Below are positions 1-64,000 of a DNA stretch of 64,000 bases, in pieces. The stretch's first letter is position 1. Every line of letters begins with the position of its first letter. Under the pieces are notes generated by a model, which did no database searches, was not told the origin of the DNA, and saw only the letters and a program-made list of their open reading frames with translations. Source of the DNA: an uncultured Chloroflexia bacterium (GTDB lineage: Bacteria > Chloroflexota > Limnocylindria > Limnocylindrales > CSP1-4); assembly GCA_963821595.1 (NCBI GenBank), contig CAWGEL010000010.1:65269-129268 (forward strand), read 5' to 3'. Both the position numbers and the translations under genes were made by a program.

Positions 1-71
1 TCAGGCCCGTAGGTGGCCTCGATCAGGAAGACGGGCTCGATCGCGATGCCTTCGGGGATGTCGTTTGCCAC
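1..71 (-). CDS. 5' end of a hypothetical protein that runs off the window (VANDIPEGIAIEPVFLIEATYGP...)
   Basis: Hand translation of the minus strand. GTG at 71 lies 9 nt after GGAGGTG (80-86). Only 23 codons are visible, so it is below the ORF-track size cutoff. Confidence 0.3.
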   Translation of the reverse strand, partial: MANDIPEGIAIEPVFLIEATYGP

Positions 72-269
72 GGAAGAACGCACCTCCAGCAGTCAGGCAG
101 GTCCGCCGATCGGGTTCGGATCCTCCCGCGGGATCGGCAATACCGGGGTGCCACGCCGTCGGCCGGCAGGTACTCGAGCCGAGCGACGATCGCACCCGGC
201 GCAGGGTACCCCGAGCGCGCGCGGGCCGCCCGGCACGCCGTGACCGACTGGCCGGGCCCGGGCGTTCGC

Positions 270-2465
270 TCAGGCGGGTCCCGTGGCGACGGCCTGCGCC
301 TCTGCCCCATCGTCCGCGACCGTGTCGACTGCCGTCGGCCCCGGCAGGACGACCACGCGATCGGCGACGCTGTCGTAGCGCTCCGAGGTGGTGAGGTAGA
401 TGACCTGGAAGTCGGAGGCCAGGTCGCGCAGGAACGTGATGGCGCGCGCCGCGCGGGCATCGTCGAACGTGACGAACGGGTCGTCCATGACGAGCGGCGG
501 CCGGCGGTCCTGGGTGACCAGCCGGACCAGCCCGATCCGGGCGGCGAGGTAGGCGAGGTCGAGCGTTCCCTGCGACAGCTCCTCCACCGGGACCCAGTCG
601 CCGCGCTCGGGGGCGAAGATCGAGATGTCGAGGGTGGTGTCGTCCACCCGGACCCGGTGGTACCGGCCGGCGGTGAGCCGCCCGAGGTCGGTCCGCATGC
701 GCGACTCCAGGAATCGCGTCGCGCGGCGCATCGTCGCCCGCTCCGCCCCGACGATCGCGTCAAGGGCGGTCTGGTAGATGCGGGCGCGGCGCTGGAGAGC
801 ACCAAGCTGCTCGCGCCATGCCGCGAGGCGCTCGGCCTCGCCAGCCACCTGCTCGGCGTCCACGGGGTTCTGCTCGACACGGGCGCGGGCGCCCGCCTCG
901 GCATCGCGGGAGCGATCCAGTGATCGTTCCTGGTCGTGGACCTCGACCTCGAGCCGTTCGCGTGCGCGCGGCTCGCGGGCGATCGGGCCCAGCGCCTCGA
1001 GAGCCGCCGTCTTCTGCTCGATCTCGAGGGCTGCCGCGTCCCGGAGCGTCGGCAGCGTCTCGGCGGGCGCCTTTCCCACCAGCCCGTCCAGCTGGGCGCG
1101 GGTCCGGTCGATCGCCTGGACGTGGGCGTCCTCACGAGCGAGGAGGTCCTCGGCGGCGGCCAGGTTCGGTTGCCCGAGCAGGGCCAGCTGCTGATCGCGA
1201 TCGTGCGTCTTCTTCTTAGATCCTCCTCCATCTGGCTGCGGCCGCGCAGGCGGCGGGCGATCTCCGTGTCGCGCAGCTCGCGCTGGCGGCGGAAGTCGAA
1301 CGCCGCCCGGCGCCGGTGGCGCGCGACCAGGGAGAGCAGCAGGGCCACGATGACGGCCACCGCGCCGCCGGCCGTGAGAGCGAACGTCGTGGTGAGGACG
1401 CCGGCGGCGACGGCCGCAACGCTGCCCACGGCGAGGAGCAGGGCCAGCACCGCGAGCGCGCGATACCTCGGCTCGGGGACGATCACGTTGTAGTCCACGC
1501 CGCCGATGTCGCCACCGAGGGCGGCCTGGAGCTCGCCGATCTCCTTGTCGAGCTGGCGCAGGCGGACGGTGATCTGGCGCAGGACCGGCAGCGGGTTCGC
1601 TGACGGGTGCTTTCCCTCCAATGCCGAGAGCTCGCCGCTGAGCTCCGTCGCCTTCCGGTACCGCTCGTACCGTTCGCGGGCGGCCTCGCGATCGGCGTTG
1701 ATCCGCTCGGCCTGGCGGGCCTTCTCCAGCAGCGAGCGGCGCTCGGCGAGGGCGGCCTCGACCTGGCCGCGATCCTCGCGGGCCAGGACCAGCGCGTCGC
1801 GATCGTGCTCGAGCATGCGCGAGGTGCTGCTCGCCCTGGGCCACGGCGGCCTCCGCCCGTATCACGGCCGCCTCCGCCACGCGCAGGCGACCGGGGTTCT
1901 TGTCCCCCTTGGCGTGGAGATCGTGGAGCGCCCGATCCAGCTTCCTGCGGGCGGCGCTCGTGCCCCGGTCCGCTCCGCTGATCGACGCCTGGAGCCGGTC
2001 GCGGAGCGCCCCCTCGTCGCGGGCCAGGTCGCCGACCTCGTGGTGGCGGATCGAGGCGGTCGAGCGGAAGAACTTCTCGCCGGGGATGCCGGTCAGCTCG
2101 GCGAGCATCTCGTCCGCCCGCGCCGGATCGCCGATGGTCTCGCCGTCGAGGACCAGCCGGACGGTCCCGCGGACACCGCGGAAGTCCTTCTCGAGGGATC
2201 CGCTGCGGGTGCCGTCCTCGTCGTCCTGGACGAAGTCCAGCGCGACCCATGGGCGCGCTTCGGGCCCACCGTCCCAGGACCGCAGCGTGTCGACCTCCGC
2301 CCCCGCGGTCGTCACCCGCCGGAACAGGGCCAGCTCGATCGCCCGCTGCAGGGTGGACTTGCCGGCCTCGTTGGGCCCCCGGACGACGGTCAGCCCCGGG
2401 GCGAACTCCAGGTCCAGCTCGCGGTGGACGCGGAAGTCGCGGACGCGAATGCGGCCGATCCTCAC
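270..2465 (-). pseudogene. SbcC/YhaN-like SMC-type AAA ATPase, readable only through two compensating frame changes (near 1815-1825 and 1205-1215)
   Basis: N-terminus has Walker A (VRGPNEAGKST). C-terminus has the signature motif and Walker B (LSQGTLDLAYLAARIGL...PPLVMDDPFVTFD). The middle of this frame is R/P/G-rich nonsense, while the frame of ORF 23..1816 gives coiled coil plus two hydrophobic helices. The GTG start overlaps the upstream stop (GTGA). Confidence 0.75.
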
Positions 2466-3697
2466 AGCGTCACCTCGTGGCCGTCGAGGAGCAGGCGGGC
2501 CAGCCGGAGGGCCTCGCGGAGCTCGGCGGGATCAGCCGTGGGGTAGGCAGGCGAGCCGGCGTCGGTCGCCGTCCCGGCGGGCGCGGTCGCGGCCCCTTCG
2601 GCAGTCGCGGTCGCGGCTCCTTCGGCGATCGCGATCCGGGCTTCGAGATCCCGGGCAAGCGCGCCGGCGATCGTCTCGGCCGATGGAAGCGGACCGTCCG
2701 GCAGGGCGGCGACGGACACGTCGCGGACGCGGACCCGGAAGAAGCGGTCGGCCAGCTCTCGCTCCACTTCGTCGGTGTCAAGGTCCAGGGCGTCCGGCCG
2801 GACGCCCGTGATCCGCGCGTCGAGGACGAGGTCCGGGCTGGCGAGCGCGCCGAGGTGGGCGATCAGTGCTGGCTGCCCGTCGAGCGTGGCGGCATCCACG
2901 TCGTGACGCTGGAAGGTGGTCCGCCCGACTCGCCGTTCGGCCACCGCCACGTGGTGCGAGCCGGCGCGCACCTCCAGCTCCACCAGCAGGACGCTGCCCG
3001 CCCGATCCTGGTCCACGGCGACCGGCTCCGGCGCGCCGCTGTAGGCCCAGGTCGTGGTCCCGGCCCGGCCCTGCTGGAACGAGTGCCAGTGGCCGAGCGC
3101 CAGGTAGTCGAGGTGCGACGCGCCGATCTCGGCCGCGGTGACGACGACCTCGTCGCCGTCCGTGCGGCCCGGGATGGCCACCGATCCGTGGACCATGCCG
3201 ACGTGCCAGGTCGCCCGCTCGTCGGCGGCCACGCTGAAGTCCGCGAGCGGGCTGCGCGGAGCCCGCTTGGTCGCGAAGACCCGCCCATGCACCACGAGGT
3301 CCAGGGTCGGGTAGACGGCGTCGGGTCGCTCCGGCGTCAGGACCGTGACGAGGTCCGAGGTCGCCGCCACGCCGGCGAGGGCGGCAAGGTCGTAGGCGCG
3401 GTAGACGGAGGCTCTGTCGTACACGTCATGCGTGCCCGGGATGATGGCCGTCCGGATGGTCGCGCCGGCGAGGCGCTTCAGCTCCGCCACGACACGGTCC
3501 ACGGACCGGCGAGGCTGGACGTTCGAATCGAAGAGGTCGCCGGCCACCAGGAACACGTCGACGCGCTCCTCGATGGCGAGATCGACGGCGGCCCGGAAGG
3601 CCGCGTACTGCCGCTCGCGGAGCGCAGCCGCCTGTTCGCCGAGGTCGGCGTGTCGGGCACCCAGGTGGACGTCGGCGGTGTGAAGCAGGCGCAGCAT
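2462..3697 (-). CDS. SbcD/YhaO-like metallophosphoesterase (DNA repair exonuclease)
   Basis: MLRLLHTADVHLG...VFLVAGDLFD...IPGTHD...GHWH calcineurin-like phosphoesterase motifs. Start chosen at the internal ATG (3697) that gives the canonical N-terminus. Operonic with the ATPase. Confidence 0.8.
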   Translation of the reverse strand: MLRLLHTADVHLGARHADLGEQAAALRERQYAAFRAAVDLAIEERVDVFLVAGDLFDSNVQPRRSVDRVVAELKRLAGATIRTAIIPGTHDVYDRASVYRAYDLAALAGVAATSDLVTVLTPERPDAVYPTLDLVVHGRVFATKRAPRSPLADFSVAADERATWHVGMVHGSVAIPGRTDGDEVVVTAAEIGASHLDYLALGHWHSFQQGRAGTTTWAYSGAPEPVAVDQDRAGSVLLVELEVRAGSHHVAVAERRVGRTTFQRHDVDAATLDGQPALIAHLGALASPDLVLDARITGVRPDALDLDTDEVERELADRFFRVRVRDVSVAALPDGPLPSAETIAGALARDLEARIAIAEGAATATAEGAATAPAGTATDAGSPAYPTADPAELREALRLARLLLDGHEVTL

Positions 3698-4050
3698 CAG
3701 GCCGCATTGTGACAGAGCCGGGGCGCCGCGCGGACACGGGATCGTCGGGCGAAATCGATCGGCCACGGTCGGACCGAGGGCCCGGCTGACGCCGGGCAGG
3801 CGGGAAATCGGGGATGGCACGCCCGGCCCGGCGGCCATCCCCATGCCGATTCGGGCGGCTTGGCCGTCGGCGGCCCGCTCCGGAAAGCGGTGCTATTCTC
3901 TGGCCCACGCTACCGGTGCGCGCCCCCAGGGGTTCACCAGCACGTCACCCGGGTCGCGCGGTACCAGGCTCCTGCAGCTCCGCCGTCCCGCCGACGGTAT
4001 GGCGAGCCCTCGGCGCTCCCGATCGCGGCGCACCGACCTGGAGGAGCACG

Positions 4051-4386
4051 TTGTACACCGATCGCACTCTCACCTGCGTCGACTGCGGGATGGCCTTCAC
4101 CCACACCGCGGCTGACCAGGAGTACTACGCAACCAAGGGCTTCACGTCCGAACCGAAGCGATGTCCCAGCTGCCGGGCGAGCCGTCGTGCCACGCGAACC
4201 GACGGCTATGACGCCCGCAGCATCGGCGGGCCGCGCGGCTACGAGCGTGGCGACGACTCCGTGTCGCGCGAGTACTTCGCGGTCACCTGCTCGCGCTGCG
4301 GCAACAACGCCCAGGTCCCGTTCAAGCCGCGCATGGACAAGCCGGTCTACTGCTCCGACTGCTTCCGGGTGGTCAAGGCCGGCTGA
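4051..4386 (+). CDS. Small zinc-ribbon protein (two CxxC pairs)
   Basis: TTG start 4 nt after GGAGGAG. CVDCG...CPSCR and CSRCG...CSDC pairs. Protein-like composition. Confidence 0.6.
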   Translation: MYTDRTLTCVDCGMAFTHTAADQEYYATKGFTSEPKRCPSCRASRRATRTDGYDARSIGGPRGYERGDDSVSREYFAVTCSRCGNNAQVPFKPRMDKPVYCSDCFRVVKAG

Positions 4387-4574
4387 GACCGGCGCGGCAT
4401 GGTGCGTCGTCCTGGGGCGGCGCACCAGGGATACGGCCACTTCGACCCGCGACGAACGAGAGGCGTTTGGGACTAACTGTCCTTGACCCCGGGCTCGTGA
4501 TCCCGCACCGTGACCGGAGCGCTACCTCGGTCGCAGGTGCCCGAGGGACGCGAGCGAGATGGGGGTACCACGCG

Positions 4575-4829
4575 GTGAAGGACACCACGAGCGAATCGAC
4601 CGCCTCCCAGCCGTGCGCGATGTGCGGCGAGGAAACCGCCGCCGGCAGCGTCTTCTTCTCGGACCGCCGGACCATCGACGCCGGGGACGGGGTGCGGACG
4701 TACCTGTGCTCCCTCTGCGCCGAGCGCATCGCGGCTCGTCATCGCGGCCGGCGCCTGAGCGACGAGGAGATCCGCAGCCTCGTCAACAACCTGTCGGCGT
4801 CGGCGAGCGCGTTCGTCGGGGGGCATTGA
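4575..4829 (+). CDS. Hypothetical small CxxC...CxxC protein
   Basis: C-terminal part of ORF 4467..4829 (CAMCGEE...CSLCAERI). The GTG start is a guess. Confidence 0.35.
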   Translation: MKDTTSESTASQPCAMCGEETAAGSVFFSDRRTIDAGDGVRTYLCSLCAERIAARHRGRRLSDEEIRSLVNNLSASASAFVGGH

Positions 4830-4900
4830 GAGCGGAAGCCCCGCGGCGATACCTCCGCTGGCGACGCCGGCGACTGCGGCTGGCTCCTGCCCCGCGACGG

Positions 4901-5218
4901 CTACGGAGTCGCGGTCGGCTCGGGAGACGTTCCCGGGTGGGCCTGGACGTAGGCCTGCTGACAGGCCCTGGCCCAGGTCACCGACCCGTCCGTTGCCTCC
5001 GCCGCCACGATCGCCTGCTCGGCCGGGCTGTCCGCGAGGTACTCCGGCCACGTGACCGGATCGCGTCCCGGGAACGCGAATGCCGTTCCCTGGGCCGTCC
5101 CGGCGGCGGCGACATCGATGAGGTGCTGGCCGCACCACGCGTTCGTCGCGGGACCGACCTGGCTGGCACACCCGGTCAGCACCGCAGCCAGGAGGACCGC
5201 CGACAGCCTCCGCATCAT
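4901..5218 (-). CDS. Lipoprotein, hypothetical
   Basis: MMRRLSAVLLAAVLTGCAS: signal peptide with an LTGC lipobox. G-rich RBS upstream of the ATGATG. Confidence 0.6.
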   Translation of the reverse strand: MMRRLSAVLLAAVLTGCASQVGPATNAWCGQHLIDVAAAGTAQGTAFAFPGRDPVTWPEYLADSPAEQAIVAAEATDGSVTWARACQQAYVQAHPGTSPEPTATP

Positions 5219-5532
5219 CCCCCCAGCACGGTTGCGGGCCACGGCGCACGGTCAGTCCAGGCCGCACGATCCCGACTACCGCGATGGTCGATCTCGCGAT
5301 CGCCGCAGTCAAGCCCGCCACGGTAGACGGTCTCGTCGAGCGCGAGGGCGGGCCCCGTCCCTCATCCCGCGTCGCGCAGGGCGGGCCGGGAGGGGGCCGG
5401 TCGTGCGCGGGCGCACCGCGGCTGCCGGCCCGATCACACTTATGGCTTCCCGAGAGCGCGCCGGCCCTGTACGCTTGCCGCTCGCCGAGGGGGGCGCCAG
5501 GCTGAGGGCCACGTTGTCACAGGGAGGTCGCT

Positions 5533-6210
5533 ATGGCAGGTCCGGGCACGACTCCGCCGCCGTCAGGCCAGGCACCGGGTGGAGGGAACTGGAATCAGCC
5601 TCCGGCCGGATCGCCCGGCGGTCCCGCGGCCGCAGGCGGCTTCCAGCTGAAGCCCGTCGAGGCTGGACCGGCGCCGGGCGTCGCGTATGCCGACCTCGGC
5701 ATCCGCATCGGCGCGTTCGTCATCGACGCGATCATCCTGGCGGTCGCGTTCTGGATCATCTTCTTCATCTTCGGCGCCATCTTCGTCGCGTCGATCTTCG
5801 ACCTCGGGCTCGGGCTCGGGCTGATCCTCCTCGTGGTCCTGGCGGCCGTGAACCTCATCGGATCCGCCGTGTACTTCATCTACACGTGGACCACGATGCG
5901 GGCTTCGCCGGGCCAGCGGATGCTGGGCCTGGAGACGGTCAACGCCGGCAACGGCGCGACGCTCACCCAGCCGCAGGCGATCCGCCGATGGCTCTTCCTG
6001 TACGGGCCGTACGCGCTCGTCGAGGTACTCCAGATCGGAGCGGGCTGGTTCGTCTTCACGCTCGGCTTCTTCGGTGCGCTCGCCCCGCTCCTCTCGCTGC
6101 TGTCCCTCGCCTACGGCATCTACCTGCTGTACACGACCTCGCAGAGCAGCAAGCGGCAGGGCTTCCACGACGTCCAGGCCGGGACCGTGGTCGTCAAGCG
6201 CGTCGCCTGA
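5533..6210 (+). CDS. RDD-family membrane protein with a Pro/Gly-rich N-terminal tail
   Basis: R-x-GAFVIDAIIL...three TM segments...RQGFHDVQAGTVVV matches the RDD domain pattern. Confidence 0.75.
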   Translation: MAGPGTTPPPSGQAPGGGNWNQPPAGSPGGPAAAGGFQLKPVEAGPAPGVAYADLGIRIGAFVIDAIILAVAFWIIFFIFGAIFVASIFDLGLGLGLILLVVLAAVNLIGSAVYFIYTWTTMRASPGQRMLGLETVNAGNGATLTQPQAIRRWLFLYGPYALVEVLQIGAGWFVFTLGFFGALAPLLSLLSLAYGIYLLYTTSQSSKRQGFHDVQAGTVVVKRVA

Positions 6211-6235
6211 CCGACATCCACCACTCGCAGCCTGA

Positions 6236-6267
6236 GCGACGCCCCCGGGATCTCCCGGGGGCGTCGC
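6236..6267. terminator. GC-rich perfect hairpin between convergent genes (possible bidirectional terminator)
   Basis: GCGACGCCCCCGGGA / TCCCGGGGGCGTCGC inverted repeat read directly from the sequence. It lies between the RDD stop (6210) and the carbamate kinase stop (6383). There is no U-tract. Confidence 0.45.
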
Positions 6268-6382
6268 GATTCGAGGAGCCCGGGCAGCGGGCGGCATCAC
6301 CGCGTGCCGTCGACCATGACGCGGTAACGGTGGCCCGACCACGGCGGGCGCCGAGCCGCGGCGGACCCGCGACCGCGGGCCG

Positions 6383-7360
6383 TCAGGCGGATTGGCCGGA
6401 CCGCCTCGGCAGGTCCAGGCGGCCACTGCCGAAGCGCGTCCCGGCTCGGCCCCAGGCCACGGCCGCCGCGTCGTCCAGCGCCCCGATGGCGGCGAAGCGC
6501 CCGCCCGAGCGGACGAACTCCGCACACGCCCGGACCTTGGGCGCCATCGACCCGGCCGGCCACCAGCCCGACGCCACGCCGTCGAGCGCCTCCTCGATCT
6601 CGAGGTGGTCGATCGGCGCTGCGCCTGGCATGCCCCAGTCGCGGTAGACGGCCGAGACGTCCGTCAGCAGGAGCAGCCCGTCCGCTCCGACGGCCCGGGC
6701 GAGGACAACCGCCGCCAGGTCCTTGTCGACGACCGCCTCGCAACCCTCGAGCCGCCCGTCGGGCAATTCCACCACGGGCACGCCGCCGCCCCCGGAGGCC
6801 ACCACCAGCACGCCCGCCTCGACGAGCGAGCGAACGGCCTGGGCCTCGACGATGCGCAGCGGCACCGGCGACGGCACCACGCGTCGCCACATGTCCCCGT
6901 CGGGGGCGATCGTCCAGCCGCGCTCCGCGGCCAGGACTCCGGCAGTCACCTGGTCGTAGACCGGCCCGATCGGCTTGGTGGGGTGGGCGAAGGCTCGATC
7001 GTCGCCCCGGACCACGGTCTGCGTGACGATCACCGCGACGTCGCGGCGGATGCCGCGCTCGGCGAACGCGGCCCGGAGCGCCTGGCCGAGCAGGTACCCG
7101 ATCTGGCCCTGGGACTCGGCGCCCAGCACGTCGAGCGGCGGCGGAGGGACGACCTCGGCGGCCATCTCAGCCTCGATCGCGAGGAACCCGACCTGGGGGC
7201 CGTTGCCGTGGGTCAGCACGATCTCGGCGCCGCTGCGCTCGGCCAGGTCGACGAGCGCTCTCGCGGCGCCTTCCAGGTTGTGGCGCTGGACCTCGGTCGA
7301 CCCGGGCTCGCCCCGACGGATCAGGGCGTTGCCCCCAAGGGCGACCGCGATCCGCGTCAT
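6383..7360 (-). CDS. arcC: Carbamate kinase
   Basis: MTRIAVALGGNAL...LTHGNGPQVG...VVASGGGGVPV: family signature along the full length. ATGA overlap with the upstream transcarbamylase. Confidence 0.9.
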   Translation of the reverse strand: MTRIAVALGGNALIRRGEPGSTEVQRHNLEGAARALVDLAERSGAEIVLTHGNGPQVGFLAIEAEMAAEVVPPPPLDVLGAESQGQIGYLLGQALRAAFAERGIRRDVAVIVTQTVVRGDDRAFAHPTKPIGPVYDQVTAGVLAAERGWTIAPDGDMWRRVVPSPVPLRIVEAQAVRSLVEAGVLVVASGGGGVPVVELPDGRLEGCEAVVDKDLAAVVLARAVGADGLLLLTDVSAVYRDWGMPGAAPIDHLEIEEALDGVASGWWPAGSMAPKVRACAEFVRSGGRFAAIGALDDAAAVAWGRAGTRFGSGRLDLPRRSGQSA

Positions 7361-8298
7361 CCCAGGCGCTCGCCGCGGTGGTCGCCGCTGACCAGGGCGT
7401 AGAGGAGCGCCTGTTCCGTGTGCATGCGGTTCTCGGCCTGGTCCCAGACGCGCGAGAACGGCCCGTCGATGACCTCGTCGGTCACCTCGTCGCCGCGGTG
7501 GGCCGGCAGGCAGTGGAGGAAGATGGCGTGCGGGGCCGCCCGCTCCATGAGCGCCTCGTCGACCGTGTAGCCCGCGAAGACGCGCCGCCGCTCCTCGCGC
7601 TCGTGCTCCTTGCCCATGGAGGCCCAGACGTCCGTGTACACGGCGTCGGCTCCGCGGACGGCTTCCCGGGGATCCTGGCCAAGCTCGATGGTGGCACCGT
7701 GACCGGCGGCCTGGCGCCTGGCCCCGGCGATGATGGCCGCGTCCGGCTCGTACCCGGCCGGCGTGGCGATGGCCAGCGAGAAGCCGGTCTGCGCGGCGAC
7801 CTGGACCAGCGAGTGGCAGACGTTGTTCCCGTCACCGATGAAGGCGACGCGGATGCGACGCAGGTCGCCGAAGGCCTCCTCGAGCGTCATCGCATCGGCC
7901 AGGGCCTGGCACGGGTGGTGGTCGTCGGTGAGGGCGTTGATGACCGGGATCGTCGAGTTGGCGGCCAGGTCCTCGATCCTCGCCTGCTCGAACGTCCGCA
8001 CGACCAGTGCCGACAGGTAGCGCGACAGGACGCGAGCCGTGTCGGCGATCGTCTCGCCGTGGCCCAGCTGGAGCTCGTCCGGGCGCAGTGTGATGGGCAG
8101 CATGCCGAGCTTCCAGGCGGCCGCCTCGAAGCTCACGCGCGTGCGCGTCGACGGCTTGTCGAAGATGAGGCCGATCCGTCCGCCGTCGAGCGCACCCCGG
8201 CCCGCGGCCGGGGTCGCCTTGAGGCGCCGGGCGAGGTCGAGGACGTCGCGGGTGCCGTCCGGGCCGAGCGAATCGAGGGTCAGCAGGTGCTCGGTCAT
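7357..8298 (-). CDS. argF: Ornithine carbamoyltransferase
   Basis: STRTR, HPCQ, DVWASMG and HCLP motifs. The symbol is ambiguous between anabolic argF and catabolic arcB. Confidence 0.9.
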   Translation of the reverse strand: MTEHLLTLDSLGPDGTRDVLDLARRLKATPAAGRGALDGGRIGLIFDKPSTRTRVSFEAAAWKLGMLPITLRPDELQLGHGETIADTARVLSRYLSALVVRTFEQARIEDLAANSTIPVINALTDDHHPCQALADAMTLEEAFGDLRRIRVAFIGDGNNVCHSLVQVAAQTGFSLAIATPAGYEPDAAIIAGARRQAAGHGATIELGQDPREAVRGADAVYTDVWASMGKEHEREERRRVFAGYTVDEALMERAAPHAIFLHCLPAHRGDEVTDEVIDGPFSRVWDQAENRMHTEQALLYALVSGDHRGERLG

Positions 8299-8311
8299 CG
8301 GGTGGTCGCTC

Positions 8312-9700
8312 CTAGCGGGCGGAGGGTGCCGCCGTCGCGCCGGCGGCGGCGGCGGTCGCGCGGGCGCCTCCCGCCATCATGACGATGCGGGCCAGCAGCG
8401 AGTGGAGCGTCGGCTGGTCGGCCTCGCCCTCGATCTCCTCGAGCTCGTACCGGACGCGGACGACCGGCTTCTGCAGGTGGAGGACGCGGGTCAGGTCGAT
8501 CGGCGTCGCCGCCAGGACGAGGTCGGCGGGCATCGCGTTGAGGGTCTCCTCGAGCTCGTGCAGCTGCTCCGTGTCGTAGCCCATCGCCGGCAGGAGGTGC
8601 TCGAGGGCAGGGTAGCGGTCAAGCGTGTGGGCCAGCTGGCCGCGCGCGTACGGGCGCGGGTCCACCAGTTCGGCGGCCCCGAAACGACGGGCGGCGACCA
8701 CGCCGGCGCCGTAGGTCATGCCGCCATGGGTGAGCGTCGGGCCGTCCTCGACGACGGCGACGCGCTGTCCGGCGATCGTGCCGCCCTGGAGGGTCAGCGC
8801 GGAACGCGCGCAGATGACCTCGGCGCGCGGGTTGACCGCGCAGAGACTCGACTTGACGGTCGCGACCTGCTCCGGCGTGGCCGAATCGACCTTGTTGATG
8901 ACGACCACGTCGGCCATGCGGATGTTGGTCTCGCCCGGGTGGTAGTGGAGCTCATGGCCGGGGCGGAGCGGATCGGCGACCACGACGAAGAGGTCGGGTC
9001 GATAGAAGGGGAAGTCGTTGTTGCCGCCGTCCCACAGGATGACGTCGGCCTCCCGCTCGGCCTGCCGCAGGATCGCCTCGTAGTCCACGCCCGCGTAGAG
9101 GACCCGGCCCGCATCGAGGTGCGGCTCGTACTCTTCGCGCTCCTCGATCGTCGTCCGGTGGCTGTCGAGATCGGCGTAGGTCTCGAAGCGCTGCACGCGC
9201 TGGCGGACCAGGTCGCCGTACGGCATCGGGTGGCGGACGACCACGACGCGGAGGCCCTGGGCCTCGAGAACCGCCGCCAGGTAGCGGGTGGTCTGGCTCT
9301 TGCCGGCGCCGGTGCGGGTGGCGCCCGTGGCGACCACCGGCTTCGTGCTCCTGATCATCGTGTGGACCGGGCCGAGCAGGACGAAGTCGGCGCCGCCCGC
9401 GAGCGCGCGCGAGGCCGCATGCATGACGGTCTCGTGGCTGACGTCGCTGTAGGCGAAGACGACGCGGTCGATGAGCCCGCGCGCGAACAGCTTCTCGAGG
9501 TCGTCTTCGGGGATGATCTCGATGCCGTCGGGGTAGAGGGGTCCGGCCAGCTCCGCCGGATAGCGACGGCCGGCGATGCCCGGGATCTGGGTCGCGGTGA
9601 AGGCGACGACCTCCGTCGTCGGGTCGTCCCGGTACGCGACGTTGAAGTCGTGGAAGTCGCGGCCGGCCGCGCCCATGATCACGACTCTTGTGCGGTCCAT
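8312..9700 (-). CDS. P-loop protein resembling the cyclic 2,3-diphosphoglycerate synthetase / GTPase family
   Basis: Start at the internal ATG 9700 (RBS AAGGGAG). MDRTRVVIMGAAGRDFHDFN...TGATRTGAGKSQTT...WDGGNND. The upstream part of ORF 8312..10066 is low complexity. First gene of a three-gene operon. Confidence 0.65.
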   Translation of the reverse strand: MDRTRVVIMGAAGRDFHDFNVAYRDDPTTEVVAFTATQIPGIAGRRYPAELAGPLYPDGIEIIPEDDLEKLFARGLIDRVVFAYSDVSHETVMHAASRALAGGADFVLLGPVHTMIRSTKPVVATGATRTGAGKSQTTRYLAAVLEAQGLRVVVVRHPMPYGDLVRQRVQRFETYADLDSHRTTIEEREEYEPHLDAGRVLYAGVDYEAILRQAEREADVILWDGGNNDFPFYRPDLFVVVADPLRPGHELHYHPGETNIRMADVVVINKVDSATPEQVATVKSSLCAVNPRAEVICARSALTLQGGTIAGQRVAVVEDGPTLTHGGMTYGAGVVAARRFGAAELVDPRPYARGQLAHTLDRYPALEHLLPAMGYDTEQLHELEETLNAMPADLVLAATPIDLTRVLHLQKPVVRVRYELEEIEGEADQPTLHSLLARIVMMAGGARATAAAAGATAAPSAR

Positions 9701-10093
9701 GGTTCGTTCGCTCCCTTGCCGTTCGCGCCGTGGGGGACGCCCCGGCGGCGACGTGCGGCGAACGAGCCGGTTCCCGGCCTGGGGGCCCGGCGGTCGTCCA
9801 GTGGCCCGAGTGTCCGCAGCGCCGGCCCGGCGAGGCCAGTGCCGAGGGTCCCCGCCGGACGGGCCGGGCGGCCCGCCGCGCCGATCGACCTGGGGTCCCA
9901 CCGCGGGCGTCCTGGCGTCCGTCGACAACGCTGCGCTCGTCCTCGCCTTGATCGCGTCAACGGCCGTGCGTACACTCGCCGCGTAGGCGTGTTCCGGTTC
10001 TGCGACCACCGGGCCCGGGAGCTCGGGCTCCTCGACCAGACGACCGGAAGCTGATCGAGGAGGCAATCCGCGCCGGCCGGTGAGCAGGGAGGC

Positions 10094-10594
10094 GTGATGC
10101 GGATCTACGAGGGCAGCCCGCGCCAGGACTTCGAGGAGGTGCTCCGCTCGATCGGGGCATTCCTCGACCAGCGCGGCATGCGGGAGGTCCTCCTCGTCGA
10201 GGCTCCCGACGGCTTCATCGTCCAGGGCCTGGTGATGGAGGGTGGAACCCAGGGCTCCTGGTCGGATGCCCTTGGTCGCCAGGTCAAGGAGACGCTCACA
10301 TTCCTCGACGACGACATCGCCCGGTTCATGGACGAGGCGCTGGCCCGCCGCGGCTCAGGCGCACCCGACGTCGACTGGGAGCATGCGGGCTACTATGAAC
10401 GGGCATTCCGCGTGCTCGGGCGATGGATCGACGAGCAGAAGCCGCACGATATCTTCTTCCTGGAGCAGGGAGGCGCGTTCGTCGTCCGGCTCCACGTGGC
10501 CGGGCCGGCCGGCGCCCACCACTCGCTCGCCGAGTTCACCGCCGACGACATTGCCGCAATGGTCACGGCAGGACCCGCCAAGCGCACGGCATAG
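10094..10594 (+). CDS. Hypothetical protein with an internal two-fold duplication
   Basis: GGGAGG RBS then GTGATG. The two halves are similar (EVLRSIGAFLDQRGMREVLLVEAPDGFIVQG versus RAFRVLGRWIDEQKPHDIFFLEQGGAFVVRL). Confidence 0.55.
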   Translation: MMRIYEGSPRQDFEEVLRSIGAFLDQRGMREVLLVEAPDGFIVQGLVMEGGTQGSWSDALGRQVKETLTFLDDDIARFMDEALARRGSGAPDVDWEHAGYYERAFRVLGRWIDEQKPHDIFFLEQGGAFVVRLHVAGPAGAHHSLAEFTADDIAAMVTAGPAKRTA

Positions 10595-10633
10595 TCCGCC
10601 CGGGGAGGCCCGGACGGGAAGGAGGTCAGGCCC

Positions 10634-10789
10634 ATGAAGGCCCTCAAGATCGTGGCCACGGCCCTCGGGGTGACACTGGCCGCCCTGGTCGTGATCCCGC
10701 TCGTCGTCCTGGCCGGGCTCTTCGTCTGGCTGAAGCTCACCGAAGAGAGTGACGAAGAGGCGCTGGAGCTGGAGCAGGAAGGCGCCTGA
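10634..10789 (+). CDS. Small single-TM protein (51 aa), not in the ORF track
   Basis: Hand translation: MKALKIVATALGVTLAALVVIPLVVLAGLFVWLKLTEESDEEALELEQEGA. GGAAGGAGG lies 7 nt upstream. Confidence 0.4.
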   Translation: MKALKIVATALGVTLAALVVIPLVVLAGLFVWLKLTEESDEEALELEQEGA

Positions 10790-10795
10790 TCCGGC

Positions 10796-11866
10796 GTGAT
10801 CCCCGCGCCGATGGCGGCCCCGGCGCCCGAAGCGGCGACCGGGGCCGCGGCGATTCCGGCCGTCTGCGACGCTGACGCCTCCGTGGCGAGCGCCTCCGTG
10901 GCGAGCGCCTCCGTGGCGGGCGATGGTTCGGCGGCGCGCGCCGCCGCCCGCCGCGTCGCGGAAGCGGGCGCTTTGCTCGTGATGGTCGCCTGGGCGGCGA
11001 ACTTCGTCGTCGTGAAGTCCGCCATCGCCAGCGTCCCGCCGGTCGCCTTCGCCCTCCTGCGCTTCGCCCTCGCGGGTGCCGTGCTGCTGGCGGTCACCCG
11101 CCATCGCGAAGGGAGCGTGCGCTGGCCGGCCGGTACCGGGCGGTCCCTGTTCCTGCTGGGCGGGCTGGGCTTCGGCGTCTACCAGATCCTGTGGGCCACC
11201 GGTTTGAAGGTCACGCCGGCAGGGACTTCGTCGCTGCTCATCGCGGCCGGCCCGGTCTTCACCGCCCTGGTGTCGGTCGCGGCGGGACTCGAACGCGCGC
11301 ATGCCGCCCGGTTCATCGGCGCGGCGGTCGCCCTGGCGGGCGTGGCGATGGTCGCGGGCGCCGGTGGCCTGCAGACGGGCAGCGGGATCGGCGAGCTGCT
11401 CACGGTGGCTGCGGCGGCAAGCTGGGGGACCTACCTGGCGCTGTCGGCCGGCCTGCTGCGGACGATGTCCCCGCTTCGGCTGTCGGCCTGGGCGATCCTC
11501 GCCGGCGTGGCCGTGCTCGCGATCCCGGGCCTCGTCCAGCTCGGCGATGCCGGCATGGGCTGGGTTCGTCCGGACGCGCTCCTCGCCCTCGTCTACTCGA
11601 GCCTGGTTGCCGGGGCGCTCTGCAACGTGGTGCTCTACCGGGCGGTCGCCCTCATGGGCGCGTCGCGGATCGCCAACTACCAGTTCCTGGTGCCGGCAAT
11701 GGCCCTGGCGCTGGCGGCCGCCTTCCAGGGCGAGATCGTCCTGCCGGTCCAGGTGGCGGGAGGGATCGCGATCGTGGCCGGGATCGTGGTCGGCCGGCGG
11801 GTGCCGGCCGGTTCCGTCGAGCCCGTTGCGCTGCCCCCCGAATGGCCGCTGCCGGAGATCCCCTGA
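10796..11866 (+). CDS. EamA/DMT-family transporter
   Basis: Ten hydrophobic segments in two EamA-like halves (WAANFVVVK...; SWGTYLAL...). Start is uncertain because the N-terminus contains a 15-nt x3 repeat. Confidence 0.8.
   Translation: MIPAPMAAPAPEAATGAAAIPAVCDADASVASASVASASVAGDGSAARAAARRVAEAGALLVMVAWAANFVVVKSAIASVPPVAFALLRFALAGAVLLAVTRHREGSVRWPAGTGRSLFLLGGLGFGVYQILWATGLKVTPAGTSSLLIAAGPVFTALVSVAAGLERAHAARFIGAAVALAGVAMVAGAGGLQTGSGIGELLTVAAAASWGTYLALSAGLLRTMSPLRLSAWAILAGVAVLAIPGLVQLGDAGMGWVRPDALLALVYSSLVAGALCNVVLYRAVALMGASRIANYQFLVPAMALALAAAFQGEIVLPVQVAGGIAIVAGIVVGRRVPAGSVEPVALPPEWPLPEIP
10877..10921. repeat. 15-nt tandem repeat x3 (GCCTCCGTGGCGAGC) in the 5' region of the EamA ORF
   Basis: Read directly from the sequence. 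Encodes ASVAS ASVAS ASVAG. Confidence 0.9.
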
Positions 11867-12747
11867 TGGCCGACGCCGGGCCGGTGCGGCCTGTGGGGCC
11901 GGGGGAGCTCCCGGTCAGCATCCTGGTCGACTACGACCGGACGATCTCATTCCGCGATGTCGGCGACGACCTGCTGGCGCGTCATGGCCCGCCGGCGGCC
12001 GTGCTGGCGGCGGTGGAGGCCGAGTACGACGCCGGCAGGCGCGGGTCGCGCGAGCTGATCGAATGGAACATGGACACGCTGCCGGTTGACGCCCGGATGC
12101 TGCGGGAGGAGGCGGCCGCCGTCGCCCAGGATCGCGCCTTCCCCGCGTTCGTCGTCCTGGCTCGAGGGGCCGGCGCGCTCGTGGAGGTCGTGAGCGACGG
12201 CCTGGGGTTCTACGTCGCCTCGAACCTCGAGGCGCTGGACCCTGGCCTTGCCGACCTCCCGATCGCGACCACCAGGAACGAGGTCCGCGACGGCCGGGCG
12301 GGCGTGACCTTCCCGTACGGGCATCCCGACTGCGCCGTCTGCGGCACCTGCAAGCGGGAGCGCGTCCGCGCGCACCAGGCGAGTGGCCGCTTCGTCGTCT
12401 TCGTCGGGGACGGGACCAGCGACCGGTACGCGGCGCACCACGCGGATCTCGTGTTCGCCAAGGACAAGCTGCTCGCCTGGATGCGGGCGACCGGGCGACC
12501 CGTCCAACCGTGGCACGGGTTTCTCGAGCTGCAGGCCTGGTTCCGGGCTGCGGCCGGGGACGGGCGGCTGCCTCGCACAGCCGAAGGGGTCGCCGCGCTC
12601 CGTCGCGAGCGGCCCGCACCCGGGTTCATCTGCGGGCCGGAGGTCTGGGGTCCGGGCCGTCTCGTCCCACCCGGCCCGGACGTCAGCGGGCCGGCCCCCA
12701 GCCGTCGAAGCGGGCGAACTCCTCGAACGGGAGCCAGCCGCGCCTGA
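11866..12747 (+). CDS. HAD-IB family phosphatase (MtnX-like)
   Basis: ATG overlaps the EamA stop. DxDxT motif (LVDYDRTIS) and GDGTSD motif. The C-terminal tail is low complexity and overlaps the convergent gene. Confidence 0.7.
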   Translation: MADAGPVRPVGPGELPVSILVDYDRTISFRDVGDDLLARHGPPAAVLAAVEAEYDAGRRGSRELIEWNMDTLPVDARMLREEAAAVAQDRAFPAFVVLARGAGALVEVVSDGLGFYVASNLEALDPGLADLPIATTRNEVRDGRAGVTFPYGHPDCAVCGTCKRERVRAHQASGRFVVFVGDGTSDRYAAHHADLVFAKDKLLAWMRATGRPVQPWHGFLELQAWFRAAAGDGRLPRTAEGVAALRRERPAPGFICGPEVWGPGRLVPPGPDVSGPAPSRRSGRTPRTGASRA

Positions 12748-13282
12748 GCGAGGGCGAGCGCACGTCGGGCAGCGGGCGCCCGACCGGCATCACGCCGATC
12801 GGCACGAACTCGGCGGGGATGCCGAGGATTGCCTGGACCGCGGCCGGATCGTCGAAGCCGGTGAACCCCGAGGCCAGCCCGGCGTCCACCGCCGCCAGCA
12901 TGATGACCATCATCGTCGCGCCCACGTCGACCCACCAGTAGGGGATCGGCCAGACGATCTCCGTGCCGTCGTCCTGGACCTTGTCGGGTTCGCGGTAGCG
13001 CCGGTGATAAACCTCCTCCGAGACACAGGGGACGAACTGCGCCGCGCAGCTCGACACCCATCGATCGTACTCGTCGGCGTCGTCCTCCTCGCCGCAGGCG
13101 GCGGCCACGTGCCGGCGCAGGACCGGGTCGGTCACGACGACCAGGCGCTGGCCCTGCGAGAAGCCGGCCGACGGCGTGCGCTGGGCCAGGCGAGCGATCC
13201 CCTCGATGACCGCCGGATCGACGGCCCCCTCTTCGAACCGGCGCACCGCACGCCGGCGCCGGACCGCTTCCGAGAACTCCAT
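12683..13282 (-). CDS. Nitroreductase-family protein
   Basis: MEFSEAVRRRRAVRRF...SAGFSQGQRLVVV...GIPAEFVPIGVMPVG. ATG 13282 has a GAGGAGG RBS, so it is preferred over the upstream ATG 13303. Confidence 0.8.
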   Translation of the reverse strand: MEFSEAVRRRRAVRRFEEGAVDPAVIEGIARLAQRTPSAGFSQGQRLVVVTDPVLRRHVAAACGEEDDADEYDRWVSSCAAQFVPCVSEEVYHRRYREPDKVQDDGTEIVWPIPYWWVDVGATMMVIMLAAVDAGLASGFTGFDDPAAVQAILGIPAEFVPIGVMPVGRPLPDVRSPSLRRGWLPFEEFARFDGWGPAR

Positions 13283-13452
13283 CGCTGCCTCCTCGAGGTT
13301 CATGCGCCGTCCAATTCCCGGCCCGGCGGATCGTTCGAACGCGTCGCCCCTTCCCCGGCGCCCGGGCGGCCGGCCATGGGGGCGGACGCCCGGCAAACCC
13401 GGGCCCTGGCGTCCCGGTGTGCTGCCAGCCAGCCGTCGTACCCGAACCGTAA

Positions 13453-15240
<1,788 letters not shown>

Positions 15241-15343
15241 CGCCTGCAGGGCGGCACGGCGCCATTCGACCGGAGCCGACGGCCCCGGCGCCTGGGCCGC
15301 GGGCGCCGACCCGCGGCCACCCGTCGCTTCGATCGCGGGCGCC

Positions 15344-15349
15344 TACAAT
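15344..15349 (+). promoter_or_regulatory. Candidate -10 hexamer TACAAT upstream of fsa
   Basis: AT-rich hexamer in a GC-rich intergenic region about 58 nt before the ATG. No convincing -35. Confidence 0.3.
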
Positions 15350-15406
15350 TCGGGTGACCCTGCTCGTTGCGCGCCGCGCGCCGCCATCCCGGAGGCACTC
15401 CCCACC

Positions 15407-16069
15407 ATGAAGCTCTTCCTCGACACCGCCGAGATCGACGACATCCGCACCGGCGTCCGCTGGGGCGTGATCGACGGGGTCACCACCAATCCCACGCTCT
15501 TCGCGAAGGTCGGCGGCTCGTACGACGAGGTTCTCAAGGAGATCTGCAAGATCACGCCGGGCCCGGTCTCCGCCGAGGTCATCGCCGACGACGTCGAGGG
15601 CATGCTCAGCCAGGGCCGCCACTTCGCGAAGCTCGCTCCGAACATCGTGGTGAAGATCCCGATGTGCGAGAACGGCCTGGAGGCGATCAGCCGGCTGGCC
15701 GAAGAGGGCATCAAGACCAACTGCACCCTCATCTTCTCGGCCAACCAGGGCCTGCTCGCGGCGAAGGCCGGGGCCAGCCTCCTGTCACCGTTCGTCGGCC
15801 GCCTCGACGACATCAACGAGGAAGGCATGACGGTGATCCGCGAGCTCGCGGACATCATCAACCTCCACGAGTTCGAGAGCGAAGTCCTGATGGCTTCGGT
15901 CCGCCATCCTCGCCATGTGACCGATGCCGCCCTTGCCGGCGCCCACGTGGCGACGATCCCGTTCAAGGTCCTCAAGCAGATGATCCATCATCCGCTGACG
16001 GACTCGGGCATCGTCCAGTTCAAGGCCGACTGGGCCAAGGCCACGGCGGAGGCCGCGACGCGGAAGTAG
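15407..16069 (+). CDS. fsa: Fructose-6-phosphate aldolase / short (type 3B) transaldolase
   Basis: MKLFLDTAEIDDIR...GVTTNPTL...VKIPM...SPFVGRLDD: collinear with short transaldolases such as B. subtilis YwjH. Confidence 0.9.
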   Translation: MKLFLDTAEIDDIRTGVRWGVIDGVTTNPTLFAKVGGSYDEVLKEICKITPGPVSAEVIADDVEGMLSQGRHFAKLAPNIVVKIPMCENGLEAISRLAEEGIKTNCTLIFSANQGLLAAKAGASLLSPFVGRLDDINEEGMTVIRELADIINLHEFESEVLMASVRHPRHVTDAALAGAHVATIPFKVLKQMIHHPLTDSGIVQFKADWAKATAEAATRK

Positions 16070-16494
16070 GCGTGCGGAGGGTCGAGTCCGCGGTCGGGCA
16101 CCCGGGCGGTCGGGCGCCCGCCTTCGTCGCCAGCATCCCGAGCCCGTCCTCCATGGGCGGACGGAATCCGGGTGTCACGCCTGGGTGATCCGCTCTGACG
16201 CGATGGGCGCGGATCCTCTGCGCGCGAATCGCCGCATTCGTCCTCGGTGGGCGGACGGCCCCTCGAGGGGCGCCGCGCCTCGACCCGCCCGGCCACCTCA
16301 ACCCGCCTCGCCGCTGCCGCGTCGTTGATCGCGAGCTCGCCCGCGAGCACGTGGGTCAGGACGGTGAGGCGCTGTTGTGCATGGGCGTCCAACATGATCG
16401 TCTCCCTGGGTGCCATGGACCCGAGGGTGACAAAGTCGCTGTCCTCTTCGCGGGACAGAATCGCTGGCCGTTGACACACTCCCGTTGACACCCG

Positions 16495-16523
16495 TTGACG
16501 GCCCCCTGCGGGCCGCGTATCCT
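16495..16523 (+). promoter_or_regulatory. Candidate sigma-70-type promoter for rho (TTGACG-17 nt-TATCCT)
   Basis: Read directly from the sequence. It is the third copy of a CCGTTGAC direct repeat (16468, 16482, 16492). About 105 nt upstream of the rho ATG. Confidence 0.4.
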
Positions 16524-16629
16524 CCAAGCACCCCAACCGCCTCGCTGCGCGCCAACGCGTCCGCGCGAGTGCGGCCACCCCGCGACCGGCGCTTCCGGTC
16601 GACCCCTCCCGCAGGTGACCAGCATCTCC

Positions 16630-18012
16630 ATGCCGAACGGCCCCGAACAGCAGCGCATCCGTAACCGGCGCCCACGACGACGCCCGCAGGGCCAGCGACC
16701 CGGCGGCTTCCCGGAGTACGACGAGACGAACGGCCAGGAAGAAGGCCCCGAGATCGGGGCCGCCGAGCTCCGCGGCATGAGCACGGCCGAGTTGCGCGCA
16801 ACGGCCGTCGAGCTCGAGATCGAGCCGGCCGCGGCCGACCGTCCTGACGAGCTGGTCGACCGGATTCTGCAGCGCCAGTCGGAGCGGCTTGGCCAGGCCT
16901 ACGCGACCGGGATCCTCGACATCGTCGAGGAGGGGTACGGATTCCTCCGCCGGCACGGCCTGATGCCGGGGCCGGAGGACGTCTACGTCAGCTCCAGCCA
17001 GGTGCGCCGCAGCGGCCTCCGCATCGGCGACCGCGTGTCAGGCACGGTAAGAGCTCCGCGCGAGGGCGAGAAGTACTGGGGGCTCCTCCGGGTTGACGGC
17101 GTCAACGGCGTCGACGCCGACACCGCCCGTCGCCGGCCGCACTTCGGCGACCTCACGCCGGTCCACCCCAACCAGCTGATCAACCTCGAGTCGGATCCGA
17201 AGAACCTCAGCCAGCGGCTGGTCAACCTCGTCAACCCGATCGGCAAGGGCCAGCGAGCGCTGATCGTGAGCCCGCCGAAGGCCGGCAAGACGATGCTCCT
17301 CAAGAACATCGCCAACGGGATCACCGCGAACTACCCCGAGATCCTCCTCATGGTCGCCCTCATCGGAGAGCGGCCGGAGGAGGTCACCGACATGCGGCGG
17401 TCGGTCCAGGGCGAGGTGATCAGCTCGACGTTCGACGAGCCGACCGAGAACCACACCCACGTCGCCGAGATGGCCCTGGAGATCGCGAAGCGCCAGGTCG
17501 AGACGGGACGGGACGTCGTGATCCTGCTCGACTCCATCACCCGCCTCGCGCGCGCCTACAACCTCGCCCTGCCGCCGTCCGGCCGCACCCTGTCGGGCGG
17601 CATCGACCCGATCGCCCTCTACCCGCCCAAGCGGTTCTTCGGGGCCGCCCGCAAGATCGAGGAAGGCGGCTCGCTCACGATCATCGGCACGTGCCTCGTC
17701 GACACCGGGTCGCGAATGGACGACGTGATCTACGAGGAGTTCAAGGGCACCGGCAACAGCGAGCTCATCCTCGACCGCAAGCTGTCCGAGAAGCGCATCT
17801 ACCCGTCCATCGACGTCCAGCGGTCCGGCACCCGCCGCGAGGAGCTGCTGCTCGAGGAGCCCACCCTCAAGATGGTCTGGACCATGCGCCGGATGCTGTC
17901 CGCCGTCGGCACGAACGAAGGGATCGAGCTGCTCCTGAACCGGCTCGCGAAGTCGGACACGAACGCCCAGTTCCTCGCCCAGCTCCAGCGGAGCGCCGAA
18001 GCGTCGGCCTGA
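16630..18012 (+). CDS. rho: Transcription termination factor Rho
   Basis: Arg-rich N-terminal insert, RNA-binding domain ([14 protein letters not shown]), Walker A (PPKAGKT), and conservation along the full length. Confidence 0.95.
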
Positions 18013-18150
18013 GCATCGACCCGCCGGTCGGCCCGCCGGTCGACCCGCCCGTCGGCCTGAGCATCGACCCGCCGGTCGGCCCGCCGGTCGACCCGCCCGT
18101 CGGCCTGAGCATCGACCCGCCGGTCGGCGCGGCGGTCGACCCGCCGGTTG
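18004..18150. repeat. 48-nt tandem repeat, about 3 copies, starting on the rho stop codon
   Basis: TCGGCCTGAGCATCGACCCGCCGGTCGGCCCGCCGGTCGACCCGCCCG at 18004, 18052 and 18100 (third copy diverged). The rho TGA is at 18010-18012, inside copy 1. Confidence 0.9.
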
Positions 18151-18736
18151 GCGCGGTGGGACCTGGACGGTGAGGTCCCCCGGCCGTCGTTGCGGGCCGT
18201 CGGCGCGGGCGCAGCCGGTCGCATGGGGGCTGCGGTTCGCTCCGTAACATTGCATCCGCGTCGCTCGTCTGCTACGGTTTCGCCGAAACACGACCCCGGG
18301 GCCCGGGCAGGGGAGACGGGCCAGGCCCCGCGCCGTATGGGAGACCCCAGCTCCATACCGCGTCAACGGACGGCAGCGATCTTCTCGAACCGCTGACCAA
18401 CCGCGCCTGCCGCCGTCCATCCGCCAGGAGACCGTATTGCTGAAGGCGACGGTCACCGTGCGCCGCGTTCTGTCGCGAACTCACGGTGACGGCACCGACC
18501 CGGTGAACCCGGTCACGACAAGGCGCCCATCCGCGGCCCGCCACGCGAGCGCCACGGTCCATCCACCCCACCTGCACGCCGAACGGGCCCTGCCGGCAGA
18601 CACCGACGTTGCCGCAGGCGATCGAGGCGCCCGGGTAAACCGCGTCACGCTGAGACCGGGCTGGCGCCCGGCCGAGCTTCCGTCCCGCCTCGTCGACGAC
18701 GGCCCCGTGGCCGTCTTCAGCCCGGCCGCCCGTCGC

Positions 18737-19945
18737 GTGCGCCGACTGGGCGTGCGCGCATTCCACAACCGCTGGACGATCGGCCGGCCCGAGCGCGCCG
18801 AGCGCCTCGTACCCCTCCTGGTCGCCGTCTTCCTGCTGGTCGCCGCCATCACCGCGGCGCCCGGCCTGGTCAGCCAGGCAACGGGGGCCACCAGCAACTC
18901 AGCCTCGACCATGCGCATCATCGTCGGCGGTCCAGCCGGCCCCAACGGCGAGGCGCCCTCGTCTGTCGTTGACCCCGGTGTCGCCGCGGCCTCGGCAAGC
19001 CCGGACCCGTCGGGCGGGACCGATGGGGCGAGCCCCCAGGATGCGGCCGCCACGGCCGCCCAGGCGGTCCAGGTCGACGGGCAGTTCACGACCGACGGCA
19101 CGCTCCTCAAGCCGGTCGTCGTCGACCCGACGGTCGCGGACGGCCGCGATCAGCTGCGCTACTACACCGTCAAGAGCGGGGACACGCTCGGCGCGATCGC
19201 GGCCCGCTACAACATCTCGGTGACCACGATCTGGAACGCCAACCGCATCGGCGGCATCACCAGCCTCCACGTCGGCCAGGAGTTGATGATCCCGCCGGTC
19301 AACGGCAAGGTCATCACGGTCCAGGCTGGCGACACGCTCGAAAGCGTGGCCGCAGCCAATCGCGTCGACTCGCAGGCCATCCTGAGCTTCAACAACCTCA
19401 CCGACCCGACGCTGATCATCGGCCAGGTGCTCATCCTGCCCGGCGCCAAGCTGGCGGCCGTCCCCACGCCGAAGCCCACGGCGACGCCTGCACCGGTCGC
19501 GAAGGTGGTCCGCCGCACGTCCTCGAGCGGAGGCGGCACGCGCACCGCCACTCCGCCGGCCAGGTACAGCGGGGGACGCCTGCTGTGGCCGGTGCCCGGC
19601 GGCTACATCAGCCAGTACTTCCACTACGGGCATCCGGCCATCGACATCGCCGCCCCGATGGGGACCGCCATCCGCGCGGCCGGCTCCGGCGTCGTGACGT
19701 ATGCCGGGTGGAAGAGCAACGGCGGCGGCTACCAGGTGTGGATCGCCCACGGCAGCAACCTGTACACGACCTACAACCACATGTCGTCGGTGGCGGTGTC
19801 CGTGGGCCAGCACGTCGGCGCTGGCACCTTCATCGGCCGCGTGGGGATGACCGGCAACGCGACCGGCCCGCACTGCCACTTCGAGGTCTGGATCGGCCCG
19901 ATCTGGGACGGCGGCGTTCGCGTCAACCCGCTCGGCTACCTCTAG
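18737..19945 (+). CDS. LysM-domain M23 family peptidoglycan endopeptidase
   Basis: TM anchor, two LysM repeats (YTVKSGDTLGAIAARY..., ITVQAGDTLESVAAAN...), and M23 motifs (HPAIDI, HCHFEV). Start is uncertain (the ORF opens at 18437). Confidence 0.85.
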   Translation: MRRLGVRAFHNRWTIGRPERAERLVPLLVAVFLLVAAITAAPGLVSQATGATSNSASTMRIIVGGPAGPNGEAPSSVVDPGVAAASASPDPSGGTDGASPQDAAATAAQAVQVDGQFTTDGTLLKPVVVDPTVADGRDQLRYYTVKSGDTLGAIAARYNISVTTIWNANRIGGITSLHVGQELMIPPVNGKVITVQAGDTLESVAAANRVDSQAILSFNNLTDPTLIIGQVLILPGAKLAAVPTPKPTATPAPVAKVVRRTSSSGGGTRTATPPARYSGGRLLWPVPGGYISQYFHYGHPAIDIAAPMGTAIRAAGSGVVTYAGWKSNGGGYQVWIAHGSNLYTTYNHMSSVAVSVGQHVGAGTFIGRVGMTGNATGPHCHFEVWIGPIWDGGVRVNPLGYL

Positions 19946-20019
19946 GCCCAGCCTCCGCCGGTCCGCCCGCGCCTCCCGGCCGGGCGATCCGCGGCAGTGC
20001 GCATGCGACAATCGACCTG

Positions 20020-21315
20020 ATGTTCCTCGATTCCGTCCGCATCTGGGTTCGCGCCGGCGACGGGGGCGACGGCGCAGCGACGTTCCGGCGCGAGGCGCAC
20101 GTGCCCCGTGGCGGTCCCGACGGCGGCGACGGTGGCCGCGGTGGCTCCGTGATCTTCCGCGTCGATCCAGGTCAGACGACCCTGCGAGACTTCCGCTATC
20201 GCCACCGGTTCAAGGCCGAGCCGGGCGGCCGGGGGACCGGCGCGCGGCGCCACGGCAAGTCCGGCGGAGACCTGGCCGTCGACGTGCCGCCCGGTACGGG
20301 GGTCCTGGACGACGCCGGCGATCTCGTCGCCGACCTCGTCGCGACGGGCCAGGAGGTCGTCGTGGCCCGGGGCGGGCGCGGCGGCCTCGGCAATACCCAC
20401 TTCGCAACATCGACCCACCAGAGCCCCCATCACGCCCAGAAGGGGGAGCCCGGCGAAGAGCGCTCGCTCCGCCTGGAGCTCCGGCTCATCGCCGACATCG
20501 GCCTGGTCGGGTTGCCGAACGCGGGCAAGTCGACGTTGCTCGCCGCCCTCACGGCGGCCCGGCCCAGGATCGCCGCCTATCCGTTCACGACGCTGGAGCC
20601 GAACCTCGGCGTCATGGAGCTGGCCGACGGCGACGAACGGCGGCCAACCATCGCCGACGTTCCCGGGCTCATCGAGGGTGCGTCGAGCGGCGCCGGGCTG
20701 GGTCATGCCTTCCTCCGCCACGTGGAGCGCACGCGGATCCTGGTCCACGTCGTCGACGGTTCGGCCCGCGACCCGGAGCGGGACTACGCGACCATCCGCG
20801 ACGAGCTCGGCCTCCATGACCCGGAGCTGCTCGAGAAGCCGCTCCTCGTCGCGTTCAACAAGATGGACCTGGCCGAGGGGCGCGAGGCGTGGCCGGCCTT
20901 CGCGGCCGCACGCGCCCGGGACGGAGCCCAGGTCCTCGCGATCTCCGCCGAGACCGGGGACGGGGTCGAGCGCGCGCGGGCCGCGCTTGGTCGGCTCCTG
21001 CCCGACGCAGCCACGCTGGCCGCTTCGCCCGAGCCGTCCGGCGAGGTCGTCCATCGCCTCGACGGTGCGGGTGACGCGTTCACGCTCGAGCGCGAAGCGG
21101 ACGGCTTCCGCGTTCGCGGCCGGCGCGTGGAGCGGGTGGCCGCCCAGACGAACTTCGACGTCGAGGAGTCGGCCGAGCGCTTCCAGCGGGACCTGGTCCG
21201 GTTCGGGATCGACGACGCCCTGCGCCGGGCCGGTGTCGCGCCCGGGGACACCGTCCGCATCGGCGAGACCGAGTACGAGTGGGGTCCGGACGCGTGGGAC
21301 GGCGACGAGGGGTGA
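20020..21315 (+). CDS. obg: GTPase Obg
   Basis: MFLDSVRIWVRAGDGGDG... Gly-rich Obg fold, G1 motif GLPNAGKST, C-terminal OCT-like domain. Confidence 0.95.
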   Translation: MFLDSVRIWVRAGDGGDGAATFRREAHVPRGGPDGGDGGRGGSVIFRVDPGQTTLRDFRYRHRFKAEPGGRGTGARRHGKSGGDLAVDVPPGTGVLDDAGDLVADLVATGQEVVVARGGRGGLGNTHFATSTHQSPHHAQKGEPGEERSLRLELRLIADIGLVGLPNAGKSTLLAALTAARPRIAAYPFTTLEPNLGVMELADGDERRPTIADVPGLIEGASSGAGLGHAFLRHVERTRILVHVVDGSARDPERDYATIRDELGLHDPELLEKPLLVAFNKMDLAEGREAWPAFAAARARDGAQVLAISAETGDGVERARAALGRLLPDAATLAASPEPSGEVVHRLDGAGDAFTLEREADGFRVRGRRVERVAAQTNFDVEESAERFQRDLVRFGIDDALRRAGVAPGDTVRIGETEYEWGPDAWDGDEG

Positions 21316-31619: not shown

Positions 31620-32034
31620 GCTCAAGACGGGGTCAGCACGAGGGCCCCAGCCTGTTCTTCATGACGCCTCGCAGGCGTCGCACCCCGAGAATCGTGCGTT
31701 CTCGCCGCTAGCGGGCACTGGTCATGCAATCGCCCGATGCGGTCGTGCATCCCGCGACGCAACCTCCGGCGGCCAGCTCGGAAGGGCTGGCACAAGCGGC
31801 CTCCGTATTCCCCCTCCGGGAGTCGCTTTGAGCTCGCGCTCATGGCGGGATGCCGTCCCGGCACGGACCGCCTCGAGCGCGATCGGCGCGACCCGTCTGG
31901 GCTTCGGCGCGGCAGAGTAGATTGACCGTCCCCATCTGGGACCGGTGGTCCCGCGTTATCGGCCCTGGCACCTGTCATCGATCGAGCACGCCACTTGAAT
32001 CTCCGGGCGGCAGGAAGGTGGGAGTCTCTCGTAG

Positions 32035-33759
32035 ATGAATGGTGACTCCCGAACAGCAGCGAAGATCGGCAGACTGGGACTGACGATTGCGCTGGGCGTC
32101 CTCGCACTCATAGCCGTCATCGTGGCGACGGCTTCGGCCGCCGGGCCGGTACCCGGCGCCGCGCCAGGCCTGGCGGTCACAGTCCCAGCTGCCACGCGGG
32201 CTCCAATCGCCTCGCCGGCTCCGGCTGCAACGCCGCGCGCAACTCCTTCCCCGACGGCCTCGGCCGGCAGCGGGTCGCTCCCGCCCGACGGAGGCGCGGA
32301 CGCGCCGATCTCGGGCGAGTGGCGCGTGACGTACGGCTCGCCCTCGGTGGTCACGATCTCCGGTTCGGATGGCTCGTACACCCAGGTCGCGAAGAGCCCC
32401 ATCCAGGTCCAGGGAAGTTCCTGCTTCCTGCCACCAGGCACGACGACCGCGACGTTCTCTGGATCCGGGCGCGCCTTCACGGGCCAGCACGGACTCTGGT
32501 TCAGTTCCAACTGCGCGTTTGCACACTGGACCCCGGTCACGGTCACCCTGGCTGGCATGACGTTGACCGAGGTCCTTGGCGACGGAGAGCACTTCGTGTT
32601 CACGAGGATCGGGAATCTTCCGCCGCTGCCGTTTCGCGAGTCCGTGCCGACGCCGGCCCAGATCACGTTCGATCCGGTCATCGTGGCCCAGAGCCTGGCG
32701 ATCGTGGTGGGGATCATCATCCTGGTCCCGTTCCCGGCGATCCTGTTCAATCGGACGCTCGAGGAGAACTACGCGGAGATCGTCGGACGGGTTCGGCGAG
32801 CCAGGCGCCGGCTCACGACCCGGCGCGCGCTCGCGGCACTGTTCGGCCTGCTGCCCCTCGCGGCGAATCGCGGGCCGCAAACCCCATCAGCAGCTCCTGC
32901 GGGGGCGCCGCCGTCGCCCGGGATCGAGCGTATCCCAGAGGCGGTTCGGACCGATCCACCGTCGGAGCAGCCCATCGGAAGCCGGTTCTGGGGAACGCCG
33001 CTCGGCATCGCGTTGTTCGTGCTGCTGAGCGCGCTCTTGTACGGCTTCCTGGACCCCACGTTCGGACCTGACCTCCAATCGCTGGCCGCGTTTGCCGGCC
33101 TCGTCCTCGGGCTCGTCGTGACGCTGTCGGCCTTCTGCGTCCCGATCGAACTCGCGTACCGGCGGAGCGCGATCGGGCACTCCCTGCGGGCGCTGCCGGG
33201 GACGCTGGTCGTCGGCCTCGCATGCGTGCTGATTACTCGATTGACCGATTTCCACCCTGGCTACCTCTACGGGCTGGTGCTCACGTTCGTCGTGGCCCGC
33301 GACCTGGGCATCGCCGCCGAGGGCCGGGCGATGATGCGAGCCGCCGCCAGCACACTTGCCATCGCCGTCGTGTCGTGGCTCGGCCTGTGGCTCGTCGACG
33401 TTCTTGTTCCGGTCCAGTCGGACCCGGGGCCCGCGCTCATCGCGCTCCAGAACGCCCTGGTGATGGCCCTGGTGGCCGGGATTGAGCTCACCGTCTTCGG
33501 GATGCTGCCGCTGCGATTCCTGCCGGGCGAGAAGGTCTTCCGGTGGAGCCGTCGTGCGTGGGCCGCCCTGTTCGGCGCCGGGCTGTTCGGATTCGTGCAC
33601 GTGCTCATGAACCCGAGGAGTGGCTACCTGGCCGACACGACCCGAACGCCGATGGTGACCATCGTCGTGCTCCTGCTCGGCGCCGCGGTCTTCTCGGTCG
33701 GCTTCTGGGCGTACTTCCGCTTCCGGCGGCTGCCCGTCGCGCGATCGGTAGAGCCGTAG
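32035..33759 (+). CDS. Polytopic membrane protein with an N-terminal extracytoplasmic domain (hypothetical)
   Basis: GGAAGGTGGGAG RBS. Signal anchor, Pro/Ala linker, a soluble domain of about 150 aa, then 8 or more TM helices. Contains an FGLLP motif. Confidence 0.7.
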   Translation: MNGDSRTAAKIGRLGLTIALGVLALIAVIVATASAAGPVPGAAPGLAVTVPAATRAPIASPAPAATPRATPSPTASAGSGSLPPDGGADAPISGEWRVTYGSPSVVTISGSDGSYTQVAKSPIQVQGSSCFLPPGTTTATFSGSGRAFTGQHGLWFSSNCAFAHWTPVTVTLAGMTLTEVLGDGEHFVFTRIGNLPPLPFRESVPTPAQITFDPVIVAQSLAIVVGIIILVPFPAILFNRTLEENYAEIVGRVRRARRRLTTRRALAALFGLLPLAANRGPQTPSAAPAGAPPSPGIERIPEAVRTDPPSEQPIGSRFWGTPLGIALFVLLSALLYGFLDPTFGPDLQSLAAFAGLVLGLVVTLSAFCVPIELAYRRSAIGHSLRALPGTLVVGLACVLITRLTDFHPGYLYGLVLTFVVARDLGIAAEGRAMMRAAASTLAIAVVSWLGLWLVDVLVPVQSDPGPALIALQNALVMALVAGIELTVFGMLPLRFLPGEKVFRWSRRAWAALFGAGLFGFVHVLMNPRSGYLADTTRTPMVTIVVLLLGAAVFSVGFWAYFRFRRLPVARSVEP

Positions 33760-33816
33760 CGTCGCAGGCGCCTGGAAGCCGCCGGTTCGGAGAGGGCGAC
33801 ACAGGCGGAGCGGAGG

Positions 33817-34751
33817 TCAGGTCTTCTGCCTGCGAGGCCGTTCCGAGAGGCGCGCATAGATCGCGTCGCGGACCTCGGGGGCCTCCAGATAGCCGTTGAA
33901 GGCGTGATGCCACTCAGCTTCGTTGCGGACCTCGGTGGCATGGACACGGAGTGACGGCGCGTAGTCGCTCCGCAGGTCCTCGAGACGGCTGCCGACGGCC
34001 ACCGGGTCGCCGCCGGCGTGGAAGTTGCGCCAAGTGCGGACGGCCGCGGGGATCTCGATCGGCCGGCTTCCACGCCACGCGCGGAGGTGATCCTGGGTCG
34101 GACCAAGGCCGAGCGGCGAACCGACGGTCAGGAAGCTCACCTCGCGGCCAGCCAGCTCTGGCTCGGCGAGGACGTCGAAGGCGATGATCGATCCGAGACT
34201 GTGGGCCAGCATCACCACCGGCCCGTCATGACGGAGGATTGCCGCGCGAACTCGATCACGCATGAGGTCCGCCATGCCCGGCGTGCCATGAAGGTAGCCG
34301 GACACCTCCCGGTAGAAGTTGCGCACCGCCCCCGGAATGGTGTGGCCAGGCAGCGCGAAGCGCGAACGGTGATCTGTGGCGCCCATCGCGCCGGCGAGTC
34401 GGAGCAGGAACACGTGGGCTTCGTGGGTGCGGCCCGCTCCGGCAACCGAGCCGTGGATCGAGTCGTGAAGGACGTGCTCGTCAGCGTCTGGCGCCGCCGA
34501 ACTCGACTTCGGGTTCGTCTCGAACCACTGCTGCGGCGGCACTCCGAGTCGGGTCCGGCGTGTCCCGGGACGCTCCTGGCGCGGCCCGCGTCGTCGAAAT
34601 GCTCGATCAGGTCGGCGTAGTAGGCCAGGTCCGTCGGTGGCGCTGGGCGGTCCGAGAAGAGGACCTGGTTGTGGATCCGGATCCAATCAGCCTCGGGCGG
34701 CTGCGCGCCGGCGCCGTGGACGTACAGCAACGTGGGATCGCGACGCGCCAT
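33817..34751 (-). pseudogene. Alpha/beta hydrolase (lipase-like, HSLGS nucleophile elbow) interrupted by one frame change
   Basis: The N-terminus MARRDPTLLYVHGAGAQPP... is in the frame of ORF 34212..35102. The remainder (..VVMLAHSLGSIIAFDVL..) is in the frame of ORF 33817..34686. Span is 935 nt, not a multiple of 3. The switch lies near 34540-34600. Confidence 0.65.
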
Positions 34752-35113
34752 ACCTGCCTCTGAGCACGAGAAACCGCTGGCTCGACGGCATGATACCGGG
34801 CTCGAGCAGCGGCGAGTGGTGATCCGAGGCGTGGCACACGTGTCAACCGTGATGCGGGCCGGCTGTCCGTCGCTTCGGAGCCACCGAGCGGCATGACCAG
34901 GCGGCCACCGGAGCGCCTGGCGTGTAGTGTTCTCCGCGGTGGAGAATCCGCCCGACGCGGCGAGCGATGAGGTGAGCCTCAGTTCGTCCGAGGCGCCGGG
35001 CCCGGGCCGACGTCGACCAGCGCGATGGCGGCCGCGTGCCCGGGCCAGATGCCGGCCACCGACCCGGGCAGATACCGGGCATCGATCGTCCAATCTCAGC
35101 ACAGGACCGCCTC

Positions 35114-36835
35114 GTGACGAGCCTTGCGCACCGCCTTGCTCAACCCAGCTCCGACGTCGAGATCGCCGCTCCGGCCGTCGTGCGCCAGGCCGTGGTGCTC
35201 GCGCTCGGCGCGGCTCTCGCGGCCGTCGTGGTCGCGCTCGTCGCGATTCGCCCCACTTCCGGCCCCCCGCTCGCCTACGACACGTTCTCGTCCGTGCTCC
35301 ATTTCGAGCGCATCGTGAGCGGCCATCAGCTTGAGGCGGGGCTGGGCACGACGCCGAAGCCGCTCCTCACCGTCGCCCTCGGCCTCGCGCACGCCGTCGG
35401 CGGGTGGGTCCTCGTCTCCATCGTCTCGATCGCCGTGTGGGCGGCGGCTGTCGGACTTGGCACCGCGCTCGGCGTCCGCCTCGCGGGGGCGGTGGGAGGG
35501 GCCGCCCTTGGGGCGCTGCTCGTCGCCTCGCCGGCCTTCCTCCTCGAGGTCGGCTGGGGCCTCGCCAGCCCCTGGGCGCTCGGCCTGTGGTTCGCGGCCG
35601 GCCTGGCCGTTCTCGCGCCGCGGCCGCGCTGGGGCCTGGCCGGGATCCTGCTCGGCCTTGCCACCCTTGCCCGGCTCGAGACGCTCCTGATCGTCGGACT
35701 CGCCCTTGGCGTGCTCCTCCTCCGCAGCCTCACGCGCGGCGGCTGGCGGCCCCGGCAATGGCGCCTGCCCGCAGCGCGGCTCCGGCTGCACGCCGCGATG
35801 CCACCGGGGCCGTGGAGGATCGGGATCGCGCTGTGGGCGCTGCCGGTGATGCTCATCCACGACGCGCTGCTGACCGGGGACCCGTTCTACTGGTCGCGGG
35901 TCTCGGCCGTCTACGGCGAGGCACTGGCCAGCATCGGCGCGCTCCCCGACGCCTGGAGCGCCGTGCGGCAGGCGGTGGACGTGCCCCTGGGCATGCCGAT
36001 CCTGTCGGTCCTGGCCCTCGTCGGCGCGCTCACCCTCGTGACCCGGCGGGCCTGGCCGATCCTGCTGGCACTCCTCGCGCTCGGCCCGGGCATGGGGGTC
36101 TTCCTGGCGGTGCTGGCCGCGAGCGGGCGATTCGTGGATCCCCGCTACCTCATCCCGATCCAGGCCGTCATCCTCGTCGCGGCCGCGATCGGGATCGGCG
36201 CCCTTGCCTCGCTCGCGGCCGAGCGCCTCGGTGGAGCCCAAGGGCGGCGGGCGCGCGGCATCGTGCCGCCACGACGGGCGGTTGGCGTTGGCCGCGGCAT
36301 CGCCGCGGGTGCCCTCGTCGTCGTCGGCGTGGTCGTGGCACTCGTCGCGTCGCCGACGATCGGGCCGCTCGATGCGTCGACCCGGGCCACACTCGACCGC
36401 TTCCGCACGCTGGCTCACTCGGCGGACGTTGCGGAGCCCGTGCTCGCGGAGGAGCTCGCGGACTTCAGGACGGCGCGAGTCTGGCCGGGCACCGCGCCGC
36501 TCAACGACCGGTCGCGATCGGACATCTTCGCGGTGCCCGGCAACCTCCGCCCGCGGCTCGCCCTCGACCTGGACGTGCCCCTGACCCGCCTCATTGCGAC
36601 CGACGCCACGCGGCTCGAGCCGGGCCGGGGCGCGCTCCCGCCCGGCGAGATCGTCTTCCACAGCGGAGGCGACGTTCCGGCCCGATCCTTCGCTGCCCTC
36701 GAGGTCGAGGCGCCCTCACTCGCCGGCCCGGTGCTCCTCGTGCCGCTGCTGCACGATGCCGCGACCACCACGTGGATCCTGCGGATCGACTCGACCGGCG
36801 GGTTCAGTTCGAGCGGCGGGGGATTGCGGCGCTGA
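35114..36835 (+). CDS. Large polytopic membrane protein; topology resembles GT-C type glycosyltransferases (inference only)
   Basis: Ten or more hydrophobic segments followed by a soluble C-terminal domain. Start is uncertain (GTG 35114 within ORF 35036..36835). Confidence 0.55.
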   Translation: MTSLAHRLAQPSSDVEIAAPAVVRQAVVLALGAALAAVVVALVAIRPTSGPPLAYDTFSSVLHFERIVSGHQLEAGLGTTPKPLLTVALGLAHAVGGWVLVSIVSIAVWAAAVGLGTALGVRLAGAVGGAALGALLVASPAFLLEVGWGLASPWALGLWFAAGLAVLAPRPRWGLAGILLGLATLARLETLLIVGLALGVLLLRSLTRGGWRPRQWRLPAARLRLHAAMPPGPWRIGIALWALPVMLIHDALLTGDPFYWSRVSAVYGEALASIGALPDAWSAVRQAVDVPLGMPILSVLALVGALTLVTRRAWPILLALLALGPGMGVFLAVLAASGRFVDPRYLIPIQAVILVAAAIGIGALASLAAERLGGAQGRRARGIVPPRRAVGVGRGIAAGALVVVGVVVALVASPTIGPLDASTRATLDRFRTLAHSADVAEPVLAEELADFRTARVWPGTAPLNDRSRSDIFAVPGNLRPRLALDLDVPLTRLIATDATRLEPGRGALPPGEIVFHSGGDVPARSFAALEVEAPSLAGPVLLVPLLHDAATTTWILRIDSTGGFSSSGGGLRR

Positions 36836-36963
36836 GGACGTCTCGCGCCGCTGAGGACTCCTCCGCCGGTCGCCGCGGCGCTGAGGGCGTCTCGCGCCGC
36901 TGAGGACGTCTCGCGGCGCTGAGGGGTCTCGCGCCGCTGGGGACTCTTCCGCCGGGCGCCGTG
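36830..36963. repeat. Degenerate 19-nt tandem repeat (CGCTGAGGACGTCTCGCGC), six copies with two 30-nt variants, starting on the stop codon of the upstream gene
   Basis: CGCTGAGG at 36830, 36849, 36879, 36898 and 36917, and CGCTGGGG at 36935. TGA 36833-36835 is the stop of the membrane-protein ORF. Confidence 0.85.
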
Positions 36964-36973
36964 CCCCCGGGCG

Positions 36974-37915
36974 TCAGCCCAGCCTGGCCAGGAGCGGCCG
37001 CACCTCGGTCGCCAGGCGCGTCATCGACTCCTCGTCGTAGACCGCCGGGATGCCCGCAACCAGGTGCCGGTAGCCGATCTCGAGGTACGGTGCCAGCTTC
37101 GCGGCGACGTCCTCGGGCGTGCCGACGGGCTGGTCCTGCCACGGCCGGGCGACCCGGTTGCGGTCGAATGCTTCGCGAAAGACCCGCTCGGCCTCGGCGC
37201 GATCGTCGCGGATGACGACGACGCCGACGCCCGTGGTTCGCTCGATCTCGACCGGATCACGGCCCACCGCCGCGCAATGCTCCAGCAGGACCTGCTCGCG
37301 CTGGCGGACGGTCTCGATTCCACCGCCGATGTTGCACATGTCCGCGTAGCGGGCGACGAGGCGCAGCGTCACCTTCTCGCCGCTGCCACCGACGCAGATC
37401 GGCAGCCGAGGCTGGATGGGCGCCGGCAGGTTGCGCGTGTGCTGCGAGCGGTAGCGCGGGCCGGCTGCGGTCGGCTCCTCGCCGTGGAGCATCCCGCGCA
37501 TGACCAGCAGCGCCTCCCCGAGCCAGCGCAGGCGCTCCGGAGGACCGGACCCGAACTCGAATCCGAAGTCGGCGTGCTCCTCCTCGAACCACGCCGCGCC
37601 GATGCCCAGGATCGCCCGGCCGCCGCTGATGTGGTCGAGCGTGGTGGCCATCTTGGCGACGAGCGCCGGGCTGCGGAACGTGTTCGCCCCGACCATGAGC
37701 CCGATCCGGATCCGTTTCGTGGCCTGGGCCCAGGCGGCCAGCGTCAGCCAGCCCTCGTAGTTGGGGCCATGCGAGTCACCGACGATCGGGTACAGGTGGT
37801 CCCACGTCCACAGGCTGTCGAAGCCCAGGCGGTCGGCCCGGATCCCGGCCTCCAACAGGGACGGCCAGTCGGTGTACTGGTTCCAGCACAGGGCGCCGAT
37901 CTTGACTTCGCTCAA
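36974..37915 (-). CDS. LLM-class (luciferase-like, probably F420-dependent) oxidoreductase
   Basis: MSEVKIGALCWNQYTDWPSLLEAGIRADRLGFDSLWTWDHL...: typical LLM N-terminus with full-length similarity. Confidence 0.85.
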   Translation of the reverse strand: MSEVKIGALCWNQYTDWPSLLEAGIRADRLGFDSLWTWDHLYPIVGDSHGPNYEGWLTLAAWAQATKRIRIGLMVGANTFRSPALVAKMATTLDHISGGRAILGIGAAWFEEEHADFGFEFGSGPPERLRWLGEALLVMRGMLHGEEPTAAGPRYRSQHTRNLPAPIQPRLPICVGGSGEKVTLRLVARYADMCNIGGGIETVRQREQVLLEHCAAVGRDPVEIERTTGVGVVVIRDDRAEAERVFREAFDRNRVARPWQDQPVGTPEDVAAKLAPYLEIGYRHLVAGIPAVYDEESMTRLATEVRPLLARLG

Positions 37916-38119
37916 CTCATCGCTCCGTTTGCTCAGGAAGGTCGACCATGATGGAGAGGCAGGGTGGCCACGCGTGGGCTGTCGAGGCCGATCCCCACCC
38001 AGTGTGGCTCACGCGCATGACCGCCGAGGTCGAGTCGATCCCCTGCCGCAGACGCCAGCCCGGGACGCGTGATCCCGATCTGGCGCGCGACCGTGGCACT
38101 CTCGGCAACGATGCCTCGA

Positions 38120-38464
38120 TTACTCCTGCCTGACGATATCGACCGAGATCTCCACCGCCGGAATCGTTCCCGTGTTCTCGAGCCAGTGGGTCGTGTTCCG
38201 ATCCTCGGGCCAGCCCACTCCCGGCCCGTAGTCCCTGGCGACGCCGTTTCGATGGTCAGTGATCGTTCCCTGCAGGATGTACACGGTGCCTGGTCTGCCG
38301 CTGTGGTCGTGAATCGGGCCGAAGACGCCTCCGGGCGCGATGGTCACCATGCGCATTCGAAGTTGGCGCCCAGCCATGCCCTCGATCTCGCCTGCAAGGT
38401 CGACGGCTGCAAGTTCCTCAACCACGACACCAGTCGTCGCAGGTGCCACCTGTTCATTGCTCAT
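38120..38464 (-). CDS. Cupin-domain protein
   Basis: Internal ATG with a GGAAGGAGGAG RBS. GPIHDHSGRPGTVYILQGT...HWLENTG cupin motifs. Confidence 0.75.
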   Translation of the reverse strand: MSNEQVAPATTGVVVEELAAVDLAGEIEGMAGRQLRMRMVTIAPGGVFGPIHDHSGRPGTVYILQGTITDHRNGVARDYGPGVGWPEDRNTTHWLENTGTIPAVEISVDIVRQE

Positions 38465-38541
38465 CCGGCGCTCCTCCTTCCACGTCCAGCTCGATCCAGG
38501 ATCGGGCGGCCCTCCAGGCCGGCCAGACGTCGTGACCGCCG

Positions 38542-38670
38542 TCACGTCCACAGGCTGTCGAAGCCCAGCCGGTCGGCGCGTACGGCGGCCTCAAGGAGCG
38601 CACGCCGATCCGCGTATTGGTCCAGCATCGTGCGCCGAGGCCAGCACCGTGCGCCGAGCCTGATCTCGAT
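38542..38670 (-). pseudogene. Orphan 5' fragment of a second LLM oxidoreductase gene, truncated at ...GFDSLWT*
   Basis: IEIRLGARCWP..DQYADRRALLEAAVRADRLGFDSLWT is collinear with the first 40 aa of the LLM at 36974..37915. A 26-nt identical run occurs at 38543-38568 and 37803-37828. Confidence 0.55.
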
Positions 38671-38913
38671 CGTGAGCGGCAGTCTAGCGGGCCGCGGTGA
38701 GAAGCCGATCTGCCGCCGCCCGACGAGGTCGCGTTCCATCTCGAGCGCAACCTGGTCCTCGGATTTCGGTCGGAGCTGGAATCCGAACGTCTGCGCCATG
38801 AGCGCCAGGAGCGGGTTCAGGAGTCCGAACAGGCTATCGCCGCCGTACGTCTTCACCACCGTCTGCGGCAGCCTCGATCCTCCACACCGGGATTGACCTG
38901 CGCAACGCTCGGT

Positions 38914-38927
38914 GAGTGTTCTCACTC
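38914..38927. promoter_or_regulatory. Palindrome GAGTG-TTCT-CACTC upstream of the wHTH regulator (candidate operator)
   Basis: Read directly from the sequence, 48 nt upstream of ATG 38975. Confidence 0.25.
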
Positions 38928-38974
38928 TCGAGTACGTTAGCAATTCTGCGATCGGTCTGCTACCATCGAGGCCG

Positions 38975-39535
38975 ATGGCAAGCGCGAAGCTCCTCCTGCA
39001 CCCGGCGCGCCTCCGCATCGTGAAGGCCTTCATGGGGGATCGGCAGCTCACCACGAGGCAGCTCGCGGCCGAGCTTCCCGACGTACCGGAGGCCAGCGTC
39101 TACCGGCACGTCGCGCGGCTCGCCCAGGCCAGCGTCCTCGAGGTAGTGGCGGAGAACCGCGTTCGCGGGGCGGTGGAGCGCACCTATGCGCTGCGGCCGG
39201 CGGCGGCGCGGATCGGGCCCGAGGAGGCCGCCACGATGACGCCCGACGAGCATGCGCAGGCGTTCCTCGCCTACGTGGCAGGGCTCCTCGCAGACTTCGA
39301 CCGCTACCTCGCCGGTACGCCCGACCCAGGACGAGATGGCGCGTCCTACCAGGTGGCCGGGCTGTGGCTCACCGACGCCGAGTTCGCTGAGTTCGCCGGC
39401 GCCATCGCCGCGCTTGCTGCCCCGCGGCTCGTCAACCCGCCCGGCCCCGGTCGTCGCCGGCGGCTGCTCTACACGGTGGTGCTCCCCGCGCCCGGGGCCG
39501 AGATCGGGGGCGGGCACGGTTTCCCGGAATCATGA
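38975..39535 (+). CDS. Winged helix-turn-helix (ArsR-like) transcriptional regulator
   Basis: LLLHPARLRIVKAFMGDRQLTTRQLAAELPDVPEASVYRHVARLAQASVLEVV. Confidence 0.7.
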   Translation: MASAKLLLHPARLRIVKAFMGDRQLTTRQLAAELPDVPEASVYRHVARLAQASVLEVVAENRVRGAVERTYALRPAAARIGPEEAATMTPDEHAQAFLAYVAGLLADFDRYLAGTPDPGRDGASYQVAGLWLTDAEFAEFAGAIAALAAPRLVNPPGPGRRRRLLYTVVLPAPGAEIGGGHGFPES

Positions 39536-39557
39536 CCTAGCCGAAAGGACCGCCCAC

Positions 39558-40853
39558 ATGCTGCCGACCCCTGCCGAATTGAGCCTGACCGTCCTCGAAC
39601 TCGCGCAGGACGGGCGGTTCGATGAGCTCCGCGAGCGGTTTGCGCCGCCGCTGCGCCCGATGGTCAGCGCCGACGACCTGCGTCTTGCCTGGACGGCTGC
39701 CATCGAGCGGCTCGGTCCGGTCACCTCCGTCGGCGACCCTGCCAGCGAACCCGCCCCCGGGGTGACCCTGGTCAAGGTCCCGGTGGCCTGCGAACGGGGT
39801 GCCCTGACGCTCGTGGTCGCGGTGACGGCCACGGGGCAGCTCGCCGGGGTGCAGGTGGCCCCGCCCGAGGCGATCGAGCCCGTCAGGCCATGGGAACCCC
39901 CCGCGTACGCGGACTCCTCGTCCTTCGAGGAGCGGGACATCGTGCTGGGCTCCGACGACATGGCGGTGCCTGCCACGCTCAGCCTCCCGCGCAGGGCTGG
40001 GCCGCTGCCCGCCGTGGTCCTGCTGCCCGGGTCCGGCCCGATGGACCGCGACGAAACCGTCGGGCCGAACAAGATGTTCAAGGATCTCGCCTGGGGCCTC
40101 GCCACGCGGGGGATCGTCGTGCTGCGCTTCGACAAGGTGACCCATGCCCATCCCGCGGAGGCCCGGGCCATGGCCGACTTCACCCTGTCCGACGAGTACG
40201 TGCCCCAGGCCAGCGGTGCCGTCGAGGTGCTGCGACGGCATCCGGCGGTCGATCCCGGGCGCGTCTTCGTGGCCGGCCACAGTCTGGGCGGCACGGTCGC
40301 TCCGCGGGTCGCCGCGGCCGAGCCCAGCGTCGCCGGGCTCGCCATCCTGGCCGGGGGAGCGGCGCCCCTGCACTGGGTGATCGTCCGGCAGGTCCGGTAT
40401 CTCTCCTCGCTCGATCCGTCGGCACCCTCGCCATCCGCGGTCGAGGCGCTGACCCGGCAGGCGCAGCTGGTCGACTCCCCCGACCTCTCGCCCGCGACGC
40501 CCGCGACCGAGCTGCCTCTTGGCACCCCCGCTCCGTACTGGCTGGACCTCCGCGGCTACGACGCGCCCGCGGCCGCGGGCGCGCTCGGGAAGCCGGTGCT
40601 GGTCCTGCAGGGGGGGCGCGACTACCAGGCCACCGTGGACGACGACCTGCCCCGCTGGCAGGCGGCGCTGGCCGATCGCCCCGGCGTGACGATCAACGTC
40701 TACCCCGCCGACGATCACTTCTTCTTCGCGGGCACCGGGTCTTCCACGCCGCAGGACGCGATGAAGGGCGGCCAGCACGTGGATCCCGCCGTGATCGACG
40801 ACCTCGCGCGTTGGCTGACGAGGGATCCAGCGAAGGCCAGCCGGACGCTGTAA
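39558..40853 (+). CDS. Alpha/beta hydrolase with an N-terminal accessory domain
   Basis: VFVAGHSLGG nucleophile elbow and LVLQGGRDYQ...DDHFF. Start at the internal ATG of ORF 39252..40853. Confidence 0.8.
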   Translation: MLPTPAELSLTVLELAQDGRFDELRERFAPPLRPMVSADDLRLAWTAAIERLGPVTSVGDPASEPAPGVTLVKVPVACERGALTLVVAVTATGQLAGVQVAPPEAIEPVRPWEPPAYADSSSFEERDIVLGSDDMAVPATLSLPRRAGPLPAVVLLPGSGPMDRDETVGPNKMFKDLAWGLATRGIVVLRFDKVTHAHPAEARAMADFTLSDEYVPQASGAVEVLRRHPAVDPGRVFVAGHSLGGTVAPRVAAAEPSVAGLAILAGGAAPLHWVIVRQVRYLSSLDPSAPSPSAVEALTRQAQLVDSPDLSPATPATELPLGTPAPYWLDLRGYDAPAAAGALGKPVLVLQGGRDYQATVDDDLPRWQAALADRPGVTINVYPADDHFFFAGTGSSTPQDAMKGGQHVDPAVIDDLARWLTRDPAKASRTL

Positions 40854-40986
40854 GGAAAGACGCGCGCGGCGCGGCATGATTGGCAGGGAAGTGGCCCCGC
40901 GATGCGGGGCCGGGCGGCCGCAGGCGTTGTTCGCCCGCGGGCGTCGTCAACCCGCATGTCGGCGCAGCAACGGAAGGAGATCGAGC

Positions 40987-41433
40987 ATGGCGGTGACGTT
41001 CGAGCACGTTCCTCATCCGCGCATTGCCGCCCGCAAGAAACAAGGCCCGGCCAAGACGCGAGACGAGCACGTCGGCTTCAACGGCAAGGTCGCGCTCGCG
41101 CTCACCACGGCGGTGGGGACGATGTGGTGCGCCTACGCGTTCGCCCTGCTCGCCCTCGTCGTCCTGCCGCAGGCGGTCACGGGCGGCTTGCTCCTGTTCA
41201 TCCAGTGGGTCAGCCAGACCTTCATCCAGCTGGTCATGCTCTCGGTGATCATGGTGGGCCAGAACATCCTCGGCCGCGTCTCGGACAAGCGAGCCGACGA
41301 GACGTACCAGGATGCCGATGCGACGCTGCACGAGGCACAGCAGATCCAGGCCCATCTCAAAGCCCAGGACGACGCGATCAACCTGCTGCTCGAGAAGCTC
41401 GCGAAGCTCGAAGGGGCGGCCGGCCAGGCGTGA
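40987..41433 (+). CDS. DUF1003-like two-TM membrane protein with a C-terminal coiled coil
   Basis: GGAAGGAG RBS. Two TM helices, then IMVGQNILGRVSDKRADETYQDADA...: resembles the DUF1003 pattern from memory. Confidence 0.55.
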   Translation: MAVTFEHVPHPRIAARKKQGPAKTRDEHVGFNGKVALALTTAVGTMWCAYAFALLALVVLPQAVTGGLLLFIQWVSQTFIQLVMLSVIMVGQNILGRVSDKRADETYQDADATLHEAQQIQAHLKAQDDAINLLLEKLAKLEGAAGQA

Positions 41434-41614
41434 GGGACGGGCGCACGCGTGCACCACCGCCGCCTGTCGTGCGCGTGCGGCAGGCTTGAACGCAGGTGGA
41501 GGAAGCGGCGGGCAGGGGGTATGCTCTCGGCGATCGAGCGTCGTTCGCTCGCTCGCGGGCCCTGATCGTTCCTTCATTCCAATCATCACCCGGGGCCCGA
41601 GGGGAAGGCACCGA

Positions 41615-43609
41615 ATGTCGCTGCTTCAACGCGTTGCGCGAGCGGGACAGCAGGCCGGCAACGCCACTGAGAAGCCGGAGGCGCCGGGCGCCCCCGGAGC
41701 GCCGCCCCCGGCGGCTGCGCCGGGCCAGCCGGTTCCGCCCGTGCCACCCGCCGCGTCGGTGCCGCCAGCCGCTCCTGCACCGCCCACGCGGACCCTGCCT
41801 CGGGCTCCGGGCCGGGAGGAGTTGCTCCGCAACCTCCGGCTTCGCCTGCAGGGCGAGGTCATCGGCGCCTTCGATGGCGTGCTTTCGGCTTCGGGATCGG
41901 CGGAGATCCGCGGCAAGATCGCCGAGATCGTGGACCGGGTCATCGCCCAGCACGAATTCGCGGTGACGCGTGACGAGCGCCTGCGCCTGGTCGAGGAGAC
42001 CGTCAACGAGCTGACGGGCCTTGGACCGCTGGAGCCGTTCCTCCTCGATGAGTCCATCACCGAGGTCATGGTGAACGGCCCCAAGCAGATCTACATCGAG
42101 CGCAGGGGCAAGATCGTGCTCACGGATGCGGTCTTCGTGAACGACGAGCACGTCATGAAGATCATCGACCGGATCACTGCCCCCCTCGGGCGGCGCATCG
42201 ACGAGTCGAGCCCGCGGGTCGACGCCCGCCTTCCCGACGGCTCGCGCGTCAACGCAATCATCCCGCCCCTTTCTCTGGTTGGCCCGGTCATCACGATCCG
42301 CAAGTTCGCGGCCAAGCCATTCACGGTCGACGACCTGATCCGTTTCGGCACGGCGACGCAGGACATGTTCGACTTCATCCGGGTCTGCATCGAGGCGCGC
42401 CTGAACATCTTCGTTTCCGGCGGCACCGGGTCCGGCAAGACGACGACCCTGAACGTCCTGTCCTCGTTCATCCCGAACGACGAGCGGATCATCACGATCG
42501 AGGACGCCGCCGAGCTTCAGCTCCGCCAGGAGCACGTCGTGACCCTGGAGGCCCGCCCCGCCAACATCGAGGGGTCGGGCGAGATCACGATCCGCGACCT
42601 GATGCGCAACGCCCTCCACATGCGGCCTGACCGGGTCATCGTCGGGGAGTGCCGTGCCGGCGAGGCGTTGGACATGCTCAACGCGATGAACAGCGGCCAG
42701 GAAGGCTCGCTGTCGACCGGCCATGCGAACAGCCCGGGGGACATGCTCCGGCGACTCGAGACGATGGTCCTCATGACCGGCTTCGAGCTGCCGCTGCGGG
42801 CCATCCGCGAGCAGATCGCCTCGGCCGTCGACGTGATCGTCCATACCGCCCGCCTCAAGGACGGCACTCGCAAGATCGTCAACATCACCGAGATCTACGG
42901 GATCGAGGACGACGACATCCTCCTCCAGGACATCTTCGTCTTTGAGCAGACGGGCGTCGTCGAGGGCAAGATCGAGGGCCGCCTGAAGCCGACCGGCGTT
43001 CGGCCGACGTTCATGGCGAAGCTCAAGGCCAGCGGCATCCCGCTGCCGCCAGGGGAGTACGGCATCCCGCCCGAGGATCCCACGCACCCGACCCACCAGC
43101 CGAAGGGGCGATGGGCCGTTGGTGGGGCCGCCGAGAAGCCGGACCCTTCGCGCCCCCTCGTCGGCTCGGGCCGCGTCGTCACGGCCGGCGGCATGGTCTA
43201 CGTCACGGCGATCGGGCCCGTCGATCCCGAGACCGGCCTGGTCGTCGGCCTCGCGATCAAGGAGCAGACGCGCCAGTGCCTGCGCAACCTGAAGGCGAGG
43301 TTGGAGGCGGCGGGCAGCTCGCTGGACCGGGTCGTCTGGGCGAACTGGTCGCTGCGGGACCCGTCGGAGTTCGACGTCTTCAACGAGGAATGGGTGCGCG
43401 CATTCCCGGGTGACGCGCCGATCGGTCAGGGGACCCTCATGCCGCCCCTGCTGCGCAGGGCGGGTTTCCGAGTCTCGATCGGGGTGATCGCCCAGGCCGG
43501 CGTGGCCGACGAGGCGGCCGTGCCGGACGTGCCGGACCTGGCGGGCCTGGCGGCCGATACCGGCGTCACGGCGCCGCCGCCCGCGGGTCGGAGAGCCGCC
43601 GCGGACTGA
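41615..43609 (+). CDS. CpaF/TadA-type secretion ATPase fused in frame to a C-terminal RidA (YjgF/L-PSP) domain
   Basis: Walker A GGTGSGKTT, Walker B/Asp box RIITIEDAAEL, His box SLSTGHANS. After a Pro-rich linker comes GRVVTAGGMVYVTAIGPVDPETGLVV...IKEQTRQCLRNLKARLEAAGSSLDRVV... Confidence 0.8.
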   Translation: MSLLQRVARAGQQAGNATEKPEAPGAPGAPPPAAAPGQPVPPVPPAASVPPAAPAPPTRTLPRAPGREELLRNLRLRLQGEVIGAFDGVLSASGSAEIRGKIAEIVDRVIAQHEFAVTRDERLRLVEETVNELTGLGPLEPFLLDESITEVMVNGPKQIYIERRGKIVLTDAVFVNDEHVMKIIDRITAPLGRRIDESSPRVDARLPDGSRVNAIIPPLSLVGPVITIRKFAAKPFTVDDLIRFGTATQDMFDFIRVCIEARLNIFVSGGTGSGKTTTLNVLSSFIPNDERIITIEDAAELQLRQEHVVTLEARPANIEGSGEITIRDLMRNALHMRPDRVIVGECRAGEALDMLNAMNSGQEGSLSTGHANSPGDMLRRLETMVLMTGFELPLRAIREQIASAVDVIVHTARLKDGTRKIVNITEIYGIEDDDILLQDIFVFEQTGVVEGKIEGRLKPTGVRPTFMAKLKASGIPLPPGEYGIPPEDPTHPTHQPKGRWAVGGAAEKPDPSRPLVGSGRVVTAGGMVYVTAIGPVDPETGLVVGLAIKEQTRQCLRNLKARLEAAGSSLDRVVWANWSLRDPSEFDVFNEEWVRAFPGDAPIGQGTLMPPLLRRAGFRVSIGVIAQAGVADEAAVPDVPDLAGLAADTGVTAPPPAGRRAAAD

Positions 43610-43798
43610 GCGCCCGCCGCCCGGGGCAGCTGCGCCCATGGTGTCAAACCGCGCGGACTGTGCCGCGAGGGGACATATGATGCCCGGGGCTCGGAAGTCG
43701 ACTGGCACGAGGACGGAGGGGCCAGGGGCCCGGTCCGCGCGAATTGAGAGGCGCCAGTCGCCATCGCCGGCGTCCGAGCGAACCCCCATGGGAGGCCG

Positions 43799-44389
43799 AT
43801 GCAGGCGCACGACGCGAAAGTCCGTGCATTCTCGGAGCGACTCGCCGCGTCGCCGTGCTGCGCGGCGATCACGGCCCCCTCGCGACTCGACGAGGCCCTG
43901 GAGAGTGGCGTACCGATCGTGTTCGTGCTGCGCGCCGATGGCCTGGCCCTCCGCCCCGTGGTTCGCCGGATCCATGACGCCGGCAAGCTCGTCGCGGTCC
44001 ACCTCGACCTGGTCGACGGGATCCGGCCGGACGCGGCCGGCATCGGGTGGCTGGGCCGGGCGTCGGTCGACGCCGTGATCAGCTCGAAGGGCCAGCTCAT
44101 GCCGGCGATCCGCCGCGCCGGCCTCGTCGCCATCCACCGGCTGCTGCTGATCCGGCAGAGCCTCGTCGACACGGCGGTGCGCGCCGTCTCGACGTCGGGC
44201 GCCGATTTCGTGGAGGTCCTGCCCGGCGTGATCCTGCCCGAGGTGGCCGACCTCCTCGCTCAGATCCGCGCTCCCCTCCTGGCTGGTGGCTTCATCAGGA
44301 CCGAGGCAGAGGCGAGGGCGGCGCTGGCGGCGGGTGCCGCCGGCGTGACCACCAGCACCCTCGCCCTCTGGCGGGCCGACCTTGGCTAG
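43799..44389 (+). CDS. GlpP-family (glycerol-3-phosphate responsive antiterminator-like) protein
   Basis: VAVHLDLVDGI, VISSKG, AIHRLLLI, PDFVEVLPGVILPEV and LLAGGFIRTEAEARAALAAGAAGVTTS are collinear with B. subtilis GlpP. Confidence 0.8.
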   Translation: MQAHDAKVRAFSERLAASPCCAAITAPSRLDEALESGVPIVFVLRADGLALRPVVRRIHDAGKLVAVHLDLVDGIRPDAAGIGWLGRASVDAVISSKGQLMPAIRRAGLVAIHRLLLIRQSLVDTAVRAVSTSGADFVEVLPGVILPEVADLLAQIRAPLLAGGFIRTEAEARAALAAGAAGVTTSTLALWRADLG

Positions 44390-44954
44390 CCGGATCGGCG
44401 AGCTCGTGCCGCGCGTCCTGGCCGCCTGCGACGGCCGCGCGGCGCTGGACCTGCCCGGGCCGGTCGCGCCCATCCTGCTGCGGGACCTGGACCTCACCAC
44501 GCTTGCCGGCATGGGATCGGCGCGCCCACCGTGCGCCCTCGATCTCGATTCGGTGGACGGCCTGAACCCGGACGCGGCAGCCGTTCGCTACGTGATCGAA
44601 GATCTGGGCATCGGGACGATCGCGACCCGCCGGCCGGCCGTCGCCGCGCGAGCGGCGGAAGTCGGTGGACTCGGCCTCCTGCATGTCTTCGCGTTCGACT
44701 CGACGGGGTTGCGCCGCACGCTCGAGGCGCATCCCGGCGGGCCGCGGGTCGGCACGCTGGTCTCGCCGGGACTGGTGCTGTCGCATCTCGGCGCGGACGA
44801 GCTGGCGCGGCTGCCCCGACCACTCGTGGCGTACGGCCTCATCGGCACGCCGGCGCGCGCCCGCGCACTGCTCGCGATCGCCGATACGGTGGTGGTTCGG
44901 CCCGACATCGCGGCGTTGCTGCTGGCGGAGGAAGGTCCGGCCGAGCGACCGTGA
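44382..44954 (+). CDS. Second, more divergent GlpP-family paralogue
   Basis: LDLDSVDGL, GTIATRR, LLHVFAFDS, LVSPGLV and AYGLIGTP...TVVV occur in the same order as in GlpP. The TTG start overlaps the upstream gene by 8 nt (an alternative GTG is at 44406). Confidence 0.65.
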   Translation: MASRIGELVPRVLAACDGRAALDLPGPVAPILLRDLDLTTLAGMGSARPPCALDLDSVDGLNPDAAAVRYVIEDLGIGTIATRRPAVAARAAEVGGLGLLHVFAFDSTGLRRTLEAHPGGPRVGTLVSPGLVLSHLGADELARLPRPLVAYGLIGTPARARALLAIADTVVVRPDIAALLLAEEGPAERP

Positions 44955-45030
44955 CCACCGGGCCGGGCCGGAAACGCGCCGCGACAGGCTCCGCGCGGGC
45001 CGCCAGCCGGCACGACAGGCTGCAGGCCAC

Positions 45031-45060
45031 TTGACAGCAGGGGTCGCCGTCGCCTAGAAC
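45031..45060 (+). promoter_or_regulatory. Candidate promoter TTGACA-18 nt-TAGAAC
   Basis: Read directly from the sequence. The -10 is imperfect. Confidence 0.3.
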
Positions 45061-45101
45061 ATGCACAGCCTCAGTCACCGGGACTAGGATTCGGACAAGT
45101 C

Positions 45102-45139
45102 CCCGCTTCTGGCATCGTGCCGGAGCGGGTTTTTGTTTG
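45102..45139 (+). terminator. Intrinsic terminator-like hairpin with a U-tract in the leader of the HK-like gene
   Basis: CCCGCTTC (45102-45109) pairs with GGAGCGGG (45122-45129) across a 12-nt loop, followed by TTTTTGTTTG. T-runs are very rare in this window. Confidence 0.6.
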
Positions 45140-45175
45140 CCGAGAGCGAGGCCGGACCCAGGAGGGTCATCGCCG

Positions 45176-45988
45176 ATGGCTTCCGACGCCCGGATGGCCT
45201 ACCGCCGCCCGAGCATTCCGGCGCGTGCCTCGACCCGTGAACGGTCGATCGAACCGTCGATGCCCGGCCAGGAGTGGCGCGACCGGGCGGGCTGGTCGGA
45301 TCCGCAGCGGCTGGCCCTCGCCGGGGCCGCCGGAGAGGGCCTGCGGACCACGCTGGCGCTGATCGGTGGCTACGGCCAGAGCCTGCTCCACCTCGCGCTC
45401 GATGACGACACGCGCCGGCGCTGTTCGGAGGGACTGCTGGCCGCCGCCGACTCCCTTGCCGAGCTCACCGATCGCATCCTCGAGCTGGCGCTGAGCCGCG
45501 ATGGGTCGCCCCAGCTCCGCCGCCACCCCGTCGCCGTGGACTGGCTCGCCGGCCGTCTCGAGCGACCCGCGGCAGGGACCGGCGAGGCCGGGAGCGTCCG
45601 CTATCTGGCCACGACGGGGCTCTCGTTCGTCGACGTCGATCCGCTGTGGATCGGCCACGCGCTCCGCCTGCTCGTCGCTCGCGTGCGCCGGCGGGCGGGC
45701 CCGGGCTCCGTGGTCGAGATCCATGCCCGCGACGCCGGCACCACCGTCATCCTTGGCATCCGGACCGAGGGACCGGATGACCGCCGGCAGGCGGGCACGC
45801 CCGCCCCCGAGGAAGCGCGTCCTGCGGTGAGCAGTTCCGCGGACGAGGACGACGAGCTCGCCCTGTGCCGGTGGATCGTGGAGGCGAACGGCGGTGAGCT
45901 CTGGCTCGAGGCGGACGGTGGACCGGGTGCGGTCACCCTGCGCCTTCCCGCCCGGCCCCGGCCGGTGCTGACATCGCCTGGAGCCTGA
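45176..45988 (+). CDS. Soluble histidine-kinase-like protein lacking the phospho-acceptor His and with degenerate ATP-binding boxes
   Basis: The H-box position reads GEGLRTTLALIGGYGQSLL (canonical is HELRTPL). The C-terminus ALCRWIVEANGGELWLEADGGPGAVTLRLP resembles the end of HATPase_c, but the G1/G2 boxes are not intact. GGAGGG RBS. Confidence 0.6.
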   Translation: MASDARMAYRRPSIPARASTRERSIEPSMPGQEWRDRAGWSDPQRLALAGAAGEGLRTTLALIGGYGQSLLHLALDDDTRRRCSEGLLAAADSLAELTDRILELALSRDGSPQLRRHPVAVDWLAGRLERPAAGTGEAGSVRYLATTGLSFVDVDPLWIGHALRLLVARVRRRAGPGSVVEIHARDAGTTVILGIRTEGPDDRRQAGTPAPEEARPAVSSSADEDDELALCRWIVEANGGELWLEADGGPGAVTLRLPARPRPVLTSPGA

Positions 45989-46076
45989 CGGCCCGCGTCT
46001 CGGCCCCTGATCAAGGTATCTGGCCCTCGCACCGGTCCCCGCGCGTGCGGGCGGGACCGCTCCTTGGCGCAGCGCG

Positions 46077-48623
46077 TCAGTCGCGGACGACGATGTTGAC
46101 GAGGCGACCGCCGCCGGCATGGATGACCCGCTCCGGGGGCCGGCCCGCGAGCAGGGCGGCGATGCGCGGCCGGGCCAGGACCAGGGCTTCGATCTCGGCA
46201 TCGGCGAGGCCGACCGCAACCTCCACCTTGTCGCGGATCTTGCCGTTGACCTGGATGGGGACTTCGCGCGTCGCGACGGCCGCCACCGCGGCGTCCACGG
46301 TCGGCCAGGCCTCCCGGTGGATCGATCGCCAGGCGTCCCCACGCGCCGCCAGCCGGCGCGACCACAGCTCCTCGGTGAGGTGAGGCGCGGCCGGAGCAAG
46401 CATGAGCAGGAGCAGTCGTACGGCCTCGTCCCAGGCCTCGCTTCCCGCGGCCTCCGTTCCCCGGTAGCGGTACAGCAGGTTGGCCATCTCCATGAGCTTG
46501 GCGACCATCGTGTTGAAGTGGAACGCTTCGTAGTCCGCCGTGACCGCCGCGAGCGTCCGGTGGGCGGCGCCGCGCAGCGTCCGCCCGGCAGCCGCCGCAT
46601 CCTCGCCCTTCGGCAGCCGCCCGCCCTCCGGATCACCCGGCTCGGTGCCGTGCGGATCCAGGGCCAGTGTCCAGACGCGGTTCAGGAAGCGGGCGACGCC
46701 GCCGATCCCGGTCGGGCTCCACGGGCCGCCCTGGTCCCACGGTCCCATGAACATCAGGAAGAGGCGAACCGTGTCGGCGCCGTACTGGCGGACCAGCTCG
46801 TCCGGGTCCTGGACGTTGCCCCGGCTCTTGCTCATGCGCTCGCCATCCGCGCCCAGGATCTGGCCCTGGTTGAACAGGCGGCGGAACGGCTCCCGCTCGC
46901 CGACGAGGCCGCAGTCCGCCATCGCCTTGGTGAAGAAACGGCTGTAGAGCAGGTGCATGACGGCGTGCTCGGCGCCGCCGGTGTACTGGTCGACGGGCGT
47001 CCAGCGATCGACGAGCGCGCGATCGACCGGACCTTCCTCGAAGCCCGGCGCGAGGTACCGGAACCAGTACCAGGACGAGTCCACGAAGGTGTCCATGGTG
47101 TCTGTCTCGCGGTGGGCCGGCCCGCCGCAGCGGGGGCAGGCAACGTCCAGGAAGGCCGGGTCGTGGCGCAGTGGGTTGTCGCCGGAGCCCTGGTAGTCGA
47201 CCGTCTCCGGCAGCCGCACGGGAAGCTGGTCGTCCGGCACCGGCACGATGCCATCGGTGGCGCAGTAGATCACCGGGATCGGTGTGCCCCAGTACCGTTG
47301 CCGGCTGATCAGCCAGTCGCGGATCCGGTACGTCACGGCGGCCGTGCCTTCGCCGCTGGCCCCGAGGTCGGCGGTGATCGCGCGGATCGCCGTCGGCGCG
47401 TCCATACCGTTGTAGCGGCCGGAGTTGACGAGAACGTCGTCGCCGGTCTTCGAGACGTACGCCGCCGCGAACTCGTGCTCGACCCCGACTTCCGCCGCCG
47501 GACGGATGACTTCCTGGATCTCCAGCCCGAACTGCCGGGCGAAAGCGAAGTCGCGCTCGTCGTGGGCGGGCACGGCCATGATGGCGCCCGTGCCGTAGCC
47601 GGCCAGCACGTAGTCGGCGATCCAGAGCGGGATCCGCTCGCCGTTGACGGGGTTGATCGCGTCGGCCCCGAGCGGGACCCCGGTCTTGTCGCGCTCGGTG
47701 GAGAGGCGCTCGATCTCGGTCTCGCGCCGCGCCTGCTCGACGTAGGCGTGAACAACCTCGCGCTGGCCCGGCGAGGTTAGGTGCTCCACCAGGGGGTGCT
47801 CCGGGGCCAGGACCATGAACGTCGCCCCGAACAGCGTGTCCGGCCGGGTCGTGAACACGCGGATCTCGTCACCGCCCGGGATGTGCGTATCGGGCGCGCT
47901 GCGGAAGACGACTTCGGCACCCTCGCTCCGCCCGATCCAGTTCGTCTGCATGATGCGGACGGGATCCGGCCAGTCGATGCCGGTGAAGTCGAGCAGCTCG
48001 TCGGCGTACTTCGTGATCCTCAGGAACCACTGGTCGAGGTCGCGCTTCTCGACCTTCGCCCCGCAGCGCCAGCAGCGGCGCTCGGCGCCCTCGACCTGCT
48101 CTCGCGCGAGCGTTCCGTCGTTCGGGCACCAGTCCACGGGTGACTTCGCCCGGTAGGCGAGCCCGGCTTCCAGAAAGCGCAGGAACATCCACTGGTTCCA
48201 GCGGTAGTAGGCGGGGTCGCAGGTGACGACCTCGTGCTCCCAGGAGAACGTGGCGCCCATGGTCCGGAACTGGCGCCGCATGTTGTCGATGTTGCGCATC
48301 GTCCATTCATATGGATGGACGCCGTTCCTGATCGCCGCGTTCTCGGCGGGCAGCCCGAACGCATCGAAGCCGATGGGCAGGAAGACGTTCTTGCCGTGCA
48401 TCCGATGGAAGCGGGCCAGGGCGTCGGTCGGCGTGACGATGTACCAGTGCCCGATGTGCAGGTCACCCGATGGGTACGGGTACATCGTGAGGAGGTAGAA
48501 CCTGGGCCGCAACCCGTCGGTGAGGTCCGCCAGGTGCAGCCCGAGCTCGTCCCAGCGCGCCTGCCAGCGCGGCTCGATGGAAGCCGGGTCGTAGCGCTCG
48601 ATCCTGGTCCGTTCCGTGGTCAC
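46077..48623 (-). CDS. leuS: Leucine--tRNA ligase
   Basis: HIGH (HIGHW) and KMSKS (RMSKS) motifs, full-length 848-aa ORF, GTG start with a GAGG RBS. Confidence 0.97.
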
Positions 48624-48646
48624 GCGGGCTGCCTCATATACGCGAC

Positions 48647-48673
48647 GACCCCTCGCCGCCGAGGCGAGGGGTC
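48647..48673 (-). other. 11-bp GC hairpin between tRNA-Ala and the leuS start (terminator or processing structure)
   Basis: GACCCCTCGCC / GGCGAGGGGTC read directly from the sequence. No U-tract. Confidence 0.4.
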
Positions 48674-48697
48674 GGGTCTGCGGCGAACGTCAGGGGC

Positions 48698-48773
48698 TGG
48701 TGGAGCTACGGGGATTCGAACCCCGGACCTTCTGAATGCCATTCAGACGCTCTTCCAGCTGAGCTATAGCCCC
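48698..48773 (-). tRNA. tRNA-Ala (anticodon GGC), CCA encoded
   Basis: Hand-folded cloverleaf. Acceptor GGGGCUA/UAGCUCC with G3:U70. Anticodon loop AUGGCAU. T-arm GGTTCGAATCC. 76 nt. Confidence 0.95.
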
Positions 48774-48931
48774 ACAGGTCCGCGGGGGAGGATAGCACGC
48801 GTCGGGTACTGGAGATGCTATCGGGTGGGTACTGGAGTTGGTGAGTGGCTCGACGTCGCCTCGCCGGTGCCACGCGGTCCCGGACCATCGGCCGGCTCGC
48901 GACGCCGTGCCGGCCGGGATAGAGTCACGGC

Positions 48932-49930
48932 GTGCAGCCCATCGCCCCTCGACGTCATTTCCGCGCCGCCTATTCGCGCGCCATCGTCCTGGCGCTCCTG
49001 GTCCCGATCGTCGCGGCGGCCTGCTCGCCGGCCCCGACCCCGACGCAAGGTTCGGCAGATGTGCCCGCCTCGGCGTCGGCCCAGGTCTCGGCGAACCCGG
49101 CCGCCACCCCGACACCCACGCCCGCGCCCACGCCCACTTCCACGCCGACGGCAACCCCCACTTCCACGCCGACGGCCACGCCCTCCCCAACGCCGACGGC
49201 CACACCCGCCGCCCGGGACATCGCCGGTTGCCCCGGGAAGACGCGGTCCGGCCACCCGGTCGGGGCGTCCAGGCTGTCGATCTCCCGCAACTGGGCCGGC
49301 TACGTGGCGACGTCGCCGGCCGCAGGCGCCAGCTGCGTCGAGGCGACGTGGGTCGAGCCGTCGATCAGCTGCCCGTCGAAGGGGACGCGGGCGGTCGCGA
49401 TCTGGGTCGGCATCGGTGGCTTCAGCGAGGCCGCGCTCGTGCAACTCGGGACCGAGGCCTCGTGCCGCAATGGCGTGCTGGTCCGCGTGTCGTGGCGGGA
49501 GTCGCTGCCCCAGGAAAAGTCGGTGGTCCCGACCGACCTCCAGGTGCGGTCTGGTGACCGGATCCACGCCCAGGTGCTCTGGCTGGGCGGGTCCCGCTAC
49601 CAGCTCTCCATGGTCAACCTGAGCAACGGCCAGGCGTTCTCGAAGGTGGTCGCGAACCGGTCGCTTCGGCGGACGTCGACCGAATGGGTGGTCGAGGCAC
49701 CCGCCGTCGGCTGCCCGGTGAACTGCCAGATCCTGTCAATGCCGCGCTTCTCGACGGTCACCTTCTCCAGGGTCGCGACCACGTGGCGCGGCGTGCTCCA
49801 GCCGCTCGATGGCTCCAGCTTCACCCACCAGCGCATCAGGATGGTCACCGCCGGCGGCTCGACCCGAGCCGAGGTCACCTCGACCTCCAGGGACGGCCAC
49901 ACCTTCAAGGTCACCTGGCGCCGCGCCTAG
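48932..49930 (+). CDS. Secreted or lipoprotein peptidase of the G1 (eqolisin, formerly A4) family with a Thr/Pro-rich linker
   Basis: NWAGY, IWVGIGG, VQLGT, GDRIHAQV and TEWVVEAP motifs in the family order. Signal peptide ...VAAAC. Confidence 0.7.
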   Translation: MQPIAPRRHFRAAYSRAIVLALLVPIVAAACSPAPTPTQGSADVPASASAQVSANPAATPTPTPAPTPTSTPTATPTSTPTATPSPTPTATPAARDIAGCPGKTRSGHPVGASRLSISRNWAGYVATSPAAGASCVEATWVEPSISCPSKGTRAVAIWVGIGGFSEAALVQLGTEASCRNGVLVRVSWRESLPQEKSVVPTDLQVRSGDRIHAQVLWLGGSRYQLSMVNLSNGQAFSKVVANRSLRRTSTEWVVEAPAVGCPVNCQILSMPRFSTVTFSRVATTWRGVLQPLDGSSFTHQRIRMVTAGGSTRAEVTSTSRDGHTFKVTWRRA

Positions 49931-49946
49931 GCGCGGCGCCGGCGCC

Positions 49947-52679
49947 TCACGGACCGGACGAAGGAGAAGCCTCGGCCGCTCCCACGTTGATGTGGAAGAA
50001 GAAGCTGGCGGGCCAGCCGCGGCGGTCCGGGTCGACGAGCGTCACTTCGATCCGCACCACCTGGTCGCCGGCCTCCAGCGGGCCGATCCCGACGGTGCCG
50101 ACCTGCGGTCGATCGGCGCCCGAACTCGATGAACTCGAGGAACCGACTCTCGCGACGGAGTACTCGGACTCGCACAGACCGTCGGGGAGCACCAGGCGCC
50201 AGGTCGAATCCTCGCTGCCCCCAACGCCCTGCGGCCCGGCCAGCGGCGGCTGGGCGGCGGCGATGGATCCCGGGGCCGGTTTGCCGTCGAAGGTTCCTGC
50301 CGGTAGCGTGGCCGCGTCGATCACGCCGGGCGTTGGCGTCTGGCCGGGAGCGCTGACGAGGCCGATCTGGCGGACCATGTCGATGGTCGGGCCGATGCAG
50401 GCCACGGCGGTCGGCTGGCCGACGAGCACGGCGTAGGCGAGCTGCTCGCGCGGGTCCACCGGCTGGCGCTCGACGACGAGGAGCGTCTCGCCGCCGACGG
50501 CCGGGGGAAGGTCGACGAGCGAACTCGTCCTCGCGACAGGCCCGTCCGCGCAGGCCACGCTGACCCAGCGATCGGCGGCGATCGGCGGCGCGCCTCCCGC
50601 GGCCGATGCCTGAGCGGCGGCCATGCGCAGCGACCCGCGGCCCGTGCAGGCGACAGCCGCCATGACCGCTCCGGGTCGAAGCGGCGGCGAGCTCTGATCG
50701 CCGAAGTGGAACACGCTGTCCGCTGGCGCGGTGGCGCTGCCCGCCCGGGCCATCCACGGCACGACGATCGTGTGCCCGAGCAGGTCGCTCGGATCCGGCG
50801 CACCCCCGAGGATGAGCTGCGACGCGAGCGGAGCCGACGGCCCGGGGAAAGGGCTCGGGCCGGGCCCGGCGACCGTGACATGGAAGAGGAGCGTCACGGC
50901 CTCGCCCGTCGGCGGTTCGCTCGCGGGCGGCGTTGCGAGATCCCCCGAGCTCGGGATCTCGACCGGCGCCGGGCTGGGGCTGGCCATCGGGCCGGCCGCG
51001 GCCGGAACGAGGCGGACTCTCACGATCCAGTCGCCGGCCGGCGGCGCCGCGATCGCGTGCACGCCTTCACCCATGCCCGTCTCCGCTCCAGCAAGTGCGA
51101 GGGGGCTCGCCGATGGGTCACCGACCTGGACCGCGTCAGTCGTGACCCAAGCCGCGCAGCCGGCCGCCGGCAGCGTGAGTCGCAGCCCTGCCGACGTCGT
51201 GGCGTTGGCCGCCGGCATGGCGCCGACGTCGGCGGGCCGCCAGCCGCTCCCGGGGGCGATGAGCCCGGCCCTCGGGGCGCCGTCCGGGTAGGCGGACAGG
51301 ACGGCCGCAGTCATCGTACGGGACTGCCCGTCGCATGCGGCGGGCTGGGCGCTCACCACCGGGATCGACGCTGCCTGTGCCCACCCGGCGAACCGATCGC
51401 CGTCCGGCAGGGTCCGGTAGGCGCCGGTCGACCCGTCGACGAGGAGATCGCTGGAGCCGTCATGGAGCGCCAGGGTGCGACCGTCCGCTCCGACGCCGGC
51501 GATGGCCGCTGCGGCGCTGTCGCCATCCCATGGCACGCTTCCAGGACGGGAGCCGCGGCCCGGGCCGTCGAGGTGGAGCAGATCCAGCCGTCGGTCGACC
51601 GAGATGAGCGCCCACATCCCGAGGCCCGCCGCGTCCCACGCCGGCCGCCCGACCACCTGCTCGTCGGGGCCGATGATCCACCAGGCGACCTCGTCGGAGT
51701 TGGCGGTCAGCTGCATGTAGGTGCCGACACCCTGGACCTGGAGGCCGCTCGCGTCGCTGACGATCGTGGCCGACCGCCCGTTCAGCGCGTTGCGCCGCGC
51801 CAGGCCGGTCGTGGAGAAGAGCGCCGCCGGTTGCCCCGGGACGAACGCGGCGCTGCCGCCGCCCCCGGCAACGTCGAGCTGGCCGGGCGTCACCGTGAAC
51901 TGGCTGGGGTCGCTGCGCACGACGATGAGCCGGCCGTCGGCGCTCCACGTCACGTCCTCACCGAGGCGGGTTGCCGGATAGGTGGCGGTGCCAAGGTCCA
52001 GTGACCGGACCTCGGCGGTTCTCGCCTCGACAAGCCAGGACGGGGCCACGAACAGTCGCGCGGCGGGCCCCCAGCTCATGTCGACTCCTCGACCGAGCGG
52101 CCCGCTCTCGGCACCCTGGACGCGGATCGGCGCGCGATCGGGGTGGGCCAGGTCGTAGACGAGCACGATGCCCGTGGCCGTCCCAGCGCCGGACGGCATC
52201 ACGCCGAGCGCGAGGTAGCCCTCCGGGTCGTAGGCGGCGGACGCGCTCGCGGAGCCCAGCGCGACGTGCGCGGGATCGATGCCGGCGCCGAGCGACGCCA
52301 GCGCGTCCGGCACCCTCGCGATCAGGCGCGGGGGCCCGCTCATCGAGACCGCCTCCACGACGAGGGCACGTGGCCCACCCCCCAAATCGTCGAACCGCAC
52401 GGCGACGGCCTCGGCCCGCGCGGCGGGCGAGGCCGCCGGTCCGATGATGCGGTCGATCACGAGCGGCACCGCCGTGACGCCGATCGCGACGATCAGCACG
52501 GCCGCCAGTCCGGCCAGCAGCATCCACCCGTACCGTCGCTCCCGCTCCCGCGCCGCGACCCTGGCCCGCACGTCCGCGCCGGTGATCGAGAGGTGCAGCG
52601 TCGCGACCTCGACGCGCAGGGCGTCCGCGAGCGCCGCCTCGACGCGCGCGAGATCGCCGTCCGACCACCGGTCAGCCAC
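49947..52679 (-). CDS. Putative anti-sigma factor: short cytoplasmic N-terminus, one TM, extracytoplasmic region of about 830 aa
   Basis: Overlaps the ECF sigma gene stop by 8 nt. TM WMLLAGLAAVLIVAIGVTAVPLVI. No zinc-binding HxxxCxxC motif. Function is inferred from context. Confidence 0.55.
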   Translation of the reverse strand: MADRWSDGDLARVEAALADALRVEVATLHLSITGADVRARVAARERERRYGWMLLAGLAAVLIVAIGVTAVPLVIDRIIGPAASPAARAEAVAVRFDDLGGGPRALVVEAVSMSGPPRLIARVPDALASLGAGIDPAHVALGSASASAAYDPEGYLALGVMPSGAGTATGIVLVYDLAHPDRAPIRVQGAESGPLGRGVDMSWGPAARLFVAPSWLVEARTAEVRSLDLGTATYPATRLGEDVTWSADGRLIVVRSDPSQFTVTPGQLDVAGGGGSAAFVPGQPAALFSTTGLARRNALNGRSATIVSDASGLQVQGVGTYMQLTANSDEVAWWIIGPDEQVVGRPAWDAAGLGMWALISVDRRLDLLHLDGPGRGSRPGSVPWDGDSAAAAIAGVGADGRTLALHDGSSDLLVDGSTGAYRTLPDGDRFAGWAQAASIPVVSAQPAACDGQSRTMTAAVLSAYPDGAPRAGLIAPGSGWRPADVGAMPAANATTSAGLRLTLPAAGCAAWVTTDAVQVGDPSASPLALAGAETGMGEGVHAIAAPPAGDWIVRVRLVPAAAGPMASPSPAPVEIPSSGDLATPPASEPPTGEAVTLLFHVTVAGPGPSPFPGPSAPLASQLILGGAPDPSDLLGHTIVVPWMARAGSATAPADSVFHFGDQSSPPLRPGAVMAAVACTGRGSLRMAAAQASAAGGAPPIAADRWVSVACADGPVARTSSLVDLPPAVGGETLLVVERQPVDPREQLAYAVLVGQPTAVACIGPTIDMVRQIGLVSAPGQTPTPGVIDAATLPAGTFDGKPAPGSIAAAQPPLAGPQGVGGSEDSTWRLVLPDGLCESEYSVARVGSSSSSSSGADRPQVGTVGIGPLEAGDQVVRIEVTLVDPDRRGWPASFFFHINVGAAEASPSSGP

Positions 52680-53217
52680 GGAGGGCCTCCCGTTCGAGTG
52701 GCGCGCCCTGGCGCTCGTCGAGGGCGGCCCGCAGGCGTGTCAGGGCCTCGCGGAGCTGCGTCTTGACCGTGTTCGGGCGGGTCCCCATCGCCGCGGCCAC
52801 GTCCTCCACCGACAGGTCCGCGTAATAGCGCAGGGCAACGGCCGCGCGGGTCCGGGGCGGCAGGGTCGCGACCGCGGCCGACAGGCTCAGCCGGATCGAG
52901 ACATCACGCGCCAGGTCGTCAGCGGAGGGTTCGGGCACGGATTCCAGGGTCACGACACGGCCCTGGGACCGGCGTCGCGACAGCGCCCGGTTGGTCGCCA
53001 CGCGAAGGAGCCATGGCCGCAGGGCGCCGGGGTTGCGGATCGAGGACGCTCGCTCCCATGCCGTCTCCAGCGTCTCGGCCAGCACATCCGACGCGTCGTC
53101 ACGGTCTCGCAGGATGAGGTAGGCCACGGCCTGGATCTCCCGTCCGTGCTCGGCGAGGAGCCGATCGAGGGCCTGTGGCCTGCGCTGCCGCAGGTCGTCC
53201 ACGATCGTCGACTCCAC
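52672..53217 (-). CDS. ECF-type RNA polymerase sigma factor
   Basis: Region 2 (AVAYLILRDRDDASDVLAETLETAW, PWLLRVATNRAL) and region 4 (LPPRTRAAVALRYYADLSVEDVAAAMGTRPNTVKTQL). Confidence 0.9.
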   Translation of the reverse strand: MESTIVDDLRQRRPQALDRLLAEHGREIQAVAYLILRDRDDASDVLAETLETAWERASSIRNPGALRPWLLRVATNRALSRRRSQGRVVTLESVPEPSADDLARDVSIRLSLSAAVATLPPRTRAAVALRYYADLSVEDVAAAMGTRPNTVKTQLREALTRLRAALDERQGAPLEREALRG

Positions 53218-53373
53218 CCCGAACCTCCAGCGCCGTTGCCGGGACGCCCGTTGGGCCGGGGCGTCATCCGGTGCCCGCGCTCGAACAATAGACGCACGGC
53301 GTCACCGATTCGGGTGACTGCGCGCCGCAAGTCGATCGACTGGGCCGCGGCGGCGTGTGGCACGATCGCCGGC

Positions 53374-54225
53374 GTGGTACGGCAGCCTGCCTCGCGATCG
53401 CGCTCCGGCTCCGCCAGGATCGTCGAACAGTCGTTCGTCGCGACGCTGCCGGGCGGCGACCTGCCGTACGTCCTGCGCCGGTCGGTTCGAGCGCGGCGCC
53501 TGCGGGTCACCGTCGATCCCATCCGCGGCGTCATCGCCACGATGCCGATCCGCACGGCCGAGGCGCGGGCCCGGTCGCTCGTCGAGCCGTTCCTGGCGGA
53601 TCGTGAGCCCTGGCTGCGCCGCCACCTCGCGCGCCACGAGGCCGCGATGGCCGCCTTCGGCGACGGAGATGTCGCGGACGGATCGCTGGTCCCGTTCCTT
53701 GGCGAGCCACACCGGCTCCGGGTCGTGCGGGGCGCAGCGCACTCGCGCACGCGCATCGAGCGGGTCGGCGCCGAAGCCCGGGACGAGCTTCTCGTGACGC
53801 TGGCCGTTTCGGAGCGACGTGATCTCGGGGTCATCCTGGAGGCCTGGTTCCGGGTCCGGGCCCGGGCGGCCGTCGAGGCGGCGATCGCCCACCATGCGCC
53901 CGCCCTCGGCGTCAACCCGACAGCCGTGACGGTCCGCGACCCGCGCACGCGATGGGGCAGCGCTTCGCGTGGCGGCCGGCTGATGCTGGCCTGGCGGCTC
54001 GTGCTGGCACCGCCGGCGGTCCTCGAGACGGTCGTCGTCCACGAGCTCTGCCACCTGCGCGTCTTCGGCCACGGGCCGGGCTTCTGGGATCTCGTCTCCA
54101 GCCGGATCCCCGACCAGGCGAGGCATCGTCGGTGGCTCCGGGACCACGCCGCGGCGCTGCACGCCACCCTGGCCGGATCGCCCGCCGCCCGGCCACCCGC
54201 CGGACAAGCAACCGTTGTTCCGTGA
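53374..54225 (+). CDS. YgjP-like (DUF45/M48-type) metal-dependent hydrolase
   Basis: RWGSAS..GRLMLAWRLVLAPPAVLETVVVHELCHLRVFGHGPGFW. GTG 53374 is the first start in frame downstream of the divergent sigma gene. Confidence 0.75.
   Translation: MVRQPASRSRSGSARIVEQSFVATLPGGDLPYVLRRSVRARRLRVTVDPIRGVIATMPIRTAEARARSLVEPFLADREPWLRRHLARHEAAMAAFGDGDVADGSLVPFLGEPHRLRVVRGAAHSRTRIERVGAEARDELLVTLAVSERRDLGVILEAWFRVRARAAVEAAIAHHAPALGVNPTAVTVRDPRTRWGSASRGGRLMLAWRLVLAPPAVLETVVVHELCHLRVFGHGPGFWDLVSSRIPDQARHRRWLRDHAAALHATLAGSPAARPPAGQATVVP
53423..53438. promoter_or_regulatory. SOS-box-like palindrome TCGAACAGTCGTTCGT
   Basis: Matches GAAC-N4-GTTC with TCGAAC/GTTCG flanks. It lies about 50 nt inside the predicted YgjP-like ORF and about 206 nt upstream of the divergent ECF sigma start. 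Confidence 0.35.
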
Positions 54226-54332
54226 CACCAGCCGTGCCATCCTGTCAGGACGCCATCAGCCGGGCGTGGCATGGTACGGACAGCGCCGGACGGTCGCAGC
54301 CTGGCGCCTTTACGTGATCCCAAGAGGCACAG

Positions 54333-55466
54333 GTGCACACGATGCTCATCGAACCCGCTCCCGTCCGACCCAGCGGCCGGACGAGGCTGCCGGTGGCGCT
54401 TGCCGTCATCGGCATGCTCATCGGCGTCGGCGCGTTCGCCATCGCCGCGACCGTCGGGCCGTCGAACGCGCCCGCGCCCGTGGCCGGTGCCGCGGCGAAC
54501 GCCGCGCTCGACCAGGCCGCGGTCGATGCCAGTCCGGGGGACGGTGCCTGGCAGGCCCCTGCCGGGGCTGTCGGCCCCAACGGCGGGTTCCTCGGTGGGC
54601 GCGGGACGCCGATGATGGGCGCCGGCGGGCCGGGCCTCGGATTCGGGCGCGGCGGAATGCTCGGCGGCGCCATCTCGATCACGAAGATCGACGGATCCAA
54701 GCTGTCGCTGGCCACCGCTGACGGCTGGACGCGCACGATCGACGCGACGGGCGCCACGATCACCAGGGCGGGCAAGACGATCGCGGTGACGGACCTCGCC
54801 GTCGGTGACCAGATCGCCTTCCGCGAGGCGCGCCAGTCCAACGGCTCGTTCACGATCACGGCCATCACCGTCGTCGTGCCCCAGGTCGCCGGAACCGTGA
54901 AGGCCGTGAGCGGCAGCACCGTGACGATCACCCTTCGCGACGGTTCGACCCAGGACATCACCGTCACCGGCTCGACCACCTACACCCTCGGCGGACAGGC
55001 GGCCGACAAGTCGGCCGTCACGGTTGGTGCGCAGGTCTCCGCCCAGGGCACGAAGGCGTCGAACGGGACGTTCACCGCCCTGGCCATCAACGTGCAGCCG
55101 AACCGCCTGGTCGGAACGGTGACGGCGACGACCTCGAGCACGATCACGGTCAAGACTTCGGACGGAACGTCGGTCACGGTCAACGTCGACGCGAAGACCA
55201 CCTACCGCGTCAACGGCGTGACGAGTCCCACGATCAAGAACGTCGCCACCGGCGCCGTCGTGGTCGCAACCGGGCGGCGCTCGTCGAACACGACCTTCCA
55301 GGCCACCGCGGTCTGGTCCCTGCCTGCGGGCACTCCCGGCATCGTCCCCGGCTTCCGGGGCGGCATGGGCGGCCGCGGCGGCGGCAGTTGGGGCTCCGGG
55401 ATGCATCCGGGCGGGGGCTTCGGACCGGCGGCGACGCCCGCGCCGAGCGCCGGGGCCGGCGCTTGA
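54333..55466 (+). CDS. Secreted repeat protein (three DUF5666-like beta-rich repeats of about 70 aa), Gly-rich termini
   Basis: Signal anchor. Repeats of the form GTVKAVSGSTVTITLRDGSTQDITVTGSTTY... x3. Confidence 0.65.
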   Translation: MHTMLIEPAPVRPSGRTRLPVALAVIGMLIGVGAFAIAATVGPSNAPAPVAGAAANAALDQAAVDASPGDGAWQAPAGAVGPNGGFLGGRGTPMMGAGGPGLGFGRGGMLGGAISITKIDGSKLSLATADGWTRTIDATGATITRAGKTIAVTDLAVGDQIAFREARQSNGSFTITAITVVVPQVAGTVKAVSGSTVTITLRDGSTQDITVTGSTTYTLGGQAADKSAVTVGAQVSAQGTKASNGTFTALAINVQPNRLVGTVTATTSSTITVKTSDGTSVTVNVDAKTTYRVNGVTSPTIKNVATGAVVVATGRRSSNTTFQATAVWSLPAGTPGIVPGFRGGMGGRGGGSWGSGMHPGGGFGPAATPAPSAGAGA

Positions 55467-55635
55467 GCTGACGCTCGAACTGCACGGATCCAGCAGCGGA
55501 GCCGGCGCCGCCACAGCCGGCTGCTGACGCTCGAACCGGGCCCGGCGGCATAGCTCGGGCCGACGATGGCGCTGCGACCTGAGGTCGCGCGGGCCGAACG
55601 CACGCGTACCGGCGACCGGCTCCGCGTCCTCCTGG

Positions 55636-56016
55636 CTATCGGAGCAACGTGTCGATCAGGTCGTCGGACGGCGGGTGAATCGCCTCGACCTCGTCCTCCG
55701 CCGCCTCTTCGGCGGTGCGACGGTCCGGGGCATCGCCTTCGGCCAGGACTCTGCCGCACGGTGCGACGACCTGCCAGTGCCAGCGCGGAGTCGCCGGCCC
55801 GTCCGGGCCGGCCATGCCGCGGGCGCAGGATCCCTGGACGGGCACGGCGGCGTCGCGGGCGGGCGATCCGTCCGGCGGGGTGACCCCGTCCGGCGGGGTG
55901 ACCCCATCCGGCGCCGCCGGCTGCTCGACCAGCAGGTCGCGGCCGTGGAGGTGGGCCGCGAAGGCGAGCGAGATGCCCGGGTGACAGCTGGTGGGACGCC
56001 ACGTAGCGAAGAGCAT
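55636..56016 (-). CDS. Hypothetical 126-aa protein with a PPDGVT tandem repeat
   Basis: C-terminal end of the spurious 994-aa ORF. ATG 56016 lies 6 nt after GGGAGGTG. The ...RWHWQVVAPCGRVLAEGDAPDRRTAEEAAEDEV segment is reminiscent of a YegP/DUF1508 unit (weak). Confidence 0.5.
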   Translation of the reverse strand: MLFATWRPTSCHPGISLAFAAHLHGRDLLVEQPAAPDGVTPPDGVTPPDGSPARDAAVPVQGSCARGMAGPDGPATPRWHWQVVAPCGRVLAEGDAPDRRTAEEAAEDEVEAIHPPSDDLIDTLLR

Positions 56017-56207
56017 CCGACACCTCCCGCGGGCACGGCCGCGCGTCTCGTCACGATGGGTGGCCCGGCGGGCGGCGGCAAGAGTCGGAAGCCCCGAAGG
56101 CGGGGGCCCGGAGATCGATGGCGCCTCTCTCCATCGGCCATGGCCGGCTCGTGCGCAGGCGTCGCGACGTCGTCCCGCAGCACGCCCGGCGGTCCGGCCG
56201 TGCTCCG

Positions 56208-57959
56208 CTACCGGGGCGCGACCTCGAGCGGCTGATCCGGAACGCTGGACGGCTCGTGGTCGCGGCGCGTCTCCGGGAGAAGCAGGCTGAAGAAGGCGCC
56301 CAGGACGACGAACGCGAGCGCCGTGTACCCGGCCAGGTGGGTCGCCGACACGAACGCATCTTCGACCGCCGGGACCGTCCGCGGCAGGGCCGCGAGGAAC
56401 GCCGGATCCGCGAAGCAGCCTGCCTCGTCGGGCGGGAGCGTTCCGAGGCCGGCGAACGCCGTACCCTCCGCGGCCGTCGGGTGCTTCAGGGCCGGCAGGA
56501 TCTGGCCGGCCGACTCGTCGACGAGCGTCACGACCAGCTCGCGGCATTGCGGGGAAACATCCGGGAGGGCCGTCGCGAGGTTGTCCCGGCTGCTGCTCGC
56601 GAGCGTGGCGAACAGCACCGTGCCGATGATCGCCACGCCCAACGCCGAGCCGACCTGGCGCATCGTGGAGTTCGTGCCCGAGGCGAGGCCGGAGCGACTC
56701 CCCGGGATGTCCGAGAGGACGATGCTGGTCAGCTGGGCCGTGGCGAGGCCGACGCCGATGCCATAGACGAACAGCGGCCCCGCGAGGAGGAGCCCGCTCG
56801 TGTCCTTGCCGATCAGGAATGTCGTCGCGAGGATGCCGACGGCCTCGAGCGCCATCCCCAGGGTCACGGCCCGTCGCGGGCCCGAGCGCCCCGCGACGCT
56901 CACCGCGAGCGGCGCCGCGACGAACGAACCCATCGCCAGCGCCAGGAAGGCGAGGCCCGTCTCGAAGGCCGTGTACCCGATGACGCCCTGGAGGAACAAC
57001 GGGAGCGCGAACAGCAGGCCGAACTCGCCAAGGCTCACGATCGTGCCCGCGAGGTTGCCGTAGCGGAACGCCGGAAAGACCCACAGGGAGAAGTCGAACA
57101 GGAAGAACCTCCCTGCGCGTTGCCTCCGGATCTCGACGACGCCGAACAGGAGCAGGGCGACGACGCCGGTGCCGATGGCGATGGCGACGATGGAGATCGA
57201 CGCCGACGGCCATGTCCAGCCCAGGACGGCAAAGGGATGGCTCGCGACGGGCGCCAGCCAACCATAGGTTCGCCCCTCGATGAGGCCGAAGACCACGCCT
57301 CCGAGGCCGACCGTGACGAGCACGAAGCCGGGCAGGTCGAATCCCAGCCGCGAGTCCTCGTCGCGTGACTCGCCGATGTAGACGAGCGTGCCGATGACCG
57401 CAAGGAGCCCGACCGGCAGGTTGAGGAAGAACGCCCAGCGCCAGGACAGGTTCGTCGTGAGCCAGCCGCCGAGGAGCGGGCCGATCGCGGCCATGCCGCC
57501 GATCACGGCGCCCCAGACGCCGAAGGCGATCGCGCGATCCCGCCCCCGGAAGTTGGCGTTCAGGATCGACTGTGTGGCCGGGAGGATCATCGCCCCGCCA
57601 AGGCCCTGGCCAAGCCGGGCCCCGATGAGCATCTCGCCACTGCTCGCCACGCCCGCGACCATCGAGGCCAGCACGAACAGGGCGAGGCCCGCGAGGTACA
57701 TGGCGCGGCGGCCGAGGACGTCGCCCATCCGGCCCAGCGTGACGAGGAGCGCGGCAAAGACGAGGGTGTAGATGGTGTTGATCCACTCCGCCGCGGTCGA
57801 GTCGAGCTTCAGATCGCGGATGATCGACGGGACCGCGACGTTCACGATCGTCGCGTCGACGATGATCATCGCGACGCCGAGGCTCAGCATCGCCAGCCCC
57901 AGCCATCGCCCCCGGCCCGCCGTGTGCATCGAAACCGACTCGAGGTCCTGGCTCGTCAT
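56208..57959 (-). CDS. MFS transporter, DHA2 (EmrB/QacA, 14-TMS) type
   Basis: AAGGAGAG RBS. LGVAMIIVDATIVNVAVPSI, GRMGDVLGRR and LNLPVG motifs. Confidence 0.9.
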   Translation of the reverse strand: MTSQDLESVSMHTAGRGRWLGLAMLSLGVAMIIVDATIVNVAVPSIIRDLKLDSTAAEWINTIYTLVFAALLVTLGRMGDVLGRRAMYLAGLALFVLASMVAGVASSGEMLIGARLGQGLGGAMILPATQSILNANFRGRDRAIAFGVWGAVIGGMAAIGPLLGGWLTTNLSWRWAFFLNLPVGLLAVIGTLVYIGESRDEDSRLGFDLPGFVLVTVGLGGVVFGLIEGRTYGWLAPVASHPFAVLGWTWPSASISIVAIAIGTGVVALLLFGVVEIRRQRAGRFFLFDFSLWVFPAFRYGNLAGTIVSLGEFGLLFALPLFLQGVIGYTAFETGLAFLALAMGSFVAAPLAVSVAGRSGPRRAVTLGMALEAVGILATTFLIGKDTSGLLLAGPLFVYGIGVGLATAQLTSIVLSDIPGSRSGLASGTNSTMRQVGSALGVAIIGTVLFATLASSSRDNLATALPDVSPQCRELVVTLVDESAGQILPALKHPTAAEGTAFAGLGTLPPDEAGCFADPAFLAALPRTVPAVEDAFVSATHLAGYTALAFVVLGAFFSLLLPETRRDHEPSSVPDQPLEVAPR

Positions 57960-58225
57960 CGCTCTCCTTGTTCCTGCGCATCCGGTCGATTCGGCACCGG
58001 GGATCATCGTGCCGTGCGAGCTGGATACTTTCTCCACACAATGGTTTCGCTCGGATCATACATGGCGCGACGCGACGCTGCGTGCGGACCCTCCCGGGCC
58101 CGGCCGGCGATGACGACGGCGTCACAGGGGGCGGTATCGGCGCACCGCGCCATCCCGGCCCATCCGGCAGTCCGGTAGCCTGGTCGTGCAGGAACAATCG
58201 CCCGGTCGCGCGTGGCGCGGGACGC

Positions 58226-58855
58226 CTACCCCGGCAGGTTCGCCTTGGTCGGCTGCGGTTGCGCCGCTGGAAGGTCCTCGGCGGCGGAGCCCGGCCGCGG
58301 ACGACTGGCGCGCGGCAGTTCGTCGACCGCATGCATGAGGAAGGTCCGCACCGCGGCTCGGCCGGCACCGTCGAGCGAGGCGAGCGCGCGGTCGATGGCC
58401 TCGGTGCGCCAGAGGTACGCGCGTTCAACAATCTCGGTCGCGCTCGCGGTGAGGGCGACGTGGACGATGCGGCGGTCCGTCCTGTCTGGCGTGCGAACCG
58501 CCATCCCGGACGCCTCCAGCTCCGAGACGACCCGGCTCGCCCAGCCCAGCGAGATGCCGAGCCCCCCGGCGAGCTCACCGATCGTGCGCGTGCCACTCCG
58601 CCCCAGGTGCATCGCCGCACGGATGGCGTGCGGAGACACGGGCGTCCGCTGCCTGGCCTCGTCGCCGTGCGCCGTCAGCACCTCGCTCGCGTCGACGTCG
58701 CGCGTGGCATACACGACGTGGATCAGCTCGACGAGCAGCTGGCTGACGTCGATCGCGTCGGTCGACGGCTGCGTGGCCGCGACGTCGGCCGAACCGTCAA
58801 CGGTCGGCGACGCCGACGGCGACGGAGGATCGGCATGCCTGACCATGGATGGCAT
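58226..58855 (-). CDS. MarR-family transcriptional regulator
   Basis: TIGELAGGLGISLGWASRVVSELEASGMAVRTPDRTDRRIVHVALT winged-helix core. Located upstream of the MFS gene. Confidence 0.85.
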   Translation of the reverse strand: MPSMVRHADPPSPSASPTVDGSADVAATQPSTDAIDVSQLLVELIHVVYATRDVDASEVLTAHGDEARQRTPVSPHAIRAAMHLGRSGTRTIGELAGGLGISLGWASRVVSELEASGMAVRTPDRTDRRIVHVALTASATEIVERAYLWRTEAIDRALASLDGAGRAAVRTFLMHAVDELPRASRPRPGSAAEDLPAAQPQPTKANLPG

Positions 58856-58940
58856 CGTAGAGAAACCGATGCGTTCCCGCGAACCGTCCGGGGTGCGCGC
58901 TCGACACCCATCTCCCGTGTACGGCCGTGGAGCGAGAAAA

Positions 58941-59016
58941 TGGTGGAGATGAGGGGACTCGAACCCCTGACCCCCGCGATGCGAACGCGGTGCTCTCCCA
59001 GCTGAGCTACATCCCC
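58941..59016 (-). tRNA. tRNA-Ala (anticodon CGC), CCA encoded
   Basis: Hand-folded. Acceptor GGGGAUG/CAUCUCC with G3:U70. Anticodon loop UUCGCAU. T-arm GGTTCGAGTCC. 76 nt. Confidence 0.95.
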
Positions 59017-59204
59017 ACGCGAAGCGGGACCCGCGCGCTGGGGCGGGATCGCCGGCCGAGAGTGTAGCACCTCGATCTGCCGCCTCCGGGGCGGGGACCT
59101 GCCCGCCGATCGCACGTTCCGGCTGCTCGAGATCCGGCGCACCGCCCCGGCGGAGGCCCGCCGTGGCCGGGGCCCCTCTGGCCGGCGCAGGACGTGCCGC
59201 CGGG

Positions 59205-59735
59205 TCAGCGCCTGGGTCGCACCTGGTACCGGATGACGGTCTTCTGGGTCTCCGCGCCGGGTCGGGACTGGTACTCCTCCTCGTGGGGCCCGGCGATCTC
59301 GAAGCCCTGGTCCTCGATGTAGGCCGTCAGCATGGCGATCGTGGGCTCCTCCTCCTCCGAGTATTCGCCGAGGTGGAGGATCTGGGCGACGGTTCCGTAG
59401 TCCCAGGTCTCCACGGCCACAGGGATCGACGGATCCTTCTGGACCAGGTCGGCGGTGTCGTCGGGGACGGGCAGAGCCCAGGCCGCGGTCCAGGCGTCCC
59501 GGGGCACGGCCCGCCAGTTGGGTCCCGCGAACCAGCGCGCCCGGGGCGGCTCGATGCGGAAGTCCCGGCCATCCTTCTTGCGGGCGAACTTGAGGGGGTA
59601 GACGGCGCCGTAGAGGGCCGGGAACACCCTTGGTCCCAGCTCGTTGGGATCGCCCGTGGTCCGAACCACGGCCATCGTCCTCGGCGGGAGCTCCACGATC
59701 TGGGGCACGAACGGCTTCATCTTCGGGGCGGGCAT
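59205..59735 (-). CDS. GyrI-like small-molecule-binding domain protein
   Basis: GGAGAGGAG RBS. Size of 176 aa and the pattern ...VELPPRTMAVVRTTGDPNE...HLGEYSEE...HEEEYQS. Confidence 0.7.
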   Translation of the reverse strand: MPAPKMKPFVPQIVELPPRTMAVVRTTGDPNELGPRVFPALYGAVYPLKFARKKDGRDFRIEPPRARWFAGPNWRAVPRDAWTAAWALPVPDDTADLVQKDPSIPVAVETWDYGTVAQILHLGEYSEEEEPTIAMLTAYIEDQGFEIAGPHEEEYQSRPGAETQKTVIRYQVRPRR

Positions 59736-60021
59736 CGGCGACTCCTCTCCACGCTCGTCCAGCGTAGTGCGACGGGAGCGGGTCGCGCAGCGGATCGGCG
59801 CGGACCCGGCCGCCTGCCCGCGCGGGCGGGTGGGCGGGATGCGAAGCGCCAGGCGCCGCTAGCCGCAGCGGCAATAATTCCTGCGCTCGCGAGGCCATGG
59901 CCGTCTCGCCGACGTGCCGGGGCGCTCGTCACCGGCATGAACGCACGAACGTGCGTCCGTTCCGGCACAGCTTTGCGTGGTGGATCGCTCCGTCCCGACC
60001 GAACGCACCGAAGATGCACCG

Positions 60022-60126
60022 GAGCGGCACGAGGGAGCGGCACGGGGGAGCGGCACGAGGGAGCGGCACGAGGGAGCGGCACGGGGGAGCGGCACGGGGG
60101 AGCGGCACGAGGGGAGCGGCACGAGG
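60022..60126. repeat. 13-nt tandem repeat GAGCGGCACG(A/G)GG x8 upstream of imuA'
   Basis: Copies start at 60022, 60035, 60048, 60061, 60074, 60087, 60100 and 60114 (one extra G before the last). The period is not a multiple of 3. Confidence 0.9.
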
Positions 60127-60169
60127 GGCTCGGTGGGGGAGGTTCGCGTTCGGTCGGCTCTTCTCATGA

Positions 60170-60189
60170 TCGAACAGATGTTCTATCAT
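60170..60189 (+). promoter_or_regulatory. LexA/SOS box TCGAACAGATGTTCTA overlapping a TATCAT -10 hexamer, 11 nt before the imuA' ATG
   Basis: GAAC (60172-75), N4, GTTC (60180-83). TATCAT is at 60184-60189 and the ATG at 60200, so the mRNA would be near leaderless. Confidence 0.6.
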
Positions 60190-60199
60190 TGGCAATCCG

Positions 60200-61384
60200 A
60201 TGGACCGCCAGCTCGATCGCGCGGCCGCTCTCGCCTCCCTCCGGGAGCGCTGTGGTTCGGCAGCTCCGCGACCGGCGACGGAAGTCTTCGGCGCGCTCGC
60301 CGCGGCCCCGCTGCCGGTCCCAGGGCGGGGTGGCGGCGCCATGCCCGCGCCCGACGGTCCGACCCTGGCGCCCCGGCGTCCGATCTCCGTGCCGGGCCGG
60401 CCCGCTCTCGTGCCGTTGCCGGGCTTCGGACCGGCGCCGGCGGCTCGGCCGCGATCGGTCGACCCGGACCGGGTCCTGCCGACGGGATTCCCGGAGCTGG
60501 ACGCGTTGCTCGCCACGGGCGGCCTGCCCCGGGCAGGGACGGTGGCGCTCGCCGGGATGGGTTCCAGCGGGGCGACCACCATCGCGCTTCGGGCCGTGGC
60601 GGGGGCCCAGGGCGCGGGGTGCCTGGCTGCCTGGATCGACCTTTCGCTGAGCCTGGACCCGGTGGAGGCCGTCGCCCGCGGGGTGCGACTCGAATGGCTG
60701 GCCGTCCTCGTCCCGGATGGGACCGGCGAGGCGCTCGCGATGGCCGGCTCGCTCCTCCAGGCCCGGGCGGTGGACGTGGTCGTCCTGGACCTGGCGACGA
60801 CCGCTGCGCGGAGAGCGGCGCCCCGGACCTCGACCGCGATGCCCCGCCCGGCCGATCAGCTGGCCCGGCTGGCCGCGTTCGCCCGACGGACAGGCGCCCT
60901 CCTGATCGTCCTCCTGCCGGCCGGGGCACCGGCCACACTTCGGGCGGCCGTCGAGGAGGCTGCCGGGCTCCGGCTGGAGCTTCGCCGCCGTGGCTGGATC
61001 CGGCTCGGCCGGGAGGTGGTGGGCCAGCTGGCGGAGGCGCGGGTCGCCCGTGATCGCCACGGCGCGCCCGACCGTCGAACGGAGCTCAGGATCCTGTACG
61101 CGGAAGGCGGCCCGCGCGACCGCTGCCTGCGCGTGCCGGGCTTGCTCGTCGAGGAGGCCGTCCCCGTCACAGGCCGCGCACGCGCCGCCGGGGGAGCTCA
61201 TGGCCACCGGCCGCGTGGCCGTCCCGGCGACGTCCCGCCGGGCCGGCTCTTCCCCGGATTCCGCGGTGATCGCTCAAGGGTCCCATCGATCGTCCCATGC
61301 GCCTGCTCCATCTCTCCTGGCCGCACCTCGCCATCCGGCTCGCCCGGGCGCGGTCGCTCGGCGTGCCCGCGACCGGGCCCGTGA
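60200..61384 (+). CDS. ImuA'-like RecA-fold protein of the SOS mutagenesis cassette
   Basis: PTGFPELDALLATGGLPRAGTVALAGMGSSGATTIAL RecA/SulA-like core. Positioned directly upstream of imuB. The 3' tail is low complexity and overlaps imuB by 88 nt. Confidence 0.65.
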   Translation: MDRQLDRAAALASLRERCGSAAPRPATEVFGALAAAPLPVPGRGGGAMPAPDGPTLAPRRPISVPGRPALVPLPGFGPAPAARPRSVDPDRVLPTGFPELDALLATGGLPRAGTVALAGMGSSGATTIALRAVAGAQGAGCLAAWIDLSLSLDPVEAVARGVRLEWLAVLVPDGTGEALAMAGSLLQARAVDVVVLDLATTAARRAAPRTSTAMPRPADQLARLAAFARRTGALLIVLLPAGAPATLRAAVEEAAGLRLELRRRGWIRLGREVVGQLAEARVARDRHGAPDRRTELRILYAEGGPRDRCLRVPGLLVEEAVPVTGRARAAGGAHGHRPRGRPGDVPPGRLFPGFRGDRSRVPSIVPCACSISPGRTSPSGSPGRGRSACPRPGP

Positions 61385-62709
61385 TCCTCGGCGGGCGGCC
61401 GTGGGATGACGGGCTCGTCCTCGACGCGAACGAGCCGGCGCGAGCGCTCGGGGTCCGTCGAGGGATCGCGCTCGGCCAGGCTCACCGGCTCGCACCGGAG
61501 GCCGTCTTCGTCCCGCCGGACCCGGCCGCCGATGCCGCTGCGATCGAGGCCGCCCTCGACGCGCTCGCCACCTTCAGCCCGGGCGTCTCCGGCCCGTCGG
61601 ATGCCGCGGACGCGGCGTTCGGCACGCTCGAGGTGCAGCTGGACGGCCTGGAGGTGCTGTGGGGGCCGGAGCCGGTCCTGACCGGGCGGATCCGGGCCGC
61701 GCTCGAGCCGCTCCTGCCGGGCATGCCACGGGCCGGGATCGCCGGCACGCGCTTCGTTGCCGGTCTTGCGGCGGCCACGGGTCCCGGTCCCGCGGCCGTC
61801 CCGCTGGTGATCGTGCCACCGGGCGGGGAGCGGCCGTTCCTCGCCCCGTACCCGGCGGCGACGCTGACCCACGATCCGGAGGTTCGCGGACGCCTCGCCC
61901 GCTTCGGGCTGGCGACGATCGGGCAGGTGGCCGCCCTGCCGCGCTCGGCGCTGGCGGCGCGGTTCGGGTCGGAGGCGGGGAGCCGGCTCCACGCCCGGGC
62001 CAACGGCCTGGAGACGGATCCGTTCGTGCCCCGGCGAGCGCCCGAGCGACTCTGCCTCGCGCTTTCGCTTCCGGACCCGGTCGACGGCCTGGAGGCCGTG
62101 CGCTTCGTCGTTCGCCGCCTCGCCGGCGCGCTCGCCGCCCAGCTCGACGCCCGCGGTCTGGCGGCAGGACGGGCCCGCCTGGCGCTTCGGCTGGACCCCA
62201 CGTTCCGGCCGGGCCACCTGCCGCTTCCCGGCGCCAGCCTGCCCGCGCTCGTCGTGGAGCAGCGCCTGCCGGAGCCGAGCGCCGACGCGGAGGCGCTGGA
62301 GCGGCTCCTCGTTGCCCGCCTGGAGCGGACGCCGCCCGATTCGCCCGTCGTGCGGGTGGAGCTCGAGCTCCTCGACGCCACGCCCGCGGCCGGCCACCAG
62401 CTCGCCCTCTTCGCCCCGCAGGCGAACGCATCGGCCCGGCTCGCCTGGCAGCTGGCCCGCCTCGCCGTCCGGTACGGCGAGGAGCGGGTGGGGGGCGTCG
62501 CGCTCGCCGATCCGGAGGCGCCGCTTGCCGAGTCGCGCTGGACCTGGCACCCGCTCGCGGCCGATGGGACGCCGGCGGGCGAGGCCCGCGCACCGGTCGT
62601 GACGGGGCGCCCCGCGCGCCCGGGGCACGCGGCGGGCGCACGTCCGGGGCACGTGAGCGGTGCCCGCCCGCATGGCGCCCGCATGCCCGTGACGACCCGG
62701 CCACGATGA
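61297..62709 (+). CDS. imuB: ImuB, Y-family DNA polymerase-like protein
   Basis: MRLLHLSWPHLAIRLA...PVILGGRPWDDGLVLDANEPARALGVRRG... Y-family palm/fingers-like N-terminus with a long C-terminal extension. Confidence 0.8.
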   Translation: MRLLHLSWPHLAIRLARARSLGVPATGPVILGGRPWDDGLVLDANEPARALGVRRGIALGQAHRLAPEAVFVPPDPAADAAAIEAALDALATFSPGVSGPSDAADAAFGTLEVQLDGLEVLWGPEPVLTGRIRAALEPLLPGMPRAGIAGTRFVAGLAAATGPGPAAVPLVIVPPGGERPFLAPYPAATLTHDPEVRGRLARFGLATIGQVAALPRSALAARFGSEAGSRLHARANGLETDPFVPRRAPERLCLALSLPDPVDGLEAVRFVVRRLAGALAAQLDARGLAAGRARLALRLDPTFRPGHLPLPGASLPALVVEQRLPEPSADAEALERLLVARLERTPPDSPVVRVELELLDATPAAGHQLALFAPQANASARLAWQLARLAVRYGEERVGGVALADPEAPLAESRWTWHPLAADGTPAGEARAPVVTGRPARPGHAAGARPGHVSGARPHGARMPVTTRPR

Positions 62710-62954
62710 CCCGGCTGATGCGCGAGCACCCCGAGATCGGGGCCGAGCTCGACCGCGACGGCCGCCTGGTGGCGATTGCCTGGGCGGGCCGGCGCGAATC
62801 GGTGGAGGTGTGCGCGCAGTGGCGAGTCGAGGAAGCCTGGTGGGGCCAGCCCATCGCCCGCGACTACTTCAAGGTGGTGGGGCCGCGCTGGCTCGCCCTC
62901 GTCTATCTCGACAGGGTCGACCTGACCTGGCACCTGGAGCGCATCTACGACTGA
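62706..62954 (+). CDS. Small 82-aa protein translationally coupled to imuB (ATGA overlap)
   Basis: Hand-defined from the tail of ORF 61659..62954: MTRLMREHPEIGAELDRDGRLVAIAWAGRRESVEVCAQWRVEEAWWGQPIARDYFKVVGPRWLALVYLDRVDLTWHLERIYD. Confidence 0.55.
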   Translation: MTRLMREHPEIGAELDRDGRLVAIAWAGRRESVEVCAQWRVEEAWWGQPIARDYFKVVGPRWLALVYLDRVDLTWHLERIYD

Positions 62955-62979
62955 TCCCGGCAGCCCGCCGGTTCCGCGA

Positions 62980-63090
62980 TCAGGCGGGCTTCGGGGCTCC
63001 GGCGCCGGCGGCGATGAGGATGAGCACGAGCGCGACGAGGACAACCGTCAGCAGGGCTGCCCCGAGCCAGTCGCGAGTCGTGGGTCGCAT
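62980..63090 (-). CDS. 36-aa single-TM peptide downstream of the disrupted lipoprotein gene
   Basis: MRPTTRDWLGAALLTVVLVALVLILIAAGAGAPKPA. GGAGGGAG lies 8 nt upstream. Confidence 0.35.
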   Translation of the reverse strand: MRPTTRDWLGAALLTVVLVALVLILIAAGAGAPKPA

Positions 63091-63110
63091 GGCGGGCGCT
63101 CCCTCCGAGG

Positions 63111-63638
63111 TCAGGGCTTTGGGCAATCGGCGCCATAGTAGACGCTCAGGAAGCGGACGCTGCCGAGCGGCTTGACCGCCACCATGACCCGGCACGCGCC
63201 GGGGCCGTTGAGGCTGAGGGCGACGCTGCCGTCCTCGCCGCTGGAGATCCCTTCGATCGAGTAGCCCGCCGTCGATGACCGCGGCCTTCAGCGTGTCGAC
63301 GGCCGCCGCCGGATCGAGCGGCGTCGTGTAGATGCCGCTGGCCACGCCGATCGACGGGTCGGCCGGCGTTGCCGGCTTCGTCCCGGCAGGGAGCGGGAGG
63401 CTCGCCGGCACCGCGTCCCAGATGGACCCCACGGAACGGTCACGATCCGGGCGGTTGACGAAGGCCGGGCGCTGGCCTGGGCCGGGACGGACGGTGACGC
63501 TTCCAGAGGCGCGCAGGCCGCGGCGGACGACGGCGGGACGCTCGGTGGCGGGGTGGCCGCGGCCGTGCAGGCAGCGAGGCCGACGAGGAGGCCGAGGACC
63601 AGGGCAAGCGCCGACGTCGCGGAGCGCGATGCGTGCAT
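63111..63638 (-). pseudogene. Lipoprotein gene readable only across two frame changes
   Basis: Frame 1: MHASRSATSALALVLGLLVGLAACTAA (lipobox). Frame 2: ..GSVTVRPGPGQRPAFVNRPDRDRSVGSIWDAVPASLPLPAGTKPATPADPSIGVASGIYTTPLDPAAAVDTLKAAVIDGG. Frame 3: YSIEGISSGEDGSVALSLNGPGACRVMVAVKPLGSVRFLSVYYGADCPKP*. Confidence 0.55.
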
Positions 63639-63671
63639 GGGCCCATCCTGACCGAAACCCGGCGGTTGTCA

Positions 63672-63710
63672 AAACTCGCGGGCCCCGTCGCGGCGGGGCG
63701 ACGGGGCCCG
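63672..63710 (-). terminator. 12-bp GC hairpin followed, on the minus strand, by GCGAG-TTTT
   Basis: GGGCCCCGTCGC (63681-92) pairs with GCGACGGGGCCC (63699-710). The A-run at 63672-75 gives a U-tract on the minus strand. Confidence 0.5.
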
Positions 63711-63760
63711 GAGGGAGCGCCACCCGGTCCCCAGGTGCCGGGTCGGCGGCGGGAGATCTG

Positions 63761-63886
63761 CTAGCTGGCCGTCCTCGCGGCGGCCGCAAGGACCGCCGGG
63801 AGGACGTAGAAGACGAGCACGGCCGCGACGAGGACCAGGATGACCGCGGGGAGGAGGATCCGGCTGCCGGAGCGGAACGTGCTCAT
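63761..63886 (-). CDS. 41-aa single-TM peptide
   Basis: MSTFRSGSRILLPAVILVLVAAVLVFYVLPAVLAAAARTAS. AGGGGA lies upstream and the hairpin/U-tract lies downstream. Confidence 0.35.
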   Translation of the reverse strand: MSTFRSGSRILLPAVILVLVAAVLVFYVLPAVLAAAARTAS

Positions 63887-64000
63887 CGCGTCCCCTGAGA
63901 CGGCGGACGGTCCTGATTTGTTGCACGCCCATGGACGCATCTGTGGCGAGTGCGCGGGGCCGGTTTCGGGAAGCCGCGACCGGGGGATGCGGCCACTGCG

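Follow-up and report, generated by a model that had tools for sequence, protein, structure and literature searches.

The 64-kb stretch of DNA analyzed here (hereafter the window) encodes two overlapping GlpP-family genes followed by a promoter, a short leader and an intrinsic terminator, and more than 100 related loci show the same complete arrangement. We consider it likely that this region is a GlpP-type protein-dependent transcription attenuator. Specifically, it is probably a GlpP/GlpP′-dependent attenuator that responds to glycerol-3-phosphate (G3P) and has been rewired, in this lineage, onto a pseudokinase. As read from the sequence, the pattern is the one to be expected of an attenuator operated by GlpP. 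We found no description of a paired GlpP in the literature; the system is of a known kind, in a new form. The component features are listed in Table 1.

Table 1. Features of the glpP-glpP′ region, with positions in the window.
Feature	Position	Strand	Basis
glpP (GlpP1), canonical GlpP-family protein, 196 aa	43799..44389	+	PF04309
glpP′ (GlpP2), divergent GlpP paralogue, 190 aa	44382..44954	+	PF04309
Leader promoter: -35 TTGACA (45031-36), 18-nt spacer, -10 TAGAAC (45055-60)	45031..45060	+	sequence reading
P1 hairpin: GGGAC (45080-84), 14-nt loop (UAGGAUUCGGACAA), GUCCC (45099-103); proposed antiterminator/protein site	45080..45103	+	
Intrinsic terminator: singly bulged 12-bp stem (45102-45129), then U-run TTTTTGTTTG (45130-45139)	45102..45139	+	
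Shine-Dalgarno AGGAGG of downstream gene	45160..45165	+	sequence reading
HK-like gene, 270 aa from ATG, degenerate histidine-kinase paralogue	45176..45988	+	

A canonical GlpP and a paralogue with replaced signature residues

Both ORFs, which the earlier note had assigned to the GlpP family from their motif order, exceeded the PF04309 gathering cut-off of 27 bits. GlpP1 scored 139.6 bits (E=8.9e-41) and GlpP2 40.4 bits (E=2.7e-10), with the match of the latter covering residues 51-165 only. The GlpP1 sequence also matched the solved GlpP structures 3KTS (7.7e-21) and 1VKF (4.5e-19), the crystals of solved homologues containing four to eight chains per entry, and it retained the motifs of Bacillota GlpP (H.DL..G, ISS, E.LPG, AGG(F/L)IR, and VTTS..LW). 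The family signature (H.DL..G, IS(S/T), E.LPG, AGG(L/F)IR, and V(T/S)TS) was present in GlpP1 across 69 unique orthologues. GlpP2 failed it, having DLDSV.GL, TRRP, FAFDS, SPG, AYGLI, and VVRPD in its place (80 unique orthologues). An AlphaFold2 model of GlpP2 (pLDDT 88.4) found its best PDB fold matches in the same two structures, 3KTS and 1VKF, with TM-scores of 0.67-0.76. GlpP′ is a conserved paralogue in which the GlpP fold is kept and most of the family signature residues are replaced; having lost those residues, it may serve as a partner or a decoy, or may have a separate function.

The two proteins had 569 and 136 homologues, respectively. The best GlpP1 homologues came from metagenome-assembled genomes of Chloroflexota and 'Candidatus Limnocylindrales', and the GlpP2 homologues listed with a source name belonged to Chloroflexota or 'Candidatus Limnocylindrales'. 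In the window the ORFs overlap by 8 nt (TTGGCTAG), and the glpP′ start codon lies over the glpP stop codon, as it does at 70 of 71 unique junctions.

A promoter-leader-terminator cassette with mutually exclusive helices

The promoter hexamers had been described correctly in the earlier note, and transcription from them would start near 45067. An exact TTGACA, a spacer of 16-19 nt and a TAnnnn ending 15-19 nt 5′ of GGGAC were found in all but one of the 104 unique loci compared (103 of 104), in a region that lay outside the DNA pattern used for the leader scan. The built-in sigma-70 scan did not call the window promoter, because TAGAAC lacks the final T.

A dedicated scan of the whole window on both strands (72.4% GC), requiring at least six T in nine preceded by a stable hairpin, returned a single site, the hairpin and T-run at 45102-45139, and a separate terminator tool applied to 40-50 kb agreed. 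The earlier observation of a sole classical intrinsic terminator on the plus strand consequently holds for both strands. The 8-bp stem reported at that time (45102-09 with 45122-29) was also correct, and it extends through a 1-nt bulge and GGCA/UGCC to 12 bp, with a 3-nt loop. The terminator region folded better than 200 of 200 shuffles (z = -2.6). The hairpin and U-tract are kept in homologous loci, in that all 102 unique leaders fold into an 11-14 bp terminator ending at the U-run, with compensatory changes at five stem pairs.

The competing GGGAC/GTCCC helix suggested to overlap the 5′ arm of the terminator, here termed P1, was likewise borne out. GGGAC and AAGTCCC did not vary among the 19 loci reached via the protein, nor among the 102 unique leaders; part of this invariance in the leader set A2 stems from the search pattern, but the 19 protein-found loci were equally invariant. 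The geometry across leaders is GGGAC-N13-15-GTCCC, with several conserved loop positions. Only the closing pair of P1 varies (C-G in 96, U-G in three, and C-C in three), leaving no covariation available, and because of this invariance P1 rests on conservation and position, not on compensatory change.

The terminator and the P1 helix are mutually exclusive. Their overlap, seen in 102 of 102 unique leaders, amounts to 3 nt in leaders of the HK/RR class, 5 nt in those of the glpF class, and 2 nt in the window, where the 3′ arm of P1 and the 5′ arm of the terminator share these nucleotides. The P1 hairpin alone has a predicted energy of -5.3 kcal/mol in the window and -5 to -6 kcal/mol across leaders, and the cost of forcing it (+4.2 kcal/mol in the HK class, +7.4 in the glpF class, and +2.5 in the window) is in a range that a bound protein could supply. 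In the window copy a terminator hairpin of about 10 bp is still left when P1 is formed. Stabilization of P1 alone might therefore leave termination intact here, in which case the protein footprint would have to reach 3′ of P1.

The leader belongs to no Rfam family. A search of 44900-45250 at a permissive threshold gave nothing at E<=10 other than a spurious miRNA (E=4) on the opposite strand, and a gathering-threshold scan of the whole window with Rfam 15 gave no leader match. The Rfam matches in the whole window were one c-di-GMP-II-GCG riboswitch and two tRNAs.

Two further candidate structures were set aside. The 5′ hairpin of the window MFE fold (CCUCAGUC/GACUAGG) was dropped from the core element because the complementary sequences are confined to the window's own subgroup. 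An H-type pseudoknot in which the P1 loop pairs with the 5′ flank was rejected as a general feature because the longest complementary run (mean 3.47 nt) was no better than in shuffled flanks (3.20 nt) and there was no covariation between close relatives. In some HK-class leaders the flank-to-loop pairing is perfect, for example TCTCC with GGAGA.

The leader is associated with glpP-glpP′ and several targets

Scanning metagenomes with the leader DNA pattern alone yielded 120 stretches, of which about 103 were true leaders. glpP′ was located directly upstream of 94 of 96 leaders, whereas the gene that followed (n=111) was glpF in 77 cases, HK-like in 29, an OmpR-type regulator in four, and another gene in one. 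Therefore, the constant partner of the leader is the glpP-glpP′ pair, and no particular target. Of the neighborhood described in the earlier note, the promoter, leader and terminator travel with the pair, while the downstream gene varies. Each Chloroflexota locus found via the GlpP protein comprised a glpP/glpP′ pair and exactly one copy of the leader, and the leader was retained with the pair even where no glp gene was nearby.

In relatives from Chloroflexota and 'Limnocylindrales' the module lies mostly right before glpF-glpK-glpD (about 70% of the related loci), while in subgroup A the genes glpF-glpK-DAO-FeS-SdhCD are directly upstream of glpP. It follows from the glp genes adjoining the module in relatives that the system is a member of the glycerol/G3P regulon. 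In the window itself, tblastn searches with the proteins of one related locus as queries returned no GlpF, GlpK, DAO-type G3P dehydrogenase, Fe-S or Sdh_cyt protein at E<=1e-5 across the 64 kb, in agreement with the earlier reading that glp genes are absent. The proposal built on that absence, an antitermination switch acting on a target other than glycerol catabolism, stands in part: the GlpP paralogues do go together with a real, conserved leader, but the non-glycerol target is not supported as stated, since relatives carry glp genes right beside the module, an outcome that the earlier note had itself named as refuting. The puzzle of the missing glp genes is mostly dissolved by comparison with relatives. 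The window belongs to the HK-like minority of module-bearing loci, and what is unusual here is only the wiring of this sub-lineage, with the leader placed ahead of an HK-like gene that lacks the His, and the 64 kb devoid of glp genes.

A His-less pseudokinase downstream of the window leader

The ATG of the HK-like gene is 36 nt past the U-run, and the order GGAGG, then ATGG 8-10 nt on, recurs in HK-class loci. Against HisKA the window protein reached 15.2 bits (E=0.022), below the cut-off of 26.9, and it had no Pfam match to HATPase_c. Two close orthologues (L001 and L145) had no Pfam matches at all, and in a further orthologue (L002) HisKA and HATPase_c were both sub-threshold. A consensus of 24 orthologues has SRELRTTL as its H-box and the window protein has GEGLRTTL, with the His replaced by Arg or, in the window, by Glu; the G1 and G2 boxes are gone from the window copy. 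The gene is paralogous to a bona fide PAS-HisKA-HATPase_c kinase that adjoins glpF in two related loci (L016 and L149). As far as its sequence indicates, then, the product is a His-less pseudokinase and not a histidine kinase. With such a protein as its target, the window switch would therefore feed a regulatory protein, not catabolic enzymes.

Alternative explanations

There is virtually no likelihood that the hairpin, T-run and promoter-like hexamers are coincidental in an intergenic region. Taken alone, the z-score of the hairpin is modest and the promoter scan tool was silent; however, this is the sole T-run terminator on both strands of 64 kb of 72% GC DNA, the element and its promoter are kept in more than 100 loci, and the window copy reaches 57 bits (E=9e-17) with our covariance model, R1, such that a chance origin is refuted by conservation across related loci. 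It is unlikely that the cassette encodes an independent small RNA (about 70 nt) or is the plain terminator of the glpP-glpP′ operon, in either case without conditional read-through. The promoter and terminator would indeed delimit a discrete transcript of that size, and the terminator, sitting 3′ of glpP′, would end glpP-glpP′ transcripts too, the leader of L001 starting only 21 nt past the glpP′ stop. Yet a co-oriented gene follows the leader wherever the downstream sequence suffices (recognized in 110 of 111), usually starting about 40-150 nt past the U-run and about 370 nt past it in one subgroup, while the contigs of two orphan leaders (L027 and L101) end too soon downstream to show a regulated gene. 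Moreover, the downstream genes seen are of three kinds only (glpF, HK-like, and OmpR-type regulator), and no second promoter was noticed between terminator and gene when the intergenic sequences were read by eye. An invariant helix overlapping the terminator base is an attenuator signature, and the homologous Bacillus subtilis system is an attenuator. The stand-alone small RNA, which the earlier note had offered as an alternative, is not favored.

The leader could instead be a riboswitch that senses G3P, glycerol or some similar compound and acts independently of GlpP and GlpP′, the adjacency of these genes being mere operon order. The invariance of the P1 stem and of several loop positions resembles that of a small aptamer, the expression platform would be a classic terminator, and the lack of an Rfam family makes an undescribed class formally possible. 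However, the candidate aptamer is one hairpin of 5-6 bp with a 13-15 nt loop, and the pseudoknot between flank and loop is unsupported. The leader also keeps to glpP-glpP′ while its target shifts from glpF to the HK-like gene or the response regulator, or glp genes are absent nearby; the upstream glpP′ is missing from only two of the 96 leaders. Furthermore, antitermination at sites of this type has been proven for homologous GlpP proteins. We consequently regard such a riboswitch as quite improbable and prefer the attenuator operated by GlpP and GlpP′.

Comparison with known antitermination systems

In B. subtilis, GlpP together with G3P causes antitermination at terminators in the glpD, glpFK, and glpTQ leaders, and in every one of them a promoter is followed by a GlpP site and a terminator (PMC9604022, PMC10573289). 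The cis layout here is alike, with a sigma-70 promoter, a protein site and an intrinsic terminator in the 5′ UTR (PMC9604022). The protein family, PF04309, is common to both, GlpP1 being 31-38% identical to the GlpP of two Bacillota loci (L023 and L024), and most relatives of the window share with B. subtilis the targets glpF-glpK-glpD and the order glpP-leader-glpF-glpK-glpD. In contrast to the one GlpP of B. subtilis and the single glpP of the Bacillota loci fetched, there are two translationally coupled paralogues here, the second without signature residues, and the target in the window's lineage is a pseudokinase and no glp gene.

The leaders differ as well. Each locus here has one leader, whereas Bacillus has several glp leaders. 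A search of 522 kb with R1, comprising the window, 31 loci, the subgroup A regions upstream of glpF and two Bacillota loci, recovered one leader copy per Chloroflexota locus and none elsewhere, and multi-site control like that of B. subtilis was therefore unseen in these 522 kb. Five Bacillota glp leaders have a tandem GGAGA-N3-4-GGAGA abutting the terminator, unlike the invariant GGGAC...GUCCC with its 3′ arm inside the terminator that is found here, and the resemblance between the two sets is loosely purine-rich only. R1 detected nothing at E<=1 in L023 and L024, which hold two of these five leaders, and the Paenibacillus glp leaders matched no Rfam family. Because the Bacillota motif differs and R1 is unmatched there, RNA recognition is not simply transferable from B. 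subtilis. The window leader shares a run of eight bases (GACUAGGA) with the glpD leader of Paenibacillus; this was set aside as a lead only, the motif common to the five Bacillota leaders being GGAGA-N3-4-GGAGA.

Antiterminators of the BglG/SacY/LicT type act on the RAT, a weak hairpin directly 5′ of a terminator that it overlaps by a few nucleotides, and bound protein is needed for it to out-compete the terminator. Set beside the energetics of P1, this is the same logic, but the folds are unrelated (TIM-barrel-like in GlpP versus CAT plus PRD domains), and there is no PTS phosphorylation domain here, the ligand presumably being a small molecule. TRAP, HutP, and PyrR are similar in that metabolite-loaded oligomeric proteins determine whether a short leader forms its terminator or its antiterminator. 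Their folds are not homologous to that of GlpP, however, and where those proteins read triplet repeats in an array, the conserved RNA feature here is a stem whose loop is partly conserved.

Proposed mechanism and implications

The model that we infer extends to RNA binding, the identity of the ligand, the hetero-oligomer, conditional read-through and the role of the pseudokinase. Binding of the leader RNA and relief of termination draw indirect support from the tight linkage of glpP-glpP′ to the leader (94 of 96). GlpP and GlpP′ are coupled in translation and probably assemble into a hetero-oligomer, in which GlpP would be the signature-bearing subunit and GlpP′ a structurally intact partner that lacks most signature residues. 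The dedicated sigma-70-type promoter would give rise to a leader RNA starting about 13 nt 5′ of P1, and the 3′ arm of P1 doubles as the base of the strong intrinsic terminator. If the protein is absent, the terminator would prevail and a transcript of about 70 nt would be released. The GlpP/GlpP′ complex, loaded with a ligand that by homology would be G3P, would bind and stabilize P1; with P1 held, the G-C pairs beside the U-run would be blocked and RNA polymerase would enter the downstream gene. In most relatives read-through would then proceed into glpF-glpK-glpD, and in the window's sub-lineage into the His-less histidine-kinase paralogue.

A more far-reaching interpretation is tentative. 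GlpP would here be an obligate hetero-oligomer of a ligand-competent and a degenerate subunit that recognizes a new, hairpin-type RNA site, with the window switch leading to a pseudokinase cascade. In this interpretation, which is doubtful though conceivable, the switch of part of the lineage, the window included, would no longer act directly on glycerol catabolic genes and would drive the pseudokinase or, in other genomes, an atypical response regulator. As a similarly speculative part of this interpretation, the pseudokinase or regulator would modulate the PAS-kinase/OmpR system that adjoins glpF in L016 and L149. If true, a metabolite would act through the antiterminator on the pseudokinase, and through the pseudokinase on a two-component system, in one cascade.

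GlpP is among the least understood antiterminators, with a poorly defined RNA site, and has been studied almost only in Bacillus. The lineage described here offers a short, invariant RNA target, more than 100 natural variants and two terminator designs, which together allow a direct test of how a TIM-barrel-like protein recognizes RNA. With GlpP split into signature-bearing and signature-less subunits, the sensing of the ligand could be told apart from RNA binding or assembly. The loci also provide an example of regulatory rewiring, in which one switch has shifted from catabolic genes to signaling proteins, and of U-tract terminators retained for a regulatory role in a genome of 72% GC that has almost no others. 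Finally, the compact promoter-leader-terminator cassette, combined with its cognate proteins, could serve high-GC hosts as a portable inducible part.

Anatomy of the leader and its distribution

The promoter, the GGGAC/GTCCC helix and the terminator that the earlier note had placed between the second GlpP-type ORF and a kinase-like gene were confirmed in every detail, and the 8-bp stem described there extends to 12 bp past a 1-nt bulge. The terminator fold in the window surpassed all of its shuffled versions (200/200, z = -2.6). Scanning both strands of the 64-kb window returned exactly one site at which a T-run follows a stable hairpin, the leader terminator, in agreement with the claim that it is the only classical intrinsic terminator on the plus strand. 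Window GC is 72.4%, and in this 72% GC genome classical intrinsic terminators seem to be all but missing outside regulatory use. No Rfam family matched the window leader.

A protein-based scan limited to one genome per species yielded 19 loci, 17 of them from Chloroflexota MAGs and two from Bacillota (L023 and Paenibacillus L024; L-numbers denote loci fetched from related genomes or metagenome contigs). The glpP-glpP' pair was present in every Chloroflexota locus, and both Bacillota loci had a single glpP adjoining glpK and glpD. Reading of the DNA behind glpP' gave the same series in each locus, once per locus: GGGAC and AAGTCCC 13-15 nt apart, then a GC-rich hairpin with a T-run after it. 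We also scanned metagenome contigs with a pattern derived from the leader RNA only, GGGACNNNRAN{5,9}AAGTCCCN{16,28}GCGGRNTTT, which returned at least 120 stretches; among the matches listed, about 103 were true leaders and 17 were evident chance matches, near the roughly estimated ~15 expected. Around the true leaders among the matches listed, in counts that include near-identical contigs, glpP' lay immediately upstream in 94 of the 96 leaders with at least 700 nt upstream, and the downstream gene was glpF in 77, a histidine kinase (HK)-like gene in 29, an OmpR-type response regulator (RR) in four and another gene in one. Only two of the true leaders among these matches, those of L027 and L101, had no glpP' upstream; both were on contigs that stop short of the regulated gene, and the L027 leader lies behind an ORF for a pgsA-like CDP-alcohol phosphatidyltransferase, a G3P-using enzyme. 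With a covariance model of 102 unique Chloroflexota leaders, each of 30 loci gave a single copy, and there was no further copy in the rest of the window or upstream of glpF where glpF precedes glpP. The finding is genuine and goes beyond chance, and by this comparison the leader is conserved and stays with the glpP-glpP' pair.

Sequence and folding of the leaders

Because the promoter region lay outside the search pattern, its conservation independently supports a dedicated promoter: of 104 unique upstream regions among the matches listed, 103 have an exact TTGACA and a TAnnnn hexamer separated by 16-19 nt, the hexamer (TACAAC in 34, TAGAAC in 26) ending 15-19 nt before GGGAC. Transcription would start ~8-13 nt before the GGGAC/GUCCC hairpin (P1, the proposed antiterminator, whose 3' arm overlaps the terminator base), giving a terminated RNA of ~70 nt. 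GGGAC and AAGUCCC showed no variation in the leaders or in the 19 loci from the protein-based scan, and several P1 loop positions were nearly invariant; among the matches listed, the P1 closing pair was C-G in 96, U-G in three and C-C in three of the 102 unique leaders, all of which had the terminator. Compensatory changes were seen at five terminator stem pairs. Where an HK-like or RR gene follows (HK and RR classes), the terminator stem was 11 bp (CCCGC...GCGGG) and had 3 nt in common with the GTCCC arm (2 nt in the window); in the glpF class it was 14 bp, lengthened by GU/AC with a bulged C, and all 5 nt of the arm were sequestered. P1 alone had a folding energy of -5.3 to -6.0 kcal/mol, and forcing it cost +4.2 kcal/mol in the HK class, +7.4 in the glpF class and +2.5 in the window. 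On these figures, termination would be expected of the RNA by itself, and a P1-stabilising protein could tip the balance. A flank-loop pseudoknot between the 5' flank and the P1 loop was considered and rejected as a general feature, the pairing not being generally supported across leaders.

Features of the window and of related loci. The promoter, P1 arms, U-run, AGGAGG and ATG were read from the sequence.
Feature	Locus	Position (strand)	Detail
ORF1 (glpP)	window	43799-44389	196 aa; PF04309, E=8.9e-41
ORF2 (glpP')	window	44382-44954	190 aa; PF04309 over residues 51-165, 40.4 bits
Promoter	window	45031-36, 45055-60	TTGACA, 18-nt spacer, TAGAAC
P1 arms	window	45080-84, 45099-103	GGGAC, GTCCC
Terminator hairpin	window	45102-45129	12 bp, 1-nt bulge, 3-nt loop
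U-run	window	45130-39	TTTTTGTTTG
AGGAGG	window	45160-65	
HK-like gene	window	45176 (ATG)	270 aa
c-di-GMP-II-GCG aptamer	window	30427-30512 (+)	71.2 bits; gathering score 47.9
Lipoprotein-like ORFs	window	~30560-30985, 31200-31619	
CpaF-RidA fusion	window	41312-43609 (+)	
Very long ORF	window	25013-29245 (-)	1410 aa; GC3 0.83
Leaders without glpP' upstream	L027; L101	290-344 (-); 559-612 (-)	
PAS-kinase and OmpR-type regulator	L016; L149	923-3081 (-); 1644-3970 (-)	
DAO/Fe-S/Sdh_cyt genes	L002/L149; L016	3100-5897 (L002 coordinates); 5963-8859	
DAO/Fe-S/Sdh_cyt genes	L018, L020		downstream of glpK
RR-class regulator	L004	7322-8128 (+)	
Bacillota leaders	L024	9926-9981, 12139-12201	
Bacillota leaders	L146; L147; L148	~6780-6860; ~5890-5970; ~8145-8215	

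The glpP-glpP' pair

Both ORFs, which had been taken for GlpP-type paralogues, matched PF04309 (the GlpP family), ORF1 (GlpP1) strongly and ORF2 (GlpP2) weakly yet above the curated cut-off of 27 bits. The best ORF1 homologues came from uncultured Chloroflexota, named 'Candidatus Limnocylindrales' by the sources, and the overlapping PF04309 pair was conserved in three large contigs. GlpP1 could be aligned to 3KTS and 1VKF, GlpP homologues of solved structure, and, across 69 unique orthologues, kept the motifs H.DL..G, ISS, E.LPG, AGG(F/L)IR and VTTS..LW that are common to Bacillota GlpP. In their place GlpP2 had motifs of its own (DLDSV.GL, TRRP, FAFDS, SPG, AYGLI and VVRPD; 80 unique orthologues), and the replaced G-G and T-T-S motifs sit at what we take to be phosphate-binding loop positions of related barrels. 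The AlphaFold2 model of GlpP2 (pLDDT 88.4) had 3KTS and 1VKF as its top PDB matches (TM ~0.7), followed by phosphate-binding TIM-barrel enzymes, and indicates that the GlpP fold is retained. Homologues of GlpP2 numbered only 136, and those listed with a source name were Chloroflexota or 'Candidatus Limnocylindrales'.

A glpP' start codon overlapped the glpP stop in 70 of 71 unique junctions, by 8 nt in 35, the overlap seen in the window, and by 11 nt in 25. Translationally coupled genes with equimolar subunits would be expected to be arranged in this way. GlpP1 and GlpP2 would form a hetero-oligomer in which GlpP1 carries the canonical ligand site.

Gene context and the probable target

Homologues of GlpF, GlpK and DAO-type G3P dehydrogenase (DAO) were undetectable in the window by tblastn, which agrees with the earlier report of no glp genes there. 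Three arrangements were found. The glpF class (~70% among the matches listed) had the order glpP, glpP', leader, glpF, glpK, glpD. In HK class A (e.g., L002/L149, L016, L042 and L107) the order was glpF, glpK, DAO, Fe-S protein, two Sdh_cyt, glpP, glpP', leader, HK-like gene. HK class B, to which the window, L145 (its relative at 89% identity), L001, L006, L007, L009 and L012 belong, had glpP, glpP', leader and HK-like gene and no glp gene in the flanks examined. In the relatives' glp operon, the DAO gene is followed by genes for an iron-sulfur protein (Fer2_3/Fer4) and for two membrane subunits of the Sdh_cyt type, apparently a membrane module similar to succinate dehydrogenase that is attached to the oxidation of G3P. 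In L016 and L149, the two class A loci that reach far enough upstream, genes for a bona fide PAS-HisKA-HATPase_c kinase and an OmpR-type regulator are oriented divergently from glpF.

The earlier note had proposed a switch for a target other than glycerol catabolism, and had named beforehand glp genes adjacent in related genomes as the observation that would speak against it; such genes are adjacent in the relatives, and the proposal as it was worded is not supported. Since the system is of a known kind, these relatives largely account for the puzzling absence of glp genes. In their gene orders the module normally belongs to a glycerol operon, and the wiring of the window is a real minority variant. 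The best explanation, which we consider likely, is an attenuator operated by GlpP/GlpP' that probably senses G3P; binding, ligand and read-through we infer from sequence and comparison.

The HK-like gene, presumably under leader control, is a His-less paralogue of the PAS-kinase adjoining glpF in L016. Its product in the window is similar to histidine-kinase DHp and catalytic domains, with a sub-threshold HisKA match and no HATPase_c match in Pfam; its closest orthologues had no Pfam match at all. The H-box, SRELRTTL in 24 orthologues and GEGLRTTL in the window, lacks the phospho-acceptor His, and in the window copy the G1 and G2 boxes are missing as well. The RR-class regulator of L004 has lost the conserved receiver Lys (EDAADP vs DYITKP in the L016 regulator). 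Speculatively, the HK-like and RR-class products are degenerate signalling proteins that may modulate a two-component system.

Other features of the window

A c-di-GMP-II-GCG riboswitch aptamer was located on the border of a patch with lower GC (62-65% vs 72% for the window), with two small lipoprotein-like ORFs just downstream. Elsewhere, an in-frame fusion joins a CpaF/T2SSE secretion ATPase to a RidA (Ribonuc_L-PSP) domain; it was also called in L145, as a 661-aa gene, and is thus not an assembly artefact. One very long ORF occupied a stretch left empty by a simple gene filter.

Comparison with Bacillota GlpP systems

GlpP of B. subtilis, with G3P, antiterminates at 5' UTR terminators of glpD, glpFK and glpTQ, and in the glp promoters there a -35/-10 core is described as being followed by the GlpP site and an inherent terminator (PMC9604022; PMC10573289). 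The same architecture of promoter, site and terminator was found here. Unlike B. subtilis, with its one GlpP, the system has two coupled paralogues, and its target differs in the window's sub-lineage; the RNA site of the Chloroflexota leaders also differs from that of Bacillota glp leaders. Five of the latter (two in L024, one each in L146, L147 and L148) had AAGTT[AC]ATA and then GGAGA-N3-4-GGAGA abutting the terminator 5' arm, a candidate GlpP site of Bacillota. The GGAGA motif loosely resembles GGGAC-UAGGA...GAGAAG of the Chloroflexota leaders. The Chloroflexota covariance model had no match in L023 and L024, the two Bacillota loci searched with it, which contain two of these five leaders, and Rfam had no family for the two L024 leaders. 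In the literature we found nothing on tandem GlpP or Chloroflexota glp leaders. The system of the window belongs to a known kind, yet is a distinct variant because of its heteromeric-looking regulator, new leader motif and rewired output.
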